Below, one piece after another: positions 1 to 64,000 of a stretch of DNA of 64,000 bases. Origin of the DNA: a virus. The position numbers were made by a program, and so were the translations under genes. The DNA lies in the IMG/VR virus record IMGVR_UViG_3300042945_001784, positions 1 through 64,000 of that record; one strand, written 5' to 3'. The notes beneath the pieces are model-generated. The model saw only the letters and a program-made list of their open reading frames with translations. It was not told the origin of the DNA and ran no database searches. Within the stretch, counting starts at the first letter, position 1. Each line of letters starts with the position of its first letter.

Positions 1-215
1 AGTGAATTATCGTCGTTATAGCGAATTGAAGCGGGTTGATCATAAACAACATCACCTTGAAACCCTTGAACTTCATCAAAACCGCGAAATTTACCAAATC
101 CCCGGTTGAAATCATACACTTCAGGCGCTAAACGTGCCTTTTCTTGTGCAGTTTTAGGGTACGGATTGCCAGTTGCAGCTGCCCACAGTGCATAATCTTG
201 CGGAGAAACGGGCAT
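1..215 (-). CDS. Hypothetical protein, 5' part only (runs off the window)
   Basis: ATG at 215 opens a stop-free frame MPVSPQDYALWAAATGNPYPKTAQEKARLAPEVYDFNRG... to position 1; not in the ORF track. Confidence 0.65.
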   Translation of the reverse strand, partial: MPVSPQDYALWAAATGNPYPKTAQEKARLAPEVYDFNRGFGKFRGFDEVQGFQGDVVYDQPASIRYNDDNS

Positions 216-461
216 TTTTATAGATATACCTAGATATAACGATTTTAGGCGCAATCAATACAGTATTAACGCCAGGAAAGATCCCCTAACGGCCTTAAAA
301 ACCTAGCTTTAAGGGTGAAAATCGGGGGAGACATCAAGCTCGCTCTGCTCGCAGGAGCGTGCGAGAGGAAAAAAAGAAAGGGGTGGGAGTATATGCTCCC
401 TCCGGTCGCAGGAACAGCCGTAGAGAAAGTTCTATTCGGATGTGTCCTTTGTTTTATTACT

Positions 462-677
462 GTGAGCTACGCAGCAATGCTTCAGCAGGCGGCGAACAAT
501 GTCTACGCCAAAGATTCTATCGGCGGCGCACCAATCTGTGGCGTCCTGCCACAGTGGTTTGTTGAGGAATTCGAGAAGTTCGTGGCACTTAAGCCCGAAG
601 CAGCCAGCTGGAACCAGCGGCAAATCGAGAACACTATGGCCAACCTCTGGGTCCTCGATCCCGAAGACCTCATCTGA
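462..677 (+). CDS. Hypothetical protein
   Basis: 3' part of ORF 315..677; start codon uncertain. Confidence 0.4.
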   Translation: MSYAAMLQQAANNVYAKDSIGGAPICGVLPQWFVEEFEKFVALKPEAASWNQRQIENTMANLWVLDPEDLI

Positions 678-721
678 ACCGGAGAAGGGGGAGCAACCGC
701 TCCCTCCGGTCGCTTTTTGAG

Positions 722-843
722 TTTTCCACAGGGTATTTATACCTACCTACACACCCTATTCTCCCTTAAACCCCAGTCATACCAACGCTTCTTAGCTATT
801 TTGTCAGGATATCTGTTACAAAATTGGTTGCACTTTTTCCACA
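722..843 (+). promoter_or_regulatory. Two TTTTCCACA DnaA-box-like sites
   Basis: TTTTCCACAGG at 722 and 835 in the non-coding region between divergent gene blocks. Confidence 0.45.
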
Positions 844-1219
844 GGCACTAAATCTTTTTACTGGGATCTCAGCCACGATTTAGAGGCTGTTTGGCTGTTT
901 GTCAGCCTCATCTTCAACCCTGATTTTTATATAACTAGAAATACTTTTAGCAAGATTGTTCAGAAGATTGCCTCCAGGAGCTAGTTATTCCTCCTAGATG
1001 CAGTCCTCAGACTGCTGTTCTTTGCTTGTTTTCTCATGGAGAAACTAGGCGCTGCAGTGTGCTGCGTTGCTATTGGCATAGCAGCCTTCACTCAGCTGAC
1101 ACTCCACTTGCTTGATCAGGCTACGGCTGAGCAATGCAAGAACCATGCGTGGCCTGCACACGCTGACCAGGTGCACCGTGACTGGTGCATCGCCAACAAC
1201 TACGAACTCTGATCTAACC

Positions 1220-1420
1220 ATGATCTTTATTACTACGGAGCACGGTCTCAAACTGTGCGACCAGCGAGGTACTTACCTCTATGACCAGCGCCAGGGGGAG
1301 GAGCCTACTCCGATCTGCTCGCCTGGTGCTGACTCTCCAATCCGCTGGTCACTCCAGCAGATGATTGAGAAGTGGGCGGATTACTCCGCCTACGGCAAGT
1401 ATGAACTTCACCTGTGGTGA
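1220..1420 (+). CDS. Small early hypothetical protein
   Basis: MIFITTEHG... within ORF 1112..1420. Confidence 0.6.
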   Translation: MIFITTEHGLKLCDQRGTYLYDQRQGEEPTPICSPGADSPIRWSLQQMIEKWADYSAYGKYELHLW

Positions 1421-1491
1421 GGTACCGCTCCCTGCGGTCGCTTTCTCTTCTTGCTTGATCAGGAAGAGAAAGTTCTTTCTTTTTTTGTTAT

Positions 1492-1540
1492 TAACTGATC
1501 CGTCAAAGCGGGTTCGGAGGTGCAAACCCTCCGGCAGTTA
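1492..1540 (+). ncRNA. Three-way-junction RNA motif with T-loop-like hairpin, copy 1
   Basis: TAACTG/CAGTTA closing stem; ATCCG-TCAAAG-CGGGT hairpin; CGGAGG-TGCAAAC-CCTCCG hairpin. Confidence 0.6.
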
Positions 1541-1555
1541 TTGCCCCCAGCGGAG

Positions 1556-1861
1556 ATGGGCACCGCACAACAGGAGAATCCTGTGGCCATTACTGAAGAG
1601 CTTTGGTTTGAAATCCAAGGCGCTGCAGAAGACGCTGTCGCTGCTGTTCAAAGCCAGAGGCACAACCCCACAGTCAAGGCAGTTGTTATATCTGCTGCGA
1701 TTGTAGGTGGAGTTGCTGTGTATTGCAGCACTCCACATGGCCGCAAGACGGTGAAGACCCTGTTTAACGCAGGTCGTAACCGCCTTGCCAAGTGGGTTGC
1801 TGTTGAGCAACCCCAGGTGGTTGAAGCAGAAGTTCTTTCTGCTGAACCAGCTAATCCGTGA
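1556..1861 (+). CDS. Hypothetical protein with one hydrophobic segment
   Basis: ORF; VVISAAIVGGVAVY segment. Confidence 0.65.
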   Translation: MGTAQQENPVAITEELWFEIQGAAEDAVAAVQSQRHNPTVKAVVISAAIVGGVAVYCSTPHGRKTVKTLFNAGRNRLAKWVAVEQPQVVEAEVLSAEPANP

Positions 1862-1895
1862 AAGCGGGGGACCAGGTGCAAACCCTGGTCTAGCT
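1849..1895 (+). ncRNA. Three-way-junction RNA motif with T-loop-like hairpin, copy 2
   Basis: AGCTA/TAGCT closing stem; CCG-TGAAAG-CGG hairpin; GACCAGG-TGCAAAC-CCTGGTC hairpin; stems differ from copy 1 but still pair. Confidence 0.6.
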
Positions 1896-1935
1896 TTTGC
1901 CACAATCCTGTGGCTTACCTTCACTTTGCTTTGCT

Positions 1936-2190
1936 ATGTCTTTTTTCAACAACCTTGTCAAAGCCAGCATTGCCGGTGGCGTTGTCATCGGTAGTGCTGT
2001 TGCCTACGCCCAGCTGAATGATGAGCAGCGTCAGAAGCTTCACTACGGTGTCAACAGACTGCGCCGCAAGGTAGCAGATCTGATTGCACCCAACGATGGT
2101 GCTTACACCATCCCCAAGGAAGTCGAGGCAGAGCTAGAGGCTCTGCTCAATAACGATGCCTTTGGTCGGGGACCCGACGACTGCAATTGA
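1936..2190 (+). CDS. Hypothetical membrane-anchored protein
   Basis: ORF; IAGGVVIGSAVAY resembles the segment in 1556..1861. Confidence 0.65.
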   Translation: MSFFNNLVKASIAGGVVIGSAVAYAQLNDEQRQKLHYGVNRLRRKVADLIAPNDGAYTIPKEVEAELEALLNNDAFGRGPDDCN

Positions 2191-2266
2191 TGATCCCTCA
2201 GAGGGAAGACAAAGTTCTTCCTTCTCTGTGATCTTCATGATCACATTCTTTGCACACTTCCTAACC

Positions 2267-2491
2267 ATGGAATCATTCATCTACGAGAAAGGCAACGACG
2301 GTTATCTCGTCACCATCCGTGGTGATTTTGCTGAGATGACCAAGGTTGACCTCGACCGCCAGGTATCCAAGTACATTCGCTTGGAAGCTCCTATCGAGCA
2401 CATCCGCTCCAGTGTGAAGAAGCTCGTCAACCAAGGCTACAAGCTGAGTAATCAGTTAGAACTTGGTTGGCAGCGTTTCATCGAAGCGTAG
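2267..2491 (+). CDS. Hypothetical protein
   Basis: MESFIYEK..., preceded by TGCACAC box. Confidence 0.65.
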   Translation: MESFIYEKGNDGYLVTIRGDFAEMTKVDLDRQVSKYIRLEAPIEHIRSSVKKLVNQGYKLSNQLELGWQRFIEA

Positions 2492-2547
2492 GACGAAACC
2501 GGAGGGTGCTATCCGCTCCCTTCGGTCGCTCCCTGCTATTAATTACT

Positions 2548-3048
2548 ATGTCTTTTGAATTGTTTTCAAAACGCTGGAAACGAGATGACAATTGTCCATC
2601 TTGTTTGTATTCTTTAACCAGAAATCGTTGTGTTGGTTGTTCTAAAAGACGGCCCCACCATTTAACTAATTATTGGGTAATTGGTTATGAGGATAAGAAG
2701 AAACTCATGGTTCACAATGTTTTATGGGTTTTAGATACGAAACAACAAGTTCCGGATGGTTTAGAAGTAGATCATATTGATAGAAATGGAGAAAACAATT
2801 TACAGAGTAATCTTAGGCTCTTAACTTCTACTGAGCAGAAACTTAACACGCCTGCCAGGAAGAATTCAACTTCAGTATATAAAGGAGTTTCTTGGTCTAG
2901 GCATAAGCTTAAGTGGCGATCTCAGGTGCAACTTAACAAAGTTAAGATTTTTCTCGGATACTTTGATACTGAAATTGAAGCTGCAATTGCTTATGACTTT
3001 TACATGAAGACGCATGGACCTGAATGTAGCTATTTAAATTTTCAGTAA
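2548..3048 (+). CDS. HNH homing endonuclease with C-terminal AP2 DNA-binding domain
   Basis: VDHIDRNGENNLQSNLR HNH motif; YKGVSW...KWRSQ...FLGYFDTEIEAAIAYD AP2 motif; visibly AT-rich. Confidence 0.9.
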   Translation: MSFELFSKRWKRDDNCPSCLYSLTRNRCVGCSKRRPHHLTNYWVIGYEDKKKLMVHNVLWVLDTKQQVPDGLEVDHIDRNGENNLQSNLRLLTSTEQKLNTPARKNSTSVYKGVSWSRHKLKWRSQVQLNKVKIFLGYFDTEIEAAIAYDFYMKTHGPECSYLNFQ

Positions 3049-3126
3049 ATGCTTTCACTTGGAGTTGTTTACAACTTCAATTGAAGGCTTTTGCCTTCAC
3101 TATGATGAGTCCCTGCTTTGCTCACC

Positions 3127-3978
3127 ATGTCACTTTCTGCTTTCATTGTTAACTTCATGAACCGTCATCGTGAAGAGCTACCTGCTTACATTGCGATGAC
3201 GTTTGGAATAGGCATCGGAGGACTACTGTGCATTGGCTTGAACAAAGCGATCAACGCCAGGGTTCTTGAGCTTTGCGATAGAAATCTAAATCAAATTATC
3301 TACGTTAAGACAGCAGTAGGTGATAGCTACGGCTGTGTATCCAAGATGGTATTGAACGGGCCACCCGCTCCAATCAAACCATGAGAAAGATTTTATTCAA
3401 TTCAATGATCTTAACGATCATTTTTTTGTTCTTGTGCCTTTAGTCATGACTCAACAAATGTATAGCCACGACACCATTTGGCTGCTGTTGCATAACATTC
3501 CTCTCATGGAATATGCACGGCACAATGAGCCAAAGTTGTGGCGGAAGTTCCTTGAGTTGGTTTCAGATGAGACTGCTCAAGGTTATCCCGATACATGGAA
3601 CACAACCTTCCTGATCAATAAGATTGCGGAAGACTTGGGTTCCTACAAGCTGCTCCTTGATATCTGGTTGCAGATCGAGGAGCCGCTGAACGATGTCCTT
3701 AATCCTATCCAGCGTGACTGGATTGATGCTCAACTATGAACAACTACACCTTCTACATTCCTGGAGTCAACAAGCTGACTGGTCTTAGCCAGGAGGATTG
3801 GGACTTCTTGTGTGAGCGTGCGGAGGAGAACAACGTTCTACCTTGTACGCTTGCCGCCAGGATTATCGCCAACGAGTTGGCTCAGTGGCGTGATGAAATT
3901 CATTACGCCGATCAACAGGAAGGGCTTCGTGCAAATGAAGCCATGATCCAAGAGAAAGTTATAGAAGAGATTGTTTAA
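3127..3978 (+). other. Three small hypothetical CDS (3127-3384, 3446-3739, 3736-3978)
   Basis: Tightly packed ORFs; ATGA overlap at 3736. Confidence 0.65.
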
Positions 3979-4085
3979 TCTTTTCTTTATCTTTCCAGAT
4001 GTCTGCACTTTGGGATTCCATGCTTTGCGTGGTTCCCTTTCTGCAGACTTCCAAGTCTGCTTTGCACAACTACCTAGACAACACC

Positions 4086-4535
4086 ATGTCTGCTGCTAAC
4101 AACGGAAACCTGGTCGGTACCATCGTGTCCGACATTGTGACCAAGAATCCTAACGATTCTCTCTCGGTTACACAGTTCCGTGTTGCTCCGCTCGATGCCA
4201 GGGAAGAGGATTCTCCGCTGCCTGTCATCGCTTACAACGGTATCGGTGACAACATCACCAAGCGTTACAACAAGGGTGACACTGTTGCCCTGACGACACG
4301 CTTGCGTTATGTCACCTGGATGACGCCAGAAGGTGAGCCCCGTGGTCGTATGGAGGTTATCGTTACCTCTGTCAACACGGTTCGCCTTGGCCAGATCTCA
4401 ACAGCTCAACGGGCTGCTGAAGCTGCTGGTGTCATTGAAGCGAGCACGATTGACAAGTCCGCTCGCTCTGCTGCCACCGCTACCACCAGGGTTCCTTATG
4501 CGCAGGAACCGACCGCTGAGGTTGTTCCTTTCTGA
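4086..4535 (+). CDS. ssb: Single-stranded DNA-binding protein (OB fold)
   Basis: LVG..., KGDTVALTTRLRYVTW...GEPRGRMEV, C-terminal VPF tail. Confidence 0.8.
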   Translation: MSAANNGNLVGTIVSDIVTKNPNDSLSVTQFRVAPLDAREEDSPLPVIAYNGIGDNITKRYNKGDTVALTTRLRYVTWMTPEGEPRGRMEVIVTSVNTVRLGQISTAQRAAEAAGVIEASTIDKSARSAATATTRVPYAQEPTAEVVPF

Positions 4536-4570
4536 GCAGAAGGTTAGCCCGACTCTTGCACTTAAACCTT

Positions 4571-4606
4571 CCGGGTTAGTACATCTGTATTAGCCCGGTG
4601 GTTTTT
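4571..4606 (+). terminator. Hairpin with T-tract after ssb
   Basis: CCGGGTTAGTAC-ATCT-GTATTAGCCCGG then GTTTTT. Confidence 0.55.
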
Positions 4607-4647
4607 CTGCAGGACTCATCTCCTGCATAATCCTTTGCACTCTGCCA

Positions 4648-5037
4648 ATGGGCCTCGACCAGTACGCCTACATCAAGTTCCAACCTGAGTATGAGAACTG
4701 GCTGTTCCTTATGGAATGGCGCAAACATCCCAACCTCCAGGGTTGGATGGAACGCCTCTGGCGCAAGAAGATGAACAGCAGTGAACCATATGAGAAAGAT
4801 ACTTCAATGAACGATGAGTTCAATGGAGTTGAAGTTGAACTCACCCTTGAAGACATCCTTCAGTTACAGCAAGACATCAGAGATGACAATCTTGATGGTG
4901 GCTTTGGCACCACGACAGGATTCTTCTTCGGTAGTAATGCCGACGATGAATACAAGTGGAAAGATCTTAGCTTCTGTGATCGTGCCAAAGTTGCACTGAA
5001 GAATAACCATACTGTTTACTACTACAGTTCTTGGTAA
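4648..5037 (+). CDS. Conserved phage hypothetical protein
   Basis: MGLDQYAY...WRKHPNLQGWM...GFFFG...VYYYSSW pattern common in phages. Confidence 0.8.
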   Translation: MGLDQYAYIKFQPEYENWLFLMEWRKHPNLQGWMERLWRKKMNSSEPYEKDTSMNDEFNGVEVELTLEDILQLQQDIRDDNLDGGFGTTTGFFFGSNADDEYKWKDLSFCDRAKVALKNNHTVYYYSSW

Positions 5038-5158
5038 TTCCCTTTGCTTTTAAATCCACCTACTTTCTATGAACCATGAACAAATCTCTACAAGATCTCC
5101 ACCCGGTTGAGTTCATTTTTGTTTGCATCCTCTTCATTGCAGCAACAATCCTCAACCT

Positions 5159-5500
5159 ATGCACACCCTCCAACCCTACCGAAGCGAAACGCCCATCGAA
5201 AGAACCGAGCGGTTCAAAGAATGGTACGAACGCTACACCGAATACGAAGGTGAGCCGACCACGATCACGGTCCACCAAGTCTGGCACCAGTACGGTGGAC
5301 CAGAAGAAGGAGGATGGACCTTCCCTTGTGGTTACCCCGTCGAAACCGTCTGCATCTTCTCGCAAGCCCAAGCCCTCAGGGTTCTCCACGAACTCCACGA
5401 GAAGTACGACAGTGAAGACTACGAGGACGATCTCTACGACATCTGCTTAGCCCAGGGCTACGCTAAGTTCTACCCAGAGACTCGTCCTCACTACGAATGA
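5159..5500 (+). CDS. Conserved phage hypothetical protein
   Basis: YGGPEEGGW...RPHYE motif. Confidence 0.75.
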   Translation: MHTLQPYRSETPIERTERFKEWYERYTEYEGEPTTITVHQVWHQYGGPEEGGWTFPCGYPVETVCIFSQAQALRVLHELHEKYDSEDYEDDLYDICLAQGYAKFYPETRPHYE

Positions 5501-5916
5501 TCTGCTTACCTAATCCAACAATTACTCAACAAATGTTTCAAGTTATTTGCACGCCCAAACACTTCGCATTTAATGGAGGTGGTGATCTTTGGGCTTTTGA
5601 TTATGACTTTGAAGGTGAATCAATTGTCGATGAACCTTTGATGCCTGAAGCAACGGAACTTGTTAACCGTTTGCTCAAGTATAAATACCAAGAACCTACC
5701 TCCAAGATCTCCATCATCTTTTGTTCTTTTGGCGTTGTCAAAGAACCTGATATTGAACTTAAATATGTAGGTCCAAAAGATGAAGGCAGTCTATATGAAG
5801 TTGTAAACCCTTCAGAACCTGATCTTGCAATGACGATCTGGTTGTGTCCAGTCTTTGATAGTTTCTACAATGAAAGACCTGAACAACTCTTTGCAGTTGT
5901 TGAACGTTTAGATTAG
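5497..5916 (+). CDS. Hypothetical protein
   Basis: ATGA overlap with previous gene; WAFD...DEPL...IWLCPV. Confidence 0.7.
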   Translation: MICLPNPTITQQMFQVICTPKHFAFNGGGDLWAFDYDFEGESIVDEPLMPEATELVNRLLKYKYQEPTSKISIIFCSFGVVKEPDIELKYVGPKDEGSLYEVVNPSEPDLAMTIWLCPVFDSFYNERPEQLFAVVERLD

Positions 5917-6578
5917 TCTAGCAACCAGGATGGAATACCACCACCAAATAATTCAACAGGTTTGATATTTCCACTAGGAAGAATCAAACTGTGTTGCGAT
6001 CCAAGTGGATCAAGAGAACCCATCATGCCTGCTCTCTGATAAAGAGAAGCTCTCCTTAATGATGTGGGTTCGTTAGCAAGAAGCAAAGCTTTACCAGGAT
6101 TAAGTTCCATTAACCGTGGCACAACTTGGTTCTGGTAAACATCTTTAACTGCTCTCAATACTGAACGGCTTTGTCCTGCACCTAAACCTTCTACTGGAGC
6201 TGCCATTGCTTTGCCAACTGCAGCGCCAGGCCACTCAAACGAAACACTTCCTATGCCTGCAATTTTATCGCCAGCTGCATAGAGCTGTTGCAATGTTTGA
6301 GGATTGGCAGTCAGCATTGTCTGCCTATGAACTAATGTTTTAATCCGATCTGCTAAGTCTTTAACTCCACCAAGATCTGTTACGGTAACTTGCAATGGAC
6401 CAAGACCTGTCTCTACCAATTCCTTCACGGCGCGACCGGCGCCAGGGAGATTAATCTCTCCCATTCTTCCAAAATATTTCAGAACATTTTCAACTGTCTG
6501 CGGTTTAGTAACAGGAACCATCTTGGCTCCAGTTGCTAATGACCTAGCAGCTGCCATTCTGATTGGAGTGGCAGACAT
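5913..6578 (-). CDS. Hypothetical protein, lone opposite-strand insert
   Basis: 221-aa Gly/Ala-rich ORF with AT-rich upstream region. Confidence 0.7.
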   Translation of the reverse strand: MSATPIRMAAARSLATGAKMVPVTKPQTVENVLKYFGRMGEINLPGAGRAVKELVETGLGPLQVTVTDLGGVKDLADRIKTLVHRQTMLTANPQTLQQLYAAGDKIAGIGSVSFEWPGAAVGKAMAAPVEGLGAGQSRSVLRAVKDVYQNQVVPRLMELNPGKALLLANEPTSLRRASLYQRAGMMGSLDPLGSQHSLILPSGNIKPVELFGGGIPSWLLD

Positions 6579-6635
6579 TAATTACCTATAATTACTTTCC
6601 TTTATTTTAATTTCAACCCACTTACCACCAAAACC

Positions 6636-6896
6636 ATGACTGCACCTGAAAACGTTTTTGTTCTCAAGCATCTTTCAATGCCAACAGAGAAAGATGCTGA
6701 TCCTTACGGTGATATTCTATTTTTCTCCAGGAAGAGCGGATGGATTATCACCAAGCTGGAGGATGCACAGGAAATGATTGACGATTTTGATTGCACTCAC
6801 TGGACATGGACTCCAGAAGTACCAACAACTGATGACTATGAACTGGACTCCACTAGGACTGAACAACTCAGGAATACAGGTTGGCTCAAAGATTAA
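6636..6896 (+). CDS. Hypothetical protein
   Basis: PTEKDAD...THWTWTP. Confidence 0.7.
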   Translation: MTAPENVFVLKHLSMPTEKDADPYGDILFFSRKSGWIITKLEDAQEMIDDFDCTHWTWTPEVPTTDDYELDSTRTEQLRNTGWLKD

Positions 6897-6960
6897 TTAG
6901 ACATAAAGAAACTACTCAAGATGGGGGTGATATCACTCACTTCTTCAGTACATATGAACT

Positions 6961-6998
6961 AGCGGGCGTCATGTTTTCCTTCATGGCGTCCGCTTTAT
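6961..6998. terminator. Strong hairpin
   Basis: AGCGGGCGTCATG-TTTTCCTT-CATGGCGTCCGCT then TTAT. Confidence 0.5.
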
Positions 6999-7258
6999 CT
7001 TGACGAATTGCATACCAAGTCTGCTTGTTGCTACGGATTGCGGTAGCCTTGGCTTTGTTCAAGTAGGTGATCAGTGCGCTTTGCATGACTTCCTCGTGGA
7101 ATCTGTATTAATTTATACAATACCAAGAGGTCCAGGGTATGCGTAGTTCACATCGTTACACAATCATCAGTTAACACCAAGATCTGGGCATCTATTCAGC
7201 AACGCCGCGTCCAGGACAAGCTGGAAGTGTAAGTCCCAGACCCTTCACCTTTCTAATC

Positions 7259-7393
7259 ATGCACGAATCTCCGTACATGGGTTGGATTGTTCCTAACTCT
7301 TGGCAAGAACCAGAGTATGAGGACGATCAAACCGATCAAGTTCCAGAAGATGAAAGTGATTTTGATGACGAAGGGTTATTCACTCTTCGTTAA
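7259..7393 (+). CDS. 44-aa highly acidic peptide
   Basis: MHESPYMGWIVPNSWQEPEYEDDQTDQVPEDESDFDDEGLFTLR; below ORF-track cutoff. Confidence 0.5.
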   Translation: MHESPYMGWIVPNSWQEPEYEDDQTDQVPEDESDFDDEGLFTLR

Positions 7394-7428
7394 TCACATC
7401 ATCTTCATTGCCCCTCTGCACACTCACC

Positions 7429-7725
7429 ATGTCCCACAACATTACTGACATCAGAGACTTTCACACTCTGATTTACGCCATGGAGAAGAAGGTCAAGCAA
7501 CTTCTTCTTGAAGACCAGAAGAGGCATCAAATGGATGCAGAACCTTACTGGTCTCTGGAGATCATCGAAGATGAGATTCTCCCAGCACTGGAGAAGTTCT
7601 TGGAAGTCTGGGATGACGATCCAACTCCCCAATATCTATACGACAACACAGGTGGTGAGCCTCCTGTAACAGCTGCTGAGATGCACACCGCTGCATGGAA
7701 GCAGCACCAGGAGATGCACTCCTGA
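7429..7725 (+). CDS. Hypothetical protein
   Basis: TGCACAC box upstream; GGEPPVTAAEMH tail. Confidence 0.7.
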   Translation: MSHNITDIRDFHTLIYAMEKKVKQLLLEDQKRHQMDAEPYWSLEIIEDEILPALEKFLEVWDDDPTPQYLYDNTGGEPPVTAAEMHTAAWKQHQEMHS

Positions 7726-7779
7726 ATCGCAAACAGGGGCTAGTACATCGTTACTAGTCCCGCTTCTTCATCAAAAGCC

Positions 7780-7992
7780 ATGCGTTGCGCTCAATGTGAC
7801 CACCCCAGGCTGCGTGTTGATCGTACTTATGCAGATACTGCTGAAACAATTACACGCTGTCGCATTTGTCCTAACTGCGGTTATAAAGTTTTCACTGTTG
7901 AAGTTGAGCTTCCACCAGGCACAGCCCGTCACCAGCACGGTGCTGAAAGCTTGAAGCGATTGCCTGGCGGACTACGCGTTCACTTCTCTTGA
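7780..7992 (+). CDS. NrdR-like zinc-ribbon protein
   Basis: MRCxxC...RVDRT...TRCRICxxCGYKVFTVE resembles the NrdR N-terminal domain; no ATP cone. Confidence 0.7.
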   Translation: MRCAQCDHPRLRVDRTYADTAETITRCRICPNCGYKVFTVEVELPPGTARHQHGAESLKRLPGGLRVHFS

Positions 7993-8146
7993 CGATGAAA
8001 ACTACTTACATCAAGCTGGCTTACCGTAACAACGGTGACTGGCAGATTGTAACGTACAAAACAGATGACCCTCAGTGGAGAGAAGCATTTCTGATTCTCC
8101 GCAACACCTTTCAATCTGTTCGTATCCTTTACACCTGATCACCGCC

Positions 8147-8829
8147 ATGGGTAAGAAGAAAGACAAGAAGAAGCAGGATAAGGAACAGCTTCCTGTTTCT
8201 AATCATGCTCTCAAAATTAAATACATTCTGGATCACTTTAACTTTGACAAAGTTCAAGAGGCAATGATTGCATTGAACTGGGTGTGGCAACACATGGATG
8301 ATCCAGATGATCAAACCATGCGTGTTCCTACCATTGAACGCATGAAACAAACTGCTGCACATCTCCTTTATAACGCAGCTACAAGTAAGGAACGTTACTT
8401 TGCAACAGGTGGATTCCATGCTCAGCGTTATGAAGAAGGAGACATTGCTCTTCAATTCATAATTGCTGAGTACGATACATGTGATGACACCATGTAATCG
8501 TGACTACACATCCCAAGTTTTTTATCTACCGTAACTCCAACAAACAACTCGTTGCTAAAGCCATGAACAACATTGATTGGGAACCCAACGACAGCACCAA
8601 GGATCTCAGCAAGACTGATGCTCCTACCATGCGTCAACTGGCTGGGATGCAGCTCGTCGCCAGGATGAAAGAAGCTGCAGACAAAGTAGGTGCTGGTTTT
8701 GTTGGTGGCTTCATTGATGAGAATGGCAACCGCTTCATGATGTCCAACATGGGCGAAGACTGCATGAAGGAAGAAGAAATCATGAAGCAATTAGAACAAT
8801 ACAGACGTGAAATAGAGGGAGACTTCTAA
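8147..8829 (+). other. Two hypothetical CDS (8147-8497, 8500-8829)
   Basis: Packed ORFs; ILDHFNFDKV...ATGGF pattern in the first. Confidence 0.7.
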
Positions 8830-8882
8830 ACTATTGTCCAATAAAACTTTGGTAGAATATAACATAACTACCAATTAATACA

Positions 8883-9584
8883 GTGCCTGCTAACCCTTAC
8901 GAATCTGGTTTCTTTGCCCCAGTAACACTACCTTCTGGTGCTCAGCCAGTTCCAAGAGGCCAAGCAGGTCAGGTTATTCCAATGATGGGTGGTGCAACTG
9001 CATCACCCTTACAACTAAAAGGCGGATACCGGAACATCTACGGTACACGTGTAGGTGGTACTTACGATCCACTTACACAACAAGCTGGCGTAGATGTTCA
9101 AGTTCCTATCGGTGATCACCAACGACAACTCTTCTTTGGTGTTAATGCACAAGGCAATCCTCAAACTAAAGACTGGGGTGCAACTCTTTCTCTTACAAAG
9201 AAGATTGCCCCCAGGACTCCAACAGCAGGAGAAGCTATCAATGCAATCACTGGTGGAGCATTAAACCGCGCTGTACCTGGTGCACCCGGCGTAGTTCAAG
9301 CTGATTTACGTAGCAACTTTATGAACAGCTTGACACCAGAGCAACTTCAACTGCTTGGCCAAAACGTAAAAGAGTATCAGCGCCAGGCTGTTGATGAAGC
9401 TTTAGGTATTCGTCAAGGTGCAGAAAAGTACGGCTTTCAATTAGGTTTTTCCGGTAGTGGTCCTCGTAATGATCAACAAGAACCAGCAACAGATTTAATT
9501 CCTGAAGGTTTGTATCCTGATCAAAAGACTCCAGGTAAAGATCAACTCGATTATTTTATCCAAGAACGCAAACTTCTTGATTAA
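8883..9584 (+). CDS. Hypothetical Gly/Gln-rich protein, moron-like
   Basis: 233-aa ORF; extended -10 TGGTAGAAT at about 8850. Confidence 0.7.
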   Translation: MPANPYESGFFAPVTLPSGAQPVPRGQAGQVIPMMGGATASPLQLKGGYRNIYGTRVGGTYDPLTQQAGVDVQVPIGDHQRQLFFGVNAQGNPQTKDWGATLSLTKKIAPRTPTAGEAINAITGGALNRAVPGAPGVVQADLRSNFMNSLTPEQLQLLGQNVKEYQRQAVDEALGIRQGAEKYGFQLGFSGSGPRNDQQEPATDLIPEGLYPDQKTPGKDQLDYFIQERKLLD

Positions 9585-9589
9585 AGATC

Positions 9590-11615
9590 GTGTACAACAT
9601 CTGGAATGCAGCACTCTATGAAATAACTAACATCCTCATTGATTACAACAGAAAATTAGAACTTAACCCATGGATCAAAGCAATCCGTCTTCATTGCTTC
9701 CCAGACTGGGTAGCATGGAAGACCGAGCGCACCATGGGTCGAGTCGATCAACAAATTGAGCAGCTCCAAAAGGAGATGCAGATTGAACACGATAAGAAAT
9801 ATGTAACACCAATCATCAAAGAGCACAAGCCTGATCAGTCCAAGGCTCAGCAGCTTCTGGGTGGTACCCTACAGATCACAGCTCCCTGGTACAAACCAGA
9901 GGACAAAAACTAATTGCGTGTACACTGCAGTGAACCTACACACTGTTTACGTTAGAACCATGAAGATGCGGCAGTCTCCAGCTGATCAGAAACAGAATCA
10001 ATTCATTGAAGCATTACAGAGTGTTCATACAAAACTTACGAACCTTCTTGAGGATCCTCTCTTTATTGATAGTATTCATGGCGAACAAGAAATGGGTCTC
10101 GACCTTGCTCTTGAACTTATTGATAACATCATCGCTCGGATTGACCCCAAAGACACCAGCTCTCAAGCCGAGCTGATGGATCGCCTAGAGCTGACTGCTG
10201 TAGATGCAGACTGAGATTCATCAGACTCATCACACTGTATAACAAGAGTCATCTGCTCCTAGCCAGTGCTCCTAACCTATTCATGCCGTGGTCCACCTCC
10301 TATTGGTTGTTGGATCACGGCTTCTTTTTGCACACCATCCAATGTTCTCACCAGCAGAATACCTAACAAACCTCAGACAGATCAGTCTGCTCAATGGTTT
10401 GGTTACCCCACAGGGACAACTCCCTTCCATTCCATCCATCCCTAAGATCCAATCGGCGCCAGCAGGAATTCCTGTTGTAGCAACTGTTCCAACAGCACCT
10501 GAATGTCACGACATCATCAGTGCTGTTGCATGTTCCCCTTTAGCAATCAATCTGGCAGGACTTTTTGCAGCTGGATTGATTATCACCGTATTCATCAAGA
10601 AGTACGGACCTTCTATCCTTGCTTGGTTTCGCGACAAGATGCCACGCTTTCTTGCTTCTATCCGTAGCAAGATCAGTAAGCAACGCACCGTCCTGCTACT
10701 CCCTGCATCTCAAGCCGTGGTGATGGGCTGATGTATCGCACAAAAGCACATCACTTTTACAAAGGGAACCAGAAGTTCGCCAGAACAAAACAGTTCTGGA
10801 CTGTTTGGCGCAAGATCAGGATGGTCATTGGCATCATCTACGACAGTTGCTCCGTCATCTTGGTACTCATGAGTCTCGACAAGGTGTACAAATTCAAGAG
10901 CTGGCGGGTTGTTAAACCTTGGCAGGTCGCTACCCTTGTCGAACGCATTCCCAAGTTGTTCCGTACCCTCAGACATCACTTCACTTATGGGATCTAGCCG
11001 ACTCCAGTAGTCACAAAATAATAAGCAAAACTTAAGGTTCACTCAAGGTTTTCTTATCCATCCATTGCTACGCTGGTTTGCCTACAAACCCTGTCGTAGC
11101 AATGGATTTCAGTCTTACAAGACACTGCACTTGGATAGGTTTGTGCCCCTCATAATTAATTACCGGATGGAAAATATCTCCCATGGAATCCAATATGTCG
11201 CCAGCTGAAAAACTTGCCTGGGCAATCCTTGCTCAACGTCCTGACGGCAAGAGTGAAGTCATCAAAATTACCAATCACATTGAAGCTGACCAAGCTGTGA
11301 AGGAGAACCCAACTCTCTACTTCAAGAGCGGCCCGTTCGTGCTACCTTAAGTTCACTCCAGGGCACATCCTCGTCACTGTGTCCTGGGGAACCTTCTTCA
11401 TCTCAATGAAACTTCCTGTGACTGCTTACATCGTCATGATCCATCATGCAGATGTAGGTACCTTTGCTCCAGCCTTTCCCAATCTTGATGATGCCATTGA
11501 GTTTTCCAACGCAATGCGTCTCATCAACGACAATCTTGCTGTAGCAGAACCAGTTCCTCTGGTTTCTACGGCGTCGCCAGGTGGAAGCAAAGTATTAGAC
11601 TGGGTTGAGCACTGA
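9590..11615 (+). other. Small hypothetical CDS cluster (9590-9913, 9960-10214, 10342-10731, 10731-10997, 11406-11615)
   Basis: ORF track; 10342 has a predicted TM segment and a TGCACAC box. Confidence 0.6.
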
Positions 11616-11677
11616 CCCTCATTAAATAGAACAATAAGAACCTGTGTTATCTTGTATCGAGGTAACACAGATTTTTT

Positions 11678-11926
11678 ATGGCCGTTGTTCTGTCCGTTAG
11701 CATCCCAGATGAGATGCACGCCAGGTGGAAATCATCTAACTTTGATATCAGTCCTAGTGCAATCTTTCAAAATGCATTGGAATCACAACTGACTGAAACA
11801 AATCAGCATCTAACCTACTGGAGCAATCGTGCTCTGTCTGCAGAAAAGAAACTGAAGACTATCGAGAAGTTACTCTCTGCCAGTGAGAAGGAGATTAAGA
11901 AATTCCTTTACTTTGAAGACATGTGA
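11678..11926 (+). CDS. Ribbon-helix-helix-like DNA-binding protein
   Basis: VVLSVSIPDEMHARWK...ISPSAIFQNAL pattern followed by a coiled coil. Confidence 0.5.
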   Translation: MAVVLSVSIPDEMHARWKSSNFDISPSAIFQNALESQLTETNQHLTYWSNRALSAEKKLKTIEKLLSASEKEIKKFLYFEDM

Positions 11927-11991
11927 TCTTCCTAACAATTAGTTAGTAACCTGTTCGGTAGACTACAATTAACAAATGCATCTGCATTTCC

Positions 11992-12174
11992 ATGCCTGAC
12001 AGAGGTTACCTTTTCTTAAGCGATGATCAACGTCTTGACATTGCCAGCTTACTAACAACGCTCAAAGGGCTTGGCATTGTACGAGATGAAACAGATTTTC
12101 AAAGATTTGTAGCTGGTTGTTTCTATCGTGGTCTCTATGATTACAAAAGAGATTTAACTCGCAGCGACTGCTGA
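11992..12174 (+). CDS. Hypothetical protein
   Basis: 60-aa ORF. Confidence 0.55.
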   Translation: MPDRGYLFLSDDQRLDIASLLTTLKGLGIVRDETDFQRFVAGCFYRGLYDYKRDLTRSDC

Positions 12175-12539
12175 ACAACGAACCAAGAGAATCATTAAGA
12201 CAATATAAATAACTTAATAAATAATTAAATCTATTTGAACAGGCTACCAGTACTGCTGCGTAGCTTCATTTTATTTTGCAGATAAATCAAGAAAAGGTTC
12301 TCTTGGAGAACGGCCCACCGCCACGTAAGAATATAGATATATACAACATAGAACTAAACCTAAATAGATACATATGTACCATCCCATAGATAAAAAAATG
12401 GACCGGGCACCACCCCAGTCCACTCCCTTTGCTTTGCACACACAAACTTCAGATTCCCTTTCTGAAGCTGCATTGCCAGTCTAGACAACAGTCGCTAGTA
12501 TTTGCAAGCAAACGGCGCAACCTCATTTGCACACCCGCC

Positions 12540-12980
12540 ATGCCTCCCTTTAATTTCCAACCTGTTCAACTGCTAGAGTTGTCCGATGCTGACTCTCCAA
12601 GCATTGATGTTCAAGACGGACAGATCATTCTGACTGCACAACGTGGTCAAGAACGGATCCGTATTACTGCTCCCTTAAAGCAGGTTCTGCCTCAGGTCAA
12701 GGCAACAACTGTTACTAAGCCACAACGTAAGATCACTAGCCCTCTACGTGGTCGGCACCTTCCTGGTGGCGATAAGCGTGTTGGTGAGCTGAACGGGATG
12801 GCTAAGCTGACAGAAGATACTGTCCGTGAAATTCGGTTATTTCTGTCAGATAAGAAATTTATCAATAGCTTTCACAGCACTCAAGCTATGTACGAAGAAC
12901 TGTCCAAAGCTTATAACGTTCACTTCGCTACAATCCGTAGCGTTGCTCGTAACGAAAGCTGGAAGCATGTAAAGATCTGA
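12540..12980 (+). CDS. DNA-binding protein with HNH-associated HTH tail
   Basis: GELNGMAKLTEDTVREIR...YNVHFATIRSVARNESWKHV. Confidence 0.7.
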   Translation: MPPFNFQPVQLLELSDADSPSIDVQDGQIILTAQRGQERIRITAPLKQVLPQVKATTVTKPQRKITSPLRGRHLPGGDKRVGELNGMAKLTEDTVREIRLFLSDKKFINSFHSTQAMYEELSKAYNVHFATIRSVARNESWKHVKI

Positions 12981-13372
12981 TGGAAAAGACTTACAGCATC
13001 TTGATCCAGTTTGGTGATGGAAAGCCTGTAGCTTCTAAGATCAGAGCAAAGGATGGAGTCGATGCTCAGGACAAAGCACTACGCTTAAACCCTGGTGCAC
13101 GCTCCATCCGCATCACTGGTGTCTTAGAGGTTCATCTTCCAAAGCTGAAGCCTCTTCCTAAACCAAAACCAAAGGCAACTGTTCATCCACTCTTTACAGA
13201 TGTTGATGATGCAGTTGTTAGTAATTACGTCAAGAACACTTCTCCTGACGTTCGATTACAAATCTGTCACCAGCTGCGAAAGGAAGGTCTAACTTATAGG
13301 GCCATTGCCAAACAGTTGGATATGGGTGAGACAACAGTTCGCACCTGGCTCAAAAACACACTGCCCTCCTAG
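12980..13372 (+). CDS. Helix-turn-helix protein
   Basis: LRKEGLTYRAIAKQLDMGETTVRTWL. Confidence 0.8.
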   Translation: MEKTYSILIQFGDGKPVASKIRAKDGVDAQDKALRLNPGARSIRITGVLEVHLPKLKPLPKPKPKATVHPLFTDVDDAVVSNYVKNTSPDVRLQICHQLRKEGLTYRAIAKQLDMGETTVRTWLKNTLPS

Positions 13373-13385
13373 TGAGGGCTTTTTC
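13363..13385 (+). terminator. Rho-independent terminator
   Basis: GCCCTC-CTAGT-GAGGGC-TTTTT. Confidence 0.6.
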
Positions 13386-13402
13386 TTTGCACGTTTTGCA
13401 CC

Positions 13403-14962
13403 ATGGAATTCCGTCTTCCTGAACAACTGGCAAACAAACTGGTTGATTACGACCAGACTCTTAAACAAATCAAACCCAAGAAAGAACCAAGGGAAGCTGG
13501 CGCCAGACTTAAGCGGAAAACAAAGTTAGCTTTCCCTTGCCCTGACATCTTTTTTGATCTGACAGTAGAAAAAATCCACGAGATCTATGAAGAGCTTTGT
13601 TTCCGATCAGCTTCTTCACGTTATTACGTAGTTGACGTTCGTTATTTGATTGCATGGGATAAATGTTTACAAAGTAAAACAGAACATTGGTATTGCTGGA
13701 CGATTGGTAATAAAGAATGTCCAATCATTCTTAGACATTGGTACGAGTCTCTTGATGATACTGAGTACAAAGAGTTTCGTGCAGATACATCTTTAAAAGA
13801 TTTAAAGATTGCAAAAGGAAATCCATTCACTATACGCTACAAAGTAGAACGAGAACGTTTTGAAGCGTTTGATTCTTTCATCAGATCAGTTAATGCTCAA
13901 CTTGAATTGCCACATCCTCCTGAGCGTTCTGGTATACGCACACAGCTAGGACTTTATGCTGCAAGTAAGTTCTTCTATCAACAACACTTTAATGTTAAGG
14001 ATAAGGAATCTTTTTATCCTGCTGAATGGTTGGCTAATCAAAAGCTTTATACGCTAACAGAAGACTCTTTTAATCTCAAAACTAACAGCACCATTATCAA
14101 TAGTAAATTTTATCAAAACGAAGTTAGAAAAGAAGCGGAAACTTTAAAGCAAAACATCTTAACTGAGCCTGTACATACTGAACGTATGTTGCACAAGCTT
14201 AGCTATATCTATCTTTTTCTTACTGTATTCCCTGATGAATACGATCGTTCTATTCATCTTTATAATCAGTTTGCTGAGTATAAATTCTCTACTCACTGGT
14301 CAACATGGGGAGTATTCTACAAGCTTGAGTATGTAAGGCCAGGCTTTAAAGGAGAATTTATGGAGTGGTTACGCTCTAAAATTACTCCACAGATGTTTGC
14401 TAACTGGATTTTAGAAGAGATTGAAATTAAACAAAAGCGTGATTACGATACAACCATTCGTGACACGATGGATATGTTAATGCAAGTCAGACGATATATT
14501 GATAATTGTGTAACTCCTAATCCTGAATACTTAAAAGAACCTAAGCGTTGGCGTCTTCAAGAAGTTCATGATCATTATGTTGGTATTACTCTTCAACTGG
14601 ATAACCAACTGAAGAACTTACCTATGGATTTGATTCCGTCTCCAGTTACTTTTGAAACTGAAGTTGGAACCATTCATATGTTCCAGCCTTCTACCAACCA
14701 CGAAGTCATCCGCTGGGGCAAGGCAGTCCGTAATTGCGTTGGTTCAGCTGGCTATGACGACCGTGTGCTTCAGCACAAAGCCTTCCTGGTCTTTGCTGAA
14801 CGTAACGGGAAGCCCTGGCTGACCTCTCTGCTGACCCTGAACATGGGGATGCTCCACGTTGGTCAGACTGTCTCACCGTTTAATGCCAACCTAGAACCTG
14901 GTGAGCGCCAGGTGTATGAGCGGTGTTTACAGCAAGCACTTGGTATTACTGATCAACAGTAA
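13403..14962 (+). CDS. PcfJ-like domain protein
   Basis: C-terminal LQEVHD...P...EVIRWGKAVRNCVGS pattern. Confidence 0.65.
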   Translation: MEFRLPEQLANKLVDYDQTLKQIKPKKEPREAGARLKRKTKLAFPCPDIFFDLTVEKIHEIYEELCFRSASSRYYVVDVRYLIAWDKCLQSKTEHWYCWTIGNKECPIILRHWYESLDDTEYKEFRADTSLKDLKIAKGNPFTIRYKVERERFEAFDSFIRSVNAQLELPHPPERSGIRTQLGLYAASKFFYQQHFNVKDKESFYPAEWLANQKLYTLTEDSFNLKTNSTIINSKFYQNEVRKEAETLKQNILTEPVHTERMLHKLSYIYLFLTVFPDEYDRSIHLYNQFAEYKFSTHWSTWGVFYKLEYVRPGFKGEFMEWLRSKITPQMFANWILEEIEIKQKRDYDTTIRDTMDMLMQVRRYIDNCVTPNPEYLKEPKRWRLQEVHDHYVGITLQLDNQLKNLPMDLIPSPVTFETEVGTIHMFQPSTNHEVIRWGKAVRNCVGSAGYDDRVLQHKAFLVFAERNGKPWLTSLLTLNMGMLHVGQTVSPFNANLEPGERQVYERCLQQALGITDQQ

Positions 14963-14986
14963 GATAAAGCAACACTAGTTGTTGCT

Positions 14987-15208
14987 ATGGACATTTCATC
15001 TGATGCTGGTCTCACCGTTACCTTTGACGAGGAGACCAGCACCTTTTCTTTTGAGTGGGATGAAGAGACTCATCCTGAGTACAACTTTATTAAAGATTTC
15101 ACCGACGAAACTTTTGCTACCATGATGCGCGAGTACATCGAGAGCTTGGATCTCTTTCCCAATGACGAGGAAGCCAGCGACGATTCAACCGAAGTTCCAG
15201 CCAGGTGA
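14987..15208 (+). CDS. Small acidic protein
   Basis: 22 of 73 residues are D/E, 3 are K/R. Confidence 0.7.
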   Translation: MDISSDAGLTVTFDEETSTFSFEWDEETHPEYNFIKDFTDETFATMMREYIESLDLFPNDEEASDDSTEVPAR

Positions 15209-15482
15209 TCGGGTAGCAGAGCGCCCGAAAGCATCTCTAATCTCTGCTATCCGCAAGGAAGCACGAGAGATTGTTAAAAAGTACACAAGCCATCGCCGTG
15301 GTGTTGTGGTTGGCAACACCATCAAAGTACTGACTTCAAGCAATGGTCGCACCAGCAGGGTTTGCTACGTCAGTATTCTTTGGGACGGATTAAAAACTCC
15401 TTCTCAACATTCACAAATGCGTATCTGTTTAGAAGAAGAATTTGATAAGATCCGTCAAGATCATTACGCATTAACTGAGTAA
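15162..15482 (+). CDS. Hypothetical SH3/Tudor-like protein
   Basis: KFQPGDRV...RGVVVG...VSILWDG. Confidence 0.6.
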   Translation: MTRKPATIQPKFQPGDRVAERPKASLISAIRKEAREIVKKYTSHRRGVVVGNTIKVLTSSNGRTSRVCYVSILWDGLKTPSQHSQMRICLEEEFDKIRQDHYALTE

Positions 15483-15542
15483 CGTTATCTGCTACTGGAT
15501 TCAGCAGTCCCCGTTGTATAGTGGTAGAAAGACTGGTTGAAT

Positions 15543-15749
15543 ATGGCAGCTTTTAACAACATGCCAAACACAGTTAATGTAATCCAGGGACTTCTTGTTC
15601 CTGCACATGATTACGTTAGCTTGTCATATACAAGTGGCAACGTAACTGGTATTACCTATAAAGAGGGTGGCTCCAGTGGTATTACGGTTGCTACTTTGAC
15701 TTTAACCTATGATGGTCTGAACAATCTTCTTACTATTACTAGGAGTTGA
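15543..15749 (+). CDS. Small virion/tail-associated protein
   Basis: Thr/Gly-rich beta pattern HDYVSLSYTSGNVTGITYK...LTLTYDG. Confidence 0.6.
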   Translation: MAAFNNMPNTVNVIQGLLVPAHDYVSLSYTSGNVTGITYKEGGSSGITVATLTLTYDGLNNLLTITRS

Positions 15750-16222
15750 TTGTGGCTTATCAGTATAATCCTTTCACTGGTAACTTAGATATTGTTTCAA
15801 CCGGAGGCGGTGGAGGAGGTAGCGTCACGATTGCTGCTTCTGCTGCTGATGTGCTTGATGCAAGCTCTAACATCATCGGTGCTGACGATGCAGGTTCTGA
15901 CAAGATTGTCTTTTGGGATGATAGTGCCAGCAAACTAACTTATCTTACGGTAAGCACAGGTTTAACTATCAGTGGCACTACCTTAACTTCTGAAGTAACA
16001 TCTGCTGCTGTTTCAATTGCAGATATTATTTCTGTTAGCTCAGGTACTATCAGTGCTGACGATGCAGGCTCTGATAAAATAGTGTTTTGGGATGATAGTG
16101 ATAGCAAGCTGACATACTTAACTGTTGGCTCTGGTCTATCAATTTCTGGCACCACAATCACAGCTACTGGTGGCGGTGGTAGCGTTACTGTTGACCCTGT
16201 TATTGCTGGAATGATCTTCTAA
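15746..16222 (+). CDS. Tail fibre segment with internal tandem repeat
   Basis: YNPFTGNLD start; two copies of ADDAGSDKIVFWDDS.SKLTYLTV..GL.ISGTT. Confidence 0.7.
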   Translation: MIVAYQYNPFTGNLDIVSTGGGGGGSVTIAASAADVLDASSNIIGADDAGSDKIVFWDDSASKLTYLTVSTGLTISGTTLTSEVTSAAVSIADIISVSSGTISADDAGSDKIVFWDDSDSKLTYLTVGSGLSISGTTITATGGGGSVTVDPVIAGMIF

Positions 16223-16581
16223 TGGCTGCACCTAATTTAAAATCTCCTACAACAATCACAGGTAAGACAGCTCGCTATGCTGTTACAACCACCTTAGCTG
16301 CAGCACTAAGTAACGCTGCTGCAAGCAATAAAGTATTAAAGATCAATAGTATTTTTTGCGCCAACGTAGATGGTGTAAATGCTGCTGATATTAGTCTTTC
16401 TATTTTTGATGGTACTACAGATCGTTATATTGCTTTTACAATTGCTGTAGCACCTGATAGTACACAAGTTCTCAGCACAAAAGAAACTTATTTCTATCTT
16501 GAAGAAGGAGATAGTCTTCGTGCACAAGCTAGTGCAAATAGTGATTTAGTTCTTGTTATCGGTTACGAGGATATTAGCTGA
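16222..16581 (+). CDS. Tail fibre adaptor-like protein
   Basis: Similar to 57278..57619 (...YLEEGDSLRAQAS vs ...IVEASDTLRARCN). Confidence 0.65.
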   Translation: MAAPNLKSPTTITGKTARYAVTTTLAAALSNAAASNKVLKINSIFCANVDGVNAADISLSIFDGTTDRYIAFTIAVAPDSTQVLSTKETYFYLEEGDSLRAQASANSDLVLVIGYEDIS

Positions 16582-18233
16582 TGAGACTCGGAGTTATTGG
16601 CGGCACAGACAGCAAACGAGCATCAGGAGTTTATCAAGCTGATGACATAGTAGCGTTGCAAGATGCCAAAAAGTACGTAAGCCGCTTTGGTTACGACAAT
16701 GTGTTCAACGCGCTGGCAAGTTCTGGTATTGAAAACGGTTTCGATGTCAGTCGTGATGGCCGGTATGTCTATGTATCCGTAACTGGAACTAGAACAACAG
16801 CCATCATATTTCAATACGAATGTTCGACGCCTTGGGATCTTTCAACCATCACCTATTCAGGTAAAAGCCTGGTAGTTGGTGATTGGGACCTTAACTGTAA
16901 TGGACTTGCAATTAGCAACGATGGCACCCGTCTGTGGTTTACTGGACGGGCTGGTGCTACCGTCTGGTCGTGTACGTTATCTACGCCTTATGACCTTGCT
17001 ACGGCCACGGTTGATGTAAAGAGGGTTTACATTGGCACGCAAGATCTATCGTCAGAGGGTTTCGTCTTTGGTGACAGTGGCACCAAGATGTACGTTTTAG
17101 GTAACACCAGTAGGATAGTGTATCAATACACACTGAGCACTGCGTGGGATGTCAGCACAGCTACTTATTCCACTAAGAGCTTTAGTGTAAACACTCAAGA
17201 TACCAACGCACAGGGCATTTTCTTCAAGAGTGATGGCTTGACTTTTTACATGGTCGGAGCAACTACCGACACGGTGTATCAATACACGTTAAGTACCGCT
17301 TGGGACATTGCTACTGCAAGTTATGCCAGTAAAAGCAAAGCAGTTGGCACAGAAGAAATAAACCCTAGTGATGTGTTCTTTAAGCCTGACGGCCTCAAGA
17401 TGTACGTCATAGGATCAACAGGTGACGATGTTAATGAGTATGACCTAAGCACGGCATGGGATGTCAGCACCGCTACATTCTTGCGTGTCTCTGCCACTGT
17501 AGGAGAGACTGCACCGAGTGGCTTGTGGTTCAAGGACGACGGCACCAAGATGTACGTTATAGGTCAAGCCAATGATGCCGTGCGTGAGTTCACGCTGTCT
17601 ACTGCCTGGAACGTGTCAACAATTTCTTTTTCTAAGTCACTCTCGATTGGTTTTGAGACTGCTCCAACGGGCGTCACGTTCAAAGACGATGGCACTGAGA
17701 TTTATGTCCTAGGTCGCACCAATGACTGTGTTTATGAAATTCAGTTAGGTACAGCTTGGGATACTGGCACCGCAAAAGGTTTTACTTATGTTGGCGGTAC
17801 TGAAACTACACCAAGAGGTCTTCATATTAACAGCGACGGCACACTTTTGTTTTTAACTGGCGGCAGTAATAGCGTCCGCAAATACACGTTATCAACCGCC
17901 TATGAATTAGGCACGGCAACGTTATCCCAAAGTTTTTCAGTTACTGGAAGTTATGGCATTCATGTAACTGCAGATGGATTGCGGATTTATGTGACACTAG
18001 ATAGCAATGCAGCAAACCCTGCGGGCGGCAGGCAAGTTCGACAAATTACGCTTACATCTCCGAACGATTTAACGACAGCAACACTTAGTACAGTTGAGTT
18101 AATTCCTTTGCTTGGATTAACTGGAACAGCAAGCACTCCATGGGGCGTCCGCGTTTCTCCTGACGGCACTCGCATGTTTGTGTTATCTGACAGCACTCAA
18201 GGTATGTACCAATTCTCGTTGAGGTTTGCATGA
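16581..18233 (+). CDS. Beta-propeller repeat protein, putative receptor-binding
   Basis: About ten repeats of roughly 49 aa: FK.DGTKMYV.G...D.VYQY.LSTAWDVSTA. Confidence 0.8.
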   Translation: MRLGVIGGTDSKRASGVYQADDIVALQDAKKYVSRFGYDNVFNALASSGIENGFDVSRDGRYVYVSVTGTRTTAIIFQYECSTPWDLSTITYSGKSLVVGDWDLNCNGLAISNDGTRLWFTGRAGATVWSCTLSTPYDLATATVDVKRVYIGTQDLSSEGFVFGDSGTKMYVLGNTSRIVYQYTLSTAWDVSTATYSTKSFSVNTQDTNAQGIFFKSDGLTFYMVGATTDTVYQYTLSTAWDIATASYASKSKAVGTEEINPSDVFFKPDGLKMYVIGSTGDDVNEYDLSTAWDVSTATFLRVSATVGETAPSGLWFKDDGTKMYVIGQANDAVREFTLSTAWNVSTISFSKSLSIGFETAPTGVTFKDDGTEIYVLGRTNDCVYEIQLGTAWDTGTAKGFTYVGGTETTPRGLHINSDGTLLFLTGGSNSVRKYTLSTAYELGTATLSQSFSVTGSYGIHVTADGLRIYVTLDSNAANPAGGRQVRQITLTSPNDLTTATLSTVELIPLLGLTGTASTPWGVRVSPDGTRMFVLSDSTQGMYQFSLRFA

Positions 18234-18481
18234 TGCTCTACTCTTACCATACCTGTTGGCCCCAGGTTTTACCTTTTCGTATCCGTTTAAGCGATGGTTC
18301 TACACGTACAGATCCATCTACATTTACAGCAGAAGAAATTGCAGATGCTGGATACACTGGTCCGTACGTTGAACCTGCTTACAACCCTGAAACAGAAGTT
18401 TTAAACTGGGATCCTTATACTCTTACTTTTTATATCACTCCGAAACCACCGGAACCACCTGTTGATCCCATAAGTGAGTGA
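18230..18481 (+). CDS. Tail fibre-associated small protein
   Basis: LPFRIRLSDGSTRTDPSTFTAEEIADAGY...PAYNPETEVLNW, chaperone-like position after the fibre gene. Confidence 0.6.
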   Translation: MMLYSYHTCWPQVLPFRIRLSDGSTRTDPSTFTAEEIADAGYTGPYVEPAYNPETEVLNWDPYTLTFYITPKPPEPPVDPISE

Positions 18482-18646
18482 CAAGATTCAGGCTACAGGA
18501 GCTTTTGATCCTTTAGTAGATGAATACTCATTCTCTATCTGTAGTGGTTCTCTTGTCGTTACGTTTGATTTCTTAAAAAAGGATGACATTGAACATTTAG
18601 TTTCGTGTCTTTCTTGTATGCTGGTTGACGACGAATCAGCCAACCG

Positions 18647-19300
18647 ATGAGCATTGTTGAACTTGTTTGGGCAACGCCAGATGCCGAAGCACTGATCACA
18701 AAGATGGCTCGCGTTTCAGCGCCAGCCAATGAGAACAACATGGAGACTGCTCCTAAGTTGCTCCATTATCTAATTAAACATGCTCACTGGTCGCCATTTG
18801 AAATGGCAAACATGTGCGTAGAGATTCACACAACGCGTGCAATCTCAGCGCAGATCATCCGTCACCGTTCGTTTTCCTTCCAGGAATTCAGTCAACGCTA
18901 CGCAGACATCAACCTGTTAGGTTCAACTTATGTGCCGCACCTGCGTCGCCAGGATACAAAGAACAGACAGAATTCTGTTGATGATCTTGATGCGGAGATG
19001 ACCGGTCAGTATTACCGGCGCATCAGTACTCTTTTTGAAGAAGCTGAACATCTGTATAAAGAGATGGTGAGTTCAGGTGTCGCAAAAGAATGTGCACGTA
19101 ACATTCTTCCGCTTGCTTCTCCAACCCGTATCTATATGAATGGGTCCTTGCGTTCATGGATTACTTACATTGCTCTCCGTGAAAAGCACGGTACACAAAT
19201 GGAACACATGCAGATTGCAAAGGACGCTAAGAAAATTTTCTGTGGTCAGTTTCCTACGATTGCAGAAGCTCTTGGCGGCACTGAAGAATGGACAATCTAA
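18647..19300 (+). CDS. thyX: FAD-dependent thymidylate synthase
   Basis: HWSPFE, QIIRHRSFSFQEFSQRY, ECARNILP motifs. Confidence 0.97.
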   Translation: MSIVELVWATPDAEALITKMARVSAPANENNMETAPKLLHYLIKHAHWSPFEMANMCVEIHTTRAISAQIIRHRSFSFQEFSQRYADINLLGSTYVPHLRRQDTKNRQNSVDDLDAEMTGQYYRRISTLFEEAEHLYKEMVSSGVAKECARNILPLASPTRIYMNGSLRSWITYIALREKHGTQMEHMQIAKDAKKIFCGQFPTIAEALGGTEEWTI

Positions 19301-19389
19301 AGAATAAAGTATAAACAATTAGTAACACTTAATTTCCTGGGCATCCTTTGGAGTAAGTCCCAGGCTTTGTTGTATTTGCACACACCACG

Positions 19390-20337
19390 ATGGACAACAA
19401 ACTACCTAAAGTTCCTGAAAAAGCGCTTGAAGCTTTGAAGGATGGCATTCAATCTGTTCTTGATTCTAAAGATTGGACTGGTTTTCTTTCTGCTATACGG
19501 TGCATACATGACTATAGTTTCAACAATAAGTTGTTGATCATGATGGCGCAGCACAAGCGTGGATGGGCGTTTAGTCCATTTGTTGCTGGTGCCAGGAAGT
19601 GGAACGATAAGTTCAATCGGCAACTTAAGAAAGGTGAGTTCACCAATCCCATCTGGATCCTTGCTCCAGTACTCATTAAGAAGACAGATGAGAATGGACA
19701 GGTCCTCTGTCGTGCGGATGGAACGCCAGAGCAAGTGCCGATTCGCTTTCGTGGGGTGAAGGTCTATGACCATCATCAAACAGAGGGAGATCCAATCCCT
19801 GAACCAGACACCACTGGCATGATGGCACAGCTAGAGGGAGACATTTCCTCGCATGTCATGGATGGTATGGTTGCTGTCGCAAAGCGCCGTAGCGTTGAGG
19901 TGCAGCGTTGTTCTGCAGCTGATCTTGGTTCTGCTTTAGGCCGCTGCTGGTTTGCCAATCAGGGCCGCGCCAGCAAGATTGAGATCAGCTCTGAAATCAA
20001 TGAGATCACTGCTGTCAGTGTCATGGCTCATGAGCTAGGTCACGCCATCCTTCACAACCGTGATGAGTACCAGGAACATGACTCTTCCTCCATCAAAGAA
20101 CTGGAAGCTGAGTCAGTTGCTTATCTGGTTTGTTCTCATTACGGCGTGGATCTTGGTCGTCGCAGCTTTCAGTACATTGTTCATCACAACACTGCATCTG
20201 ATGATGTCGTTGCAGATCTCTTGAAGTCCGGTGATCGGATTTTCCGTGCCTACGAGGAAATCATTAAGACCACTGATGACTACCTCACGACAGAGCCAGC
20301 TCCAGTGGCTCGACAATTGTTTGTTAGTACTTTATAA
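19390..20337 (+). CDS. ArdC-like ssDNA-binding domain plus zincin metallopeptidase
   Basis: YSFNN.LLI...VAGARKW...RQLKKGE...VYDHHQTEG; HELGH...ELEAESVAY. Confidence 0.85.
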   Translation: MDNKLPKVPEKALEALKDGIQSVLDSKDWTGFLSAIRCIHDYSFNNKLLIMMAQHKRGWAFSPFVAGARKWNDKFNRQLKKGEFTNPIWILAPVLIKKTDENGQVLCRADGTPEQVPIRFRGVKVYDHHQTEGDPIPEPDTTGMMAQLEGDISSHVMDGMVAVAKRRSVEVQRCSAADLGSALGRCWFANQGRASKIEISSEINEITAVSVMAHELGHAILHNRDEYQEHDSSSIKELEAESVAYLVCSHYGVDLGRRSFQYIVHHNTASDDVVADLLKSGDRIFRAYEEIIKTTDDYLTTEPAPVARQLFVSTL

Positions 20338-20344
20338 TTTCTTT

Positions 20345-20630
20345 GGTTCTGATCAGACCCTCGTGGCCGCGAGAACGTCCGGTTACTTTCAGGCGTAACT
20401 GGATACCTGATATCACAGAGTGGAAGCTGTGATGTCAACGATGAAGCAGAAAGAGGAATGGGGGCCGACCCTCATTTAAAACCCGTGAACGGGATCCTCT
20501 TTTGTTAAAAATTTTTGCAGGGGCGCAACCCCACCGATAGCTACACGGCAGGGCTGTTCACTTACCAGCAGAAGGAAACCACAAAAACTTCTGCTCCCCA
20601 GGGCCTGACGTGGTTCTTCTACGGCCCCTT
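20345..20630 (+). ncRNA. Candidate large structured ncRNA
   Basis: TATAAT at 20333; no ORF; at least 7 helices, a long-range closing stem and two pseudoknot pairings. Confidence 0.7.
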
Positions 20631-20638
20631 GGTATAAT
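20630..20638 (+). promoter_or_regulatory. Extended -10 sigma70 promoter
   Basis: TGGTATAAT upstream of the 20648 ORF. Confidence 0.6.
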
Positions 20639-20647
20639 AGGTTCTAT

Positions 20648-22294
20648 GTGCTTTACAAAAACCTTACCATGGCCGTATTATGCAAACCCAAGATCATAGG
20701 AACAGTAGCCTGTGATTCCGGTTCAATCGCTCTTGTTGACCCGTCTCATCTTGAAGTATCGAACGCAGATACTGTTCAGCTTCCTCATTGGAATCTGTTT
20801 ACTTCTGTTGATACTGAAATGGGGGATGGAGAATTTGTTGTTTACGCTCAACGTGACAACCGTGGTTGTTTGCGTCGAGTCATCATTGAAATTGAATGAT
20901 TTCTACTTACGTCTTTCTAGTCTGGGTTCTTATTAATATCATCTTTCTATTTAACTTTACGCTTCCGGTTGGTTACCTTGTTATTGTCAACCTGTCCTTT
21001 ATAGTAGCCAGTATCCTTTCGGACACTGAACCTTCTAATCGGATATGAGCAACCTGCTTGACCCCAGGCGCGAGCCCAATCGCTGGCTTGCTGCTATGTT
21101 TGATCACCTTCTCCAGGTTGGCGATGCTGACTCTCTTGATTCTCTTCGTTCTGGTTATTATCAACTTTGTAATGTTGTTGAGCCTGGTTTGATTGACAGT
21201 CTATTTCAACCTTGGATTGAAGCATATCTTCAAGGACTCCAGGAAACGGATGAAACAGAAAACATTCAAAGTATCCAGCGTCCACCGCAGGGGCTAGAGG
21301 ATCTGCCGGAACCACTCCAATAATTTCCCCTAACTCATACAACGGTTCAGAAGCGTACGGTGGTCTGTGCCACCAAAACTTTAAGGCTTCCCAATCTACT
21401 AACCAGTCCGGGTGGTATGCCAACCACCTGGACCATGCTTTAAATTGTTTTTCTGGATGCCTTGAAGTGCAATCTAAGTACAGACAGTCACCAGGTTCTA
21501 TTTGCCAGCGTGCTAACAACAGGTGTTTAAAGCCTCGATTGATTGATTTGAAACCACCCTTGCCTGTTAGGTGGCTACGCATGTTGCTAGCACGTTTGTT
21601 TTTTTTATTTCGATACCAATCGTTAAGTTGTCGTTTTGATTTACTAATAGCATAAGCTACACGCCACACCCAATGATTACCGGTAAAGCAAAACTCTGGT
21701 GTTAAAAAGAGTTTGCAATACTGATCATTGATTTTAAACGTAGTAGTGCTACGCTTTCGGGATACTCTATAGGTCATGGCGTGGACGATCTTATCATTGC
21801 TATCCAACAAGATCCCGAATTATGGGAGATTGTTGAGAAGCTGAAAAGTCCTGATGAAGATCTAGAAGATTTCCTGCTCAGCATAGCTCATATGCTATCC
21901 ATTGAGTTTCAGGAGCTTCATAAAACAGATCTTTCCGATAAACTTGCTTCTTTATTCGGTGGTCTTCCTAGTAAGTCACTGATCATGGCACCGATGCTCC
22001 TGCACATTGCACTGGACATCTTTTTGATGCGTGCCATTCCTCAACAAGAGGAGGGGTGATATGCAACACGGTTATGTTCTTTGTAACTATGATCTGTCTC
22101 AGGTGTTGTGTCTGACGCCAGAGAAAGATGGCGTGGTCCTGCAAGATGTGAGCAGTACAAAAGTACTCAATAAAGCGATATGCTTGTCAGACCTGACTGA
22201 AGCTAAGAATGTTTTACAAATGCTTCAGAATAAAGAGATGACAGGCGATCTTGAGATTGTTAATGTGGCACGACTGTACAAGAAATTCTTCTAA
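20648..22294 (+). other. Small hypothetical CDS (20648-20899, 21045-21323, 21781-22059, about 22061-22294)
   Basis: ORF track. Confidence 0.6.
21094..21777 (-). CDS. Hypothetical protein
   Basis: Trp-rich ORF; 3' end overlaps 21045..21323. Confidence 0.6.
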   Translation of the reverse strand: MTYRVSRKRSTTTFKINDQYCKLFLTPEFCFTGNHWVWRVAYAISKSKRQLNDWYRNKKNKRASNMRSHLTGKGGFKSINRGFKHLLLARWQIEPGDCLYLDCTSRHPEKQFKAWSRWLAYHPDWLVDWEALKFWWHRPPYASEPLYELGEIIGVVPADPLAPAVDAGYFECFLFHPFPGVLEDMLQSKVEIDCQSNQAQQHYKVDNNQNEENQESQHRQPGEGDQT

Positions 22295-22306
22295 GGTGAT
22301 CTCAGT

Positions 22307-24154
22307 ATGAGACTTGTTCTAGACCTTGAGAGTAATGGATTGTTGCCAGTGATGGACACGATCCATTGTATTGTTCTGCGTGATCTAGATACAGGTAACA
22401 TCATTAGCTGTGCTGATCAACCTGGTTATCACAGCCTTGAGATGGCCCTTGATTTTATAAGAGAAGCCACGTTAATTGTTGGGCACAACGTTATCAAGTT
22501 TGATATACCTGCCCTTAAAAAAATATATCCAAGCTTACAACTTAAACCTAATGTTGAATATTACGATACGTTAGTTGTTAGTAGGGTTATGTGGCCCGAG
22601 TTAGAGCCTGTTGATGCTGCTAAGTTTTCACATATCCCACGTAAATACTTTGGTCGCCACAGCTTAGCAGCCTGGGGTGAGCGCCTTGGCGTAAGCAAGA
22701 TTAACTTCAAAGAAGAAAGTAAAAAAGATAACGATGAAGTAGAAGATGTGTGGGAAAGATGGACTCCTACAATGCAAACATATTGTGAAGGTGACGTAGA
22801 AGTATCGACTAGACTATATGAATATCTTTCCTGCCAACAGCTTGACCCCAGGTGTCAGCAACTAGAGCATGAGTTTGCTCTGGTCATGATGCAGCAGGAA
22901 ACATTTGGGTTTCCCTTCAATGAAAAGGCAGCCTATGCGTTGGTCAACACGCTCAAAGCTCGACGCTCTGAGCTTGAGGATGAACTGCAAACAACCTTCC
23001 CGCCAATCGAGGAAGAACGCTGGTCGGAAAAGACTGGCAAACAACTTAAAACAGAGATTACAGTATTCAATCCTGCCTCCAGGACACAGATCTCGCAGCG
23101 GCTACGAGCTAAGTACCCTGAGATTACATTTGAATCCACGAAAAAGGGTAAGCCCAAGGTGGATGATGACGTTCTGGAATCTCTTGGTCAGAAATATCCA
23201 GAAGCTAAGTTGTTGGCTGAGTACCAACTCTTTAACAAAAGGCTTGGTCAAATCGCAGAGGGGAAGGAAGCGTGGTTAAACCATTGCAGGATCTATAACG
23301 ATGGCCGTATTCATGGCGAAGTTATTACTAACACTTGCATTAGCGGCAGATGTAGCCACAAACGGCCCAACATGGCCCAAGTCCCCAGTGTTGGTCACGC
23401 TTTTGGAGCTGAGTGCAGGGCTCTGTTTTATGCTCCTGATGGTTGGTTGTTGGTTGGTGCTGATGCTTCTGGACTCGAACTCAGGGCGCTAGGCTCCTGG
23501 CTTGCTTACTTTGATGATGGTGAGTACGCCAGGCTAGTCAGCACTGAGGGTTTTGATATCCACACATACAATGCCAAACTCTTTGGGATCTACGATGGTG
23601 TAGGCGAGATCAGCAAGGCTACCCGTGATCTATCGAAGCGGCTTATTTATTGCATCTTGTATGGTGGCGGTGCAAAAAAGACTGGATCCATTATTTCTCC
23701 TGACGAAGGTGAAAATACCCAGTACCAGCAGGGTAAGAAAACCATTGATACGTTCTATCGGAATCTACCTGCTATCAAGAAGCTTAAAGATCTCATCGAA
23801 GAACGCATTACGCAACGCGGTTATCTTACTGGTATTGACGGCAGACGGTTACAGATTCGCTCTAAACATTCAGCCCTCAACCAACTCCTCCAATCGACGG
23901 GAGCGATTGCGGTAAAGAAAGCAACAACAATTCTTTATGATGATTTAACTAATGAAGGATTAGTCTTTGCAAAGGACTGGGGATTTGTTGCACACGTACA
24001 CGATGAATATCAGGCTTTAGTTAAGCCTGAGTACGTTGATCTTTATACCAAGCTAGCTATTGATTCGTTCCGTAAATCTGGTGAGTACTTTCAGTTGAAG
24101 TGTCCACTTACTGGTGAAGCCAGGACAGGTAAGAACTGGCAAGAAACTCACTGA
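22307..24154 (+). CDS. polA: Family A DNA polymerase with 3'-5' exonuclease (T7-like, Tyr762 type)
   Basis: DLESNG ExoI; GHNVIKFD ExoII; DASGLELR motif A; RDLSKRLIYCILYG motif B; HVHDE motif C. Confidence 0.97.
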   Translation: MRLVLDLESNGLLPVMDTIHCIVLRDLDTGNIISCADQPGYHSLEMALDFIREATLIVGHNVIKFDIPALKKIYPSLQLKPNVEYYDTLVVSRVMWPELEPVDAAKFSHIPRKYFGRHSLAAWGERLGVSKINFKEESKKDNDEVEDVWERWTPTMQTYCEGDVEVSTRLYEYLSCQQLDPRCQQLEHEFALVMMQQETFGFPFNEKAAYALVNTLKARRSELEDELQTTFPPIEEERWSEKTGKQLKTEITVFNPASRTQISQRLRAKYPEITFESTKKGKPKVDDDVLESLGQKYPEAKLLAEYQLFNKRLGQIAEGKEAWLNHCRIYNDGRIHGEVITNTCISGRCSHKRPNMAQVPSVGHAFGAECRALFYAPDGWLLVGADASGLELRALGSWLAYFDDGEYARLVSTEGFDIHTYNAKLFGIYDGVGEISKATRDLSKRLIYCILYGGGAKKTGSIISPDEGENTQYQQGKKTIDTFYRNLPAIKKLKDLIEERITQRGYLTGIDGRRLQIRSKHSALNQLLQSTGAIAVKKATTILYDDLTNEGLVFAKDWGFVAHVHDEYQALVKPEYVDLYTKLAIDSFRKSGEYFQLKCPLTGEARTGKNWQETH

Positions 24155-25288
24155 TTACTTAGATTCAACTTGGAAAGGACCACCATATCCTGTTCCTTTC
24201 AAGCGATGTTTAGATTCATCGTATCCATATTGACGCAAGCTTTGCTCTAGCCCACTGTAATCACTTCCTCTAAAGCGATCTACAACAGGATCAATCACAT
24301 AATCTGTGACAACATCTGCAAGTTTTTCTGCGCCGCGACCAGCTAATTCTCCAATAACTCCTTCAGTAAAACCACGCGTTGCTGGTGGTCCTGCATAAGT
24401 TGCAAATGCGCCACCAAGTAAACGACGGCCTTTAGGTAAACCTAGCTCACCTGCTAATCTAAAAGCGTTACGAGTTGCCAATGCTTCTTCTGCAAGCGTG
24501 TGTCTTATGCCAGGAGAAGTTACATTGCTTAAAAGTCCTTCAAGTCCAGCTTGCCATAAACTTCTGTTTTCATCTTGAGAATTTCTGCCTGCACTTAAAC
24601 CACTGATAGTTCCTGGTTCAATATACTGTTTTCCATATCGTAAGTTGCGTTCTTTTTGCGCAAGACCTGGATCAGCAAAGTTAAGAGCGTGTCCAAACTC
24701 ATGCAAAGTAACCGGTGCTGAATATCTAGCATAATTTTTTAGTTGTGGTTTTTCATCCATTAATTTATTGAAACGTTCATCTAACTCAGGTTTGCTGCCC
24801 CAAGGTAGGCTTTGAAGATCCTGCATAATAGGTGATATTTTTTCATCGAATTTTCCAAGATCTTGCATGTATTTTGCACGTGCTTCATCAGACAAAACTC
24901 CTTGAACATTGACACGATTTTCATTATCGAAAAAAGCATCAGGATGGTCTATAAAACCGGTAAAGTTTACAGGTGTTCTTAGTTTTGGATTAAGAAACTC
25001 TTGTACTTTTTCAATGGTTGATAAAGGAACTTGTGTTGCAGGATTTGCTCTTAATTTATTGAGTGTTTCACTTCCTAATGAAGCTGATTGATTTAGTAAA
25101 GACCGAGCTGCGTTAACTCCTGTAACTTCTCTTGCAAAATTCTGTGCTTCTTCTACTTTTCTACGGTTTACAGACTGTCCTACATAAGGACTATCAGCTC
25201 CACCAGGGAGCAGCCCTCCCGCTAAGTTTTTATCTACGGCTCCATAAACTTTTTGAAAGCCGCCGCTTAGCCAGTTAGGAAAAGGCAT
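24155..25288 (-). CDS. Putative zincin metallopeptidase-domain protein
   Basis: TLHEFGHALN...LAEEALATRNA in a Gly-rich ORF. Confidence 0.6.
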   Translation of the reverse strand: MPFPNWLSGGFQKVYGAVDKNLAGGLLPGGADSPYVGQSVNRRKVEEAQNFAREVTGVNAARSLLNQSASLGSETLNKLRANPATQVPLSTIEKVQEFLNPKLRTPVNFTGFIDHPDAFFDNENRVNVQGVLSDEARAKYMQDLGKFDEKISPIMQDLQSLPWGSKPELDERFNKLMDEKPQLKNYARYSAPVTLHEFGHALNFADPGLAQKERNLRYGKQYIEPGTISGLSAGRNSQDENRSLWQAGLEGLLSNVTSPGIRHTLAEEALATRNAFRLAGELGLPKGRRLLGGAFATYAGPPATRGFTEGVIGELAGRGAEKLADVVTDYVIDPVVDRFRGSDYSGLEQSLRQYGYDESKHRLKGTGYGGPFQVESK

Positions 25289-25317
25289 TGTATTTTTTAA
25301 CCTACTTTAATTTTAAA

Positions 25318-25428
25318 TTACTTTTTCTTTCCGCCGTTCTTAGCTTTACGAGCATTGGCATTACCGCTATTCTGCTTAGCATTTTGCTTAGCAGTTGCAG
25401 CGGATTTTTTGTTCTTTGGTTTAGACAT
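25318..25428 (-). CDS. 36-aa Lys/Ala-rich basic peptide
   Basis: MSKPKNKKSAATAKQNAKQNSGNANARKAKNGGKKK; start overlaps the upstream stop codon. Confidence 0.55.
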   Translation of the reverse strand: MSKPKNKKSAATAKQNAKQNSGNANARKAKNGGKKK

Positions 25429-26738
25429 TAGCGGCTAATTTCCTCCCAATCTAGAGAAGCATGGATGTCTGCACCGCTAACATCAGATGCTGCAATTAAA
25501 GTCAGCTCGTAGGGTGTAGATGTAAAAGGTTCTCTTTCTAATTGGAAAGTAAAAAGAGCTTCCTTAAGAATGTCAACTGGAGTAGATCCTTGGTTAGCGC
25601 CAATGGTATAACCGCTGGCTAAGATTCGTCCAGTTCCTTGGGTAAATCCTGTACCCGTAATGTTATATTCTACTGCAGAATTAGTTCCTGCACTAACCCA
25701 CGTTCCGCCTGTTGTTGTACCACTTGCAACAACTCTCCAGTTATATGTTGCATTGTTTGTAATCCCAATCAATGAAAGAGCTGTCAAAATAACAATGGCA
25801 TCTAAACGATTAGGAGATGTTTTAAGCCGGATTGACGCCAGGGGGTAGTAGGTTCCTGCTGTTGTTAGGTCAACAGGAGTTGTAATTGGAGTACCAATTG
25901 CTTGTTGTACGCCCCTAAGTTCGTAGCCTCCTTCGGAAACAACAGAAGAACAAACTTGTTTTAATGTACTGTTACTTGCAGTTGTTCCTGTGTTTTCAAT
26001 CTCATAGCGTAAAGGTAAAGATGCTGTTGTGATATAGGTTGAAGTAATTATATTGGCGTGATGGAAAGAATGGCAGTGAATAAATACACCATTGATAACA
26101 AAACCTAAGCGAACTGTTCCTAAACCAAGCCACTCAATATCCATCCAAAAGATCTGTGCTTTTGTAATATCAAGAGTCAGTCCTGAAAGACCTTCACCAT
26201 CTAATTTATCTACGTTCCAGTTACTCTGGGCTACACGTGTTTCTGTTACGGATCCAGTGACGCTGCTTCTTTCAACAAAAGATAAGGTTGAACCATTTAA
26301 TTCAACGTAGATACCATTATCATTTCCAAAGTATCCAACACGTTGACGTAAATTTTGTTTTGCAGGATTGAATACAAAAGTATTTAATACAAGAAGACTT
26401 TTACCTGGTTGGTATGAGAAAACCTTAGTAGTTTCTCGATATACTTTTGATCCTGACGTTGTTGTTACGTTTAAATTAACTAAACCTTCGCTAGTACTGA
26501 ACGATGTTGTCCCACCACTTGCTGTATTTATTGCCCACAAACCATTATCGTTATAGCGATGGCTAGAATCAAACAAAGTTAAGGGTTGTGACATCCTTAA
26601 CCGTCCAAAAGCATCACTTGCTATTGAACTGCCTCCACCTGATGGAGCTGTTATCGCTACATTTAGTACCTGATCATCAGGATTTAGTACTTTGACAACC
26701 TCATAAAGATTGTCATCTCTTTCAATAACGGTTGCCAT
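25428..26738 (-). CDS. Virion structural protein, beta-rich
   Basis: DAFGRLRMSQPLTLFDS...YQPGKS...WLGLGTVRLG, a common phage structural pattern. Confidence 0.7.
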   Translation of the reverse strand: MATVIERDDNLYEVVKVLNPDDQVLNVAITAPSGGGSSIASDAFGRLRMSQPLTLFDSSHRYNDNGLWAINTASGGTTSFSTSEGLVNLNVTTTSGSKVYRETTKVFSYQPGKSLLVLNTFVFNPAKQNLRQRVGYFGNDNGIYVELNGSTLSFVERSSVTGSVTETRVAQSNWNVDKLDGEGLSGLTLDITKAQIFWMDIEWLGLGTVRLGFVINGVFIHCHSFHHANIITSTYITTASLPLRYEIENTGTTASNSTLKQVCSSVVSEGGYELRGVQQAIGTPITTPVDLTTAGTYYPLASIRLKTSPNRLDAIVILTALSLIGITNNATYNWRVVASGTTTGGTWVSAGTNSAVEYNITGTGFTQGTGRILASGYTIGANQGSTPVDILKEALFTFQLEREPFTSTPYELTLIAASDVSGADIHASLDWEEISR

Positions 26739-26740
26739 GA

Positions 26741-27079
26741 TTACTGCGCCGAGAAGCTAAGACGTACAATAGCATTTGTTCCGCCAGTTTCTTTGTAGAA
26801 GTTAGCGCGAACAAATTTCACAGGGATGTTGCTGGCTTTATAAACAAAGGTTCCGTTCTCAGTTATGGTATTTGAAATGATGGGTCCGTAGTGCGTTCCA
26901 TCAATGCTGCCATCCAGTCGAACAACAACATTTGTATCAATATTGCTGACGGTAGCTACCAAAGAATAATTCTTGGTGGAGAAGTAATTGTTTTCATACA
27001 CAGACACAGGTGGCGTTGTTCCAGGCGCTGTTAGCTCTCCTGCGTTAAAGAACAACGTGTCCTGAAAATACGTAACCAC
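26741..27079 (-). CDS. Small structural-type protein
   Basis: VVVRLDGSIDGTHY beta-sandwich pattern. Confidence 0.6.
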   Translation of the reverse strand: MVTYFQDTLFFNAGELTAPGTTPPVSVYENNYFSTKNYSLVATVSNIDTNVVVRLDGSIDGTHYGPIISNTITENGTFVYKASNIPVKFVRANFYKETGGTNAIVRLSFSAQ

Positions 27080-27148
27080 TTCTTAAGACTCTTTTCTCCT
27101 TGCCATTCTAGAAGAAGTAAGTACAGTACACACGGTGCCCACCTTCTC

Positions 27149-27325
27149 ATGGAACCCCAACGCATCAGTGCTATTAAAGCCTCCCTGTACGACATGTCCA
27201 TGGAGGAACTTCAAGATATGAGCGATGATCTCAGCGATCTCATCTCAGTCTTAATCACGCGCCAGGTAGCAATCGAAGATGCCATCTTGGATCGCCTTGA
27301 AGCAGCTTTTGCAAAACAGGCATGA
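27149..27325 (+). CDS. 58-aa helical hypothetical protein
   Basis: MEPQRISAIKASLYDMSMEEL...; ATGA overlap with the next gene. Confidence 0.6.
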   Translation: MEPQRISAIKASLYDMSMEELQDMSDDLSDLISVLITRQVAIEDAILDRLEAAFAKQA

Positions 27326-27777
27326 ACCCTGAAGAGCATAAGTGGCACCAGCGTTTTACCTTGTTGGCTAGGCAAGTCGCCAGCTGGAGTAAAGATCCAT
27401 CCACTCAAGTTGGTTGTGTACTAACCAACAACAAAAAAGTTTTAAGTGTTGGATATAACGGATTTCCTAAGAACATTAGTGATGACCTAAACCGACTCAT
27501 TGATCGTGAGCAAAAGTATGAAATCACTGTTCATGCTGAAGTTAATGCAGTCACAACAGCTGCACTTCACGGTGTCAGTACTGAAGGCGCTAACGCTTAC
27601 ATTACTTTCAATCCATGCTCTCGCTGTGCTGCTGTACTTATCAACGCAGGTATTAATGCCATCTATGTGGATGGCGGTTCCGAAATCCCTGAGCGTTGGT
27701 TAGAAAACTTCATACTGGCCAGCAAAATTCTTGCTGAAGCCGGGGTAGAGTACCACACCATTGATCCCACTTCCTAA
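27322..27777 (+). CDS. dCMP deaminase
   Basis: SKDPSTQVG, GYNG, HAEVNA, PCSRC zinc motifs. Confidence 0.95.
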   Translation: MNPEEHKWHQRFTLLARQVASWSKDPSTQVGCVLTNNKKVLSVGYNGFPKNISDDLNRLIDREQKYEITVHAEVNAVTTAALHGVSTEGANAYITFNPCSRCAAVLINAGINAIYVDGGSEIPERWLENFILASKILAEAGVEYHTIDPTS

Positions 27778-27779
27778 TC

Positions 27780-28529
27780 ATGAACAATCTGCTTGCCACT
27801 GGTATTTATGCCGGTGAGAAATTTATGGATAATGGTTTGCGTTTTGTGCAAATCAATCTTCCAAAGGTAGGTAATTCAGGTGCACAAGTTCCTCTACTTG
27901 TTGTACCTAATAAAGCTGCAGGTGAAACCTTTGATGTGTTTCAACCTGGTGCAACATTATTAGTTGGAGGTCGGTTGTATCCCAACCGTCAAGATTACAA
28001 GATGTACTTGGTTCCTAACCAGGTGTTTCAGATTGCTCCCCCTAACCTCGTAGTTAATCAGGTTAATCTTGCTGGTGGTGTGGGATTTATTCCAGAACAA
28101 AACAAGGAAGATCTGTTTACTTTCTCGCTGATGTGCTCAGCTCCAGCGCAGCAGATCCTTGGCCACACTTGGGATGACAGCCTTGCGTTCCGCATGGAAG
28201 CATGGGGTGATGATGCTAAGCGCATGACTGCAAACCTCCATGTGGGACGGCAGATCGCTGTGTCTGGCGTGCTCCGCTACAACACCTGGACCACACAGGA
28301 TGGTCAGCAGCGTGGTATGTATCAGGTCCGCGTGAAGAGTGGTACCTATGCCTTCTTTGGTAAGAACAAGAAGAAGGAAGAACAGAATGAGCTGCGGGCT
28401 GTCAACACTGGCAATCGGTTTGAGTCGCCAGCAGCTGTAACAGCGGAGCCTTATCAGTCCTCTGTGCAACTGCCTCCTTTGCAGCAGGACGTACCAGCCG
28501 GTATCAACGGTGACGATGTTCCTTTCTGA
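27780..28529 (+). CDS. SSB-like protein, probably tandem OB folds
   Basis: EAWGDDA...LHVGRQIAVSGVLRYNTW...GQQR; acidic DDVPF tail. Confidence 0.75.
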   Translation: MNNLLATGIYAGEKFMDNGLRFVQINLPKVGNSGAQVPLLVVPNKAAGETFDVFQPGATLLVGGRLYPNRQDYKMYLVPNQVFQIAPPNLVVNQVNLAGGVGFIPEQNKEDLFTFSLMCSAPAQQILGHTWDDSLAFRMEAWGDDAKRMTANLHVGRQIAVSGVLRYNTWTTQDGQQRGMYQVRVKSGTYAFFGKNKKKEEQNELRAVNTGNRFESPAAVTAEPYQSSVQLPPLQQDVPAGINGDDVPF

Positions 28530-28631
28530 TAAGAAAAAGTAATACGTAACAATGAATTCAATCCATCTGCCTTAGCTAAGGTAGGGGAGGCGAAGAACCA
28601 AGGGTTGCAGGTGCTACTGCAACCTTTTCAT

Positions 28632-28693
28632 CCTCAGGTCAGCGCCAGTGGAGCCAACCCGTTGTGCAGGTGCAACTCCTGCTCTGAGGACCA
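28632..28693 (+). ncRNA. tRNA-like element lacking an anticodon arm
   Basis: 7-bp stem CCTCAGG/TCTGAGG plus ACCA; T-arm GCAGG-TGCAACT-CCTGC; CAGCG/CGTTG arm with AGTGG in its loop. Confidence 0.55.
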
Positions 28694-28712
28694 TCCAAAC
28701 GCAACGAACGTA

Positions 28713-29636
28713 ATGTCTGTACTGGACCGCTACCTTAATATTGAGAAGTACCAGGGTGTCCTGCGTGACTTCTGCAACTGCCAGATCCTGAATGACAAGA
28801 GCCAGTGCGGTCTCTTTCTGAAGGACACTGTGCTGGCCCGTATTGGGTGGACTGGTACTCCCGATCAATTCCCTGATGCTGAGGAGTATGAGCACACCTA
28901 CAACAACGGTGACAGCAACAAAGGAATCTTCTTTAAGACTCCCCGCATGGTAGTGCTGCACTGCGGTTTCAGGAAAGATGTCACCTTTATCGAGAACTCC
29001 GAGAAGGGTGGCATCGAAGGAATCTATCCTCGTGATTCGTTTCTTTATGACGATTGGCAAGAGAAGAATCCTAACAAGCCTTCGCCTTACAAGCGTCGTC
29101 GCCTTGTTCTGATCTTCCTTGTCAATGAGAAAGGCACTCCGGTTCACAAGAAACCGCTGCTCCTTTCCATCCACGGTGGTGCTTCCAACCTGTTTACCGA
29201 TGCTTACGGCACTTTCATCGAGCAGCTGGAGTCTGCTTTTGCTGAATTTGCTGGGCTGAAAGGCGGTGCTGGCTTTGACCCCAAGCAAGCAGCTGCTGCA
29301 ATCTTCACTCCCACCTTTGGTTCTCAGCTTTATGGTGAGAACAACAAGAGCTGGATTGCGTTCCCTAAGCAATGGGTTGTTCCCACGGTCAAGAACATCG
29401 AGTCCTTCTTCCCCAAGGGTGACGATGATATTGACTTCATTGAGGAAGTGTGGGAAACCTGCCCGCCTGAGGTGTATGCCAAGTCCTTCTTCCAGCAATG
29501 TGAAAAGGAGATTGGCTACCACGCCATCAAGCCTGGCCTGGATTTCTCCCTGCCTCCTGTTGAATCGTCTGGATCCAGTGCTCGTGTGCTGACCGGCGCA
29601 CGGGATCCTGAGACCGGAGAGATCAGCCTGGATTGA
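28713..29636 (+). CDS. Hypothetical protein in the recombination module, possible ssDNA-binding/annealing protein
   Basis: Strong codon bias; DPETGEI tail typical of phage recombination proteins. Confidence 0.6.
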   Translation: MSVLDRYLNIEKYQGVLRDFCNCQILNDKSQCGLFLKDTVLARIGWTGTPDQFPDAEEYEHTYNNGDSNKGIFFKTPRMVVLHCGFRKDVTFIENSEKGGIEGIYPRDSFLYDDWQEKNPNKPSPYKRRRLVLIFLVNEKGTPVHKKPLLLSIHGGASNLFTDAYGTFIEQLESAFAEFAGLKGGAGFDPKQAAAAIFTPTFGSQLYGENNKSWIAFPKQWVVPTVKNIESFFPKGDDDIDFIEEVWETCPPEVYAKSFFQQCEKEIGYHAIKPGLDFSLPPVESSGSSARVLTGARDPETGEISLD

Positions 29637-29659
29637 TCTAGACTGCTCCTGGAATGTTC

Positions 29660-29686
29660 AACCGCTCCTTCGGGGGCGGTTTTTTA
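29660..29686 (+). terminator. Rho-independent terminator
   Basis: AACCGCTCC-TTCG-GGGGCGGTT-TTTT. Confidence 0.85.
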
Positions 29687-29938
29687 TTCTTCGTAATAGG
29701 TCTTGATCACATCTGCCTCCAGGTTGGCAAGCCGTGCGATTAAATTTCTAATGATGGCCTGGCGTTGTACAGATAGCTGAAGAAGTTTCAGTGCTCCTGC
29801 TCTTAAAACATCTGGATCAGTAACAGCTTCTAATTCCTTTGCAATCTTTGCTTGAAGAAACTCATCTTCTAAAGAAAGATTAAAGTCATCAGGGCTGAAC
29901 TTAAATTCAATTAATTCAAAGCCAGACATTATTGACAT
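29684..29938 (-). CDS. nblA: NblA-like phycobilisome degradation protein
   Basis: LSLEDEF...LLQLSVQRQAIIRNLI helix-loop-helix pattern. Confidence 0.55.
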   Translation of the reverse strand: MSIMSGFELIEFKFSPDDFNLSLEDEFLQAKIAKELEAVTDPDVLRAGALKLLQLSVQRQAIIRNLIARLANLEADVIKTYYEE

Positions 29939-30053
29939 GGCATAATGTTCAGTCTAAACATTCAACATTTAATGTCAAGTAATCATTGTTACTGTGCTTG
30001 ACACCACAGGCTAAGAACCTAGACTGCCACTGGCTTCTCAGCTCTCAGCTACA

Positions 30054-30185
30054 ATGGCAAAGAAATCCTTAACAGGAACCATTCACAAAGAGTCCGTGCC
30101 CAAGCGGACCTCTATTGGTCATGGCCGACGCAAGCGTGGCTCATTTAAAAAATCTAAAGCCTATCGCGGGCAAGGAAAAGGTTGA
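30054..30185 (+). CDS. 43-aa basic peptide
   Basis: PKRTSIGHGRRKR...KAYRGQGK, a cyanophage-type small basic protein. Confidence 0.65.
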   Translation: MAKKSLTGTIHKESVPKRTSIGHGRRKRGSFKKSKAYRGQGKG

Positions 30186-30240
30186 TTTCTAGACCTGGAG
30201 TAAGTCTTAAAACTGCTCCTGCACACACCACCTGACCGTA

Positions 30241-31113
30241 ATGACCGTAACTGAAGCGCTACTTTCTGATGCTCAACGTCTTGTGTATGGACGTAGAAGA
30301 ATTATTGATGCTCTTTATCAAGAAGATCCAGATAAATTCAAAGTTCTACAAGCCACTGATATTCAATCTATTTCACTTGAAGATGATCTGGTTTGTTTAC
30401 AGTTAACTGACACCCAACTCTATATAGAGAGGGCAAAAATCCTTAAAAATTTCTGGGAGCACCGCACGCGCACCCCTTCCTACTTTGATTACAAGGTTTG
30501 GAGCCAGGCATTGAGCAGTCGTCCTTGGCAAGGAACACCTGTTGCAGCATTGGATTACGGTCCGTCCCAAGCCATTGATGCGCTGGAGCCTTTGCTGGGA
30601 CGCCCGCCCCGGATTCAAACAGACCGTGATGGAGTACAGAAGTTGTACTTTGTCATGGAGAAAGAAGAGATGTGCAGCTGTGAATCATGGAATCAAATGC
30701 ATGTCCACAGGCATGAACTTTCCGATGAGTTCTCTACTTATACCGACATAAAATTTAAGCCCATTTGTAAACATTTACAATGGTGTTCTGCCAACATGAT
30801 GCTTCATGCAATTCGGTTTGAATCCAGGCAGAGCGATAAAGAATACAATCCAAGAATGTGTGTTTACTATTTTGATCATCGTCGCGGTTTGTTACTGTAT
30901 CGCGTTACTTATGACGGCGTAAAAACAGGTGGTCAATGGTTACCCGTTGGTGGTTGGAAAGAAAAAGCTGTCTATGACAGTAACCACATGCCAACCGGAG
31001 CTTGCTGGCAAACCTTTACGGATGCGCTGACCCAAGATCCACCTTTTAAACTTTCACTCTATTCTCATAGCCTGGGTGCATTGATGAACAGCACCCGCGC
31101 TAAACAGTCCTGA
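30241..31113 (+). CDS. SWIM zinc-finger-like protein
   Basis: CSCES...ICKHL. Confidence 0.65.
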   Translation: MTVTEALLSDAQRLVYGRRRIIDALYQEDPDKFKVLQATDIQSISLEDDLVCLQLTDTQLYIERAKILKNFWEHRTRTPSYFDYKVWSQALSSRPWQGTPVAALDYGPSQAIDALEPLLGRPPRIQTDRDGVQKLYFVMEKEEMCSCESWNQMHVHRHELSDEFSTYTDIKFKPICKHLQWCSANMMLHAIRFESRQSDKEYNPRMCVYYFDHRRGLLLYRVTYDGVKTGGQWLPVGGWKEKAVYDSNHMPTGACWQTFTDALTQDPPFKLSLYSHSLGALMNSTRAKQS

Positions 31114-31137
31114 TTGCACACCACGACATTACTCACC

Positions 31138-31734
31138 ATGGCTGACAAGCTTTCCCTGATCCAAATTGCTGAATCCATCCAGCACATCAGCTTTTTGAAG
31201 GATATGCCTGACATCCCTGAGGATGAGCGGGCCATGCTGGAGCAGCACCTTCACGATCTGGCTTCTCGCCAGGAGTCCAAGTTTGATGCCATCATCGGCA
31301 TGATTAAAAAGTGTGATGCTTATATTGAAGCATTACAAACAGAGATGGATGAGATCAAACAAAACCTAGATGCATGGAAAAAGAACCGGGAAAAGATGGT
31401 TTCTATTGTTAAGTTTGCTTATCAACAGAATCTGATTGATAACAAGCCAACTGGTACTAAATATCAAGCTACGATTCGTAGAGTTAAGCCACGTCTTGTA
31501 GATAACTTTGAACACTGGGAGGAGGAAGATAAGACTGAGTTTGGTTTGCGTAAGACCACGACAATAACGCGCATTAAAGACAACACTGTTGTAGATGTAA
31601 AGCAAGAGGATTTACCTGATAAAGATCGGGTGCGTGATGCACTTGCTACAGATGACGGTTCAGCGCCAGCAGCAGCTCAACTTGTTCCTGGATTCTCCTT
31701 TGTTTATGAGCGTTGTAAAAGGTTAAGTACCTGA
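31138..31734 (+). CDS. Siphovirus Gp157/Gam-like coiled-coil protein
   Basis: ESKFDAIIGMIK...EALQTE...; PDKDRVRDAL C-terminus. Confidence 0.65.
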   Translation: MADKLSLIQIAESIQHISFLKDMPDIPEDERAMLEQHLHDLASRQESKFDAIIGMIKKCDAYIEALQTEMDEIKQNLDAWKKNREKMVSIVKFAYQQNLIDNKPTGTKYQATIRRVKPRLVDNFEHWEEEDKTEFGLRKTTTITRIKDNTVVDVKQEDLPDKDRVRDALATDDGSAPAAAQLVPGFSFVYERCKRLST

Positions 31735-31750
31735 TCACACTTTTAAGTTC

Positions 31751-31768
31751 CAACAACAACAACAACAA
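31751..31768 (+). repeat. (CAA)6 microsatellite at the start of the gene array
   Basis: caacaacaacaacaacaa. Confidence 0.8.
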
Positions 31769-31776
31769 ATTCAACA

Positions 31777-32124
31777 ATGACTCAAGAACACCCGATTACA
31801 CCGCCCCCTGAGCTGGTGGAAAAGTGGCTGGAGAACACTTGCTCGCATGACTGCATCGGAGCTTACCCGGCGAACTACGAGCAGCTCATCTGCACCCAAG
31901 CCGCCCGCTGGGGCGCTGATCAGGAGCTGGAGGCGTGCTGTGAGTGGCTTAAAGCCAAAGAGTGGATTCACCACGAATTCAGCGACGAACTCCGCGCCGC
32001 CCGTCGCCCCAAGCCGCCGAGCTTGAAGGAGCAAGCGCTTGCAGTTTTAGACGACGCCTCAGATCGTCTTGATGCTGCTCACGAAAACATCATCCGCCGC
32101 GCACTGGAGCAACTCGATGGCTGA
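31777..32124 (+). CDS. Array gene, family A copy 1
   Basis: HPITPPPEL / QAARWGADQELEACC / RRPKPPSLKEQAL / IIRRALEQL blocks. Confidence 0.85.
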   Translation: MTQEHPITPPPELVEKWLENTCSHDCIGAYPANYEQLICTQAARWGADQELEACCEWLKAKEWIHHEFSDELRAARRPKPPSLKEQALAVLDDASDRLDAAHENIIRRALEQLDG

Positions 32125-32638
32125 TTACACAGCAACGCCCAAGCAATGGGCCGAAATAGCGCATTGGTCTGATGAATACGGCTACGCTCCTCAAACCTGC
32201 ATCCTTGAACTCCGCGCCAGGGTCAAGACGCTAGAAGATACGGTTCAAAAGCACATTGTCGAAACGAATTCAAACATTGTGGCTTTATTTAGCCGGGTTG
32301 AATCGTTAGAAGCTGCTGAACGCCAAGCATCAAAAGTCCACCAGATCAGCAAACCTCTGAAACTTACTGCAAAGCAACAGGCAGAGTTAAAGGCATTGCT
32401 GACGCCCGATTTTAGGGTTGGCATGACGCCAACTTCTACTTCAAACCAAGTTGGTAATTCGCTGGTGAATCAGGTAGCCCGTGCCATCGGTCGAGACGAT
32501 GAACCCATCAACTGGGAGGAAGAAGCCCGCGCTGCGATCCGCACGGTGGCCTTGTGGCTTAACGAAACTCCCTTTGATCTCTACCCCGGTGATCGCGGCA
32601 TCATTGTCAATGCTCTTTATGACCAAGTAAATCAATGA
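32117..32638 (+). CDS. Array gene, hypothetical
   Basis: ATGGCTGA overlap with copy 1; MADYTATPKQW... Confidence 0.75.
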   Translation: MADYTATPKQWAEIAHWSDEYGYAPQTCILELRARVKTLEDTVQKHIVETNSNIVALFSRVESLEAAERQASKVHQISKPLKLTAKQQAELKALLTPDFRVGMTPTSTSNQVGNSLVNQVARAIGRDDEPINWEEEARAAIRTVALWLNETPFDLYPGDRGIIVNALYDQVNQ

Positions 32639-32817
32639 CTGACTTCAAATTTGTGCCACTAAACAGCCTTGAGAATCGCCTCGGTGATGCTCTTGGCCTT
32701 GCCATTGCCATGATCCGCGATCCAAGCGCCGTGGACAACAAAGCCATGGCTCAGATCGAGGCGCCATTCAAGGAATGGTGTGATGCTCTCGTTGATGGAG
32801 GTCTACTCAATGACTGA
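32635..32817 (+). CDS. Array gene, hypothetical
   Basis: CAATGACTGA junction at both ends. Confidence 0.7.
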   Translation: MTDFKFVPLNSLENRLGDALGLAIAMIRDPSAVDNKAMAQIEAPFKEWCDALVDGGLLND

Positions 32818-33049
32818 CACCACCCCACTGAGCCCCGCCGCGCAGGCAGTGCTGGATGCCCTGCACACAGAAAACTCAACGGGTCCAGAGCGGTATTGGG
32901 CTCGTGCCAATGCCGTTGCCGCCCTGCGTGCTGCTGCGGATCAAGTAGTGCCAAAGTTTTGGCATGAGGACAACGACATTTACGGTGAAACAATGCAAGA
33001 CGTGCGTCAAAACCTCCTCGCCATCGCCGCCGAGCTTGAAGCCCAGTAG
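32810..33049 (+). CDS. Array gene, family B
   Basis: LSPAAQAVLDA...AAALRAAADQVVP...LLAIAAELEAQ; ends CCCAGTAG. Confidence 0.75.
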   Translation: MTDTTPLSPAAQAVLDALHTENSTGPERYWARANAVAALRAAADQVVPKFWHEDNDIYGETMQDVRQNLLAIAAELEAQ

Positions 33050-33061
33050 TCAACATCACTA

Positions 33062-33235
33062 ATGCTCAAAGACATCACACGCTGTCACGGCACAGGCTGC
33101 CCCGCAAAGCAACATTGCCTCAGACACACTGCACCAATCCCAGACAATGTTCTCCTGTCATGGGCGGCAAACCTCAACTACGAGCGAGCGCACATCTGCG
33201 CTTACTACATGCCCGCTACGCCCAAGACCCAGTAG
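33062..33235 (+). CDS. Array gene, 57-aa Cys-rich protein
   Basis: MLKDITRCHGTGCPAKQHCLRH...ICAYYMPATPKTQ; ends CCCAGTAG; below ORF-track cutoff. Confidence 0.7.
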   Translation: MLKDITRCHGTGCPAKQHCLRHTAPIPDNVLLSWAANLNYERAHICAYYMPATPKTQ

Positions 33236-33252
33236 TCCGATCAACTAACACC

Positions 33253-33951
33253 ATGACTGACCAATTTGTTAGCGCCAACAAAATGGTGCCGCCACGTGAG
33301 ATTATTGAACAATGGGCTAATGAAAAGGATTACGACGAACGCGATTGGCTTTACGAGATCCACATAGCAAACTGTGCTGCTGCGTGGGGTGCTAACCAGC
33401 AACTAATTGCAGATGCAAAGTGGCTGGATCACAATGCCTTGAATGAACCTCACCTAAGGATCACCCCAGTGGGAGAATCATTGAAGGAAGCGATGCGTCC
33501 AAAAAGTATAAAGGAGCGGGCATTACACGATCTTCATACTGCTTATAACGCGGATCAAATTGATGACCTTGGGAGAAATTCAATGACTAACCAACAACAC
33601 CCGATCACCCCACCGCCGGAGCTGGTAGAGCAGTGGCGCGATTTGCCCGAGTTCACCGATGGGCGGCGAAAGATGATCATGGTCACTCTTTCAAGAGAAA
33701 AACTTCTAGACATCGCCACTCAAGCCGCCCGCTGGGGCGCTGATCAGGAGCTGGAGGCGTGTTGCCATCTGCTGCGACAGCAGGGGTTTGACGTGGTTGA
33801 CGACCTTCGCGCGACCCGCCGCCCAAAACTGCCATCATTGAAGGAGCAGGCCCTGAGCGAGTTGAACCTGACTGCTGATCCCAACGGAGCCGAACTTTCA
33901 CGAACCCAGGTTGAACTTATCCGCCGCGCATTAGAGCAACTCAATGACTGA
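33253..33951 (+). CDS. Diverged family A copy (33253) read in frame into family A copy 2 (33583)
   Basis: AAAWGANQQL...RPKSIKERAL, then MTNQQHPITPPPEL...QAARWGADQELEACC...IRRALEQL. Confidence 0.75.
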   Translation: MTDQFVSANKMVPPREIIEQWANEKDYDERDWLYEIHIANCAAAWGANQQLIADAKWLDHNALNEPHLRITPVGESLKEAMRPKSIKERALHDLHTAYNADQIDDLGRNSMTNQQHPITPPPELVEQWRDLPEFTDGRRKMIMVTLSREKLLDIATQAARWGADQELEACCHLLRQQGFDVVDDLRATRRPKLPSLKEQALSELNLTADPNGAELSRTQVELIRRALEQLND

Positions 33952-34285
33952 GAAACACCCGATCACCCCACCGCCGGAGCTGCGTCGACTCTGGGCACAG
34001 CAAGCGCAACGCAAGAATCCACGCGATCCAGTGGCGTGGCAAGAGTACATCGCCGCCCAAGCCGCTCGCTGGGGCGCTGATCAGGAGCTGGAAGCGTGCT
34101 GTGAGTGGCTAGTAGTAGATGACTGGAAAAATGTAAGCGAGAACCTTCGCGCCTTCCGCCGCCCCAAGCCGCCGAGCTTGAAGCCCAGTAGTCCGACCCA
34201 CTTCTATTTAAATTCTGTTATAGTAAACAAGTTCCCGCTCTTTTTGATCGGGCAGATAGAGCCCAAGCCTCTGTCCAGTCCCTGA
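33944..34285 (+). CDS. Family A copy 3 with recombinant 3' end
   Basis: Conserved blocks up to PPSLK, then sequence identical to the family B end. Confidence 0.7.
   Translation: MTEKHPITPPPELRRLWAQQAQRKNPRDPVAWQEYIAAQAARWGADQELEACCEWLVVDDWKNVSENLRAFRRPKPPSLKPSSPTHFYLNSVIVNKFPLFLIGQIEPKPLSSP
34216..34224 (+). promoter_or_regulatory. Extended -10 promoter for the candidate ncRNA
   Basis: TGTTATAGT. Confidence 0.55.
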
Positions 34286-34454
34286 GGCTGGTTACGCTTG
34301 GGCCATCAATTAAGGGGACAACCCTGGACTGAGGTTGTCTTAAACGAAGTTCACCCATCAAAGTGTGCTCGCCCTTTATTGGTTACGCGTCAGGCAGACA
34401 GCCTGGAGGGCGGCCACGGTTCTGGAGGCGTCCGATAACGTCTCCCCGTTTTTT
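34231..34454 (+). ncRNA. Candidate structured ncRNA with two loop-loop pseudoknots (possibly manA-like)
   Basis: Six helices; GTCCAG/CTGGAC and TTATTGG/CCGATAA pairings; ends in a T-run. Confidence 0.7.
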
Positions 34455-34697
34455 CCGCCAGTGAACCGTCGTCAACTCTGGCACCTCTGGGCAAAAGCAC
34501 TCGGAGAAAAAACAGGACGGACAACCTCAGAAGCTGATCGGGTTGCCCTTATTCGTTCCGTTATTTTCTTAACTTATTTCTTAACCAATTGTTTCATTGT
34601 GGCTGGTGTCATTCGCCACTGGAACAATTGAGTCTTGTGTAAGACTTAACACTTTTTCCCTACTGTCCCTAGTAACCAAGAAGAACATCCGCTAATC

Positions 34698-35048
34698 TTG
34701 GTGCGCCCTTCCGTACCTTCTATGGCTGGTGAGTTCTACTACAGGGACTACGACACCTACTTCCCTACATTTAGCAATCATTCTAATAAGGTTGCTGAAA
34801 TGATGTCTCATCTGAATTATCAGATTACCGAATTCGATTTGGCACCAGTGCCTAGTCAAGAGCTGTTTCGTATGACTTTAGATCTGATGTATTACGTTGA
34901 TCAAAGTTACAAAGCAGACCACGGTATTTCTGATCAGTACGAAGTTCTTTCTTTCAGAACCAAAGATGAAATGCTTGATTCAATGCGATCTCTCCTCAAG
35001 GAAGAACTTGATCGGTACTTGGGATCTAGCGATGCAGCCAACCAATGA
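34698..35048 (+). CDS. Hypothetical protein
   Basis: ORF. Confidence 0.6.
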   Translation: MVRPSVPSMAGEFYYRDYDTYFPTFSNHSNKVAEMMSHLNYQITEFDLAPVPSQELFRMTLDLMYYVDQSYKADHGISDQYEVLSFRTKDEMLDSMRSLLKEELDRYLGSSDAANQ

Positions 35049-35265
35049 AACAACTAAGTCCTGGATCTGTGATGTTGATGAGGACGGTGTTCTCGTCTTC
35101 CCTGATGAACTCTGGAACCTCATGGGCTGGAAAGAAGGAGACACTATTGAATTCATTGATCAAAAAGATGGATCATTTCTTCTTAGGAAAGTAGACGAAC
35201 TGCCTGACAGTCTTGATCATGTTTCAACTGTTGAAAAAGCAGTAAAAGATGATCAAACTTCTTAA
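35032..35265 (+). CDS. AbrB/MazE/SpoVT-like DNA-binding protein
   Basis: VDEDGVLVFPDELWNLMGWKEGDTIEF...GSFLLRK. Confidence 0.8.
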   Translation: MQPTNETTKSWICDVDEDGVLVFPDELWNLMGWKEGDTIEFIDQKDGSFLLRKVDELPDSLDHVSTVEKAVKDDQTS

Positions 35266-35415
35266 AGATAAGTTAATTCGTCGGTTGAATGTTCATCTGG
35301 TGTCTCACATTGGGGCGCCAGAAACATCAACCGACTGGGTTAATGGCTATCAACAAGCCCTCAATGATGCTGAAAAGTTTCTTGATCAGCTTGAAGTTTA
35401 TGAACCTTACACAGA

Positions 35416-36539
35416 ATGAAACTTTCTGAACTGATCAACAAGCTGCAACGTCTTCATGACTTGTACCCACAGCTTGATCCTCAAATAACGCTAACGGAAG
35501 TAGCTTATTGCAGCTACGATAAGAATAAAACAGAGCCAGAGTTTTTCTGTCGTACTCTTGATAAGATTGCTTGTTTTGAATTGCAAACTTTTTTGCATAT
35601 TCCTTCTGAACAACTCTTCTCTGAACGCGGTCCTTATCTAAACATCTTCTATGAAGGAGATGTAATTGATAAGCCAGAAGATTACTGGAAGAACAACTAC
35701 TTTGCTCAACATGCAAACAAGCAAACTGGATCAACTCATTCAAGCAGCTGCTCAACACCAGACGCAGGAGTTGGAATGGATCAAAAATCTGTTTCAACAG
35801 AGGATGAAACTGATTACGGAACCAAATAAACTGTCTCATGAAAACACACAAACCGCTTGATCTCCAGCAACCTGATTGGGTGTGCCGTGATTGTGGTGGA
35901 CAATGGGGATTATGGTGGGATGGTGGTAAATACTCTGGACCACCACATCACTGTGCTACCTATCACAAAGGAAGGTGTGGTGTTTGCGGTAAAACAACAG
36001 GCGTTACTGAAGCTCGTGATTATGGCGGCTTAAAAGAAGGTTGGCATAAACCTTTGATAGAGTAGTTAAAAACAAGACTATCTTAAAGTCATGCAGAACA
36101 AAGGAGAACTTAAAGAGCAGTTTCTTGCTAACACTCGTAAAAAAATGGGCATTAGCGAAGAAAAACGTCAAGACTTTAAGCAACGTGCTCAGGAGGCTAA
36201 AGCAAGGCGTCAGAAAAAAGCAGCAGAAATGAAAACAAGACCTGCTTAATAATTGCAATAACTTAAAAAACTGCTAATTTAGTGCTGTAAGTTCCATTTC
36301 ATATGGCCCGCAGCACTAAACAGGTACGCTTTAAAGGTAAGCCCTCGGAAATCCTGGACCCAATTGAGTTCGAGGGTTACACCATTCAGTCTTTACGCCA
36401 CGGGGTAACCGGTCATGTGCTCTATCGCTATCCCAGCGAAGAGTATGACTGGGAACCCTGCTGGGGTATGGACCTTGAAACAGCTAAAAAATCGGTGTTG
36501 CGCTGCAAGGAAGCAGAACAACTACAATCAAAAGCATAA
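35416..36539 (+). other. Small hypothetical CDS (35416-35829, 35838-36065 Cys-rich, 36303-36539)
   Basis: ORF track; two CxxC motifs in 35838. Confidence 0.6.
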
Positions 36540-36550
36540 ATAGTTTTGTC

Positions 36551-36811
36551 ATGGGACCAGCGAAGAACGACCTGATGGATGACCTTGCATGGTCTATTTA
36601 TGAGTACCTAGTTGGCGAATCAACTAAGTATGAGGGTTCTTTACTGGTCCTAATGCCAATTACTAAAATTGCTAAACAATTTGAACGTAATCATCGCACT
36701 GTTACTAGGCGATTAAGTGCACTAAAAAATGAAGGGTTGATTACTCCTATCATCAAAAAAGACTATGTGACACTTTATAGTGTTGCCGATGCGGAGAGTC
36801 CTGATGAATGA
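36551..36811 (+). CDS. Winged HTH protein
   Basis: ITKIAKQFERNHRTVTRRLSALKNEGLI. Confidence 0.75.
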   Translation: MGPAKNDLMDDLAWSIYEYLVGESTKYEGSLLVLMPITKIAKQFERNHRTVTRRLSALKNEGLITPIIKKDYVTLYSVADAESPDE

Positions 36812-37354
36812 ACGAGACCACAACCCACTTACTGATCTCACCTTTTTGTTAGGCAGCTTTACTGACAATGGCCGTTCGCTTCGATCTTTCGTGAATCACC
36901 CTCAAGAATTGGCTATCACCATCTTGGTTACCGGGTTACTGTCCAACTCCAGGTGGGCTATGGATCCAGAAGATGCCATCAAGACAGCCTTTGTCATTCA
37001 CGAGCAGATTCAGAAGGAAGTGCAGAACTATCAGTCTTTGAAGTTTGTCAACAATGTTGAAAACTGCTTTAAGAGACCGGAGTTGACGGAGGAATGAAAA
37101 AGAAATCCCCCTATGCTCCGTTGTATTACTTCGATGTGGACATCGAGTGGGGCCACCTCCGTATTGGCAAGCTACTCATTCACTGGTTTAACTCCAGCAC
37201 AGAGCATGACAGCTGGGGAAGTTGCGATATTACATGGGATCTTAAGCATTCTTTCCTTTTTTGTTTTAATGAGGCCCGCCAGCGGTTTGAGTTTAGTCAC
37301 CGCATCATTGATCCCGACATTCGCCGGGTTATGCAGGGCGTCAAACACTTCTAA
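36804..37354 (+). other. Two hypothetical CDS (36804-37097, 37094-37354)
   Basis: Overlapping start/stop codons. Confidence 0.6.
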
Positions 37355-37407
37355 TTGGTTGCAACCACTCAGGTTTTTGCTACGTTACAGGGACTTGAGC
37401 CGCGCCT

Positions 37408-38328
37408 GTGCCTGCTGTACTGGATGAAATTTGTGCAGACGTTCGCTTAATAGAAGAACTAGAGCGCAAGATTTATACGCCGTACTCTAAAACTGCATCG
37501 TATGAGCAGTTCTTGGATTACCGTTCAGAAGGGGATACCCGTGTAGAAATTAACGGTAGTCGCCACTACAAAACTCCTTACGGTGCGCTTCCCTCTGTTA
37601 CCACAATCCTCTCAGCAACTGGTGGTAACAAGGCAGCATTAGAGCGGTGGGCAAAAAAGAATCCAGGTGGACGAGAAGCAGCAGCTGCACGTGGTACCCG
37701 TGTTCACTCTTTAATGGAGGAGTATCTTCTTGGTATCAACAAGAATCCGCAGATTGATGATGAAGAGATTTATGACTTCTGGAAAGAGCTTCCTGAGAAA
37801 CTTGACAAGCTGGAACGGGTGGTCTGGGCTGAAAACCCTGCCAATCCTAATGATTTTGCTTGGACGATGGGTGGTGATGGTATCTCCCGAGTCTGGCATC
37901 CAGGTGTTCACGAGAGCGAAACATGGGGTTGGGCTGGTGCTCCTGACATCGTGGCAGAGTACAAAGGAAAAGTGGTTCTTGGTGACCTTAAAACCAGTAA
38001 TGGCCTGTATTTCAGTAAGTGGCCAGGACCTGAAACCTTGAAAAGCGAGTACGGAATGAAACGTGCTGGTTTCATGAAGTATCAGAAGTGCATGATGCAG
38101 ATGGGTGCTTATGCCATGGCACTAGAGCACACCGTTGGAATTGTTCCTGAGATCATGATGATCTTTGTTGCAACACGGGAACGGTCCCAAGTGTTTGCTG
38201 TACAGGGCGGCACCATTGAAAAGTACAAGAACAAGTGGCTGGATGCTGTAAATAAGTATTATTCTGAGATTCTGCCGTCTCTTAATAAGACTGAGATTGA
38301 TATGGATGTGGTGGACGGCGACGCCTAA
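37408..38328 (+). CDS. PD-(D/E)XK exonuclease
   Basis: PSVTTIL, RGTRVH, AGAPD...GDLKTS, QMGAY. Confidence 0.9.
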   Translation: MPAVLDEICADVRLIEELERKIYTPYSKTASYEQFLDYRSEGDTRVEINGSRHYKTPYGALPSVTTILSATGGNKAALERWAKKNPGGREAAAARGTRVHSLMEEYLLGINKNPQIDDEEIYDFWKELPEKLDKLERVVWAENPANPNDFAWTMGGDGISRVWHPGVHESETWGWAGAPDIVAEYKGKVVLGDLKTSNGLYFSKWPGPETLKSEYGMKRAGFMKYQKCMMQMGAYAMALEHTVGIVPEIMMIFVATRERSQVFAVQGGTIEKYKNKWLDAVNKYYSEILPSLNKTEIDMDVVDGDA

Positions 38329-38447
38329 GTGCAGGTGTCTGCCCCGTAAATTAAAGATACGAAGAAAAACGGTGGACCTCTGGGCACTCCTGTCAAGTCC
38401 CGCTACGCTGGTTCCGTCGTCTTCTCCCTGATCCGCAATAAAACAAC

Positions 38448-41063
38448 GTGACGACCGCTACTCCAGAACCCAAGCCCCCTCATAAGCATCTGTCTCCAGG
38501 GCAGATCAATCTTGATCTGATTCCTGCGGATTTTCCCCTTACTCCGTTGCAAGGGAAGAAAGCTTATCTTCCGGGCTGGACTAGCGATCCAAAAACAATT
38601 GGTGAAATCCGTAAAGAATTAGAAGAGGGACGTGCAACTGGGGTTGGTCTCCTTTGTGGACAATGGAGTAATGACCTTGCTCTGATCTTTGTTGATGTGG
38701 ATGGGGAAGATGCAATCCCCGTCATCGAAGAGCTAGGTGGTGGTCCAATTAATGAGATTTTTCCTCCCACACTGACGATTACCAGTGGGAAACCGGGGAA
38801 GTTTCGTATGTTGTTCCGGGTACCGCCAGAGCGTATCCAACAACTACCCGATAAAGCCACTATCAAAGTTGATAAGGCGCCATGGGAAATCCTTTGGAGG
38901 TCTCGGCAAGGTGCATTGATGGGTGCACACCCTGATACTGCTGGTTATTCCACAACACCACACGGTGGTTTTGAGTATGCCAAGCGGTTACCAGAAATGC
39001 CAGAGTGGCTCTATGAAGCCATTGCTCGGGCTTATCCCAGCAGCCGCTACCGAAAACGTACTTCTCCTGTTGGTGCTGTTGTAACTCAGAGCATTACTCT
39101 TAATTACGACACAGATTCCAAATACCATCAGGAAACTGTTGTTGCAGAAGCACTTGAGTACCTCTCTGCACTATCAGAAGAACGGGCTGATGACTACGAA
39201 GAATGGCTTGCTGTTGGCATGTCTCTTCATCAGATTGATGAGTGCTTACTGGAAGCATGGATTGAATGGTCTTCTCAGTCCGATCAATTTGAAGATGGTG
39301 CCTGTGAACGTAAGTGGTCTAGCTTTGAACGTCTTCCTGGTGGTCCAAACCCTGAGGGTGCCAGGGGTCTGAAGACGCTTCGGGCTAAAGCAAAAGAAGA
39401 TGGTTACATTGATATGGGAGGATTTGTTGTTCCTTCCATTGATACCATCAAAAAACGTGCTGCCATGGATAACGATGGCACCGTTGAACACGATGAAAGC
39501 AATCTATTTGCTGAGTTGTTTGGTGGCATTGAGCTGCCAGAAGACCTTTTTGGTGATGACGGTGAACTAGAACTGGTACGGATTCCTGGTCAACCGTCTC
39601 TCCCCAGTGGTAAAAAGCAGAAGGGAGCAACGCGTAACCCACCTGCTTCTGAGATTGCCAATTTTATCTCGCCAATGTTTAACAAAAATGGTTGGCGATA
39701 CGACCCTAGATTTGATAGGTTTATGAAGTATGACCGCCAACGCGGTGTATGGAATGAGCAAGATCATACGAAGGATTTTAAGCATGAGGTCCAGTTTGTC
39801 CTCGGAAACACTTCTCTCCCTGGCGGGTACACTTCTCATCTCGTTAATGATGTGTGTGCTCTGCTGGAGGGGCACCTCACCGAATACCAGTGGAATGACG
39901 ATCCCTCCCGTCTTGCATTCCGTAACGGTGTCTACGATCTGGACACCAAAGAATTTTTAGAACACACTCCAGATCACTTCATTATCTGGGGTCTTGATAT
40001 TGATTACATCCCAGAAGCTGATCCCGGTCCCATTACCGAGTGGCTTTATCGCACTCAATATGGTGATGAGGCCAGGGTTAATGTGCTGCGGGCATGGCTC
40101 CGTGCTTGTTTGGTGGGGCGCGGTAATGAAATTCAACGTTTCTTTGAAGTAATTGGTCCAGGTGGTCGAGGTAAATCCACCTTTGCCAACCTCTGCTGCG
40201 CTCTGGTTGGTAGTGGGAACTACGCTAGCACCACCCTCAACCAGTTGGAGCAAAGCCGCTTTGAGCTGTCCTCCATCAAGGGCAAGCGCCTGACACTGAT
40301 CAATGACTCGGAGCGGTATGGTGGTTCTGCTCAGACCTTCAAGGCACTGACCGGTGGTGACTCCCTTCGTTATGAAGAAAAGCTCAAGCCCATCGGTGAA
40401 CCGTTTGTGTACACCGGCATGGTCATGGTAGTAGCTAATGAACCTATTCAGACCACCGATAACACCAGTGGTTTAAGCCGCCGTCGCTTAACAATTGAGT
40501 TCAATAGGCCCTTATATGACCGCAATAGTGAAGCCAAAGACATGATCAAGATTGAACATGGTCGGGTTTCAGGTCTTTGGAAGGACTATCTGCCAGGTCT
40601 TGTGAACTGGGTGCTGGAGATGGATGAACAAACCATGCGTCAGTACCTGCTAGATACTAATGAAATGGTGCCAGCACTGCGCCGTGTTCGTAATAACATC
40701 CTGCTTAACAGCAATAACCTAATTGAATGGCTGCAATCAGAAGTGGTTCAGGCTGATCACGTTACTGCTGTTGGTAAAAAAATTCCAAACGGCAATAAAG
40801 AAACCAATGAACGGTATGTCAACAGTAATTATCACCTGTATCCCAGTTACTGTGAATACTGTGATGCCACAGGATCTAAAGCTGTAGGTCAGAAACGATT
40901 TATTAACCTGCTGCTTGATTGCTGCAAAAACCAACTGGGATTGGATGACGTGCGGACCTTTAGCAAAGGTGGTAAACCCTTTGTCAAAGGACTTGCTATC
41001 CGTAACTCTGATCAGAAATTTAAAGATCTACCGACTATTCTTCCTGAAGGCAAAGAGGATTAA
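38448..41063 (+). CDS. Prim-Pol / PriCT-2 / D5-like SF3 primase-helicase
   Basis: FVDVD primase motif; YEEWLAVGMSL; FRNGVYDL; Walker A GPGGRGKST. Confidence 0.93.
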   Translation: MTTATPEPKPPHKHLSPGQINLDLIPADFPLTPLQGKKAYLPGWTSDPKTIGEIRKELEEGRATGVGLLCGQWSNDLALIFVDVDGEDAIPVIEELGGGPINEIFPPTLTITSGKPGKFRMLFRVPPERIQQLPDKATIKVDKAPWEILWRSRQGALMGAHPDTAGYSTTPHGGFEYAKRLPEMPEWLYEAIARAYPSSRYRKRTSPVGAVVTQSITLNYDTDSKYHQETVVAEALEYLSALSEERADDYEEWLAVGMSLHQIDECLLEAWIEWSSQSDQFEDGACERKWSSFERLPGGPNPEGARGLKTLRAKAKEDGYIDMGGFVVPSIDTIKKRAAMDNDGTVEHDESNLFAELFGGIELPEDLFGDDGELELVRIPGQPSLPSGKKQKGATRNPPASEIANFISPMFNKNGWRYDPRFDRFMKYDRQRGVWNEQDHTKDFKHEVQFVLGNTSLPGGYTSHLVNDVCALLEGHLTEYQWNDDPSRLAFRNGVYDLDTKEFLEHTPDHFIIWGLDIDYIPEADPGPITEWLYRTQYGDEARVNVLRAWLRACLVGRGNEIQRFFEVIGPGGRGKSTFANLCCALVGSGNYASTTLNQLEQSRFELSSIKGKRLTLINDSERYGGSAQTFKALTGGDSLRYEEKLKPIGEPFVYTGMVMVVANEPIQTTDNTSGLSRRRLTIEFNRPLYDRNSEAKDMIKIEHGRVSGLWKDYLPGLVNWVLEMDEQTMRQYLLDTNEMVPALRRVRNNILLNSNNLIEWLQSEVVQADHVTAVGKKIPNGNKETNERYVNSNYHLYPSYCEYCDATGSKAVGQKRFINLLLDCCKNQLGLDDVRTFSKGGKPFVKGLAIRNSDQKFKDLPTILPEGKED

Positions 41064-41217
41064 TCCTTTTTGCACTTACAGGTGTCGCACTTCTTACACC
41101 AGGTTTTGTCGCCAGGAATGACTTCGGTTCCGTAATCGAAGTCATCATAATCTGGTTGGTTGCGGAGCCAACGTGCAAACTCCTCAATGTATTTCTTGAT
41201 GAGTTGTGTTGGCATGA

Positions 41218-41541
41218 TCAAAGAAAACTGGGTAGTTGAGGTCCTTTGGGACCGGTAGGTCTAGGAGGCATCAACGGTTTAAAACCACGCTCCATTAATT
41301 GATCCATGTAAGGAGAATCAATATGGGGAGTTTTAAGGATCGCATTAGGCGGAGAGTAGCGAATTGTACGAGACACTAAAGGACCACCTTGTTCTTGTTC
41401 ATATTCCTGACGTACTCCTAAATCTGGAATACCTTCACCGGCTTGGCTGTAGTCTTGCATACCACTAACGTACTGCTGCAAAAAACCAATGGTGTTTTTG
41501 TCCCCACCTAATTTCGTGGGGAAATCACTGTCCATCATCAT
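41218..41541 (-). CDS. Hypothetical protein
   Basis: ORF; FLQQYV motif. Confidence 0.6.
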   Translation of the reverse strand: MMMDSDFPTKLGGDKNTIGFLQQYVSGMQDYSQAGEGIPDLGVRQEYEQEQGGPLVSRTIRYSPPNAILKTPHIDSPYMDQLMERGFKPLMPPRPTGPKGPQLPSFL

Positions 41542-41543
41542 GA

Positions 41544-42428
41544 TTAGATCAGCCCCAGGCGGAAGGCACGGGTCAGGTTCTGTGCTCGCTCACTTGCACT
41601 AGCGCCTGCTGTCGTTGCTTTGTCAGCTTGAGCAGCAGTTGCTTCTTGCTGTGCTGCTTGAGCTGCTAACGGGTTCAAGGTTTCCATGGTTGGACCCATC
41701 TCACCTTGAGCACGGGTACCAAAATCACCCATCTGGTACTCCTCTACCGGAGCAAACGTAGCTGCATAACCCTTGGTATCTGGGAATGTTGCAGCCAGTA
41801 ACGGGTTAAAGGCACCAATAGCACCACCAGCTTGAGCCATTGGAGTCTTGCCGTACTTCTCCATCCAGATCTTCATGCCAAGATCTTCTGCTTCTTCTTG
41901 CTTCTTCTGATTGATCAGGTTTTGGTACTGCGCCATCTGCGACTTGTACTCATCACCTTGTGAATAATCAACAGTACCAGCAGGAGTTAATCCTTTAACA
42001 ATCGCAGTAGGTTGGACAGTTCCAGCTGGAATCGTTGTTGGCTTTTCAGGTACAACAAACGGTTCTGTTTTGCTGCCTGGAGGCATTACACGGCCAAGAA
42101 GAGATTGATCTGCTTCAATTGCGTCTAACTCTTGAGCATTTGCACCACGAGCAAGTTTGTTAAATAAATTTCCAGCCTGCTGTAAACCATATTGCAAACC
42201 AGTTTCAGGTCGCCCTGGAACACCAGCTAAACCTGCTAACTGTTTCATACCATATTCCAAACCACTTTGTTGATTGCGGTCAGGACGAACACCCAACAAA
42301 CTCAATCCATATTCATAACCAGTCTGCGGCTGATTGGCTGCAGCAAGAGCAGCAGAATAATCTTTATATAGTTTTCCATCATCACCTTTATAGTAAGTTT
42401 TACCACTGCGTTTAACGTACTGGCCCAC
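41544..42428 (-). CDS. Ala/Gln-rich protein, possible internal virion protein
   Basis: Three short repeats (T/S)G(Y/L)(E/Q)YG; low complexity. Confidence 0.65.
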   Translation of the reverse strand: MGQYVKRSGKTYYKGDDGKLYKDYSAALAAANQPQTGYEYGLSLLGVRPDRNQQSGLEYGMKQLAGLAGVPGRPETGLQYGLQQAGNLFNKLARGANAQELDAIEADQSLLGRVMPPGSKTEPFVVPEKPTTIPAGTVQPTAIVKGLTPAGTVDYSQGDEYKSQMAQYQNLINQKKQEEAEDLGMKIWMEKYGKTPMAQAGGAIGAFNPLLAATFPDTKGYAATFAPVEEYQMGDFGTRAQGEMGPTMETLNPLAAQAAQQEATAAQADKATTAGASASERAQNLTRAFRLGLI

Positions 42429-42482
42429 GGCAATAAAGAAATCCTTTCTTACAATAGTAACACCGGGACACAGGATCTATCA

Positions 42483-42671
42483 ATGCAAATTATTCAAACC
42501 TTTCCAAAGGGTACGACTATTGAATTAGGTGAAGATTCTCATGGCAATCAAGTTCATCGTGTCTGTACTGCTGGTGGCTCAATGTGTCGTTTTGTTGAAC
42601 CTTATCATTGTGCGTTAGTCTATGCAGAACAATTTGAAGAGTGGTATTCACATAGGCCAGAACAACCGTAA
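42483..42671 (+). CDS. Hypothetical protein
   Basis: 62-aa ORF. Confidence 0.55.
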   Translation: MQIIQTFPKGTTIELGEDSHGNQVHRVCTAGGSMCRFVEPYHCALVYAEQFEEWYSHRPEQP

Positions 42672-42720
42672 TTTTTGCTGACATTGAAATTAGGGAGAAC
42701 AACTGTACTGTTTCTAGATC

Positions 42721-42964
42721 CTCCAGATCCGCTGCCGCCAGGGGCTTCTCTGGAGCTGTTCTGCGAACGGACGTTTTCATGTGTTATTTCCGGTATTTAC
42801 TACGGGATGAGTTTTTAGCTGTTCTCAAGTGTCCGTCATAAGGACGCGTACTTGGAACGGACGCATTAGAACAGCTAGCTACTACTCTCTAAGAATATTT
42901 AGGGTTTTAAGAGCAAAAGCATCCGTTCGTTTGGCAATCTTTAAAACCCCTTGACTCGCAAGGG
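42721..42964. repeat. Non-coding region with nested inverted and direct repeats
   Basis: AGCTGTTCT twice plus an inverted copy; GAACGGA twice plus an inverted copy; GGGTTTTAA/TTAAAACCC. Confidence 0.65.
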
Positions 42965-43006
42965 ATCTGACCCTATCCTAAAGGTGTCCCTAAAACCTCC
43001 CCTACT

Positions 43007-43513
43007 GTGGATTACCTGCAGTTTTTTAGAGATGAGTACCTAACAGAACAAGACCTCGTTGCTTTTGCTACTACTCTCAAGCTGTGTCAAGATGGAATCG
43101 GATTGAGTCCGTGTTGGTGCCTGAAAAAACTGGACCACCCTGGCCTGAAACACTTCTCTACGTCCCACCGATTCAGGCCACAGTTCAAGGGACGGGATGC
43201 CCGAGTGCTGGCGATGGCCCTTGTGAATCAGTTCATGCCAGAGGAGGGAGCGGTCGTTGTGCGGCGGCACATCTGCAAATCACAGCACTGCATCAACCCG
43301 TCCCACTACTACTTCGGCACACTGAAGGATGTGAAGCTGGAGCACGCCAAAAGAAAAGGAGTTGACATCAGCCCAGTGGTGGTGACAGAAATACGGTCTA
43401 AGCGTGAGTCTGATAAGACCACGTGGACGTATCAGAAGCTGGGCAAGTTCTACAAACTCCCCTACCATGTCATCAGACGCATCTGCACGGAGAACGCTTA
43501 CGCCAATGGCTGA
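43007..43513 (+). CDS. HNH/His-Cys-box-like zinc-binding protein with HTH tail
   Basis: VVRRHICKSQHCINPSHY; C-terminal YQKLGKFYKLPYHVIRRI. Confidence 0.7.
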   Translation: MDYLQFFRDEYLTEQDLVAFATTLKLCQDGIGLSPCWCLKKLDHPGLKHFSTSHRFRPQFKGRDARVLAMALVNQFMPEEGAVVVRRHICKSQHCINPSHYYFGTLKDVKLEHAKRKGVDISPVVVTEIRSKRESDKTTWTYQKLGKFYKLPYHVIRRICTENAYANG

Positions 43514-44117
43514 CCTTGATGGCATCCTTAGTCAAAACCTGGATTCAATCCTGAAGCCAGATAACAAGTTTGAAAACCAGGTCAAGAAGATCCATCAGGA
43601 GACCGCTAACAAGTACTGCCTATGGCACCGCAACGGAGAGCCCACCCATTGGAACAACTTTGGACTCATGGGAGAATGCCGAGATTGCTTAGCAGAGATC
43701 CAGAGGGGGCGCTGCACTGTTGATGTTTGTAACTTTGAACTGGATACCTACTGGACTGTTCGTAACTTTTGGTTAAAGGTAGACATCAAAGGACCAGATG
43801 AGTGCTGGCCGTGGATGGGAGCAACGCGCCGTAACAACCAAGAGACCGTTGCATACATGCCAAGCCCTTTCCATTCCGCTAAAACACAGTCTGCCTCCAG
43901 GGTTGCATTCTGGTTATCCCGTGGCTACACAGGGAAATATCGTGTGTTCCACCAAGAAGGTTGTGATGTTCTGTGCTGTAACCCCTTACATCTGCGTATA
44001 AAGGAGTTAGCATCAGTACCTGAACCAACTGAAATCACAACCATAAATCTGAGCTATGGCAACATCTTTGACCGAGCAAAAACCAATGCAGAAGCGGAGT
44101 CAAGTACTCCCGAGTAA
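43506..44117 (+). CDS. HNH/His-Cys-box-like zinc-binding protein
   Basis: FWLKVDIKGPDECWPWMG...ASRVAF...HQEGCDVLCCNPLHL. Confidence 0.75.
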   Translation: MADLDGILSQNLDSILKPDNKFENQVKKIHQETANKYCLWHRNGEPTHWNNFGLMGECRDCLAEIQRGRCTVDVCNFELDTYWTVRNFWLKVDIKGPDECWPWMGATRRNNQETVAYMPSPFHSAKTQSASRVAFWLSRGYTGKYRVFHQEGCDVLCCNPLHLRIKELASVPEPTEITTINLSYGNIFDRAKTNAEAESSTPE

Positions 44118-45043
44118 TTTCCACCAAGAAGAAAAGCAGTACGCAGGCTTCATCACCATTGGTGGAGAAGCACATGTCACTGCTTGGTTTGAAACCAAGG
44201 AGGAAGCTGAGTTGGAGTTGCGTTGTCTGGAGAAATCCCTAAGCTATGAACTGATTGAAACAGTGGAGATGGAAGGGATGTATCCAGAACGCGCTAGAAT
44301 CATTGAAGAATTGTATCAAGCCAGTGGCCGTACCAACGGTTTATACACAGGCTTAAACATGTCTGATGTCAAGATTTCTAGCAACGCTGCCAGTTAACCT
44401 GGGTTTTGTTAACTTAGGAACAGTCGAATCCTATCCAACTGGAGGCACAGGTCCTACTGCTTATGGTCCTACATCGTACTACGGCAGTGATCCATTGCCT
44501 CCACGCTTGGGAGATTCTATTAATAACCCTGTTAATTTGGGGAATCTCACGGCTATATATCGCACGATAAACATTTCTAATTCTCACGGTGGATTAAGTC
44601 GGCAACAAAGTACATTTTATTCTTTCAACTTAATTACATCACGATCTATTAAAGTTACTCAAAACTATAGTCAGTTTGCTACTACACAGCAGACTAATCG
44701 TAATACTCTGATATCTTTTTATAAAGTAGAAGATGGCAATCATCGTCGTGAATTGCCTATTAATGATCAGGGTTATGTTGTTGAAGAAGCATCAGTAGAA
44801 AATGGTGACCAAGAAAATCCAAATGTATGGTCAGACTATCCACCAGTACAACTTTCTAAAGGAACGTATATCTTTCTAATTACCAATGATATTCGTTATC
44901 TAGAAACAACTTACTCTATTTCTCTAGAAGCTTTTATTTCAGATTGGAGATTTGTTGCAGAATTTGTTGAAGAATCATTAGATTTTGGTACTGTAACACA
45001 ACCTGTGCAAGCAACTTTGGACTTTGGATCGGTTACAAGTTGA
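44086..45043 (+). other. Two hypothetical CDS (44086-44397; 44366-45043 beta-rich, structural type)
   Basis: ORF track; LDFG.VT repeats in the second. Confidence 0.6.
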
Positions 45044-45088
45044 TTGTCCTGAGGAATCTGCTAATCTAAATACAGTTACCTAGGTATC

Positions 45089-45292
45089 ATGAAGACAGTT
45101 ACCCTCAAAGAATTTGAGAATAACTTTGATGTTTTCATGGATGACATTATTGAAAATGGTCGTCACTATAAAATTACCTATGGTGACAACAAAGCTGTCA
45201 TGATGATTCCTTATGCTGAATATGAACTACTTCTAGATACTTATAAAGATTGGGTAGAAGAAACTAAAGATTCTATAGAAGAAACTTTTTAA
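45089..45292 (+). CDS. Phd/YefM antitoxin-like protein
   Basis: MKTVTLKEFENNF..FMD.I.......IT......VMMIPY.EYE.L. Confidence 0.75.
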   Translation: MKTVTLKEFENNFDVFMDDIIENGRHYKITYGDNKAVMMIPYAEYELLLDTYKDWVEETKDSIEETF

Positions 45293-45735
45293 TTATCTCC
45301 TGTTCTATCGTAGTATGTAGGACTATTAAATTTATTGCTAATATATCTTGGCTCTGATCTCTTAATAGCTTCATTATAAACTTCTCTACTATCCTCGTTT
45401 TTATTTTCTTCTTTCTCTTCGGAAGTTTTAAACATTCCGCTTGTTTTTGCAGCTTGAACCAAACCAGATAAATCGTAGGGCTCTTCAACTTTACCCGGTT
45501 GAATAGTCCTGCCAGCATTTGTTACCATCGGGCTATACGTTGGTGTACGTCCATAAGATGCCATTGTTCGATTAACCATATCTTGATATGTGCTTCTTTC
45601 TTGTAAAGCTCTTTGACCGTAGTACCCAGCTATATCTCCTAGTTTTGTCAAGTATTCAGGAGACGCCCACTCCCGGACTATGACTGGATCTGGATTTTTA
45701 ATAGTCGTTGTGGTTGTAGGAGCACGTGAGCCCAT
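45289..45735 (-). CDS. Hypothetical protein
   Basis: ORF. Confidence 0.6.
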   Translation of the reverse strand: MGSRAPTTTTTIKNPDPVIVREWASPEYLTKLGDIAGYYGQRALQERSTYQDMVNRTMASYGRTPTYSPMVTNAGRTIQPGKVEEPYDLSGLVQAAKTSGMFKTSEEKEENKNEDSREVYNEAIKRSEPRYISNKFNSPTYYDRTGDN

Positions 45736-45795
45736 TGCAAACTTTTACTTCAGCTTGACTTCTATACTTACTCTATCGGCAATAAACCTGTAAGC

Positions 45796-47044
45796 ATGGG
45801 GCACCAGCTGAAAACCTGCAATGACCAGGGCAAAGATCAAGATCAGCTCAGCGTAGGTAATGGGTCGTTTCATAGGTACAGTCCTTTTACTGAGGATTTT
45901 AAAGAGTTGCTCAAGGCAATGTCCACTAAGACGATGTTATCACTAATGTCAACCCAACAGAAAAACTTTGCAAACTCTTTATGGGAAGCTTCTAACTTTG
46001 GTGGTAGGCCCAAGCCAGGAGACCTAAAGCACGTGGAACCTAAACGAGATTACTATGAGTTAGTTCTGATGATGGAACATCAACGACAGTGGGAGGAGAA
46101 GCAGCGTTATTGCAGGCAGGCAAAAAGTTGTTAAGCTGTAGCAAAACAACCTTTATAAATGAGCTATCGCTTTGCCGACCTTGATATTGATCTTGTAACT
46201 ACAGACAACTATAAAGAAATCTTGAAACCTTCTTTAGCGGAACAGGTAACACCTTTTATGCCGCCAGAAGGAAGTTTTGAAACAGCAGATCTTAAACGAT
46301 ATTTGGAACTGGTTAAGAGCTATGAGGTAAATACGACTGATCTAATTCACGGCTTATCACTGGCTGATCAAATCAGGATTACATTCAGTGATATGAAACC
46401 GGCAACAATCTGTGAAAAGTTTCCCGACATTGACTTGGCAACAAAACGGCGATATCGTTGTGTAGCTGAATATCTTATACGCCAGCAGGAGTTAGCTAAA
46501 CTCAAAGACGAGAATGGCAAACTCATTAAGAAACTAGGCAACATGGGAAAGATGGTTGTCATCTATGAACCATTGCCTAAAATCTGCAAAACCCTACAAC
46601 AAACCGGACTCGGACAATTTATTAAAGATGAGCGACAGGCGGCAAAGGTTAATCAACGGTCTCCTCTCAACAGCCAAAACTGGTGGGGAGAAGAAGATGG
46701 CACAACTTGTGATCGAGAGGATCTGTGCTGATATGTGTGACTTCTATGAGAAGTTTTACGCTAATGAAGGTCCCGGCGCCATGGTGTATGTGCCTGGCAC
46801 AAAAAACCCAGAGGACTCAATGTTCTATCTGACAGTTCCAGCATTGATTCAGGCTCAGTCTGATTTTCGCTCCAGAGAAATGGAAGGTCCTGCTGAAATC
46901 ATGCAAAAAGCTATTGCCCGTGCAGAAGCTGTTGATCCAGCAAAAGAAGGTGTCTTCATTCTTCAAGATGCAAAACAAATGTCACTGATCTGTTACAAAC
47001 GCGATCAACCATTGCCGTTTGCAGAGCTGCCAGAAGATGCATAG
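45796..47044 (+). other. Three hypothetical CDS (45796-46134, 46159-46731, 46628-47044)
   Basis: ORF track. Confidence 0.6.
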
Positions 47045-47663
47045 GCAAAGAGCTACAACAAATAGCCATTTTGAAAAGCTCTATCGCATTTACAGATTAG
47101 AAGATGATTGGTGTACACCACCAGAATATCTTCCTCTGATCTATCACACGTTAGGAACAGTTGATCTTGATCCTGGATCAACAGAACATGCTAATAATGA
47201 GTTCTTAAAAGCAGATACCATCTTTACAAAAAAAGATGATGCATTAAACAGGACAGATCCATGGCGCGGAAACGTTTATTGTTTCCCACCTACCTACGGT
47301 CGGTGCTCGTTTAACAAGCACAGGGGCAGCTGGCGCTGGTCTCTACGTGGCGGCTTTGGTGCACAGAGCCCTTCAACGGCTTGGTTTCGTCGTTTAGAGA
47401 AGGACTGGAAGCTGGGTTACGTTAATGCTGCTTTGTTCTTTACGGTGACTCCAGAGGTGATGCGAACAGCGCCACAGATTTGGGATTATCCAATCTGCAT
47501 TCCTTCCAGGCGTCCCAAATTACTCCACGGCAAGACCTTTTATCAGATTGAAAACTTTCCTAAGTGGGGATTCTTTGTATTTCTTCCACCAAAAGAAGGT
47601 GGTTTTAATCGTCTTGATAAATTTGAAGAAGCTTTCTCAACGCTTGGGAAGGTTGTACTGTGA
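47037..47663 (+). CDS. Phage Dam-family adenine methyltransferase-like protein with altered catalytic motif
   Basis: DDWCTPP...VDLDPGS...DAL...W.GNVYCFPPTYG. Confidence 0.7.
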   Translation: MHRQRATTNSHFEKLYRIYRLEDDWCTPPEYLPLIYHTLGTVDLDPGSTEHANNEFLKADTIFTKKDDALNRTDPWRGNVYCFPPTYGRCSFNKHRGSWRWSLRGGFGAQSPSTAWFRRLEKDWKLGYVNAALFFTVTPEVMRTAPQIWDYPICIPSRRPKLLHGKTFYQIENFPKWGFFVFLPPKEGGFNRLDKFEEAFSTLGKVVL

Positions 47664-47664
47664 A

Positions 47665-47961
47665 CTAAGACGGTGTAGCGCGAAAGGTATTACGGAAACC
47701 AATAGAGCTGTCAGTGTTACCGAGACTGGCAGCACCACGTGGCTCGTAAGGGAGCGCAACGATAGGAACAGTACCACCTTGTGCAGGGAAAATAAAGCGG
47801 TCATCCTGGCGGCGTTCTAATGTAATAGGAAGTTTACTTGCAGAACGTCTTGCGTCCAGGTAATTCTGCAGAAAATTTAAAGCCTGATTGTTATCAGGTA
47901 TTTCTTTTGCTTCTTGATAGCGACTGTCAACCTTATAGGATTGACTCTTTTCAAATGCCAT
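47665..47961 (-). CDS. Hypothetical protein
   Basis: ORF; FLQNYL motif. Confidence 0.6.
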   Translation of the reverse strand: MAFEKSQSYKVDSRYQEAKEIPDNNQALNFLQNYLDARRSASKLPITLERRQDDRFIFPAQGGTVPIVALPYEPRGAASLGNTDSSIGFRNTFRATPS

Positions 47962-47992
47962 TCTATTATTCTGCCAGCACTAAACGTTAACC

Positions 47993-48400
47993 TTGTCAGA
48001 TCCAGTCGATCATCCCAGTCATTACACCAAAGGTGGTGTGGAATGTATTGATGCTATTCAATCTTCCATGACGGAAGAAGCATTCCGTGGTTACTGCAAA
48101 GGTAACATTCAGAAATATATTTATCGCTACGAAGATAAACAGAATCCTAAACAGGATCTTCTTAAAGCTCGGTGGTATCTGGATCGTCTGCTTCAAACGT
48201 TTCCTCAAGAAACCCAGTCAGAGCCTCAACCTCCTCAATCATTAGTACCCGAGCAAACTCATCCAGCTCCTGTAAATATTTCTCTTTCTCCTCAGGAATT
48301 AGACTGCTTGCGTATCTTAGAGACTCTAGATCTTTTAGATCAGCTTCAAGAAAAGAAGATTGAGAACCCGTTGCCAACGGTTTCTGATTCCACAATCTGA
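47993..48400 (+). CDS. DUF3310 (SaV-like) protein
   Basis: DPVDHPSHY...ECIDAI...GYCKGNIQKYIYRY..K....DLLKARWYLDRL. Confidence 0.88.
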   Translation: MSDPVDHPSHYTKGGVECIDAIQSSMTEEAFRGYCKGNIQKYIYRYEDKQNPKQDLLKARWYLDRLLQTFPQETQSEPQPPQSLVPEQTHPAPVNISLSPQELDCLRILETLDLLDQLQEKKIENPLPTVSDSTI

Positions 48401-49037
48401 AAAATTCAGAAACAATTTCACCACCAGGGTTTAACCGCAGGAGTTCTGATTCTAAATACTCAATAGCCCTGACTTGTTCAATGGTTCCTTTGTAGTTTTC
48501 AGCAATATTTAACAAACACTGTTCAGTAATACAGTTATGTTCCACTAACAATGGAACTTGTATATCGCTTTGCAGATAAAGATCTAATTCAGATCTTCTT
48601 CTATCTCTCAGTACGGGATCTGATTGATAGTTTTTGCGCATAAAAGGAGACCACTCTTTAATGATCTCTTGTTTACTTGCATTGCCATTGATTAATTCAA
48701 GCAGTTTACATTGTTTGAAATAACTAAGTCCTACGCTTTCCGCATAACTTAGTACAGCACCACGCTTCTTTTCATTGAGTGGCATGTAAACCACGTCAGA
48801 AACATACTCAGAAAAAATTTCTAGATCTTCTCTGAGTTGTTCATCAATTTCACGCCGAGTAACTTTTGTAAATGGTGTTACTGTCTGGCGGCCAATTTTT
48901 TTGCTGCCATAGCCAATCAACCAAGGGCCATCTTCCTTGGTTGCTTTATACGATGTATATTCTTCAAAACCAACATGGATGCGACAGGGTGTGTACCGCC
49001 GCACCAGTTCAAACGCGTAGTCAGTATAAAAGGACAA
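48162..49037 (-). CDS. Diverged GH24 lysozyme-like protein
   Basis: WLIGYG; PLNEKKRGAVLSYA..VG; LRDRRRSELDLY. Confidence 0.7.
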   Translation of the reverse strand: MSFYTDYAFELVRRYTPCRIHVGFEEYTSYKATKEDGPWLIGYGSKKIGRQTVTPFTKVTRREIDEQLREDLEIFSEYVSDVVYMPLNEKKRGAVLSYAESVGLSYFKQCKLLELINGNASKQEIIKEWSPFMRKNYQSDPVLRDRRRSELDLYLQSDIQVPLLVEHNCITEQCLLNIAENYKGTIEQVRAIEYLESELLRLNPGGEIVSEFFRLWNQKPLATGSQSSFLEADLKDLESLRYASSLIPEEKEKYLQELDEFARVLMIEEVEALTGFLEETFEADDPDTTEL

Positions 49038-49062
49038 GGGACCACTGGCCCCTTACCGGGGC

Positions 49063-49449
49063 TCAGGGAACAACAACAGAACCGTTATAGCTGATTTCGC
49101 TGTAATCGTCTGGAGTTGTCATCAGAACAATATAGTTCTTAGCAGCGTTCGTTACGGTAACAGCTACTGCACCCTTGCCTTTACCTGCTTTAGCAATGTT
49201 GAAAAACTTCTGATAGCCGGTAGGTGCTGAACCTGCTGTGTAGTCATCATCTTGAAAGATCTCAATGGTTTCAATACCAACACTGCGATCAATCTTGACG
49301 ATGATGTCACCTGTAGAGCCTGGGTTAACCAGGAAAGCACGCTGGCTTAGATCACCAGTGGAACCAGGCAGAGCATCGCCTTTATAAACCAGCTCAGCAC
49401 CGCTAGCGGTAAAGGTGTCTTGCGTTCCTTGAAAAGTGCGGGTAGCCAT
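49063..49449 (-). CDS. Structural-type hypothetical protein
   Basis: Beta-rich ORF. Confidence 0.6.
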   Translation of the reverse strand: MATRTFQGTQDTFTASGAELVYKGDALPGSTGDLSQRAFLVNPGSTGDIIVKIDRSVGIETIEIFQDDDYTAGSAPTGYQKFFNIAKAGKGKGAVAVTVTNAAKNYIVLMTTPDDYSEISYNGSVVVP

Positions 49450-49451
49450 TA

Positions 49452-49673
49452 TCAGTTAATTTGGTTTTGCGTTTGAAACTGGAAGGAGATGTCGGCATCA
49501 ATACCGTGTTCTTTAAGAATGCTGAGGAACATTTGACGATCCATCATTTTCATGTGGAGCATATCAACAAAAGCTTCCTCTAGCTCGTCACGGTCAAGAT
49601 CCTTGATTGCCAGAGCTGCTGCATGGATAGCAAATTCGCTATCAATGGGCAGATCCAGGGCATTGGCATCCAT
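49452..49673 (-). CDS. nblA: NblA-like phycobilisome degradation protein
   Basis: LPIDSEF...IKDLDRDELEEAFVDMLHMKMMDRQMFLSILK aligns by eye with the NblA pattern. Confidence 0.65.
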   Translation of the reverse strand: MDANALDLPIDSEFAIHAAALAIKDLDRDELEEAFVDMLHMKMMDRQMFLSILKEHGIDADISFQFQTQNQIN

Positions 49674-49726
49674 TAAAAATTTACCAATCCGTCACTACAT
49701 CCTAACAGCTCTGCAATTTTTGGCTA

Positions 49727-49873
49727 CTAGGCCATTGCAGATTTGGTGCCAGGGGGAATGTACCGCTGGTCAACAGTAAAGTGAGGAATGTCAGGAGCAC
49801 CTTCAAATGTTCCCTCTTCTGACTGAGGTAGCCGAGTAGAGACGTAGTTTTTTAAGAACTCTTTTGTGTTCAC
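49727..49873 (-). CDS. 48-aa hypothetical protein
   Basis: GTG start; NTKEFLKNYVSTRL...; below ORF-track cutoff. Confidence 0.45.
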   Translation of the reverse strand: MNTKEFLKNYVSTRLPQSEEGTFEGAPDIPHFTVDQRYIPPGTKSAMA

Positions 49874-49947
49874 GATCTAAAAAAAATGAACTCAGAACGT
49901 AAGTTAAGCTGTAAACACTAGTAAAAATTAAAAGGAGCGTAGCCACT

Positions 49948-50406
49948 TTAACCTAAATTAGATTTCAGCAGCCATTGGAACTTTTTGTGAGCACGCCCAC
50001 GTTCTACTGCTAAATCTAATGTTAACTGATCTTTCATAATTTCTGCTTCTTCTGCAAGCATATTAAAAGATTCAGCTAAGGTGTTATGGTTAATTGCTAA
50101 AGCACGAATCATTCCGTCTTGATCAAAACAACTATCGGGAATTGGAGGCAACATCGAGTTGTTAAGATCATCCACACTCATTGGAGTGCTAATATCTAAA
50201 GAACGCAAGTGCTCTGCAATAACATCAAGACCATCTTGAAGTTCTTCATAAATTTCTTGAGTTAATTTATGAATAGAGTAAAACTTACTACCCATCAGAT
50301 TCCAATGGACAATGTAAGTTTGATTGAGAAGATGTGACGTATCCCTAAGCAACTGCACAAGATGGCAGTAACAGGTTGTTTTGGGATCCATTTTTCCTTT
50401 AGCCAT
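49948..50406 (-). CDS. dps: Dps / ferritin-like DNA protection protein
   Basis: HWNLMGSKFYSIHKL..EIYEEL...DVIAEHL...HKKFQWLL. Confidence 0.9.
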   Translation of the reverse strand: MAKGKMDPKTTCYCHLVQLLRDTSHLLNQTYIVHWNLMGSKFYSIHKLTQEIYEELQDGLDVIAEHLRSLDISTPMSVDDLNNSMLPPIPDSCFDQDGMIRALAINHNTLAESFNMLAEEAEIMKDQLTLDLAVERGRAHKKFQWLLKSNLG

Positions 50407-50411
50407 AGCAG

Positions 50412-50699
50412 TTACCACTTCACACGATCTGCCCAATAAGCAGCTGACATTTTTCCTTTGGCAATGTTTTTAGCATGACGTGCTTTAAAACTTTCTCTGC
50501 GTTTGCGGTAGCTTTCTGATTCACCTTGTTTTTTAGGTGAGCCAGAAACACCTTGCTGGCCAAAGCGAATGATCTTTTCTTTTCCATTCTCGCACGCCTT
50601 GACTACATGTGATTTGGTGGGGTGCCCAGGGGTACGCTGTGGTTTATTGCAGGCCATCCGCTCCTTAGCTAACCGCTTGGCCTTTGCATGGTCTGCCAT
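50412..50699 (-). CDS. Conserved basic phage protein
   Basis: KIIRFGQQG...RRESFKARH...SAAYWA..VKW. Confidence 0.75.
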   Translation of the reverse strand: MADHAKAKRLAKERMACNKPQRTPGHPTKSHVVKACENGKEKIIRFGQQGVSGSPKKQGESESYRKRRESFKARHAKNIAKGKMSAAYWADRVKW

Positions 50700-50703
50700 G
50701 GCA

Positions 50704-50898
50704 TTACATGTAATTAGAGCGGCGTTCTTCACCAGAGACAGTCATATCCGGCTGCCCTTGTGCAATGCGCTGCCAGTCTGTTGGCCAACGGTTATCACGG
50801 GTTTCCCTTAAATTCTCTTCTGGTAAAGGAAAATCTTTACGCACAAAACTTTTAAGAAAAGCTTTACCTGGCTCTGTTGTATCTTCTGAAAACATCAT
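50704..50898 (-). CDS. Hypothetical protein
   Basis: ORF; FLKSFV motif. Confidence 0.55.
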   Translation of the reverse strand: MMFSEDTTEPGKAFLKSFVRKDFPLPEENLRETRDNRWPTDWQRIAQGQPDMTVSGEERRSNYM

Positions 50899-51272
50899 GC
50901 GCTTACAACAAGATCAGGAACATTAAATAAAGAGATTGTTTGTGGTTTTTGCTCTAACCACTGTTTAATTTTACTTTCCCTTTCCTCAGTGTACAATGGA
51001 TGTCCTTTTTTAAACCAGCAAAAAGGAAGCTCTGATGCTTTTGATTTATTGCAGGATGTACAGCAGCACGCTAGGTTGTTGCGAGTGTTGTGTCCACCTT
51101 TATGTTTAGGAACAATGTGATCAATGGTTGCAGTGCGATTACACAGTTGTTTTTCACAGTAGGCGCACTTCCATTCCCAGGCTTCAAATATAGATTCTCT
51201 GAATTTCTTGCGAGCACTCTTAGGAGTTAAGACAATGAGATTAACTAAAAGATCGTTCTCACAATGAAACAT
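50895..51272 (-). CDS. HNH endonuclease
   Basis: CAYC...TIDHIVPKHKGG...NLACCCTSCNKSK. Confidence 0.92.
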   Translation of the reverse strand: MFHCENDLLVNLIVLTPKSARKKFRESIFEAWEWKCAYCEKQLCNRTATIDHIVPKHKGGHNTRNNLACCCTSCNKSKASELPFCWFKKGHPLYTEERESKIKQWLEQKPQTISLFNVPDLVVSA

Positions 51273-51343
51273 GAGATGTTCATGATTCCTAACATCAGGT
51301 TAGGGTGCACAAACCTGTACTACCTGCTAAGCTGTAGTCGCCA

Positions 51344-51428
51344 GGGAGCGTGGCGGAATTGGTATACGCTGCGGACTTAAAATCCGTTGGTCTCGACCTT
51401 GTGGGTTCAAGTCCCACCGCTCCTACCA
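51344..51428 (+). tRNA. tRNA-Leu(TAA)
   Basis: Cloverleaf; anticodon arm GCGGA-CTTAAAA-TCCGT; long variable arm; GGTTCAAGTCC; encoded CCA. Confidence 0.95.
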
Positions 51429-51429
51429 C

Positions 51430-51503
51430 CGGGATATAGCGCAGCTTGGTAGCGCATCTGCTTTGGGAGCAGAGGGCCGCAGGTTCGAATCCTGCTATCC
51501 CGA
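51430..51503 (+). tRNA. tRNA-Pro(TGG)
   Basis: Anticodon arm TCTGC-TTTGGGA-GCAGA; GGTTCGAATCC; no encoded CCA. Confidence 0.95.
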
Positions 51504-51961
51504 TTAATCAATGAAACCAATTTCTTTTAAAAACAGATCGTTATCATAATCTGCTGGGTCATAGTCTGCATCTTCTAATAACTTCAACAGGAAATGATGC
51601 ACACGTTCTGTTACCCACCGCAGGTCTTCATCACTAACATCGCAGACAATAGCATTAAGACGGAGTTCACGGGACGGTTCCCGAACATAGTCTGCAATTA
51701 ACTCCAAAGCACGATACCGTCCCTTTGTAAACTCACCTAGCATTAGTCTGCACCGATATCTCCAATAGCTGCTTGAATAGCTTCTGCATCAGCTGCTTGT
51801 TGGCGCTGATTGATAATCGCAAGAATCTCAAGAGCGCCTTGAACCTTAAGGTAACCTTCTTTAGTACGTAGCAGTTTTTCCTCTGTTGCACGGATTTCAT
51901 CCGCAAGAGTTTTCAACTGTGCATTCAATCCTGTTTCCAGTTCAGATGTAATAGCAGACAT
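51504..51961 (-). other. Two small hypothetical CDS (51504-51743; 51743-51961 coiled coil)
   Basis: ORF track. Confidence 0.65.
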
Positions 51962-51990
51962 GGCGTTACTAGATCTAAGCAGATAATAAC

Positions 51991-53229
51991 CTATTTAAGA
52001 TCAATCCACCAACCAGTATTTGGGCCATCAACAGTCCAACGACGTTTGAACAAGTTGTAGCTATACCGTAATCGCTCACCGTTGGTATTGATATAGGTGC
52101 CGCTGTAGTTATCAATTTCACCCCAGGGGTCGTGGACCACAAAGCGTTGCTTCTCCTCTTCATAGCCAATGACGCAAATCCAATGCCCGCTACCAGTAGG
52201 CGCATTAGCTGGGCCTTTATGCAGAATTCCAACAGGACATGGAAAGCCTTGATCAATACGCTGTTTCAGATCTTCAATGTTTCCGTTCTGTTTAAAGGTT
52301 GCTTTTAAACCTAAACCTTGTAGTGCTTTGACTTGCACCCAAGCTTCTGTGGTATCACCAATAGCAAAAACTTTCTTAATGTACTCGTTATCATTGGATA
52401 CAGAACCTGGTCGCAAGTACATTGCTGCCATCGCGCAACTAGAAGAGAAGCAGGTGCGGCCAGCATCTCTGTAATTATCACGCTGGGATTGATAAGGAAC
52501 AGGCAAAATCAATCCGTCATAAACCACCTCTGCTTTTTCTAGAGGCTTTGCCATAGCGCCGCCAAGGCCGTACCAGTGCTCATCAAATGCCCACCAGACA
52601 CCAAGACCCCAGGGGAGTAACAGTTTGGTGTGTTTAGCGCGTTTTTCTAGAACTTGAACATCTCTGTATTCCCGATCTTTTTTAATGGGAACACGTTGGT
52701 TTAGTTTGAGTTCACTACTAGGAACGGGTTCTTTTTTTAAAAATGTATTAGTAACACAGCGAATATCAATTGTCTCTAAAGGTTTAAGTTCAGCACCAGA
52801 AGTAAACAATTCAACTTCTTTTTTGCGTCGTTCTACAAGACCAGGAAGCACTACGCCATCGCCTTTAACCCACTTAGGTAACTCTTCTTGAGCTACTTTA
52901 TTAAGATCTTCTTTATTATTAAGTCGTTTGCGTAAGGTAGAATTTTCTAATGCATTGAGACCACAGTTAAAAGCAAAAGATACCAGGGCGTCGAATTGCT
53001 GTTGATTTAAAGGTACCGTAATTAAAAGGTCAACACCTTGTTCAAATTTAACAAGATCACGTCGTAACATTTTATTAGCACGATCTTCCGTAATACTCAT
53101 CTCTGGAGTAACATCATCTCCGGTATGACCGTAACCAACTGTCCATACACCAGCAGGACAAAGATAGGATTCAAGGCATAACCCTTCAAAACTTTTAATT
53201 AGGTTAATGCCAGTTTCAGAAATCTTCAC
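51991..53229 (-). CDS. Endolysin: GH24 lysozyme plus C39-like cysteine peptidase
   Basis: IKSFEG...YLCPAGVWTVGYGHT; VPYQSQ.D...CFSSSCAM; GHWICVIGY; HDPWG. Confidence 0.9.
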   Translation of the reverse strand: MKISETGINLIKSFEGLCLESYLCPAGVWTVGYGHTGDDVTPEMSITEDRANKMLRRDLVKFEQGVDLLITVPLNQQQFDALVSFAFNCGLNALENSTLRKRLNNKEDLNKVAQEELPKWVKGDGVVLPGLVERRKKEVELFTSGAELKPLETIDIRCVTNTFLKKEPVPSSELKLNQRVPIKKDREYRDVQVLEKRAKHTKLLLPWGLGVWWAFDEHWYGLGGAMAKPLEKAEVVYDGLILPVPYQSQRDNYRDAGRTCFSSSCAMAAMYLRPGSVSNDNEYIKKVFAIGDTTEAWVQVKALQGLGLKATFKQNGNIEDLKQRIDQGFPCPVGILHKGPANAPTGSGHWICVIGYEEEKQRFVVHDPWGEIDNYSGTYINTNGERLRYSYNLFKRRWTVDGPNTGWWIDLK

Positions 53230-53294
53230 AGCAATCTAGATGCTGCGTTCATTTTATCTACTCTGTATTTTCACCCGCCTATCAACCACAATTG

Positions 53295-55319
53295 CTAGTA
53301 AAACATCAGAAACATGGTATTTGGCGGTTGGGGAAGAGCACTAAAGTAAACATTAAAATTATTTCCACCATCAGTAGAATTAACCCCAACAGCAAATTTA
53401 CTGCCGTTAAGTTCTCCAATATTAGAAACAGATAAATAGTTAATACCTGAAGTGGCGTTAGTAAGATAAAAGTTTCGACGCGTAGTTGTTGTGCTGTTAA
53501 CAGTAACTACATTTCCAATGGTGCCAGTTATTGACCAAGTATCAATAGTACCAATGTCTGAACTAAATAAAATAGTATGAGCAACTGTTTTTGTAGAAGC
53601 AAGTTCTGTAAAAGAACATGTTCCACTACTAATAGTTGTTGTTGATGTGCCAGTACTTCCACCAATAGTTAATTTGTTATAGGCAAGATTGCCAGGACTA
53701 AAAGTTCTTGCACTTGTTGAAGTATTTGATAAAAGAATATTAGCTGTATTTTTATTAAATGTTAAATTAACTGTAGTGCTTGCTAACCAAACAGTAGCTG
53801 TTCCTGTTAGCGTCCAAAGTCCGCTACCCATTGTAACTGTTCTAGTCGTGACTCCAGTAAGCAGAAAACCACTACATGTTACATTGTAGTTGTTTGCATT
53901 GAATGTTCCATAACTAACAAAAACTGAAGAGTTGCTATTAAATGCATCACCAAGTTGGACTGTTCCTCCAACAGCCTCTATTTCTATTGGAAATGTAATT
54001 GTTTTACCTGCAGTAACTAAGTTTATTAAATTTCTATTAACAAAAGTTTGAGTTGATGTTCCACTAACTGTTATTCCTGAACCAAGTGTAAAGCTGCCGT
54101 GTATATTGTTAGCTGCATTAAAATTAAGAGTAATTCCTGTTGTACGGCTTGAACAATCAAGTGCGCTGATATTAACACCGTCAACTGTAAGTGTCCCGGT
54201 CAAGGTAGTAGAATTATCAATAACCGCAGTATCTTGAGGAAGCGGATAATTAGTATCTGCACCAGCTCCTCCTGAGCTTGTTGCCCACGAACCAGACCCA
54301 GCCCACGTAGTATTTGTACCTACACGATAAACAGTTTTGGAAGCAGGAAATGTAATGCCGCTATTGCCGCCGCAATTGCCTCCTCGCGTTGGTGAAATAG
54401 GGGCAGCAGCACCAGCAATAGTAATATCTCGGAAATCACAATCATTAGCTGAAACTACAGCAGCTGTAATAGTTCGGTTTGTACCAATTGTATTACTTCT
54501 GATAAAATTACGTCGAATAGAACTGGCACCAGCGCAAGTAAGAGTTCCATTAACTGTTAGATCAGAACTAATACTTAATTGCATTACGCCTGAAGAAGGA
54601 GCTGTTAGAGTAAGATTATTAAAAGTAGCTGAACCACTGATTGACCTAATTCCACTTGTAGTACCAGTATATGAAACATTGTAGAAAGTCATGCCGCCAC
54701 TATCTATAGTGACTGATGAGCTTAGATTAATTTGAGAAGTCCCTGCATTAAATGTTAAATTTGTTGAAGGAGAAAAATCTATACCACCACTAGTAAGTGT
54801 TACTGTGCTGGAACCAAGGCTAATAGATCGTAAGTTTGCAGTTGAAGAAGTAATTGAACCAGCACAAGTAAAAGAATAGTTAGCAGTATTAAAATTTCCC
54901 TCATTAACAAAAAAATTACCGTTACAAGAAAGAGCGTCTCCTAGTGTAAGTGTAATTCCTGCACCCGAAACAATAATAGCTGCAAGTGACTTGCCAGCAC
55001 TAATTAATGTTCCAGTTCCTGTAAAAGTTGTTATTCCGGTATAGCTATATGTCATTCCAGTTACTAACGTTATGCCGCCAGCAACTGTAATGTCAGATGA
55101 TCCCGTTAATGTGCCAGTAAAACCCGTGCAGTTAATGCTTTTAGCACCCGTATTACCTGTTGCAATATTACATGAACCTGTAGAGCTAGAAGTAAAGAAT
55201 ACATCGTCAGCAGTGGTTGGAACTGAAGCACCTCCTGCACCTCCTGATGTAGTTGCCCACTTTGTGCCTGCAGTTCCATCCCAGTTTGCAGTACCGCCAA
55301 CCCAGTAACGATTAGCCAT
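53295..55319 (-). CDS. Tail fibre/spike protein, beta-helix-like
   Basis: Thr/Gly/Ser-rich with an internal duplication of YWVGG..NW...WAT.SGGAG...P..DD. Confidence 0.8.
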   Translation of the reverse strand: MANRYWVGGTANWDGTAGTKWATTSGGAGGASVPTTADDVFFTSSSTGSCNIATGNTGAKSINCTGFTGTLTGSSDITVAGGITLVTGMTYSYTGITTFTGTGTLISAGKSLAAIIVSGAGITLTLGDALSCNGNFFVNEGNFNTANYSFTCAGSITSSTANLRSISLGSSTVTLTSGGIDFSPSTNLTFNAGTSQINLSSSVTIDSGGMTFYNVSYTGTTSGIRSISGSATFNNLTLTAPSSGVMQLSISSDLTVNGTLTCAGASSIRRNFIRSNTIGTNRTITAAVVSANDCDFRDITIAGAAAPISPTRGGNCGGNSGITFPASKTVYRVGTNTTWAGSGSWATSSGGAGADTNYPLPQDTAVIDNSTTLTGTLTVDGVNISALDCSSRTTGITLNFNAANNIHGSFTLGSGITVSGTSTQTFVNRNLINLVTAGKTITFPIEIEAVGGTVQLGDAFNSNSSVFVSYGTFNANNYNVTCSGFLLTGVTTRTVTMGSGLWTLTGTATVWLASTTVNLTFNKNTANILLSNTSTSARTFSPGNLAYNKLTIGGSTGTSTTTISSGTCSFTELASTKTVAHTILFSSDIGTIDTWSITGTIGNVVTVNSTTTTRRNFYLTNATSGINYLSVSNIGELNGSKFAVGVNSTDGGNNFNVYFSALPQPPNTMFLMFY

Positions 55320-55334
55320 TATTTATGCCTTCTG

Positions 55335-55484
55335 TTAAGAGTTTTCAATTAAAGCAAGCCAACGATTAAAACGTTCTTGTTTCATTGCGTTAATCTCATC
55401 TTGAGTATATTGATGATCATCATCAAGATACAGTGCATCACGGAATACTCCGTAATTAGTATTAAATTCAAAATCAATTTTCAT
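55335..55484 (-). CDS. Small tail-fibre-associated protein
   Basis: MKIDFEF...EINAMKQERFNRW. Confidence 0.6.
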   Translation of the reverse strand: MKIDFEFNTNYGVFRDALYLDDDHQYTQDEINAMKQERFNRWLALIENS

Positions 55485-55492
55485 GTTCTTAA

Positions 55493-57265
55493 TCAAGCCT
55501 GAGTAGTAGAAGCAACAGCATCCCAAAAAGAATCAGTTGTGTTGTAAACGCAACCTACATATGTTACCTTACCAGCTACTGTTGTTGTGGGAAGTGTGAT
55601 GCCAAGGGCTCTAAATCCTGTAGATGAAGTTGTCCAGGTAATACCACGTGCCGTGCCATTGTCTTTAAAGCGGAGCATTAGACGCTGGCCATTCGTTGGT
55701 GTTCCTGTTGGCGCTGCCAGTGTGATGGAGCCAGTTAGACCTTCAGCCACAAACAAATCAGTGGTGGCACTGTTAGGTGTCAATGTGCCTGTTGTGGCTC
55801 CAGCGGTTACGGAGCGGACCTTGGGTTGGGCGGCGTTTGCGAGGTCGTATGCTGTTTTAACTGAGTTTGGCGTAGCAGCAGTTGTAGTACTTGTACTAGA
55901 AGTACTATCAGTTAATTGAAGCGTGCCGCGAATACTAGTAGTACCTGCAACAATTTTTGTTCCTTCAATTGCAGCAGAAGCATCAATATCAGCATTAACA
56001 ATAACTCCAGAACCAATTGCTGTTACACCACTACTATCAATAGAAATATCTCCAGTTATAGCAGTTGCTGTTGGAACATTAGAAACGTTACCAATTAATA
56101 CACTTCCAGCAGTAATACTTGCTAACTTACTATGAGCAATAGCAGCAGAAGCATTGATATCAGCATTAACAATAACTCCTGCACTAATTTCAGTCACACC
56201 AGTATTGCTAATAGTAATGTCACCGGTAACAGCTGTTGCTGTTACAACGTTAGAAGCGTCACCAAGAAGTATTTGTGCACTGGTTAATGAAGCTAACTTA
56301 CTAAAAGCAATGCCAGCGGTTGCGCTAATATCAGCATTAACAATTGATGCGTTACCGGCAACTAAAATATCTCCATTTTGATTAGGAAAATAAACAGCAC
56401 GGTTAGCGGTTAACGTGTTTGGAGCAACGCTAATCCGATAAGAAGAACTACCAGCACCTCCTCCATTAATATTGATACCATCGTGTGTTGTTAAAGCACT
56501 AACAAATGTTTGACCAGAAGCATTTTGAAAAGTATTCGCACCTGTAAAGGTGTTGTTTCCTGATGCAGTAACAGACGTTGCAATGTTCTGCCAAGTTGGC
56601 GCAGAACCTGAACCATTACTAGTTAGAACTTGGCCACTGGTTCCGTAGTTAGCACCGCTTAAACCTAATGCACCGTTGCTATCAAATTGAATACGTGCTG
56701 TACCCGCAGTAGCAAGACCAATTTGATCTGCACCTGGAGAAAAGATACCAGTATTGCTGTCACTACTAAAGCTATAAATAGGTGCTGCAGCGGAACCTGT
56801 TAATGCTAAATATTGTCCAGCACTGTTGATAGAAGATTTTAAAACACCGCCAGTTGTAAATCCTAATTCATTAGGAGAAACATTATAAACACCAGTATCA
56901 GTATCTCCTTCAAATGTGATGCTTGGAACAGAGGCGCTACCTGTTGGGAACTTTGTTCCTGCAGTAACATAATCAGCACCAGCAAGAATAACGCCAAAGA
57001 AATTCCAGCCAGCAGTAGGTGCTGTTGCAAAAACAATATTGGTTCCAACTAAATTAAAACCTGTAGTTCCTGTTGGATCAGGTTTTTGTACAACATTGTT
57101 AACAGAAATTAAACACTGCTGTGGATTAATTGGAAAAGGTACTGGCGCAGAACCTGAAACCCTTAATGGAAATGTTTTTAAAACTCCATTAAAACTAGAA
57201 CTAATATCATCAATAGATGTGTAGCTAGGAAAAGCTACTTGAAGATCATTACCAATGTACGGCAT
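55493..57265 (-). CDS. Tail fibre protein
   Basis: MPYIGN start; PSITF.GDTDTG repeats; IVNADI.A.A.I repeats; AATPNSVKTAYD. Confidence 0.85.
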   Translation of the reverse strand: MPYIGNDLQVAFPSYTSIDDISSSFNGVLKTFPLRVSGSAPVPFPINPQQCLISVNNVVQKPDPTGTTGFNLVGTNIVFATAPTAGWNFFGVILAGADYVTAGTKFPTGSASVPSITFEGDTDTGVYNVSPNELGFTTGGVLKSSINSAGQYLALTGSAAAPIYSFSSDSNTGIFSPGADQIGLATAGTARIQFDSNGALGLSGANYGTSGQVLTSNGSGSAPTWQNIATSVTASGNNTFTGANTFQNASGQTFVSALTTHDGININGGGAGSSSYRISVAPNTLTANRAVYFPNQNGDILVAGNASIVNADISATAGIAFSKLASLTSAQILLGDASNVVTATAVTGDITISNTGVTEISAGVIVNADINASAAIAHSKLASITAGSVLIGNVSNVPTATAITGDISIDSSGVTAIGSGVIVNADIDASAAIEGTKIVAGTTSIRGTLQLTDSTSSTSTTTAATPNSVKTAYDLANAAQPKVRSVTAGATTGTLTPNSATTDLFVAEGLTGSITLAAPTGTPTNGQRLMLRFKDNGTARGITWTTSSTGFRALGITLPTTTVAGKVTYVGCVYNTTDSFWDAVASTTQA

Positions 57266-57277
57266 CTGTTATACCTC

Positions 57278-57619
57278 TTATGTTTGCTCAAGGTAGCTAA
57301 CACATAGATCTAACGATGTTGCTGTATTACATCGAGCACGTAATGTATCAGATGCTTCAACAATAATCTTTGTTCCTCCAGTCAGTTCCAAAGAAGAACC
57401 TGCTGGAACTGGCGCGTTTGCTAACAAGTAAACATCATCGCCAGTGGTAGTAACCAAGTACAAATCAACGGTTACACTGCTTCCTGTTTTATTAGAAGCA
57501 TACACACTCAAGATAATATTTGAACTGCCTGCAACGCCTGTAAAAATGTTTGTTGTGGAGTTACTTATAAGATCGGTAACAACATTTGATTTCGTAGCGT
57601 GCTTAAAAGTGTTTGCCAT
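57278..57619 (-). CDS. Tail fibre adaptor-like protein
   Basis: MANTFK...; similar to 16222..16581. Confidence 0.7.
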   Translation of the reverse strand: MANTFKHATKSNVVTDLISNSTTNIFTGVAGSSNIILSVYASNKTGSSVTVDLYLVTTTGDDVYLLANAPVPAGSSLELTGGTKIIVEASDTLRARCNTATSLDLCVSYLEQT

Positions 57620-57620
57620 G

Positions 57621-58025
57621 TCAACTTAAAGCCAAAATCAAAGGGATCACGTCGCCTTGAATAAGGCCACTTAGTGCTGTAATACTACCGGTAACAATAA
57701 GATTACCGACAACAGTTGAGGTGCCTGATGAATCTATTGTAACTCGCGCAACACCACCGGTTACAAGAGACAGTTGATCAGGGCCAGAGCTAATTATTCC
57801 TGTGTTTGGATCATTAGCAAACTTTAGAGCGCAGCTTGATAAACTACCTGGAGACAGTGCCATGTTGCTGCCATCCTGGCGCAACAAAGGGAAGCCTCCA
57901 GCGGTACTTCCATCGTGTACAACACAAGTAAATTCTGAAGTGTTAACAGTAACTTCACCCAGTGCTCCGGTAAAAACGGAAGTCTCACCGGTAGAGCCAC
58001 GTCTAAATTGTACCTGAGTTGCCAC
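57621..58025 (-). CDS. Tail protein with Mtd-N-like domain
   Basis: MATQVQFRRGST...GALGEVTV...VVHDGSTAGG. Confidence 0.8.
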   Translation of the reverse strand: MATQVQFRRGSTGETSVFTGALGEVTVNTSEFTCVVHDGSTAGGFPLLRQDGSNMALSPGSLSSCALKFANDPNTGIISSGPDQLSLVTGGVARVTIDSSGTSTVVGNLIVTGSITALSGLIQGDVIPLILALS

Positions 58026-58098
58026 AGCTTTCTCTGAGCCTTAGGTTTATTCTAAGTTGTTAAATCCTTTAGAATAATTAGAGGTTAGTCTTGTATAG

Positions 58099-58347
58099 AT
58101 GACTCCTGAGATAATTATTGCAGCTATTACTGCTGGATTAGCAGCATTTACAGGGCTATCCAAATCACTTTCAACTTTTAACGAGCGAATCAATACCAGG
58201 TTTGAAAAAATTGAAACCAACTATGATCGTTTAGAAAATACAATCATTCGTGATTATGTATTAAAGCAAGACTTTCTCAGAGAGATGCAAGCTGTTCACC
58301 AGAAGCTTGATCGAATTTGGGACTACATGATGAACCATAAGATTTAA
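58099..58347 (+). CDS. Small membrane/coiled-coil protein, holin-like
   Basis: N-terminal hydrophobic helix followed by a coiled coil. Confidence 0.55.
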   Translation: MTPEIIIAAITAGLAAFTGLSKSLSTFNERINTRFEKIETNYDRLENTIIRDYVLKQDFLREMQAVHQKLDRIWDYMMNHKI

Positions 58348-58766
58348 ATGGCAACCCAACTAGCACTGGTGCTGTTGTAAATATAAAGTCCAGGAGCAGA
58401 TTTATCATAATGCAGCTGCCCATCAGTTGGATTTGTTGGAAAACCGCTAGCTGACGTGGAGGCAACAGCCTTCGGCAATTGCCAAGAGCTGCCATCATAG
58501 ATTTTAAAGATCTGCGTACTTGCTGTATCTAACCAGCTTTCCCCTTTTGAAAGAGAAGCGTAACCAGTAGGTACAGCGTTAGGAGCAGTGTTGCCAACAT
58601 GAATTGGTCCAACTTTAATTAAAGCCGGTGTTCCTGCATTGTCACGGAAATATAAACCTGGCTCAGTAGCGTTGTAGTTAAGAGCAAGTTCACCATCTCC
58701 TAAACGACTGGGAAACACCCTGTCATAAAGAAGACTAGAACGTAAACGTAGGATTTGAACTGCCAT
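58344..58766 (-). CDS. Tail-associated protein
   Basis: LGDGELALNY...GESWLDT...PTDGQLHYD. Confidence 0.75.
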   Translation of the reverse strand: MAVQILRLRSSLLYDRVFPSRLGDGELALNYNATEPGLYFRDNAGTPALIKVGPIHVGNTAPNAVPTGYASLSKGESWLDTASTQIFKIYDGSSWQLPKAVASTSASGFPTNPTDGQLHYDKSAPGLYIYNSTSASWVAI

Positions 58767-58768
58767 GT

Positions 58769-61141
58769 TTAAGTATTCAGATAAATGCCACAGTCAATTT
58801 GTGTGAAGGGAGGCGTTGTTGGAACACCATTAACGTATGTACCGCAGTCTAAAACATCTGGAGTTCTTGTTCCTGTAGCAGGATTATAATCCAGTGGAGT
58901 ACCGTTTAGATAGTTACCACAGTCAATCTCACCAAAGCGGAAATCAGAATTGTAATCAGTTAAAGGCTGATCAAGCATACCAAATTTGGCACTCTTAATC
59001 AAATCCATATCAATGTTGAGCATCTTTTGCATGATAGTCAACATTGTTGTTGTCACATTTAAAGGCGTTCCAGTAAAACTAAAACGATTACTATTTGGAT
59101 TATTAGGATCGTACTGAGAATTGCGTCGAATATCGTCAGTAACCATTTGAGTTACTAAATTTGGATCGTAGTTTGCTACCTGCGTAGGTTGATTACGATC
59201 TCCGCTAATGGATTTAGCACCAGTCCAAGGCATCCCGTAACCCATCATTTGAAGACGCTCTGCAGCCACGCGAAGGCGTTCATTTTCTTTTTCTAAACGC
59301 TTAAGAAAAACTTCGGCAGATTCACCAGCAGGCGGATCGTTAGGTTCTAATAACCAAGTGTTAATGTACTCATGAGGTTTAAGATTATTTACCGTGCAAT
59401 ATCCACTTGTTGTCTGACTGAAAGGATAAATGATAACAAAGTTATTAGCATCAATAATCTGAGTAATAACATACTCACCGGCAAGGGCATTTCCGCTCGT
59501 AAACTCAACATTAACGCGGGTATTTAAGCCTAAACCATGGGGCTCATCTGTTGTAACTGTAATATTAGGACCTGATTGCGTATAGCGTCCACTCAGATTT
59601 AATGGATCATTACCTTCATCGTGGACAATAGACCACATGGCAGCATAAATATGTTTACACCAACGAAGCTGATAGTATGCAAGCAAAGGACGTGATAGAT
59701 CTGCGCTATCTTCATATGTAGGTAACTGATAAAAATTATTAATCACCACGTAACCAAAATCAGAATAAACACCTACATCATCTCTTGTTTCAACCAAATT
59801 ACCATTGCGATCAAAGCGATAACCTGGACGCACTGAGCCTGCAAGAGTATTAGGAAACTTACGCCGTTCTTGTTCTTTATAAAAGTTAAATGTTTCTCGT
59901 TTCAAGTAATCCTGGCATGTGCACTGATAACGTATCTCTGTTGTCAAATAGCGTCCTACAGTAAATCCACGATGCGCCGGAACAATTGTTTTGGGTATTC
60001 CTTGATTTGTACTAGACGGTAAATTTGTTACAGGATCAAATAAACGTGTACCATAACTATCATCACGTTGGAATAAAATTTCATTTGTTGATAAGTCTGT
60101 GCCAGTAACCGTATAACCTACATAATCATTGTAGTCATAACCGCGAATTCTGCGGTTTACAATCATTGAGCCTGAAGTAACGCCGCTAATTAAAGTTGTT
60201 ATTGTGAACTGCGTGCTATTTAAAACAGTAACTGTATAAAGACCTGAAGCTACAGCACCACTTGTTACCGCTATAAAAACTTCATTGCCACTAGAGAGGC
60301 CATGAGCAGCAGTACAGGTTACTGTTACAGTCGATCCGGTTCTTGAATATGTAGAAAAGATTCCAGGATCCCGTTCAATAATACGATCTGCTAAACGTTC
60401 TCCTGCAAAGAATGTAACCGGTGTTGGAATAGAACGTAAACGTACTCGTTGTTGGACCCAGTTTGGATCCGTAAAGGTTGTAACTTTAAATAGAGTTACA
60501 TTCCCGCTGGTACTAATAGCACTAGAAGCAGTGCAAGTAAATGTATTTATTGTCGTTCCTGTAATTGTTAACGTTTCATCAAGTGCTGCGCCGCTAGTAA
60601 CATTGAGATAGATAGAGTCACCTGTGGTGTACCCATGCTCAACACTAGTAACTGTTATGGTAGTGCCGCTTTGTAAATACGTGCCATTTTTAGGTGTTTG
60701 CATATAGCGAACACCTAAGATTGGTAAACCAAAGTTGTAGAAATTAAAAGAGTTGGCATCACGGACGCCAACCATTTGTTCTCCAATCTCACTGTGGGAG
60801 CTTGGAAAAGTAAACATCCGTGCAGGAATAAAGACTCCAGGAAACTGCTGAAATGCACAATACATACGGAAGTCGCCACGGGTATTCCGTCCGGTTGCTC
60901 CGCTTCCTAGATAGGTTTGCGTTAACGTGTATAGCTCGTAACCACGTCTCCAACGATTCCACATAGAGTCATGGTTATAAAAACGAATCCGACTAACCTG
61001 ATTACGATCACCTGGTTCAAAATCAAAAGGGTTTGTGTCAATCCCTAGTTGATATTTAGTTGGTTTTTTGTTGATCTTATCGGAGAAGTTTTTAAAACCG
61101 CTATCAAATCTTCCTCCAAAACTATCTTTACGCCTAGGCAT
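58769..61141 (-). CDS. Large late protein with beta repeats and a SWIM-like motif
   Basis: Three T.TVT....HG...G repeats; CTCQDY...WCKHIYA. Confidence 0.7.
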   Translation of the reverse strand: MPRRKDSFGGRFDSGFKNFSDKINKKPTKYQLGIDTNPFDFEPGDRNQVSRIRFYNHDSMWNRWRRGYELYTLTQTYLGSGATGRNTRGDFRMYCAFQQFPGVFIPARMFTFPSSHSEIGEQMVGVRDANSFNFYNFGLPILGVRYMQTPKNGTYLQSGTTITVTSVEHGYTTGDSIYLNVTSGAALDETLTITGTTINTFTCTASSAISTSGNVTLFKVTTFTDPNWVQQRVRLRSIPTPVTFFAGERLADRIIERDPGIFSTYSRTGSTVTVTCTAAHGLSSGNEVFIAVTSGAVASGLYTVTVLNSTQFTITTLISGVTSGSMIVNRRIRGYDYNDYVGYTVTGTDLSTNEILFQRDDSYGTRLFDPVTNLPSSTNQGIPKTIVPAHRGFTVGRYLTTEIRYQCTCQDYLKRETFNFYKEQERRKFPNTLAGSVRPGYRFDRNGNLVETRDDVGVYSDFGYVVINNFYQLPTYEDSADLSRPLLAYYQLRWCKHIYAAMWSIVHDEGNDPLNLSGRYTQSGPNITVTTDEPHGLGLNTRVNVEFTSGNALAGEYVITQIIDANNFVIIYPFSQTTSGYCTVNNLKPHEYINTWLLEPNDPPAGESAEVFLKRLEKENERLRVAAERLQMMGYGMPWTGAKSISGDRNQPTQVANYDPNLVTQMVTDDIRRNSQYDPNNPNSNRFSFTGTPLNVTTTMLTIMQKMLNIDMDLIKSAKFGMLDQPLTDYNSDFRFGEIDCGNYLNGTPLDYNPATGTRTPDVLDCGTYVNGVPTTPPFTQIDCGIYLNT

Positions 61142-61292
61142 TTAAAGATAACCCTTTACGGGGATCTCCTGGATAAGGATAGCTTACTTCTTTTACACCC
61201 ATCATTCGACGCCAGTTATTGGCCATGTCAACAGCAAGCTGCCAATTAATCCTGTTCTGATCTTGAGACCAGGATTGAATATCTTTCATAGA

Positions 61293-62066
61293 TCAATAGT
61301 ATCCGCCTTGCAGGCAAACATAAAAACCGTTGGTTAATGCTGCTGTTCCGCTAACCGATGCATATAAAGCTTGACCACGTTGCAAAACTAATCCGCGAGT
61401 TTTAGGCGAAACTTCATTATTAGTTGAAGTAAAGTTAGCTCCAGCGTGTGGAACTGGATGGTTAATCAAAGGAAGAACTTCATTTAAAGTTAGGCTGTAT
61501 GTCTGACTTGCAGCCACAGCAGGAACGCTAACAGTAAACAGTGGGAAGAATTGGTTAATATTTGTGATCGAACCAGTGTTAACAAGATAGAAACAAACAT
61601 CAATAGGCTGGTAAACGTTAACGTTTCCAGAAGTAGTCAGTGTTCCTGCGCTAGTAATCGTAAACGTTGTTGAAGTAACGGCAGTAACAGTAGCTGTTTC
61701 ATCAACAGCTGTACCACTGGTGTAATCTAGATAAACAGACTGACCAATTTTTAGATTGTGATTTGCAAGGGTAACTGTTACGGTAGTTGTACCAACTTGT
61801 GAATAAGTTCCTGCTCCAGGAGTAGCAGCGTCTAAAAAGATATTACGTTCTTTGCTATAACGTAACCAAATCTCATCAACGTACGCACCACTAACAGAGG
61901 TATCTGTTAATGCGCTATCAACATCTAAAACGTTGGTGGCGTTGCCCACAGCTGTAGGAATTAAGCTCGTGGAGAACAGCTGACCAGAAGCAACGGTTAA
62001 AAGAGTACTGTTAAGAAAGGGCCGGTCAATCATTGCCGGCTGCTTATTGGTAGAAGAACTAGCCAT
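61293..62066 (-). CDS. Structural-type protein
   Basis: Carries the same TVTVT...H.L..G repeat as 58769..61141. Confidence 0.65.
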   Translation of the reverse strand: MASSSTNKQPAMIDRPFLNSTLLTVASGQLFSTSLIPTAVGNATNVLDVDSALTDTSVSGAYVDEIWLRYSKERNIFLDAATPGAGTYSQVGTTTVTVTLANHNLKIGQSVYLDYTSGTAVDETATVTAVTSTTFTITSAGTLTTSGNVNVYQPIDVCFYLVNTGSITNINQFFPLFTVSVPAVAASQTYSLTLNEVLPLINHPVPHAGANFTSTNNEVSPKTRGLVLQRGQALYASVSGTAALTNGFYVCLQGGYY

Positions 62067-62110
62067 TCCTTCTGGTTAACGTTATTTGCTAAACCTATTG
62101 TAGCGCAGGT

Positions 62111-63461
62111 TTAAGCAAATAGTTTTTCAAAAATTAAAGGGTCTATTTGCTGAAGCCCTTTAATCTTGCTCCCTGCCATCCGATAGTCACCAGGAAGCGG
62201 GCGGGTTCCAGGAGTGCCGTCGCCAGGAAGAGGCCGTAGTCCTGGTTCATAGTCACCAGTACGCGCACCAAGGCCACGTCCTCTTGGGGTTATGTCCCGC
62301 TCCTGGAGTGGATCAATCATTGCCCTTTGTGTTTAGTAGCCAGTTCAACAGCACGTCGTGCTTTTTTAGCAGCCGGTGTGTTTTCTACAAACTGTTTACC
62401 GCTCCGGGATTCACGCTGCTTCTTTTGATCCGTTTGCTTGCGTTCTTCTGGAGAGAGCCGAGCCCACGCAGCTTGAGGTAAGTAACGCTCTGTGCTTTTC
62501 TTACCTGGCTCAATTGCTTTATCAGCCATCGTTGATTGGTCCTCCATAGAGCCAGGCATCACAGGTCCTTGCTGCAGCACACTTAAACTTAAAGAGCTGG
62601 CAATAACCTAAGTTGGAATGGTCTAAAACTTCGTAAGGATCTGCAGCACCGCTTTCATTGATTCCTTCAATGATGCAATCTAAGATTAAACCAGATTGAT
62701 CAAAGGCAGCACAGTTACCACAACGTGCAGACATTACAGTTTCTACATCACTGTTCCACATGTCTGCTTTCTTTTCCCAAAACCCAGGGTCAGGTTCATC
62801 AGGATTCAAAGGACCATAAGCAAAGTTATCAATGGTCCAATTTCTATTTTTGATATTTTCTTTAATATCAGTTGTAGCACGAGGGCATGACTGTCCTACA
62901 GCAGTTGCAGTTTTACCAAGCAGTGCTTTTGCTTTGTAGTTTTCCATCATCCTTTCTTCTTCTCATACTCATCTTTAGTCATCCACTTTTGCTCACCCCA
63001 ACGCTTTAAAGATTTCTGTCCTTCTGTTTTTTCTCCTTTGTAACCGCCACCTTTCTTCTTGTATTCTTGCGCCAGGAGCTGAGCTTTTCGTGCACTCCAC
63101 TGACCTGGCTTCCCTCCTTTGGAACCAGCCATGATGCGATCTTTAATGCGTTCACGCATTTCTGGTTTGGTATACGCCATCAGAACTGATTTTGAATTGG
63201 TCTTTTATTAAGAATAACAGGAGGCACTGCATCACTTGCAGAACGATCTACCTCACGCATGTAAGCAGGGTTGTTCAGCTGATACCGTGGATCATTGCTT
63301 CCGTTGTAACCTACAACATAAGAGCAAGGGCTGCTCTTCTCTTTTATCTGGGATTGAAATGGGTCAGCAAAACTAGCCGTAGTCATGCTGTAATCCTGAT
63401 ACATGTTGTTGTAATTAACAGGATAAGCAGAGCTATAACCAGGAACGTTTGCAAATCTCAT
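62111..63461 (-). other. Cluster of small late CDS (62111-62320, 62317-62529, 62522-62950, 62947-63180, 63180-63461)
   Basis: Overlapping start/stop codons; 62947 and 62317 resemble the two halves of a DUF5872-like protein. Confidence 0.7.
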
Positions 63462-64000
63462 GCAAAGTAATTAGCTGTTGGTTGGCTTTGCATCATCTTA
63501 ACTAAACTGTTAACGGGAATAGTACTGCCAGATGGTTTAACCATCTTTGAAATATAGTTTTTTAAATACTGCTCACGACTTTGTTGTTCTTCTGCCTTGT
63601 TTCCAGTTTGAATAACAATGTTAATTGACTGTGGAGAATCAGTAGAAGATGGTTGTTGAGCAGGTTGAATTTGTGGAGTTTGTTGTCCACCTAAAGATGC
63701 TTCTTGTCCGCCTTTAGTATGTAGTAGCTCAATTTCGTAACCTTCTGGTGTTTGAATAGTTCCTAAACCTTTACCTGGTTTAAAAGCACCTGCACCTTTC
63801 CAGTACAACGGAGTGCCGCCAGGAACACCAAAGTCAATTCCTTTGTGATAGGTTGAAGCTCCAGCGGTAGGTGCAGACCGTGGACCAAACCCAGAGGTAA
63901 TAGGGAACGCTGGTTTAAACCCGTCTTTTGTTTGCTGGTAAAGGGGAGTTTTTGCCTCCCCAATTACTAAGTTTTGCAGGCCACTGCGCCATGTGCTGGG
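63458..64000 (-). CDS. M23-peptidase-like protein, 3' part only (start outside the window)
   Basis: Open frame to the window edge: ITSGFGPR...STYHKGIDFGVPGGTP. Confidence 0.75.
   Translation of the reverse strand, partial: PSTWRSGLQNLVIGEAKTPLYQQTKDGFKPAFPITSGFGPRSAPTAGASTYHKGIDFGVPGGTPLYWKGAGAFKPGKGLGTIQTPEGYEIELLHTKGGQEASLGGQQTPQIQPAQQPSSTDSPQSINIVIQTGNKAEEQQSREQYLKNYISKMVKPSGSTIPVNSLVKMMQSQPTANYFA

Follow-up and report, generated by a model that had tools for sequence, protein, structure and literature searches.

The DNA analysed here (the window) comprises positions 1 to 64,000 of an 80.8-kb viral record (IMG/VR IMGVR_UViG_3300042945_001784), whose source is an uncultured aquatic phage. 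Within the replication module, between ThyX and DNA polymerase A, an ArdC-N / M78-like gene is separated from the next gene on the same strand by a gap that holds non-coding, structured, phage-borne RNA (Table 1). The sequence-only reading, an earlier description of the window by a model that saw only its letters and open reading frames, had taken this gap for one large RNA. Based on a comparison of homologous sequences, we conclude that it is two independent, convergent RNA genes on opposite strands, RNA A and RNA B. We are highly confident of this anatomy (two RNAs, their strands and their folds), and the stretch should be entered in annotations as two RNA genes on opposite strands.

Table 1 Features of the locus in the window. 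Promoters and RNA ends are predictions
Feature	Position	Strand	Description
ArdC-N / M78-like gene	19390-20337	+	315 aa; upstream of RNA A; weak Pfam and PHROG matches
RNA A promoter (putative)	20310-20338	+	TCGACA, 17 nt, TATAAT; 11/12 consensus positions
Flagged stretch in the gap between ArdC-like gene and 76-aa gene	20345-20630		About 285 nt; RNA A and RNA B on opposite strands
RNA A	20345-20508	+	Uncatalogued structured RNA, about 165 nt, five hairpins
RNA A H1	20345-20359	+	Hairpin
RNA A H2	20360-20373	+	Hairpin
RNA A H3	20377-20404	+	Variable hairpin; missing in some relatives
RNA A H4	20409-20436	+	Hairpin, loop AGUGGAAG
RNA A conserved single strand	20438-20448	+	ACGAUGAAGCA
RNA A H5 outer stem	20451-57/20495-20501	+	Three-way junction
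RNA A H5a	20458-20475	+	Sub-hairpin of H5
RNA A H5b	20482-20493	+	Sub-hairpin of H5
RNA B	20516-20630	-	CyVA-1-type kissing-loop RNA, about 110 nt; hairpin and three-way junction
RNA B P4	20600-20628	-	Hairpin, 17-nt loop
RNA B P1	20596-99 pairs with 20520-23	-	Closing stem
RNA B P3	20567-20595	-	Hairpin, 13-nt U-rich loop
RNA B junction strand	20557-20566	-	GGUAAGUGAA, conserved 10 nt
RNA B P2	20526-20556	-	Hairpin
RNA B kissing contact	P4 loop 20610-20615 x P3 loop 20577-20582	-	Six loop-loop pairs
Shared -10 region	20630-20639	both	Plus: TGgTATAAT, extended -10 of 76-aa gene; minus: TATTAT, putative -10 of RNA B
76-aa gene	20669-20899	+	phrog_5209; divergent from RNA B, outside the RNAs

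In nhmmer searches the flagged stretch breaks into two parts at about 20512; in relatives the distance between these parts, A and B, ranges from 0 to 900 nt. The two RNAs are convergent in all 39 loci that carry both. Genes totalling 228-900 nt lie between them in 30 of these loci; in nine the gap is only 0-12 nt and both folds are still kept. RNA A occurs without B in one complete 85-kb record and in one record that is 74% complete, and B without A in two fragments and also in other gene contexts. Based on models R1 (for B; 110.1 bits, a single copy both in the window and in the entire record) and R2 (for A; 157.2 bits on the window), each RNA is single-copy per genome.

The sequence-only reading had instead proposed a single plus-strand RNA of about 285 nt with a long-range closing stem, a pseudoknot and kissing loops. 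On the plus strand, a 332-nt stretch has a better fold than its shuffles (z -3.97, with 0 of 100 as good; minus strand z -1.65), and its plus-strand minimum-energy fold contains long-range pairs. The proposed closing stem (20350-65 with 20544-60), a duplex between A and B, has -17.8 kcal/mol and z -2.1 in the window, and a 245-nt metatranscriptome contig, which may include DNA, spans 20370-20607 with four differences. By the comparative data this model is nevertheless already contradicted. The two sides of the closing stem are up to 900 nt apart in relatives, and the duplex reaches z <= -2 in only 3 of 30 loci. The CCTGA partner required for the pseudoknot with loop TCAGG is present in only 2 of 22 module-A sequences, and mismatches within B turn into G-U pairs only when the minus strand is read. 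A GGGG-CGCAA-CCCC hairpin, also proposed, lacks conservation as well: 64.2% of its cells are paired, shuffles give 63.4%, and 126 of 500 of them are as high. Thus, we consider a single RNA extremely improbable.

RNA A is well supported as a plus-strand fold. Over 22 sequences the paired share of cells is 93.2%; shuffles give 76.3% (none of 500 as high) and slid controls 37-45%. Such shuffle controls, here and below, overstate independence because homologous sequences are related. Both-sided changes occur in 24 of 33 pairs, and on the plus strand G-U pairs outnumber A-C mismatches 41 to 7. Folded alone, RNA A has a z-score of -4.25, and the minimum-energy structure is the covariation structure. 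Hairpin H4 and the H5 junction with its two sub-hairpins, both recognised from the sequence at the outset, are real and covarying. The hairpin described at the position of H3 exists, but is variable and absent from some relatives. Homologues were also sought with a module-A pattern scan, which returned 29 stretches: six new true homologues, ten on contigs already in the set and 13 apparent coding coincidences. H1 and H2 are (near-)perfect DNA palindromes, centres included, and may therefore instead be protein-binding sites. A small peptide within A was considered and rejected: by eye, the ATG at 20442 opens 12 codons here and only six in L005 and L006.

No family matches RNA A in Rfam at the gathering threshold. 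A permissive scan of 20200-20800 gave no plus-strand match inside A (20340-20515), and the A homologues of L157 and L164 have no Rfam match. At Rfam 15 gathering thresholds the whole window yields two tRNAs only, and 15 related loci yield nothing. Rows for Atu_At1, CPEB3 and snoRNA in the permissive scan are at chance level. The sequence-only reading had suggested a possibly catalytic or scaffold RNA; no Rfam ribozyme family rises above noise in the stretch. A minus-strand match to two hairpins of Cyano-2 (RF01702) at 20460-20595 (16.1 bits, E 0.12) is treated as chance because it is far below the 40-bit cut-off and lies across the A/B boundary. Uncatalogued, with strong covariation and a clear putative promoter, RNA A is a fresh candidate class.

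RNA B was characterised from 72 distinct sequences collected with one exact pattern. Eight of the 32 matches to a first pattern (L015, L016, L018, L019, L030, L032, L034 and L043) were removed by eye because they were without the hairpins. The B pattern occurs in two stretches of one-genome-per-species prokaryote contigs, both on MAG contigs, and in 71 stretches of metagenomes. Pairing reaches 94.4% of cells, compared with 72.0% in shuffles (0 of 500 as high) and 41-52% in slid controls, and 27 of 36 pairs show both-sided changes. On the minus strand B has 237 G-U pairs and 45 A-C mismatches, and helix P3 by itself has 29 and 1; read on the plus strand, the mismatches are A-C or C-A. The earlier view that G-U pairs favour the plus strand therefore holds for the 5' two thirds of the stretch and is reversed in the 3' third.

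The two 3' hairpins with complementary loops, first noticed in the window, are confirmed as P3 and P4. Their loop-loop pairs are standard in 432 of 432 cells (429 Watson-Crick and three G-U), and four of the six pairs have changed on both sides. Folded alone, RNA B is little better than shuffles (z -2.18; 3 of 200 as good). Nested folding has no means of representing the loop-loop helix, and for this reason the minimum-energy fold of B departs from the one given by covariation.

Comparison of motifs and folds indicates that RNA B is a rearranged relative of CyVA-1 (RF02965), which Rfam classes as 'Gene; sRNA' (Weinberg et al. 2017, PMC5737381). That study gives an average length of 78 nt and describes its detection among IGRs of at least 600 bp (PMC5737381). 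Both RNAs contain a two-hairpin kissing module, with the order swapped and an extra hairpin in B. The first hairpin of CyVA-1 has a U-rich loop (UUUyU-N5-UUCC) and is followed by CUGGU; its counterpart is P3. The other has a 17-nt loop, GAAG(G/A)AGA-N5-GUCA, and corresponds to P4. As in B, the two N5 runs are complementary. The Rfam consensus shows these loop features, as does a genuine example of CyVA-1 at L143:1422-1498 (43.0 bits). Model R1 matches this example at 29.9 bits, aligning P3 plus CUGGU to its first hairpin, and the orientation of CyVA-1 is consistent with the minus strand of B. The loop of P4 reads GUAGAAGA-ACCAC-GUCA, in agreement with the purine-rich GAAGGAGA-N5-GUCA loop of CyVA-1; AGAAGA is near-invariant among the 72 sequences and P4 aligns to CyVA-1 model positions 40-66. 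The loop of P3 is UUUUU-GUGGU-UUC, the central bases of which pair with the P4 loop.

The two families differ in the conserved loop sequence (GAAGAAGA in B, GAAGGAGA in CyVA-1) and in topology. According to the CS line, an outer stem surrounds the two hairpins of CyVA-1, of which the U-loop hairpin comes first and the GAAG hairpin second. RNA B does not share this arrangement: its GAAG hairpin precedes P1 on the 5' side and is not enclosed by it, whereas P3, the 10-nt junction strand and the extra hairpin P2 are. The window scores 15.3 bits against CyVA-1, through model positions 40-66 only, and the best scores among relatives (L040, 26.2; L110, 33.1) are below the 41.4-bit gathering cut-off; at that threshold none of the 15 related loci matches. 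A scan of viral contigs for the CyVA-1 consensus loop returned 33 stretches, of which all but L143 were judged by eye to be coding coincidences in GC-rich phages. The earlier statement that the family was unrecognised is thus correct at curated Rfam thresholds, but not for the 3' module. RNA B adds evidence that the CyVA-1-type kissing-loop module is widespread in aquatic phages. The cyanophage label is based only on this relation and on DUF4278 in relatives.

Each RNA is preceded by a candidate -10 box. The TATAAT noted by the sequence-only reading at 20333 is present (20333-20338), has TCGACA 17 nt upstream, and contains the stop codon of the ArdC-like gene. Of 31 distinct A homologues, 25 have a TAnnnT box exactly 6 nt ahead of a conserved start, GGTTCTG; the remaining six have TGnTAnnnT, then a different first hairpin (by eye). 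The minus-strand TATTAT lies 5 nt before the first base of P4. On the strand of B, a TAnnnT box precedes P4 by 3-9 nt in 67 of the 72 sequences and takes at least ten spellings; in 1000 shuffles the count averaged 17 and never exceeded 30. We infer that the boxes are used as promoters, and the RNA ends are predictions.

Contigs of all four riverine metatranscriptome runs compared with the window cover the locus, although they are unstranded and may include DNA. At 90-99% likeness they extend over about 18.6-24.3 kb, without strand, ends or level; 16000-18337 and 24350-25017 are uncovered by them and hence uninformative. Each of eight RNA runs contains 5-7% of the sampled words of 16000-25999. 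The contigs bridge A, B and the 76-aa gene, which fits read-through transcription and argues against clean termination. In the window, the H5 stem of RNA A is followed by a U-rich tail (UUUUGUU). U-runs follow H5 in L011 and L026 and are absent from L006-type relatives, so that a stem and U-run close A in several lineages; a consensus terminator scan called no plus-strand terminator at the 3' end of A. No U-tract terminator was seen for RNA B.

The slot between A and B is empty in this phage and elsewhere is occupied by a gene for DUF4278 or for an Asp/Asn hydroxylase. A DUF4278 ORF (Pfam, 29.4 bits) is co-directional with B and 3' of it in 21 of 72 loci, starting about 65-75 nt past P1, and in L047, L053, L088 and L095 every flanking ORF is on the strand of B. 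The hydroxylase gene (PF05118) is on the strand of A and begins within about 10-40 nt after it in 4 of 4 loci tested. A gene lies 10-75 nt after B in many loci, and A directly precedes a gene in some; in the complete genome G002 a 256-aa gene is found about 60 nt after A. In loci such as L012 and L042, B abuts the 3' end of a convergent ArdC-like gene, and in some phages it fills the entire gap between two co-directional genes. Homologues of the 76-aa gene, whose third-codon-position variability fits the plus frame, adjoin B in 36 of 72 loci, and ArdC-N / M78-like homologues are upstream in 30 of 72. An 84-aa ORF has no Pfam match. The arrangement, with A and B pointing into a slot for cargo, is a concrete and testable example of how phage accessory-gene hot spots may be organised.

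We propose that RNA A would be transcribed rightwards from TCGACA-17-TATAAT, starting at about 20345, and would form the five-hairpin fold. Given the three-way junction and the U-rich tail behind it, most A transcripts probably end near 20505. RNA B would be transcribed leftwards, probably from TATTAT (the mirror reading of the TATAAT of the 76-aa gene), starting at about 20628 at the foot of P4, which would dock onto P3 of the three-way junction through a loop-loop helix of 6-8 bp. The two RNAs would bracket an accessory-gene slot, each as the 5' domain of a short transcription unit, and in relatives the loaded slot would hold DUF4278 on B's strand and the Asp/Asn hydroxylase on A's. As both RNAs are kept without cargo and each is found without the other, we read them as autonomous, stable, trans-acting small RNAs. 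The whole proposal, of two autonomous small RNAs heading short convergent transcription units and acting in trans, seems to us somewhat favoured. The folds, strands, family relations and genomic arrangement are demonstrated by the comparisons above; trans action, judged separately, is a suggestion that we place slightly on the doubtful side. It would most likely consist of protein or RNA binding through the invariant unpaired runs, with candidate contacts at GAAGAAGA, UUUUU and GGUAAsUGA in B and at AGUGGAAG and ACGAUGAAGCA in A. Inspection by eye gave no convincing base pairing of A, either of its conserved loops with those of B or with the leader of the 76-aa gene. The well-defined consensus of B and its invariant unpaired runs make pull-down and probing experiments straightforward.

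The genes close behind A or B and the lack of a U-tract in B fit cis-acting leaders as well as trans-acting RNAs. A and B could be 5' leaders of the slot gene, either 5'-end stabilisers or ligand- or protein-sensing regulators, with the empty slot a recent deletion. The conserved -10 box directly before both RNAs and the short distances to the DUF4278, hydroxylase and G002 genes agree with this. It explains less well why both folds persist in the nine loci with a near-absent slot, why B abuts the end of a convergent gene in L012 and L042, and why a stem and U-run close A in several lineages. The downstream genes are also mutually unrelated (DUF4278, structural-looking, small ORFs and hydroxylase), unlike those of a riboswitch. 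We therefore regard cis-acting leaders as unlikely, while giving them real weight.

The elements might also act as DNA, the RNA being incidental. They could serve as operators, as recombination sites or boundaries, or, folded as single-stranded DNA, as marks of the cassette slot or of a replication start. They bracket a slot with variable cargo in the replication module, H1 and H2 are palindromic, and G-T wobbles are tolerated in folded DNA too. Against this, the loop-loop helix covaries in 72 of 72 sequences, as is typical of RNA tertiary folds, H4, H5, P2 and P3 are non-palindromic with strand-specific G-U pairs, unpaired runs are strictly conserved, and each element has a correctly spaced -10 box. 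The flanking genes that were checked showed no recombinase. In addition, CyVA-1 is catalogued as an RNA and, in one paper, is reported among RNA-seq-derived ncRNAs of halite cyanobacteria. A role as DNA thus appears quite improbable.

Alternatively, B, and CyVA-1-type modules generally, could be small self-cleaving ribozymes that process phage transcripts. Phage ribozymes often fill the whole gap between co-directional genes, as B does in some phages. The compact three-way junction of B, with its strongly conserved junction strand and the tertiary contact between loops, would also suit a ribozyme. However, no Rfam ribozyme family matches at the curated threshold, the permissive scan gave one chance-level CPEB3 row (12.4 bits), and the junction strands do not resemble the hammerhead core by eye. 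B starts at a putative promoter in most loci, which would leave nothing upstream to cleave off. We give this explanation hardly any credence.

Beyond the preferred reading of two autonomous RNAs, A and B may be matched boundary RNAs of the accessory-gene slot that provide cargo with a promoter and a protected, folded 5' end, each limiting the transcription of the other. Separately, the CyVA-1-type kissing module may act as a portable RNA domain that binds protein and is placed by aquatic phages at the heads of transcription units. This extension is speculative and, in our view, rather improbable. If true, the kissing module would not be a host small RNA copied by phages; it would represent a phage regulatory part of a new class.

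Neither RNA was found described in the literature on CyVA-1, on cyanophage noncoding or kissing RNA, or on structured viral and phage RNAs, but either may be listed unnamed in the supplements of PMC5737381 or PMC10690425. The latter, a 2023 catalogue, holds more than 10,000 viral candidates (PMC10690425). INPHARED DNA gave no match, whether searched in distant mode with the 332-nt stretch or in near mode with the surrounding 5 kb, and since the best DNA polymerase relative in INPHARED has <=44.8% identity, no cultured relative helps. Besides CyVA-1, known systems comparable with this locus are the pRNA of phi29-type phages and the PeSL of T4-type phages. The former, some 120 nt long, combines a three-way junction with a pair of loops kept complementary by covariation; these loops pair between molecules to form a ring on the portal of small protein-primed phages. 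RNA B resembles it in being a phage RNA with a three-way junction and covarying complementary loops. It differs in location, which is the replication/early region here, in an 80-kb phage, and many unrelated gene contexts elsewhere; gathering and permissive scans also gave no match to Rfam pRNA. PeSL are cassettes of a conserved promoter and a stem-loop that flank variable genes. A and B are similar to these as promoter-bearing structured sequences around an accessory-gene hot spot, but are distinguished by being long multi-helix RNAs with covariation and a tertiary contact, and by facing each other.

The finding occupies a 332-nt gap between two plus-strand genes, one for a 315-aa ArdC-like protein and one for a 76-aa protein; ThyX is encoded on the upstream side and a family A DNA polymerase on the downstream side. 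The source IMG/VR virus record comprises 80,807 bases and is estimated to be 94% complete. A nucleotide search of INPHARED phages returned no DNA match to this region, and the best INPHARED relative of the DNA polymerase is at most 44.8% identical. Compared with shuffles, the folding of the gap is stronger on the plus strand (z = -3.97) than on the minus strand (z = -1.65). At curated thresholds, an Rfam scan found no family within the gap; a permissive scan gave weak minus-strand rows only, including CyVA-1 (RF02965) at 20601-20627 (15.3 bits) and Cyano-2 (16.1 bits). Beyond the gap, a listed 238-aa minus-strand ORF would overlap the 92-aa gene.

Features of the gap and of other parts of the window
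Feature	Position	Strand	Remark
315-aa gene	19390-20337	+	weak ArdC-N and M78 peptidase matches; 5' border of gap
TATAAT box	20333-20338	+	TCGACA 17 nt upstream; 11/12 consensus positions
Promoter at RNA A	20333-20351	+	GGTTCT starts RNA A
RNA A	about 20345-20508	+	helices H1-H5
H1 and H2 of A	20345-20373	+	near-perfect DNA palindromes, centres included
RNA B	20516-20630	-	helices P1-P4
Promoter at 76-aa gene	20630-20646	+	GGTTCT follows the gene's TATAAT
76-aa gene	20669-20899	+	3' border of gap
76-, 50- and 92-aa ORFs	20669-21323	+	codon-position variability agrees with strand
Putative minus-strand gene	21324-21810	-	codon-position variability agrees with strand
ORF	21340-21810	-	matches phrog_38455 (E 9.6e-40)
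84-aa ORF	29684-29938	-	suggested as nblA-like; no Pfam family at E <= 0.01
Adjacent pair of tRNA genes	51344-51503	+	58.2 and 71.1 bits

The sequence-only reading had taken the gap for a single plus-strand RNA of about 285 nt. We collected 13 related viral loci via the ArdC-like protein. In these, nhmmer divides the 332-nt query into module A (query position 1 to about 176) and module B (about 175-331), and several relatives have 180-900 nt between the two. This separation of the halves leaves the single-RNA reading unsupported. B is present in every collected locus, distant ones included, and A is restricted to a narrower set. The long-range stem proposed to join them has an energy of -17.8 kcal/mol in the window (z = -2.1) and is at chance level in most of 30 loci. 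The earlier observation is nevertheless partly confirmed: the TATAAT box is present, and the hairpins it named are visible in the sequence.

For module A, nhmmer and a pattern scan yielded 22 sequences, 21 of them distinct. Pairing was counted on alignment A4 over H2, H4, the H5 outer stem, H5a and H5b. Pairs form in 93.2% of cells, compared with 76.3% in shuffles (0 of 500 as high) and 37-45% when partners are slid, with changes on both sides in 24 of 33 pairs. Irregular pairs read on the plus strand are G-U in 41 cases and A-C in 7. RNAalifold on the first 16 sequences recovered H1, H4, H5a and H5b, many of their pairs being U-G, and A folded alone (z = -4.25) has a minimum-energy structure identical to the comparative one. 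A pseudoknot proposed between TCAGG and CCTGA fares poorly, the partner being present in 2 of the 22 sequences. A TAnnnT box lies exactly 6 nt 5' of GGTTCTG in 25 of 31 distinct homologues; the other six, inspected by eye, have TGnTAnnnT 5' of a different first hairpin, likewise palindromic. GGTTCT is common to both plus-strand promoters of the window. No Rfam family matches A, whether at curated thresholds, in the permissive scan or with homologues, and we regard A as an RNA that is uncatalogued but well supported by comparison. With the model of A (R2), more distant copies appear in many loci that carry B.

The palindromes formed by H1 and H2 have centres in relatives that read CTGCAG, TGATCA, TGGCCA, AGCGCT or TGCGCA. 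These segments could be protein-binding (operator) sites at +1 to +30, instead of or besides RNA hairpins. That the A and B elements act at the DNA level is a less likely reading.

Derived from the first relatives, a pattern for B had 32 viral hits, of which 8 were judged false by eye. A longer pattern found 71 stretches in metagenomes and two in a one-genome-per-species collection, both MAG contigs; after removal of duplicates the set held 72 distinct sequences. The only matches in that collection, L047 and L048, come from contigs that are short or MAG-derived and carry the labels Acidimicrobiales and Mesorhizobium. L047 shares its small-gene context with metagenome loci L053, L088 and L095, which suggests phage DNA that was binned with a MAG.

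Read 5' to 3' on the minus strand, B consists of hairpin P4, closing stem P1, hairpin P3, a 10-nt junction strand and hairpin P2, with a loop-loop helix between P4 and P3. Pairs form in 94.4% of cells, compared with 72.0% in shuffles (0 of 500 as high) and 41-52% with partners slid, and both sides change in 27 of 36 pairs. On the minus strand, alignment A1 contains 2178 Watson-Crick, 237 G-U and 45 A-C cells in the helices; in P3, where the pattern sets the register, the numbers are 545, 29 and 1. On the plus strand all irregular pairs encountered are A-C or C-A. All CyVA-1 matches to B have its minus-strand orientation, every neighbouring ORF is on B's strand in L047, L053, L088 and L095, and 21 of 72 loci have a DUF4278 ORF (Pfam 29.4 bits) downstream of B in the same orientation. 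The complementary loops first read as plus-strand kissing loops are real, given that the six P4-P3 loop-loop pairs form in 432 of 432 cells and four covary; they are the best-supported feature. The proposed GGGG-CGCAA-CCCC hairpin pairs in 64.2% of cells, against 63.4% in shuffles, and its bases fall in P1 and P2 of the minus-strand fold.

Among the 72 sequences, 67 (mean 17 and maximum 30 in shuffles) have a TAnnnT box 3-9 nt ahead of P4 on the B strand, spelled in at least 10 ways. Comparison of relatives establishes, for A and B alike, the fold, the strand and a promoter-like box at the right distance. In the window the B box reads TATTAT and mirrors the plus-strand TGgTATAAT; the latter would be expected to drive the 76-aa gene, which would make the two start sites divergent and about 18 bp apart.

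A and B are convergent in all 39 loci that carry both (from L002-L119, L156-L171 and the window). The gap between them is 0-12 nt and empty in 9 loci, the window among them; 228-248 nt in 17 loci, in which a DUF4278 ORF occupies it on the B strand; and 539-900 nt, with larger cargo, in 13. Four loci of this third class were tested, and each carries an Asp/Asn beta-hydroxylase (PF05118, 139-150 bits) on A's strand; the other ORFs in these slots match no Pfam family. From the convergence and the three gap classes we conclude that the pair brackets an accessory-gene slot; each RNA would be the first element transcribed on its own side. Convergence around a variable slot is shown, as is one copy per genome: with R1, the model of B, the window and the entire record each give a single hit (110.1 bits).

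The two are not obligate partners, because A occurs without B, even with search filters off, in a complete 85-kb genome, where a 256-aa gene follows it, and in a 74%-complete genome, and B without A in two fragments. B is also found in quite different gene contexts. Since both are kept with an empty slot and each is found alone, we favour autonomous small RNAs whose invariant unpaired runs would contact a protein or RNA partner. Cis-acting leaders of the cargo genes are the next most likely explanation; a self-cleavage role is less likely. A would be transcribed from 20345 and largely terminate after H5, a stem followed by UUUUGUU (similar U-runs occur in two related loci, L011 and L026), and B, which has no terminator, would start at about 20628.

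Eight riverine metatranscriptome runs each contain a small share of sampled words of 16000-25999, and in the four examined, contigs at 90-99% likeness cover positions 18.6-24.3 kb. One 245-nt contig covers 20370-20607 with 4 differences; longer contigs connect B with the 76-aa gene and beyond, which is compatible with read-through. The contigs show only that the region is present in RNA libraries, as they carry no strand, ends or level and possibly include DNA.

CyVA-1 is described by Weinberg et al. (2017, PMC5737381) as averaging 78 nt and discovered among large IGRs, and a preprint reports its detection among ncRNAs of halite cyanobacteria. Its Rfam model matches two B-bearing loci below the 41.4-bit cut-off, L040 over model positions 33-69 (26.2 bits) and L110 over the full model (33.1 bits). 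A bona fide CyVA-1 (L143:1422-1498, 43.0 bits, above the cut-off) lies on a 66-kb IMG/VR viral contig, so the catalogued form is phage-borne too. Its hairpin 1 has the loop UUUCU-N5-UUCC, followed by CUGGU, and hairpin 2 has GAAGGAGA-N5-GUCA as its loop, its N5 run being complementary to that of hairpin 1. Hairpins 1 and 2 correspond to P3 and P4 of B, and R1 matches the site at 29.9 bits with P3 and CUGGU aligned to hairpin 1. The kissing module is therefore common to both. In CyVA-1, one outer stem encloses both hairpins and the U-loop hairpin is 5'-most, whereas in B the GAAG hairpin is 5' of and outside P1, with P2 and the junction strand GGUAAsUGA in its place. Two of four CyVA-1 membership features are absent from B. 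B works like the kissing module of CyVA-1 despite lacking these features. B is a new form of an already known but unexplained RNA type, and the new point that the window contributes is the A-slot-B arrangement.

Follow-up and report, generated by a model that had tools for sequence, protein, structure and literature searches.

In HsdS of Type I restriction-modification, recombination in conserved regions reassorts two target-recognition domains, and diversity-generating retroelements of phages confine hypervariability to particular sites of a protein scaffold that is otherwise conserved. The design of the locus described here has known counterparts, T-even gp38 among them. This virion receptor-binding protein has short hypervariable segments (HVS), which recognize outer-membrane receptors, between strictly conserved glycine-rich motifs (GRM), which form the structural core, and the chimera-making exchanges take place within or near the conserved motifs (PMC3157838). 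The same source cites Botstein (1980) on modular phage evolution, in which boundary sequences are conserved, and Arbiol et al. (2010) on regulatory cassettes that are mobile among T4-type phages (both via PMC3157838), and the relaxed homologous recombination of phage recombinases is described by De Paepe et al. (2014; PMC3945230). Segmentally variable genes, as outlined by Zheng, Roberts and Kasif (2004; PMC387263), have highly variable regions interspersed with well-conserved ones.

Here we describe an array of eight co-directional small genes (31777-34285, from the list of open reading frames and the sequence) in the window, that is, the whole stretch of 64,000 nucleotides that was analyzed, from an 80.8-kb viral record (IMGVR_UViG_3300042945_001784). 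All features given below are on the + strand. Like gp38, its family A alternates motifs with hypervariable segments, the segments reassort independently and the exchange points fall in the conserved motifs, each of these likenesses having been found when tested, but the proteins of family A and of a second family, D, are small and non-structural, are encoded in an island of the replication module, are helical rather than glycine-rich and are often encoded several times in the same genome. Segmentally variable genes and HsdS are cellular and of known function, whereas here the carriers are phages and the variable segments measure 27-87 nt, with three in each 115-aa protein. The locus shares with modular phage evolution the exchange of whole genes at short conserved junctions and the sufficiency of short diverged homologies, but here one type of junction lies inside coding sequence and exchange reaches segments of 10-25 codons, and, in contrast to the phage-recombinase systems, the record yielded no match to a Rad52-like, RecT or ERF recombinase. 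Diversity-generating retroelements differ in that here there is no reverse transcriptase and the segments are unequal in length and form discrete alleles under purifying selection. We consider it likely that the island was acquired horizontally, that families A and D are mosaic, and that their alleles are shuffled among phages by homologous recombination within the constant blocks and whole genes at the junctions.

The original prediction, made from the sequence of the window, had described eight small genes in a GC-richer island, four of them of family A. The open reading frames, the GC profile (0.53-0.54 across 32001-34000 vs 0.36-0.53, mostly 0.40-0.47, in the rest of the window) and a search with A1, which retrieves 4/4 family-A copies in the record (E 9.6e-80, 1.1e-26, 8.6e-25, and 1.0e-6), agree with this, except that two of the four copies, A2 and A3, are one open reading frame and that A4 is truncated at a recombination joint. 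A1 (31777-32124) is a full-length family-A gene (phrog_32006, profile E 6.1e-31, profile positions 2-112 of 116) in which the constant blocks C1 (31777-31827), C2 (31888-31950), C3 (31990-32040), and C4 (32092-32124) alternate with the variable segments V1 (31828-31887), V2 (31951-31989), and V3 (32041-32091), and the partners of its alleles differ from segment to segment (V1 in L005-L008, V2 in copy 1 and V3 in copy 2 of L014). Gene B (32117-32638) starts with ATGGCTGA in an 8-nt overlap with the stop of A1 and has homologs in 30 of the contigs fetched. The stretch 32089-32954 has 97.3% nt identity to L096/L097 when the array is aligned by blastn to every locus under limits of 88% identity and at least 60 nt, a comparison of which the L096/L097 and L166 rows were used. 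Gene C (32635-32817), joined by an ATGA overlap to the stop of B, has 100% aa identity in L026 and homologs in 9 of the contigs fetched; gene D (32810-33049), with 3 constant blocks and 2 variable segments, represents the second segmentally mosaic family; and gene E (33062-33235) encodes a small Cys-rich protein with homologs in 3 of the contigs fetched. The A2-A3 frame (33253-33951; 232 aa) holds two family-A domains without a stop codon in between and matches phrog_32006 in two stretches (E 4.2e-31), the A2 domain (33253-33582) being of a diverged subfamily found in 28 loci and the A3 domain occupying 33583-33951; at least two A domains occur in 18 of 49 long relatives. A4 (33944-34285) is cut off after the PSLK block, matching phrog_32006 over residues 1-83 only (E 1.6e-21) and ending in a tail of non-family sequence. 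The stereotyped ATGACT or ATGGCT starts that had been noted in seven of the eight genes are present in the sequence, the exception being E.

We read the array as an accessory island of eight small, translationally coupled genes that was gained by horizontal transfer and lies within the replication/recombination module of a cyanophage-like virus from a lake. The island (31752-34235; 2,484 nt) lies between a Gp157-like/Gam-like gene on its left (31114-31734; phrog_253, E 2.7e-06; PF05565, E 7.4e-05, below the cut-off) and a small phrog_1679 gene on its right (34461-34631; residues 35-88 of an 88-aa frame, E 7.8e-25). Homology to the closest relative, L204, in which about 85 nt separate the two flanking genes, extends up to a 7-nt direct repeat, AAGTTCC, at 31745-31751, and the same repeat forms the right edge of the insert (34229-34235). 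Genes A to E are at this site in 0/18 syntenic relatives, whose Gp157-like gene is 65-96% identical at the amino acid level and 12 of which have the phrog_1679 neighbor. The island is moron-like in the sense of being present here and absent at the same site in relatives, 18 of 18 being without it, so that gene order is not fixed; the gene that follows a family-A gene also varies while the junction stays constant. No promoter-like site on the + strand was found inside the island, and a terminator-like hairpin with a T run lies 3' of it (about 34424-34455) in the flank common to L204. The SSB, Gp157-like and exonuclease genes placed near the array by the original prediction are indeed nearby. 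For the DUF5895 protein encoded beside SSB, the PDB yielded only weak matches, to proteins that bind phosphate (E 4e-4), and we attach no meaning to them.

The gene families of the array are common in phages of picocyanobacteria. Searches with A1 and A3 matched at least 590 and at least 578 IMG/VR relatives, and our comparison samples, nearly all of them short-read metagenome assemblies, are the best 80 hits to each rather than a random draw. Two to six distinct copies were present in 61 of 164 contigs, among the matches listed and in the flanks fetched, and three cultured Synechococcus phages have family A, in one copy each. Ten loci from a search of bacterial genomes, on MAG contigs labeled Fonsibacter, actinobacteria, Luteolibacter, Synechococcus, Cyanobium, and others, are read as binned phage contigs and not as host genes. 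A search of titles and abstract openings found no paper on family A.

For the analysis of reassortment we used 184 distinct full-length family-A genes, defined as domains spanning profile positions ≤6 to ≥108, a set that includes the isolates S-H1 and S-RIP1 and excludes A2 and A4. Among the matches listed, these genes hold 118 alleles of V1, 102 of V2, and 113 of V3 in 175 combinations. Identity between variable segments is bimodal, being either at the level of shuffled sequences or in a small tail at ≥0.75, and that of the constant blocks is unimodal (0.7-0.9 nt identity). The 97 pairs with a common V1 include 76 with unrelated V2 and 84 with unrelated V3 segments; the 153 pairs with a common V2 include 130 with unrelated V1 and 132 with unrelated V3 segments; and the 90 pairs with a common V3 include 77 with unrelated V1 and 74 with unrelated V2 segments, although these counts overstate the number of events because the pairs are not independent. 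Segment phylogenies are incongruent in the sense that most pairs have a shared segment beside unrelated ones, and linkage is near that of shuffled data, with 13 combinations sharing both V1 and V2 (1.8 when shuffled), 2 sharing V2 and V3 (1.7), and 2 sharing V1 and V3 (0.9). The variable segments of family A hence reassort almost freely, as had been predicted. Crossovers fall within the constant blocks, where they had been expected: across the 63 nt of C2, the mismatch rises from 0.07 to 0.33 in the 48 pairs that share V1 but not V2 and falls from 0.48 to 0.03 in the 75 pairs that share V2 but not V1, and C3 has a similar, weaker gradient. Codon identity in the blocks is 0.67, compared with 0.34 expected from codon usage, yet the blocks are conserved rather than identical family-wide because synonymous differences are substantial (pS 0.45-0.58). 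Fixed gene order, saturated synonymous sites, and congruent segments had been set beforehand as observations that would speak against recombination, and none of the three was found.

At least two families of the island are mosaic, because the family of gene D is built like A, with constant blocks alternating with reassorting variable segments: in 109 unique sequences among the matches listed, each containing all five parts, V1 is shared in 30 pairs and V2 is unrelated in 28 of them. Whole genes meet at a junction of constant form. The last block of a family-A gene doubles as the beginning of the gene that follows, whose ribosome-binding site and start codon it contains. Of 186 distinct contexts 3' of A genes, 109 have the next ATG 5 nt before the A stop, followed by a gene of another kind (48), of D (26), of A (20), or of B (10), or by a short or absent one (5). 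In the array itself, a repeat finder returned this junction as a 14-nt word in five copies (repeat family D4). As regards attC recombination sites of the integron type, all that was seen at gene ends is a short word that includes a 4-bp dyad. One copy of a gene part has been joined across families: 26 nt at 34168-34193 in A4 equal the end of gene D (33026-33051) in another reading frame. The first 16 nt of this joint are present in 85 members of a set of 223 unique A-domain sequences but in only 2 D contexts, and we therefore take the joint to be a single short-homology event. A DNA word generally common to families A and D was considered and rejected on the same two D contexts.

Near-identical DNA blocks shared by the copies were the observation from which the original prediction started, and it applies to the middle block only. 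This block (repeat family D1) has three 80-nt copies of 74-84% identity, with a 41-nt core that is the same in A1 and A3 and has 2 changes in A4, where the copy starts at 34058, not at 34057 as first given. The other blocks are only 61-88% identical: the N-terminal block (repeat family D2) at 61-76%, the RRPK..PSLK block (D3) at 70-75%, and the IRRALEQL end (D6) at 88%, the last in two copies as had been stated. In no block are the window paralogs one another's closest relatives. Every block has many genes on other contigs that are closer to a window copy than its own paralogs are, and for the middle block the paralogs of A1 rank 11th to 113th of 117. A variable allele is shared in 1/64 within-contig pairs compared with 423/16,772 between-contig pairs. 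Since the paralogs are not nearest relatives and rarely share alleles, the near-identical blocks reflect family-wide conservation and not exchange within the array. Intragenomic gene conversion, by which donor and recipient in one genome would share tracts, was rejected as their source on the same neighbor ranks and allele sharing.

These data bear directly on whether the variation is programmed within one genome, either from the array or silent donors in the manner of pilE/pilS or by a dedicated enzyme as in a DGR or an integron. Such a system would suit an array with several copies, one of them truncated, with conserved gene junctions and gene-end words, and with an adjoining recombination-type module of SSB, a Gam-like gene, and an exonuclease. 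Protein P0001, which consists of the window A2 domain (126/128 identical), V1 of A1, C2-V2-C3 of A3, and a new V3, even unites alleles carried by A1 and A3 of the window. Nevertheless, we consider it very unlikely, given the neighbor ranks and the single shared allele just described. The absence of a reverse transcriptase and an integrase noted for the window holds for the whole 80.8-kb record, in which neither PF00078 (control matched in 3/14 genomes) nor the tyrosine integrase PF00589 (control matched in 14/14 genomes), and hence no integron IntI, was matched. No template/variable repeat pair differing at adenines was found either, the repeats being family blocks only and the paralogs' segments differing in length. 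Targeted mutagenesis is a poor fit because the segments are of unequal length and purifying selection acts within alleles. With neither reverse transcriptase nor tyrosine integrase, and with paralogs that are not nearest in the blocks, we favor homologous recombination at the level of the population over a self-contained machine. Recombination-driven diversification with the blocks as crossover anchors thus stands as originally proposed with regard to reassortment and crossover sites, and falls with regard to a self-contained system in one genome.

Crossovers would likewise appear within the blocks if the mosaics were chimeras of short-read assembly, in which variants are switched at k-mers shared in the constant blocks. 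Assembler branch points do coincide with the inferred crossovers, since in the lake runs the contigs built with k=31 are interrupted within the constant blocks, where depth is about tenfold higher; in X13 and X14, contigs end in the blocks with many loose ends, and the X13 depth goes from ~35 to 403-473. The four runs are represented by Logan contigs, those of X15 and X17 covering only parts, and give no proof of linkage across the A1 blocks. Even so, an artifact of this kind seems extremely unlikely to us. Letter-for-letter recurrence in two or more metagenome data sets is found for 30 of the 184 full-length sequences, the X13 contigs with V2 and V3 of A1 have depths of 34.3 and 33.1 compared with 35.5 for the unique flank, and one X14 contig covers 33721-34969 with zero differences. 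The blocks, at ≤63 nt, are shorter than a read, so reads should link adjacent variable segments. In addition, genomes of cultured phages have the same architecture: S-RIP1 shares V3 with L064 (94% nt) but not V1 (0.48) or V2 (0.60), and in S-CBS2 V1 and V2 are each common to a different partner (0.83).

Selection within the family-A alleles is purifying (pN/pS within shared alleles of 0.17 for V1, 0.12 for V2, and 0.23 for V3). The A1 protein is modeled as five helices (pLDDT 86.9) with the constant blocks at helix cores and the variable segments at helix ends and loops. A homodimer is predicted with a score of 0.57, compared with 0.01 for the best of 3 controls, a mark reached by 20/30 proteins solved as same-chain pairs and 1/23 solved as single chains, counts that are only rough because our own alignment was used. 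The homodimer runs have contact agreement of at least 92% and a partner pLDDT of at least 79, and the predicted interface comprises residues 5-18, 35-58, and 72-77, none in V2 or V3. The constant blocks are predicted to form a helical core and dimer interface, with the variable segments outside the interface. Ordinary old paralogs, with conserved motifs and unconstrained loops that drifted without notable recombination, would agree with this placement of blocks and segments and with the substantial pS of the blocks, but we give this explanation scarcely any credence in view of near-identical segments beside unrelated ones, the mismatch gradients inside blocks, pN/pS values that indicate constraint and not drift, block codon identity well above expectation, and an island that none of the 18 relatives has.

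The searches for function gave little to compare with. Pfam and NCBIfam have no family to which A, C, D, or E could be assigned, and B has sub-threshold hits only; a sequence profile run against the PDB yielded a single hit (E 0.57); Foldseek found no match in PDB at E ≤ 0.001 and only family members in BFVD; the wide VIA-align search reached at best Z 5.9 on helical proteins, below the meaningful level for helical folds; and all clusters from the protein atlas are viral and annotated as 'hypothetical protein'. In the reading that we favor, ordinary homologous recombination moves variable alleles among phages and whole genes are exchanged at the conserved gene junctions, probably during co-infection and with the help of general recombination functions of the phage or the host. 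The variable segments may form exposed surfaces that give a dimeric early protein its specificity in a conflict, for which anti-defense, escape from sensing, and phage-phage exclusion are candidates, and multiple copies per genome would widen the range of specificity. It should be noted that it is solely the pattern of variation that suggests an arms race. A more far-reaching and, in our estimate, doubtful idea is that A and D represent an unrecognized non-structural phage class for combinatorial specificity. In such a class, a dimeric scaffold would have blocks shaped, synonymous sites included, as recombination anchors and exposed segments kept as discrete, anciently maintained cassettes, and arrays and tandem fusions would give heterodimers of mixed specificity directed against variable host defense proteins or rival phages.

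Segment shuffling at conserved motifs is already known in phage receptor-binding proteins, and here it occurs in small early proteins of two families that are unrelated to each other. The array offers a natural system in which to measure the minimal homology usable in phage recombination, and in practical terms its conserved blocks are branch points in the short-read assembly of cyanophage genomes. Family A has about a hundred or more alleles per segment, near linkage equilibrium, and the phage contigs that carry it number at least 163 and come from many waters. Free recombination of discrete alleles that selection keeps intact is a signature of frequency-dependent conflict, which makes these abundant 'hypothetical proteins' encoded by phages of picocyanobacteria good candidates for determinants of specificity in defense or counter-defense.

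Eight small genes, all in the same direction, lie within 31777-34285 of the window by ORF calling and sequence: four copies of family A (A1, 31777-32124; A2, 33253-33582; A3, 33583-33951; A4, 33944-34285) and genes B (32117-32638), C (32635-32817), D (32810-33049) and E (33062-33235). They occupy a GC-richer island, as the original prediction had it, with a GC content of 0.53-0.54 over 32001-34000 and mostly 0.40-0.47 in the rest of the window; a CAA-repeat run (31752-31776) opens the island immediately before the A1 start. Family A matches the profile phrog_32006 (E 6.1e-31, 4.2e-31 and 1.6e-21), a phage family without assigned function. The window belongs to an 80.8-kb IMG/VR virus record (completeness estimate 94%), and A1 as query recovers all four family-A copies in it, but the count of four genes needs amending, as A2 and A3 form a single 232-aa ORF with no stop codon between them. 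In A4 the family sequence ends after PSLK. Similarly, the DNA blocks said to be near-identical among the copies are indeed shared, as seen by a repeat finder (with a 14-nt junction word present five times), but near-identity is limited to the middle block, where 41 nt are the same in A1 and A3 and carry two changes in A4.

The alignments show that the array is an insert. We compared 18 syntenic IMG/VR loci, in which the Gp157-like gene is 65-96% identical to that at 31114-31734, and most of these also keep the neighbouring SSB, DUF5895, exonuclease and primase-helicase genes and the small genes after 34461. In none of the 18 do A, B, C, D or E lie between the Gp157-like and phrog_1679 genes. 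In L204, the closest locus, the flanking proteins match at 91-99% identity and some 85 nt occupy the array position. By alignment the insert extends from 31752 to 34235 (2,484 nt), with a 7-nt direct repeat, AAGTTCC, at 31745-31751 and 34229-34235. About 150 nt (34259-34410) between the right edge of the island and a terminator-like hairpin are also missing from L204, a second indel beside the island. The hairpin itself (34424-34445) lies 3' of the island, within which no promoter-like or terminator-like sites were seen on the + strand. The insert is flanked by a replication and recombination module of DNA polymerase A, dCMP deaminase, SSB, DUF5895, a Gam-like gene, a phrog_298 exonuclease and primase-helicase. 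The DUF5895 protein (28710-29636; Pfam E 4.8e-16) is encoded directly 3' of SSB and kept in 17 of the 18 relatives, a position that points to a function in recombination or replication; a search of the record for a RecT or ERF gene found none. The module has several insertion hot spots, since relatives carry other inserts of 2.5-3.5 kb (L205/L206, ~10127-13640; L212, ~8802-11297) between homologues of the genes at 35838 and 36303. Elsewhere in the window, adjacent tRNA genes for Leu(taa) and Pro(tgg) lie at 51344-51503.

The variable segments of family A reassort independently, as had been proposed. Profile alignment split 184 unique full-length genes (from 186 IMG/VR loci, two isolates and the window) into four constant blocks (C1-C4) and three variable segments between them (V1-V3). 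Constant-block identity is unimodal at around 0.7-0.9, and variable-segment identity is that of shuffled sequences (99.9th percentile 0.65-0.68) plus a small tail at ≥0.75. With alleles defined by single linkage at 0.8, the 184 genes hold 118 V1, 102 V2 and 113 V3 alleles in 175 combinations. Among pairs sharing a segment (identity ≥0.85), those with the same V1 have an unrelated V2 in 76/97 and an unrelated V3 in 84/97, those with the same V2 have an unrelated V1 in 130/153 and V3 in 132/153, and those with the same V3 have an unrelated V1 in 77/90 and V2 in 74/90. The segments show little or no linkage to one another: combinations with both alleles shared number 13 for V1-V2 (1.8 after shuffling), 2 for V2-V3 (1.7) and 2 for V1-V3 (0.9). 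The A1 gene of the window is itself a patchwork, as its V1 is that of L005-L008 (0.90-0.93), its V2 that of one L014 gene (1.00) and its V3 and C4 those of another L014 gene (1.00).

The crossovers fall inside the constant blocks, which is where the original prediction had placed them. Across the 63-nt C2 block, the mismatch rises from 0.07 beside V1 to 0.33 beside V2 in the 48 pairs with a common V1 and different V2, the mirror image (0.48 to 0.03) is seen in the 75 pairs with only V2 in common, and with neither in common it runs from 0.45 through 0.19 to 0.37; the gradient in C3 is alike but weaker. Codon identity at identical residues (94 sequences) is 0.67 in the blocks, 0.43 in variable columns and 0.34 by codon-usage expectation, and the blocks have a pS of 0.45-0.58. 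Their conservation thus goes further than the protein sequence requires, yet they are not identical family-wide. Part of this excess arises because the last block also contains the GGAG and start codon of the following gene, and this dual coding accounts for the stereotyped gene starts. Among 186 distinct 3' contexts of A genes, 109 have the start codon of the following gene 5 nt ahead of the stop, giving the ATGNNTGA overlap, and 17 more have an ATGA overlap. Of the 109, 26 continue with D, 20 with A, 10 with B and 48 with a gene of another kind, and in the other 5 the next gene is short or absent. Alleles that are shared differ mainly at synonymous sites (pN/pS 0.17, 0.12 and 0.23 for V1, V2 and V3, from 81-107 distinct but non-independent sequence pairs per segment), which marks the variable segments as functional alleles rather than drifting loops.

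Exchange within the array is not needed for this pattern. In every block, each window copy is closer to genes of other contigs than to its own paralogues; A1, for instance, differs from L005-L009 at 2/60 nt of the middle block, where its paralogues rank 11th, 41st and 113th of 117. Copies on the same contig have a variable allele in common in 1/64 pairs, versus 423/16,772 between contigs. The blocks are conserved even in marine isolates, as the cultured Synechococcus phages S-H1 and S-CBS2 differ from A1 at 4/36 nt of the middle block, and S-CBS2 and S-RIP1 at 3-4/42 nt of C3, closer than A3. Neither a reverse transcriptase nor a tyrosine integrase was found in the entire 80.8-kb record, extending what had been noted for the window.

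The main risk is that the mosaics are chimeras of short-read assembly, and in the lake-water runs the k=31 contigs do break in the constant blocks, where depth is about tenfold higher (35 to 403-473 in run X13). However, 30 of the 184 sequences are letter-for-letter the same in at least two metagenome data sets, cultured isolates also share alleles, and P0001, a protein from another assembly, joins the A2 domain of the window to V1 of A1 and V2 of A3. Moreover, small contigs bearing V2 and V3 of A1 have unique-flank depth in X13, and array words are present at 0.96-1.00 in 14 lake-water runs from 2020-2025, 13 of them flagged as a possible source of this DNA.

Family D, present in 109 of some 167 contigs, combines three constant blocks with two variable segments, and among its 109 unique sequences V2 is unrelated in 28/30 V1-sharing pairs and V1 in 26/28 V2-sharing pairs. 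A conserved word at D-type gene ends extends past the stop codon (36 distinct contexts). It reads CCCAGTAGTC, then 6-7 nt, then ACTA (33039-33056, 33228-33250 and 34184-34202), often with the next start codon ~2-12 nt after it, and looks like a conserved intergenic linker. The joint that truncates A4 is identical over 26 nt to the D-gene end of the window, in another reading frame, and its first 16 nt occur in 85/223 unique A-domain sequences and in only 2 D contexts; we therefore read it as a single deletion at a short homology that arose by chance. In run X14, one contig covers 33721-34969 with zero differences, so the joint is real DNA.

IMG/VR relatives number at least 590 for A1 and at least 578 for A3 (the best 80 of each were taken) and 28 for A2. 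S-H1, S-CBS2 and the autographivirus S-RIP1, phages of differing kinds, each have a single family-A gene close to genes for SSB, an endonuclease or a primase, and 61/164 contigs (the window counted; within fetched flanks) have 2-6 distinct copies. Two or more A domains occur in 18/49 longer relatives, which makes the A2-A3 fusion a recurring arrangement. Two proteins, P0031 and P0048, fuse the domain to other parts (in one, A stands between a WDGH domain and a D-like part; in the other, pentapeptide repeats precede a partial A). They may be genuine fusions or may result from gene calls that read through. Family A on bacterial MAG contigs (L194-L203, labelled Fonsibacter, actinobacterium, Luteolibacter, Gammaproteobacteria and others) probably stems from phage DNA that was binned with genomes unrelated to it. 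AlphaFold models the protein as five helices (pLDDT 86.9, pTM 0.58), with the variable segments at helix ends and loops; fold searches found no match. The homodimer prediction scores 0.57 (best of three controls, 0.01), a mark reached by 20/30 proteins solved as one-chain pairs and 1/23 solved as single chains, counts that are only approximate here, as our own alignment was used. Contacts agree at ≥92% between runs with partner pLDDT ≥79, and the predicted interface (residues 5-18, 35-58 and 72-77) is made of constant blocks with no V2 or V3 residues. The prediction supports self-binding, short of proof, and fits the recurrent tandem fusions.

Constant blocks that anchor the swapping of segments and genes are thus upheld at the population level, and the idea withstands the grounds for rejection that the original prediction had named for itself, but a self-contained diversification system is not supported. 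General homologous recombination alone would suffice for the pattern, acting on a gene design like that of the gp38 adhesins of T-even phages, where it is already known (as outlined in PMC3157838). What is new is this design in small non-structural proteins without assigned function, its presence in two unrelated families side by side, and, in family A, the roughly one hundred or more alleles of each segment, which are close to linkage equilibrium.

Follow-up and report, generated by a model that had tools for sequence, protein, structure and literature searches.

A plus-strand chain of small structured RNA modules in a lake cyanophage and its relatives among uncultured phages

The locus and its features

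The window, that is, the whole stretch of DNA analysed here, covers the first 64 kb of an IMG/VR phage record that is 80,807 bases long and has an estimated completeness of 94%, and derives from a lake cyanophage. Amid early and replication genes, positions 34231-34454 of its plus strand carry a chain of five modules, H0-A-B-D-T, of about 224 nt. The features of the locus are as follows.

31114-31734: Gp157/Gam-like gene
31777-32124, 33583-33951 and 33944-about 34190: array of three paralogous small genes
near the RNA: SSB gene
near the RNA: gene for a DUF5895 protein
further along from the RNA: genes for a PD-(D/E)XK nuclease and a primase-helicase
34216-34224, plus strand: extended -10 element TGTTATAGT (TG-T-TATAGT), its hexamer TATAGT at 34219-34224, six bases before the first G of H0
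34231-34253, plus strand: module H0, 5′-terminal hairpin, GUUCCCG-CUCU-(apical stem-loop)-AU-CGGGC, with the predicted transcription start at 34231
34254-34307, plus strand: module A, long hairpin with outer stem GCCCAAGC/GCUUGGGC, internal loop CUCUGU/UUAC and inner stem CCAGUC/GGCUGG
about 34310-34378, plus strand: module B, closing stem AAGGG(G)/CCCUU, hairpin GACAACC/GGUUGUC, UUAAAC and a second hairpin with a C-rich loop
34380-34416, plus strand: module D, irregular hairpin, UGGUU...GGCCA enclosing CAGGC-AGACA-GCCUG
34417-34448, plus strand: module T, CGGUUCUGGAGGCG-UCCGAUAA-CGUCUCCCCG, followed by U6 at 34449-34454
34461-34631, plus strand: small gene of 56 amino acids with a GTG start, ending in AGVIRHWNN and belonging to phrog_1679

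An exact 26-nt repeat lies at the end of the paralogue array and suggests recombination through short homology. The window has two tRNAs only, at 51344-51503 (cmscan with Rfam), and Pfam searches of the rest of the genome detected neither an integrase nor an antiterminator nor an enzyme that handles RNA; no integron-type gene was detected in the genome.

The 236 bases from 34225 to 34460 fold with a minimum free energy of -90.7 kcal/mol, compared with -76.1 +/- 4.7 for dinucleotide shuffles (z = -3.1), and 1 of 200 shuffles folded as stably. The minus strand of the same stretch gives z = -2.7, and the G-U pairs in the stems of H0 and A are compatible with the plus strand only. An earlier note on this DNA had described a large structured RNA that has a promoter of its own and ends in a hairpin followed by a T-run. 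Each string that it named lies where it had been placed, and the structured RNA, the promoter and the end hold up, but the single large fold gives way to a string of separable modules. Three open reading frames overlap the RNA (33944-34285, 34298-34438 and 34365-34631); a coding reading of them was rejected, as the alignment of the paralogues stops at 34186 and a match to a protein family begins only at 34461.

The manA RNA motif, a roughly 200-nt cyanophage RNA without known function, had been raised as a possible identity; this is refuted by cmscan against the 4227 families of Rfam 15, which has no match at gathering score in 34231-34454, wcaG included. Even at E<=10, nothing found between 33000 and 35500 overlaps the RNA. 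In 20 homologous loci tRNAs alone reach the gathering score, and matches to mascRNA and isrB in homologous phage loci fall below it. Neither ARAGORN nor the Rfam tRNA model finds a tRNA or tRNA-like element within the RNA itself; its relatives carry such modules after T. A BLAST search of the RNA against 50,697 phage records gave no match at E 1e-5, and looser settings gave partial matches to Synechococcus phage S-CBS2 only. Comparison of sequences firmly establishes 34231-34454 as a plus-strand RNA unit under selection for structure, with a predicted promoter start, and equally firmly its modules as an uncatalogued set, without an Rfam family, that is widely shared among phages.

The predicted promoter and module H0

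The position of H0 relative to a -10 hexamer is kept among its relatives. TAnnnT stands 6 or 7 nt before the first G of H0 in 74 of 110 unique contexts (6 nt in 69 and 7 nt in 5), compared with 1-4 of 110 at four shifted control positions. With the first G taken as +1, 77 of these 110 contexts have T at -12, 89 have A at -11, and 89 have T at -7. The extended -10 element TGTTATAGT, which had been picked out from the window alone, sits exactly in this family-wide register. No -35 hexamer was found 16-18 nt upstream, and a consensus scan calls no two-hexamer promoter on the plus strand at the RNA; extended -10 promoters can work without a -35 element. Because the -10 register holds across H0 contexts, H0 is the predicted start of the transcript, at the place where +1 of a sigma-70-type promoter would fall.

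H0 measures 23-26 nt across its relatives. Among the 40 aligned sequences, 98.9% of the cells in its stems are paired and three of the seven pairs have changed on both sides, values that none of 500 shuffles matched. In four loci (L507, L564, L566 and L567; loci compared with the window carry such L numbers) the basal stem CCCG/CGGG has become CCCC/GGGG. The covariance model built from the 40 sequences, R1, scores the H0 of the window at 32.3 bits (E 0.0011), a match that is partly by construction since this copy belongs to the seed. Applied to 628,077 bases, made up of the window, the rest of the genome and 80 independent loci, R1 gives eight hits at E<=1, all in gene orientation: a single copy in the 80.8-kb genome and the remaining ones in 7 of the 80 loci. 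Most of the basal stem is almost invariant, as are the unpaired CUC and U, and the constancy of the unpaired bases suggests a specific molecular partner.

H0 is far more widespread than these loci. An H0 pattern has at least 120 matches in IMG/VR, and the 130 instances among the loci analysed are followed by 114 different downstream sequences. What comes after H0 may be module A, B or T, another recurrent element, a tRNA-like element or a real tRNA; in some loci an open reading frame starts 15-20 nt after it. Of the 79 contexts gathered through module A alone, a set unbiased toward H0, 58 have it immediately ahead of A; one more copy, whose apical part carries a long insertion, escaped the script. 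The set holds 23 distinct H0 sequences, which differ mainly in the apical loop. A full-text literature search with the H0 string returned unrelated primers only.

H0 in proteobacterial genomes

The H0 pattern also has at least 120 matches in a bacterial and archaeal collection with one genome per species. Most of the matches listed fall inside protein-coding regions of G+C-rich bacteria and are probably fortuitous. In 25 among the 120 listed, H0 follows promoter-like sequence, in several cases with clear TTGACA-like and TATAAT-like hexamers, and heads an RNA of roughly 120 nt that continues with another hairpin and then a long one, whose loop is of the GAUAACAAGC type, before it ends in a terminator. 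All 21 of the 25 for which an assignment was listed belong to the Alpha-, Beta-, Gamma- or Deltaproteobacteria. In an alignment of 24 sequences there are 21 consensus pairs, of which 13 show compensatory changes; these RNAs have no Rfam match. An integrase gene stands 333 nt away from one copy, a second copy is convergent with a PemK-like gene, and RNAs of the same type occur on IMG/VR contigs; because of these three observations at least some copies are taken to reside on mobile elements.

Modules A, B, D and T

Module A matches its family with an nhmmer E value of 9.7e-15, and a pattern with free positions recovers it in 115 contigs; five matches without the internal-loop motif were dropped as likely chance before any counting. 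The stem GCCCAAGC (34261-34268)/GCTTGGGC (34296-34303), named in the earlier note, holds up in other phages, where it is conserved and its changes are compensatory. Among 60 distinct aligned sequences, 99.6% of the cells of the outer stem are paired, and 29 cells have changed on both sides, mainly from C-G to U-A at two positions left free in the pattern; none of 500 shuffles reached the pairing or the covariation score. The inner stem averages 6.45 bp as against 2.7 in shuffles, with 5 of the 60 sequences scored as zero under the offset limit of the script. Its variants include CCAGUC/GGCUGG (window), CCGGUC/GGCCGG, UAUGUC/GGCAUA, UACGUC/GGCGUA, GCGUC/GGCGU and an 11-bp AAGCGAUUAGC stem, and there are others.

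Module B matches its family at E 1.3e-22 and gives seven nhmmer hits in total, and its central 62-63 nt are 95-98% identical in L082-L084. More divergent copies were found by a rule that combines a hairpin with UUAAAY. Throughout both groups the plan is kept: a G-rich/C-rich closing stem, a hairpin, UUAAAY and a second hairpin with a C-rich loop. The hairpin GACAACC (34317-34323)/GGTTGTC (34333-34339) proposed in the earlier note is indeed conserved in other phages with compensatory change; elsewhere it reads GAUAACC/GGUUGUC, UGCAGC/GCUGCA (L013, L158) or UACGAC/GUUGUA (L117), or has a longer stem (L566). This support consists of hairpins found sequence by sequence, with no formal pair count; MAFFT and RNAalifold left the divergent copies out of register.

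The core of module D, which closes on itself by UGGUY/GGCCA, is identical in five contigs of a metagenome scan and stands each time immediately 5′ of T. Among the loci fetched, nhmmer finds the window copy only.

Module T matches its family at E 4.4e-11. A terminator scan reports a hairpin at 34424-34445 with eight pairs, five of them G-C, and the tail CCGTTTTTTC; lower CGG/CCG pairs extend the stem to 34448, where it adjoins U6. The last hairpin and the T-run at 34449-34454 are thus present as had been described, the hairpin being conserved in other phages, and T with U6 has the form of an intrinsic terminator. A T pattern with three free stem pairs has at least 114 matches. Among the 114 listed, 22 carry the genuine arms GCG/CGT and vary nowhere in the stem; the remaining 92 have other arms and are likely due to chance. 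An H0-like motif lies within 300 nt upstream of 17 among the 114 listed, and those of the 17 that appear in the distinct rows listed are all genuine T copies. T is usually followed by CCG and then by another module, often a tRNA-like element. Among the listed matches and the relatives, only the window (U6), L507 (U4CCUU) and L566 (U4AU) have a U-run after T, and it is in these that the next feature is the small gene. That T and the base of H0 hardly vary in sequence points to a trans-acting partner.

Pairings between modules

The pairings that the earlier note had drawn between distant parts of the RNA did not survive comparison. GTCCAG (34273), proposed to pair with CTGGAC (34324), is used locally in the inner stem of A (CCAGUC/GGCUGG). 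The loop of B, CUGGACUGA, is unchanged where A is absent (L082, L083) and where it stands beside an A that lacks GTCCAG (L084), which speaks against any such contact between the loops of A and B. The partner strand of CGCCCT (34370-34375)/AGGGCG (34407-34412) is missing in L563, where D, unchanged, comes right after H0 without B. For TTATTGG (34376)/CCGATAA (34432), the 7 bp of the window are equalled by 12 of 200 shuffles. The longest complement of the T loop is 4 bp in L507, L564 and L566, the last two sharing D-T, and it varies from 4 to 7 bp over 21 distinct contexts with no consistent partner; in 2 of the 21 its length was reached by 10 or fewer of 200 shuffles. A kissing contact between the T loop and AUCGGG of H0 was also considered and rejected: it is present in several contigs and lost in L507 and L566.

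Exchange of modules among phages

The loci for comparison were fetched through the paralogous protein (80 loci) and through an exact 25-mer of the GACAACC hairpin (3 loci). BLAST matches 34313-34375 to three contigs at 95-98% and 34231-34309 to three others at 80-92%. Every one of these contigs is headed by H0 (GTTCCCGCTCT...ATCGGGC) and continues with different elements in different orders. All five modules turn up again in further uncultured phages, differently combined and frequently adjacent to tRNA-like elements.

The full order from promoter to small gene is kept in one metagenome contig, L566, which reads promoter-H0-A-B-D-T-U4-small gene. It has a TGn-TAAACT -10 element and the spacer AAACAAG as in the window; its small gene starts with ATG and begins MQRRKLWHLWAKALGEK, and its stems in H0, A and B differ in sequence from those of the window. 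The arrangement in L507 is shorter: the stop codon of a Gp157-like gene is followed by a TAAACT -10 element, H0, T, U4CCUU and the small gene. Set against L507, the window has gained A-B-D between H0 and T as well as the paralogue array (2.4-2.7 kb), which lies ahead of the promoter. L563 and L565 carry H0-D-T and then a tRNA-like element, and L564 and L567 carry H0-B-B-D-T. The only cultured carrier of the modules that was found is S-CBS2, in which H0-T-A, at about 56650-56760 of the phage record, occupies an unannotated gap between terL and a sigma-factor gene.

A link between the RNA and the paralogue array, raised earlier, turned out to be loose. Of the 80 loci chosen by the array protein, 7 contain H0. 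In L013 the RNA precedes an array gene, but L507 has H0-T without the array, after the Gp157-like gene.

The small gene behind the RNA

The product of the small gene has, as judged by eye, a basic N-terminus and a hydrophobic C-terminal half, and it matches phrog_1679, a family with no assigned function, at E 1.8e-25. By tblastn the gene is present in 13 of the fetched loci, with 96% identity to that of the window in L507. It directly follows an H0-led RNA in six phages, namely the window, L507, L510, L453/L102 (one contig), L131 and L566, and the RNAs placed before it vary in module content. H0, A and T also occur without phrog_1679: before the sigma-factor gene in S-CBS2, before other open reading frames, and in proteobacterial RNAs with their own terminators. 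Because of this, the function of the modules is not tied to the small gene.

Possible roles of the RNA

The explanation that accounts best for the locus, with roughly even chances of being right, is that the RNA is a structured leader or attenuator which mostly ends at T and limits read-through into the small gene. Transcripts would start at H0 and mostly stop at T-U6, which would leave a discrete and stable RNA, about 224 nt long between its predicted ends, and the fraction that reads through would become the mRNA of the small gene, with the RNA as its leader or attenuator. With only three unpaired 5′ bases, H0 could shield the 5′ end from 5′-end-dependent decay; given its invariant unpaired bases, it may also be bound by a specific factor. 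A, B and D would be optional inserts between H0 and T. The independent transcript proposed in the earlier note thus fits in so far as a short, terminated RNA is expected, but the RNA is probably also the leader of the small gene, since T lies just before this gene in the window, L507 and L566. Some points count against a leader. With a strong terminator 7 nt before its start codon, the small gene would hardly be expressed unless T is relieved, and no device that could relieve it was found; the modules also occur apart from this gene; and a plain attenuator needs no trans-acting partner, yet T and the base of H0 are near-invariant.

This constancy would suit a specific partner of a free-standing trans-acting RNA, or of a precursor of several small RNAs, whose modules bind or titrate host or phage proteins and to which the small gene is a mere neighbour. 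RNases, tRNA-handling enzymes and defence nucleases are candidate targets. Such an RNA, a tentative and somewhat doubtful alternative, would explain why the unit has its own promoter and terminator, why its modules are shuffled among phages, often near tRNA-like elements and real tRNAs, why the genome has one H0, and why the terminated RNAs of about 120 nt in Proteobacteria begin with H0. The repeated place before phrog_1679 in six phages, with varied modules, suggests co-transcription instead, and H0 also occurs 15-20 nt ahead of the start codons of other genes. H0 alone, or perhaps with later modules, could act in cis as a processive antiterminator, as HK022 put and lambda nut do, to carry transcription through the hairpin-rich array: it is promoter-proximal, it heads hairpin-dense untranslated arrays, and its CGCUCU has what we take to be a resemblance to the start of the lambdoid boxA. 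But this likeness covers six bases and is lost beyond them in most copies, Pfam finds no N- or Q-like gene, and the unit in the window ends in a good terminator, which antitermination would defeat. The put RNA has two stem-loops that act on RNA polymerase, each larger than H0, which is one small hairpin; an antiterminator is quite improbable.

Even less probable is that the hairpins work as DNA, serving as sites of recombination or as boundaries of cassettes in the manner of PeSL or attC, with the RNA incidental. The modules do mark differences in content between related phages (array and A-B-D in the window against H0-T in L507), and the array ends in the exact 26-nt repeat; nevertheless, the G-U pairs and the constant strand relative to promoter and genes fit an RNA, the -10 register places H0 at +1, and the genome has no integrase or integron-type gene that could be found. 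A chance fold or the remnant of a decayed gene is scarcely credible, although the upstream open reading frame runs free of stops through H0 into A until 34285: stems show compensatory changes, indels ignore the reading frame, the paralogue alignment ends at 34186, and only 34461 onward matches a protein family. Membership in manA, wcaG or another described cyanophage motif or riboswitch has next to no probability, being refuted at the sensitivity of the Rfam covariance models; only size and the cyanophage setting spoke for it.

The leader or attenuator remains the preferred account of the RNA as a whole. As to H0 itself, a bolder and rather unlikely proposal is that it is a portable, sequence-specific 5′ tag on a privileged transcript, read by a conserved host or phage factor, and that the other modules are an exchangeable toolkit of RNA decoys or handles. 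Such a tag would span cyanophages and mobile elements of Alpha-, Beta-, Gamma- and Deltaproteobacteria and, if real, would belong to phage RNA biology of an undescribed class. H0 also has what we take to be a weak resemblance to type I-E CRISPR repeats.

Comparison with known systems

Small RNA modules outside Rfam are here shared and reshuffled among many uncultured phages, whose structured RNAs are poorly charted, and one of them, H0, has hardly changed in sequence between cyanophages and proteobacterial genomes. A comparative analysis of IMG/VR has yielded 8,495 unnamed structured-RNA candidates (PMC10690425). The module strings are absent from the six of its supplementary files that were searched, and some of the modules may be listed there without a name. 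The partner of H0 could be found by pull-down, and S-CBS2 with Synechococcus sp. CB0204 offers a laboratory phage-host pair for a direct test.

A parallel in setting is provided by the manA and wcaG motifs, which are likewise structured cyanophage RNAs of a few hundred nucleotides whose function is not known; the RNA described here differs in matching no Rfam model and in being a chain of separable hairpins that begins at the predicted +1. In layout it recalls the lambda unit PR′-6S RNA-tR′, in which most transcripts end at the terminator and gene expression needs read-through: both have a promoter, an untranslated RNA of about 200 nt and an intrinsic terminator directly before genes. Unlike lambda PR′, the locus has no Q-like antiterminator that could be found, its leader modules are common to unrelated phages and to tRNA-like elements, and a single small gene stands behind it.

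H0 taken singly, lying within three bases of the predicted 5′ end of the transcript, resembles the 5′-terminal stabiliser hairpins of the ompA leader, the T4 gene 32 leader and the aprE-type leaders of Gram-positive bacteria. Its sequence, however, including the unpaired CUC and U, is near-invariant, and end protection needs no such conservation. In T4-type phages, a promoter and a stem-loop reportedly flank many small cassettes, the so-called PeSL (promoter-early stem-loop) arrangement described by Arbiol and colleagues in 2010. A conserved stem-loop immediately behind a promoter, where related phages have exchanged small genes, is common to both; H0, by contrast, is present once in the 80.8-kb genome, is common to very distant hosts and has more RNA modules behind it. 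Stable RNAs are also known from phage tRNA regions, such as species 1 and 2 of T4, and GOLLD and ROOL occur near tRNAs. Rfam finds no match to GOLLD or ROOL in the window; like all these RNAs, the modules are structured and phage-encoded and often adjoin tRNAs or tRNA-like elements.

An RNA of about 120 nt headed by H0, the 5′-hairpin of the RNA under study, was found in Alpha-, Beta-, Gamma-, and Deltaproteobacteria among the matches listed. Its carriers are bacterial genome contigs (L210, L213, L219, L220, L222, L232, L234, L239, L248, L249, L255, L258, L260, L269, L271, L281, L285, L286, L327, and L329–L333) and the IMG/VR contigs L095, L172, and L185. In this RNA, H0 stands behind a sigma-70-like promoter; UUGGAGAC or UAAGUCC then leads into a second hairpin, which is followed by a long hairpin, whose loop is of the GAUAACAAGC type, and finally by a terminator. 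Compensatory changes occur in 13 of its 21 consensus pairs, and it has no match in Rfam. One copy adjoins an integrase gene; another is convergent with a PemK-like gene.

In some phages, a protein gene has its start codon within 15–20 nt 3′ of H0 (L086, L111, L180, L201, and L202; L020, L074, L100, and L192), so that this hairpin can, as judged from its position, also act as a very short mRNA leader. The proteins starting there belong to two families with the N-termini MAFTEDL... and MSAPLWHDLEAAF..., and neither family has a Shine-Dalgarno sequence.

Immediately upstream of H0, TAGTC...ACTA junction tags are often found (L020, L074, L098, L165, L169, L195, L204, L356, L357, L409, and others; 34189–34224 in the window). 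The second half of the tag supplies a −10 hexamer of the form TAnnnT, as in gactactgtgctcta-G, and at least some of these tags may thus be promoters. In the window, the third gene of the upstream paralogue array is truncated right after PPSLK, and its frame (33944–34285) stays open across the promoter and H0, ending at a stop codon at 34285, halfway along the hairpin module A. A 26-nt exact repeat, GCCGCCGAGCTTGAAGCCCAGTAGTC, is present at 33026–33051 and 34168–34193; it is translated as ...AAELEAQ-stop at 33026 versus ...PPSLKPSS... at 34168. The truncation of the third paralogue, together with this exact repeat, suggests that short-homology recombination joined the array to the junction ahead of the RNA.

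Two further elements recur. The first is a tRNA-like module with an acceptor-like stem, CACCCAG/CUGGGUG, a canonical T-arm, GCGGGUUCGAAUCCCGC, and an irregular D and anticodon region, which often lies immediately 3′ of the hairpin module T (IMG/VR and metagenome carriers L101, L102, L114, L139, L150, L164, L168, L453, L456, L467, L510, and L563). ARAGORN made only a single call, a tRNA whose anticodon has two bases; with the Rfam tRNA model, the score was 26.7 bits, under threshold. The other is about 90 nt long and starts with GGUGGCCGGUGGCUGGUCCUCACGCGGUGCCAGCC at its 5′-end. Many cyanophage-like contigs (IMG/VR L083, L089, L093, L104, L106, L115, L163, L164, L168, L171, L176, and L179) carry it 3′ of either H0 or A, and it has no Rfam match in the loci scanned.

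Synechococcus phage S-CBS2 (NC_015463.1) carries H0-T-A at 56650–56760, in an unannotated 190-nt gap with terL on one side and a sigma-factor gene on the other. Since this phage has been cultured and sequenced, it provides an experimental system at hand.
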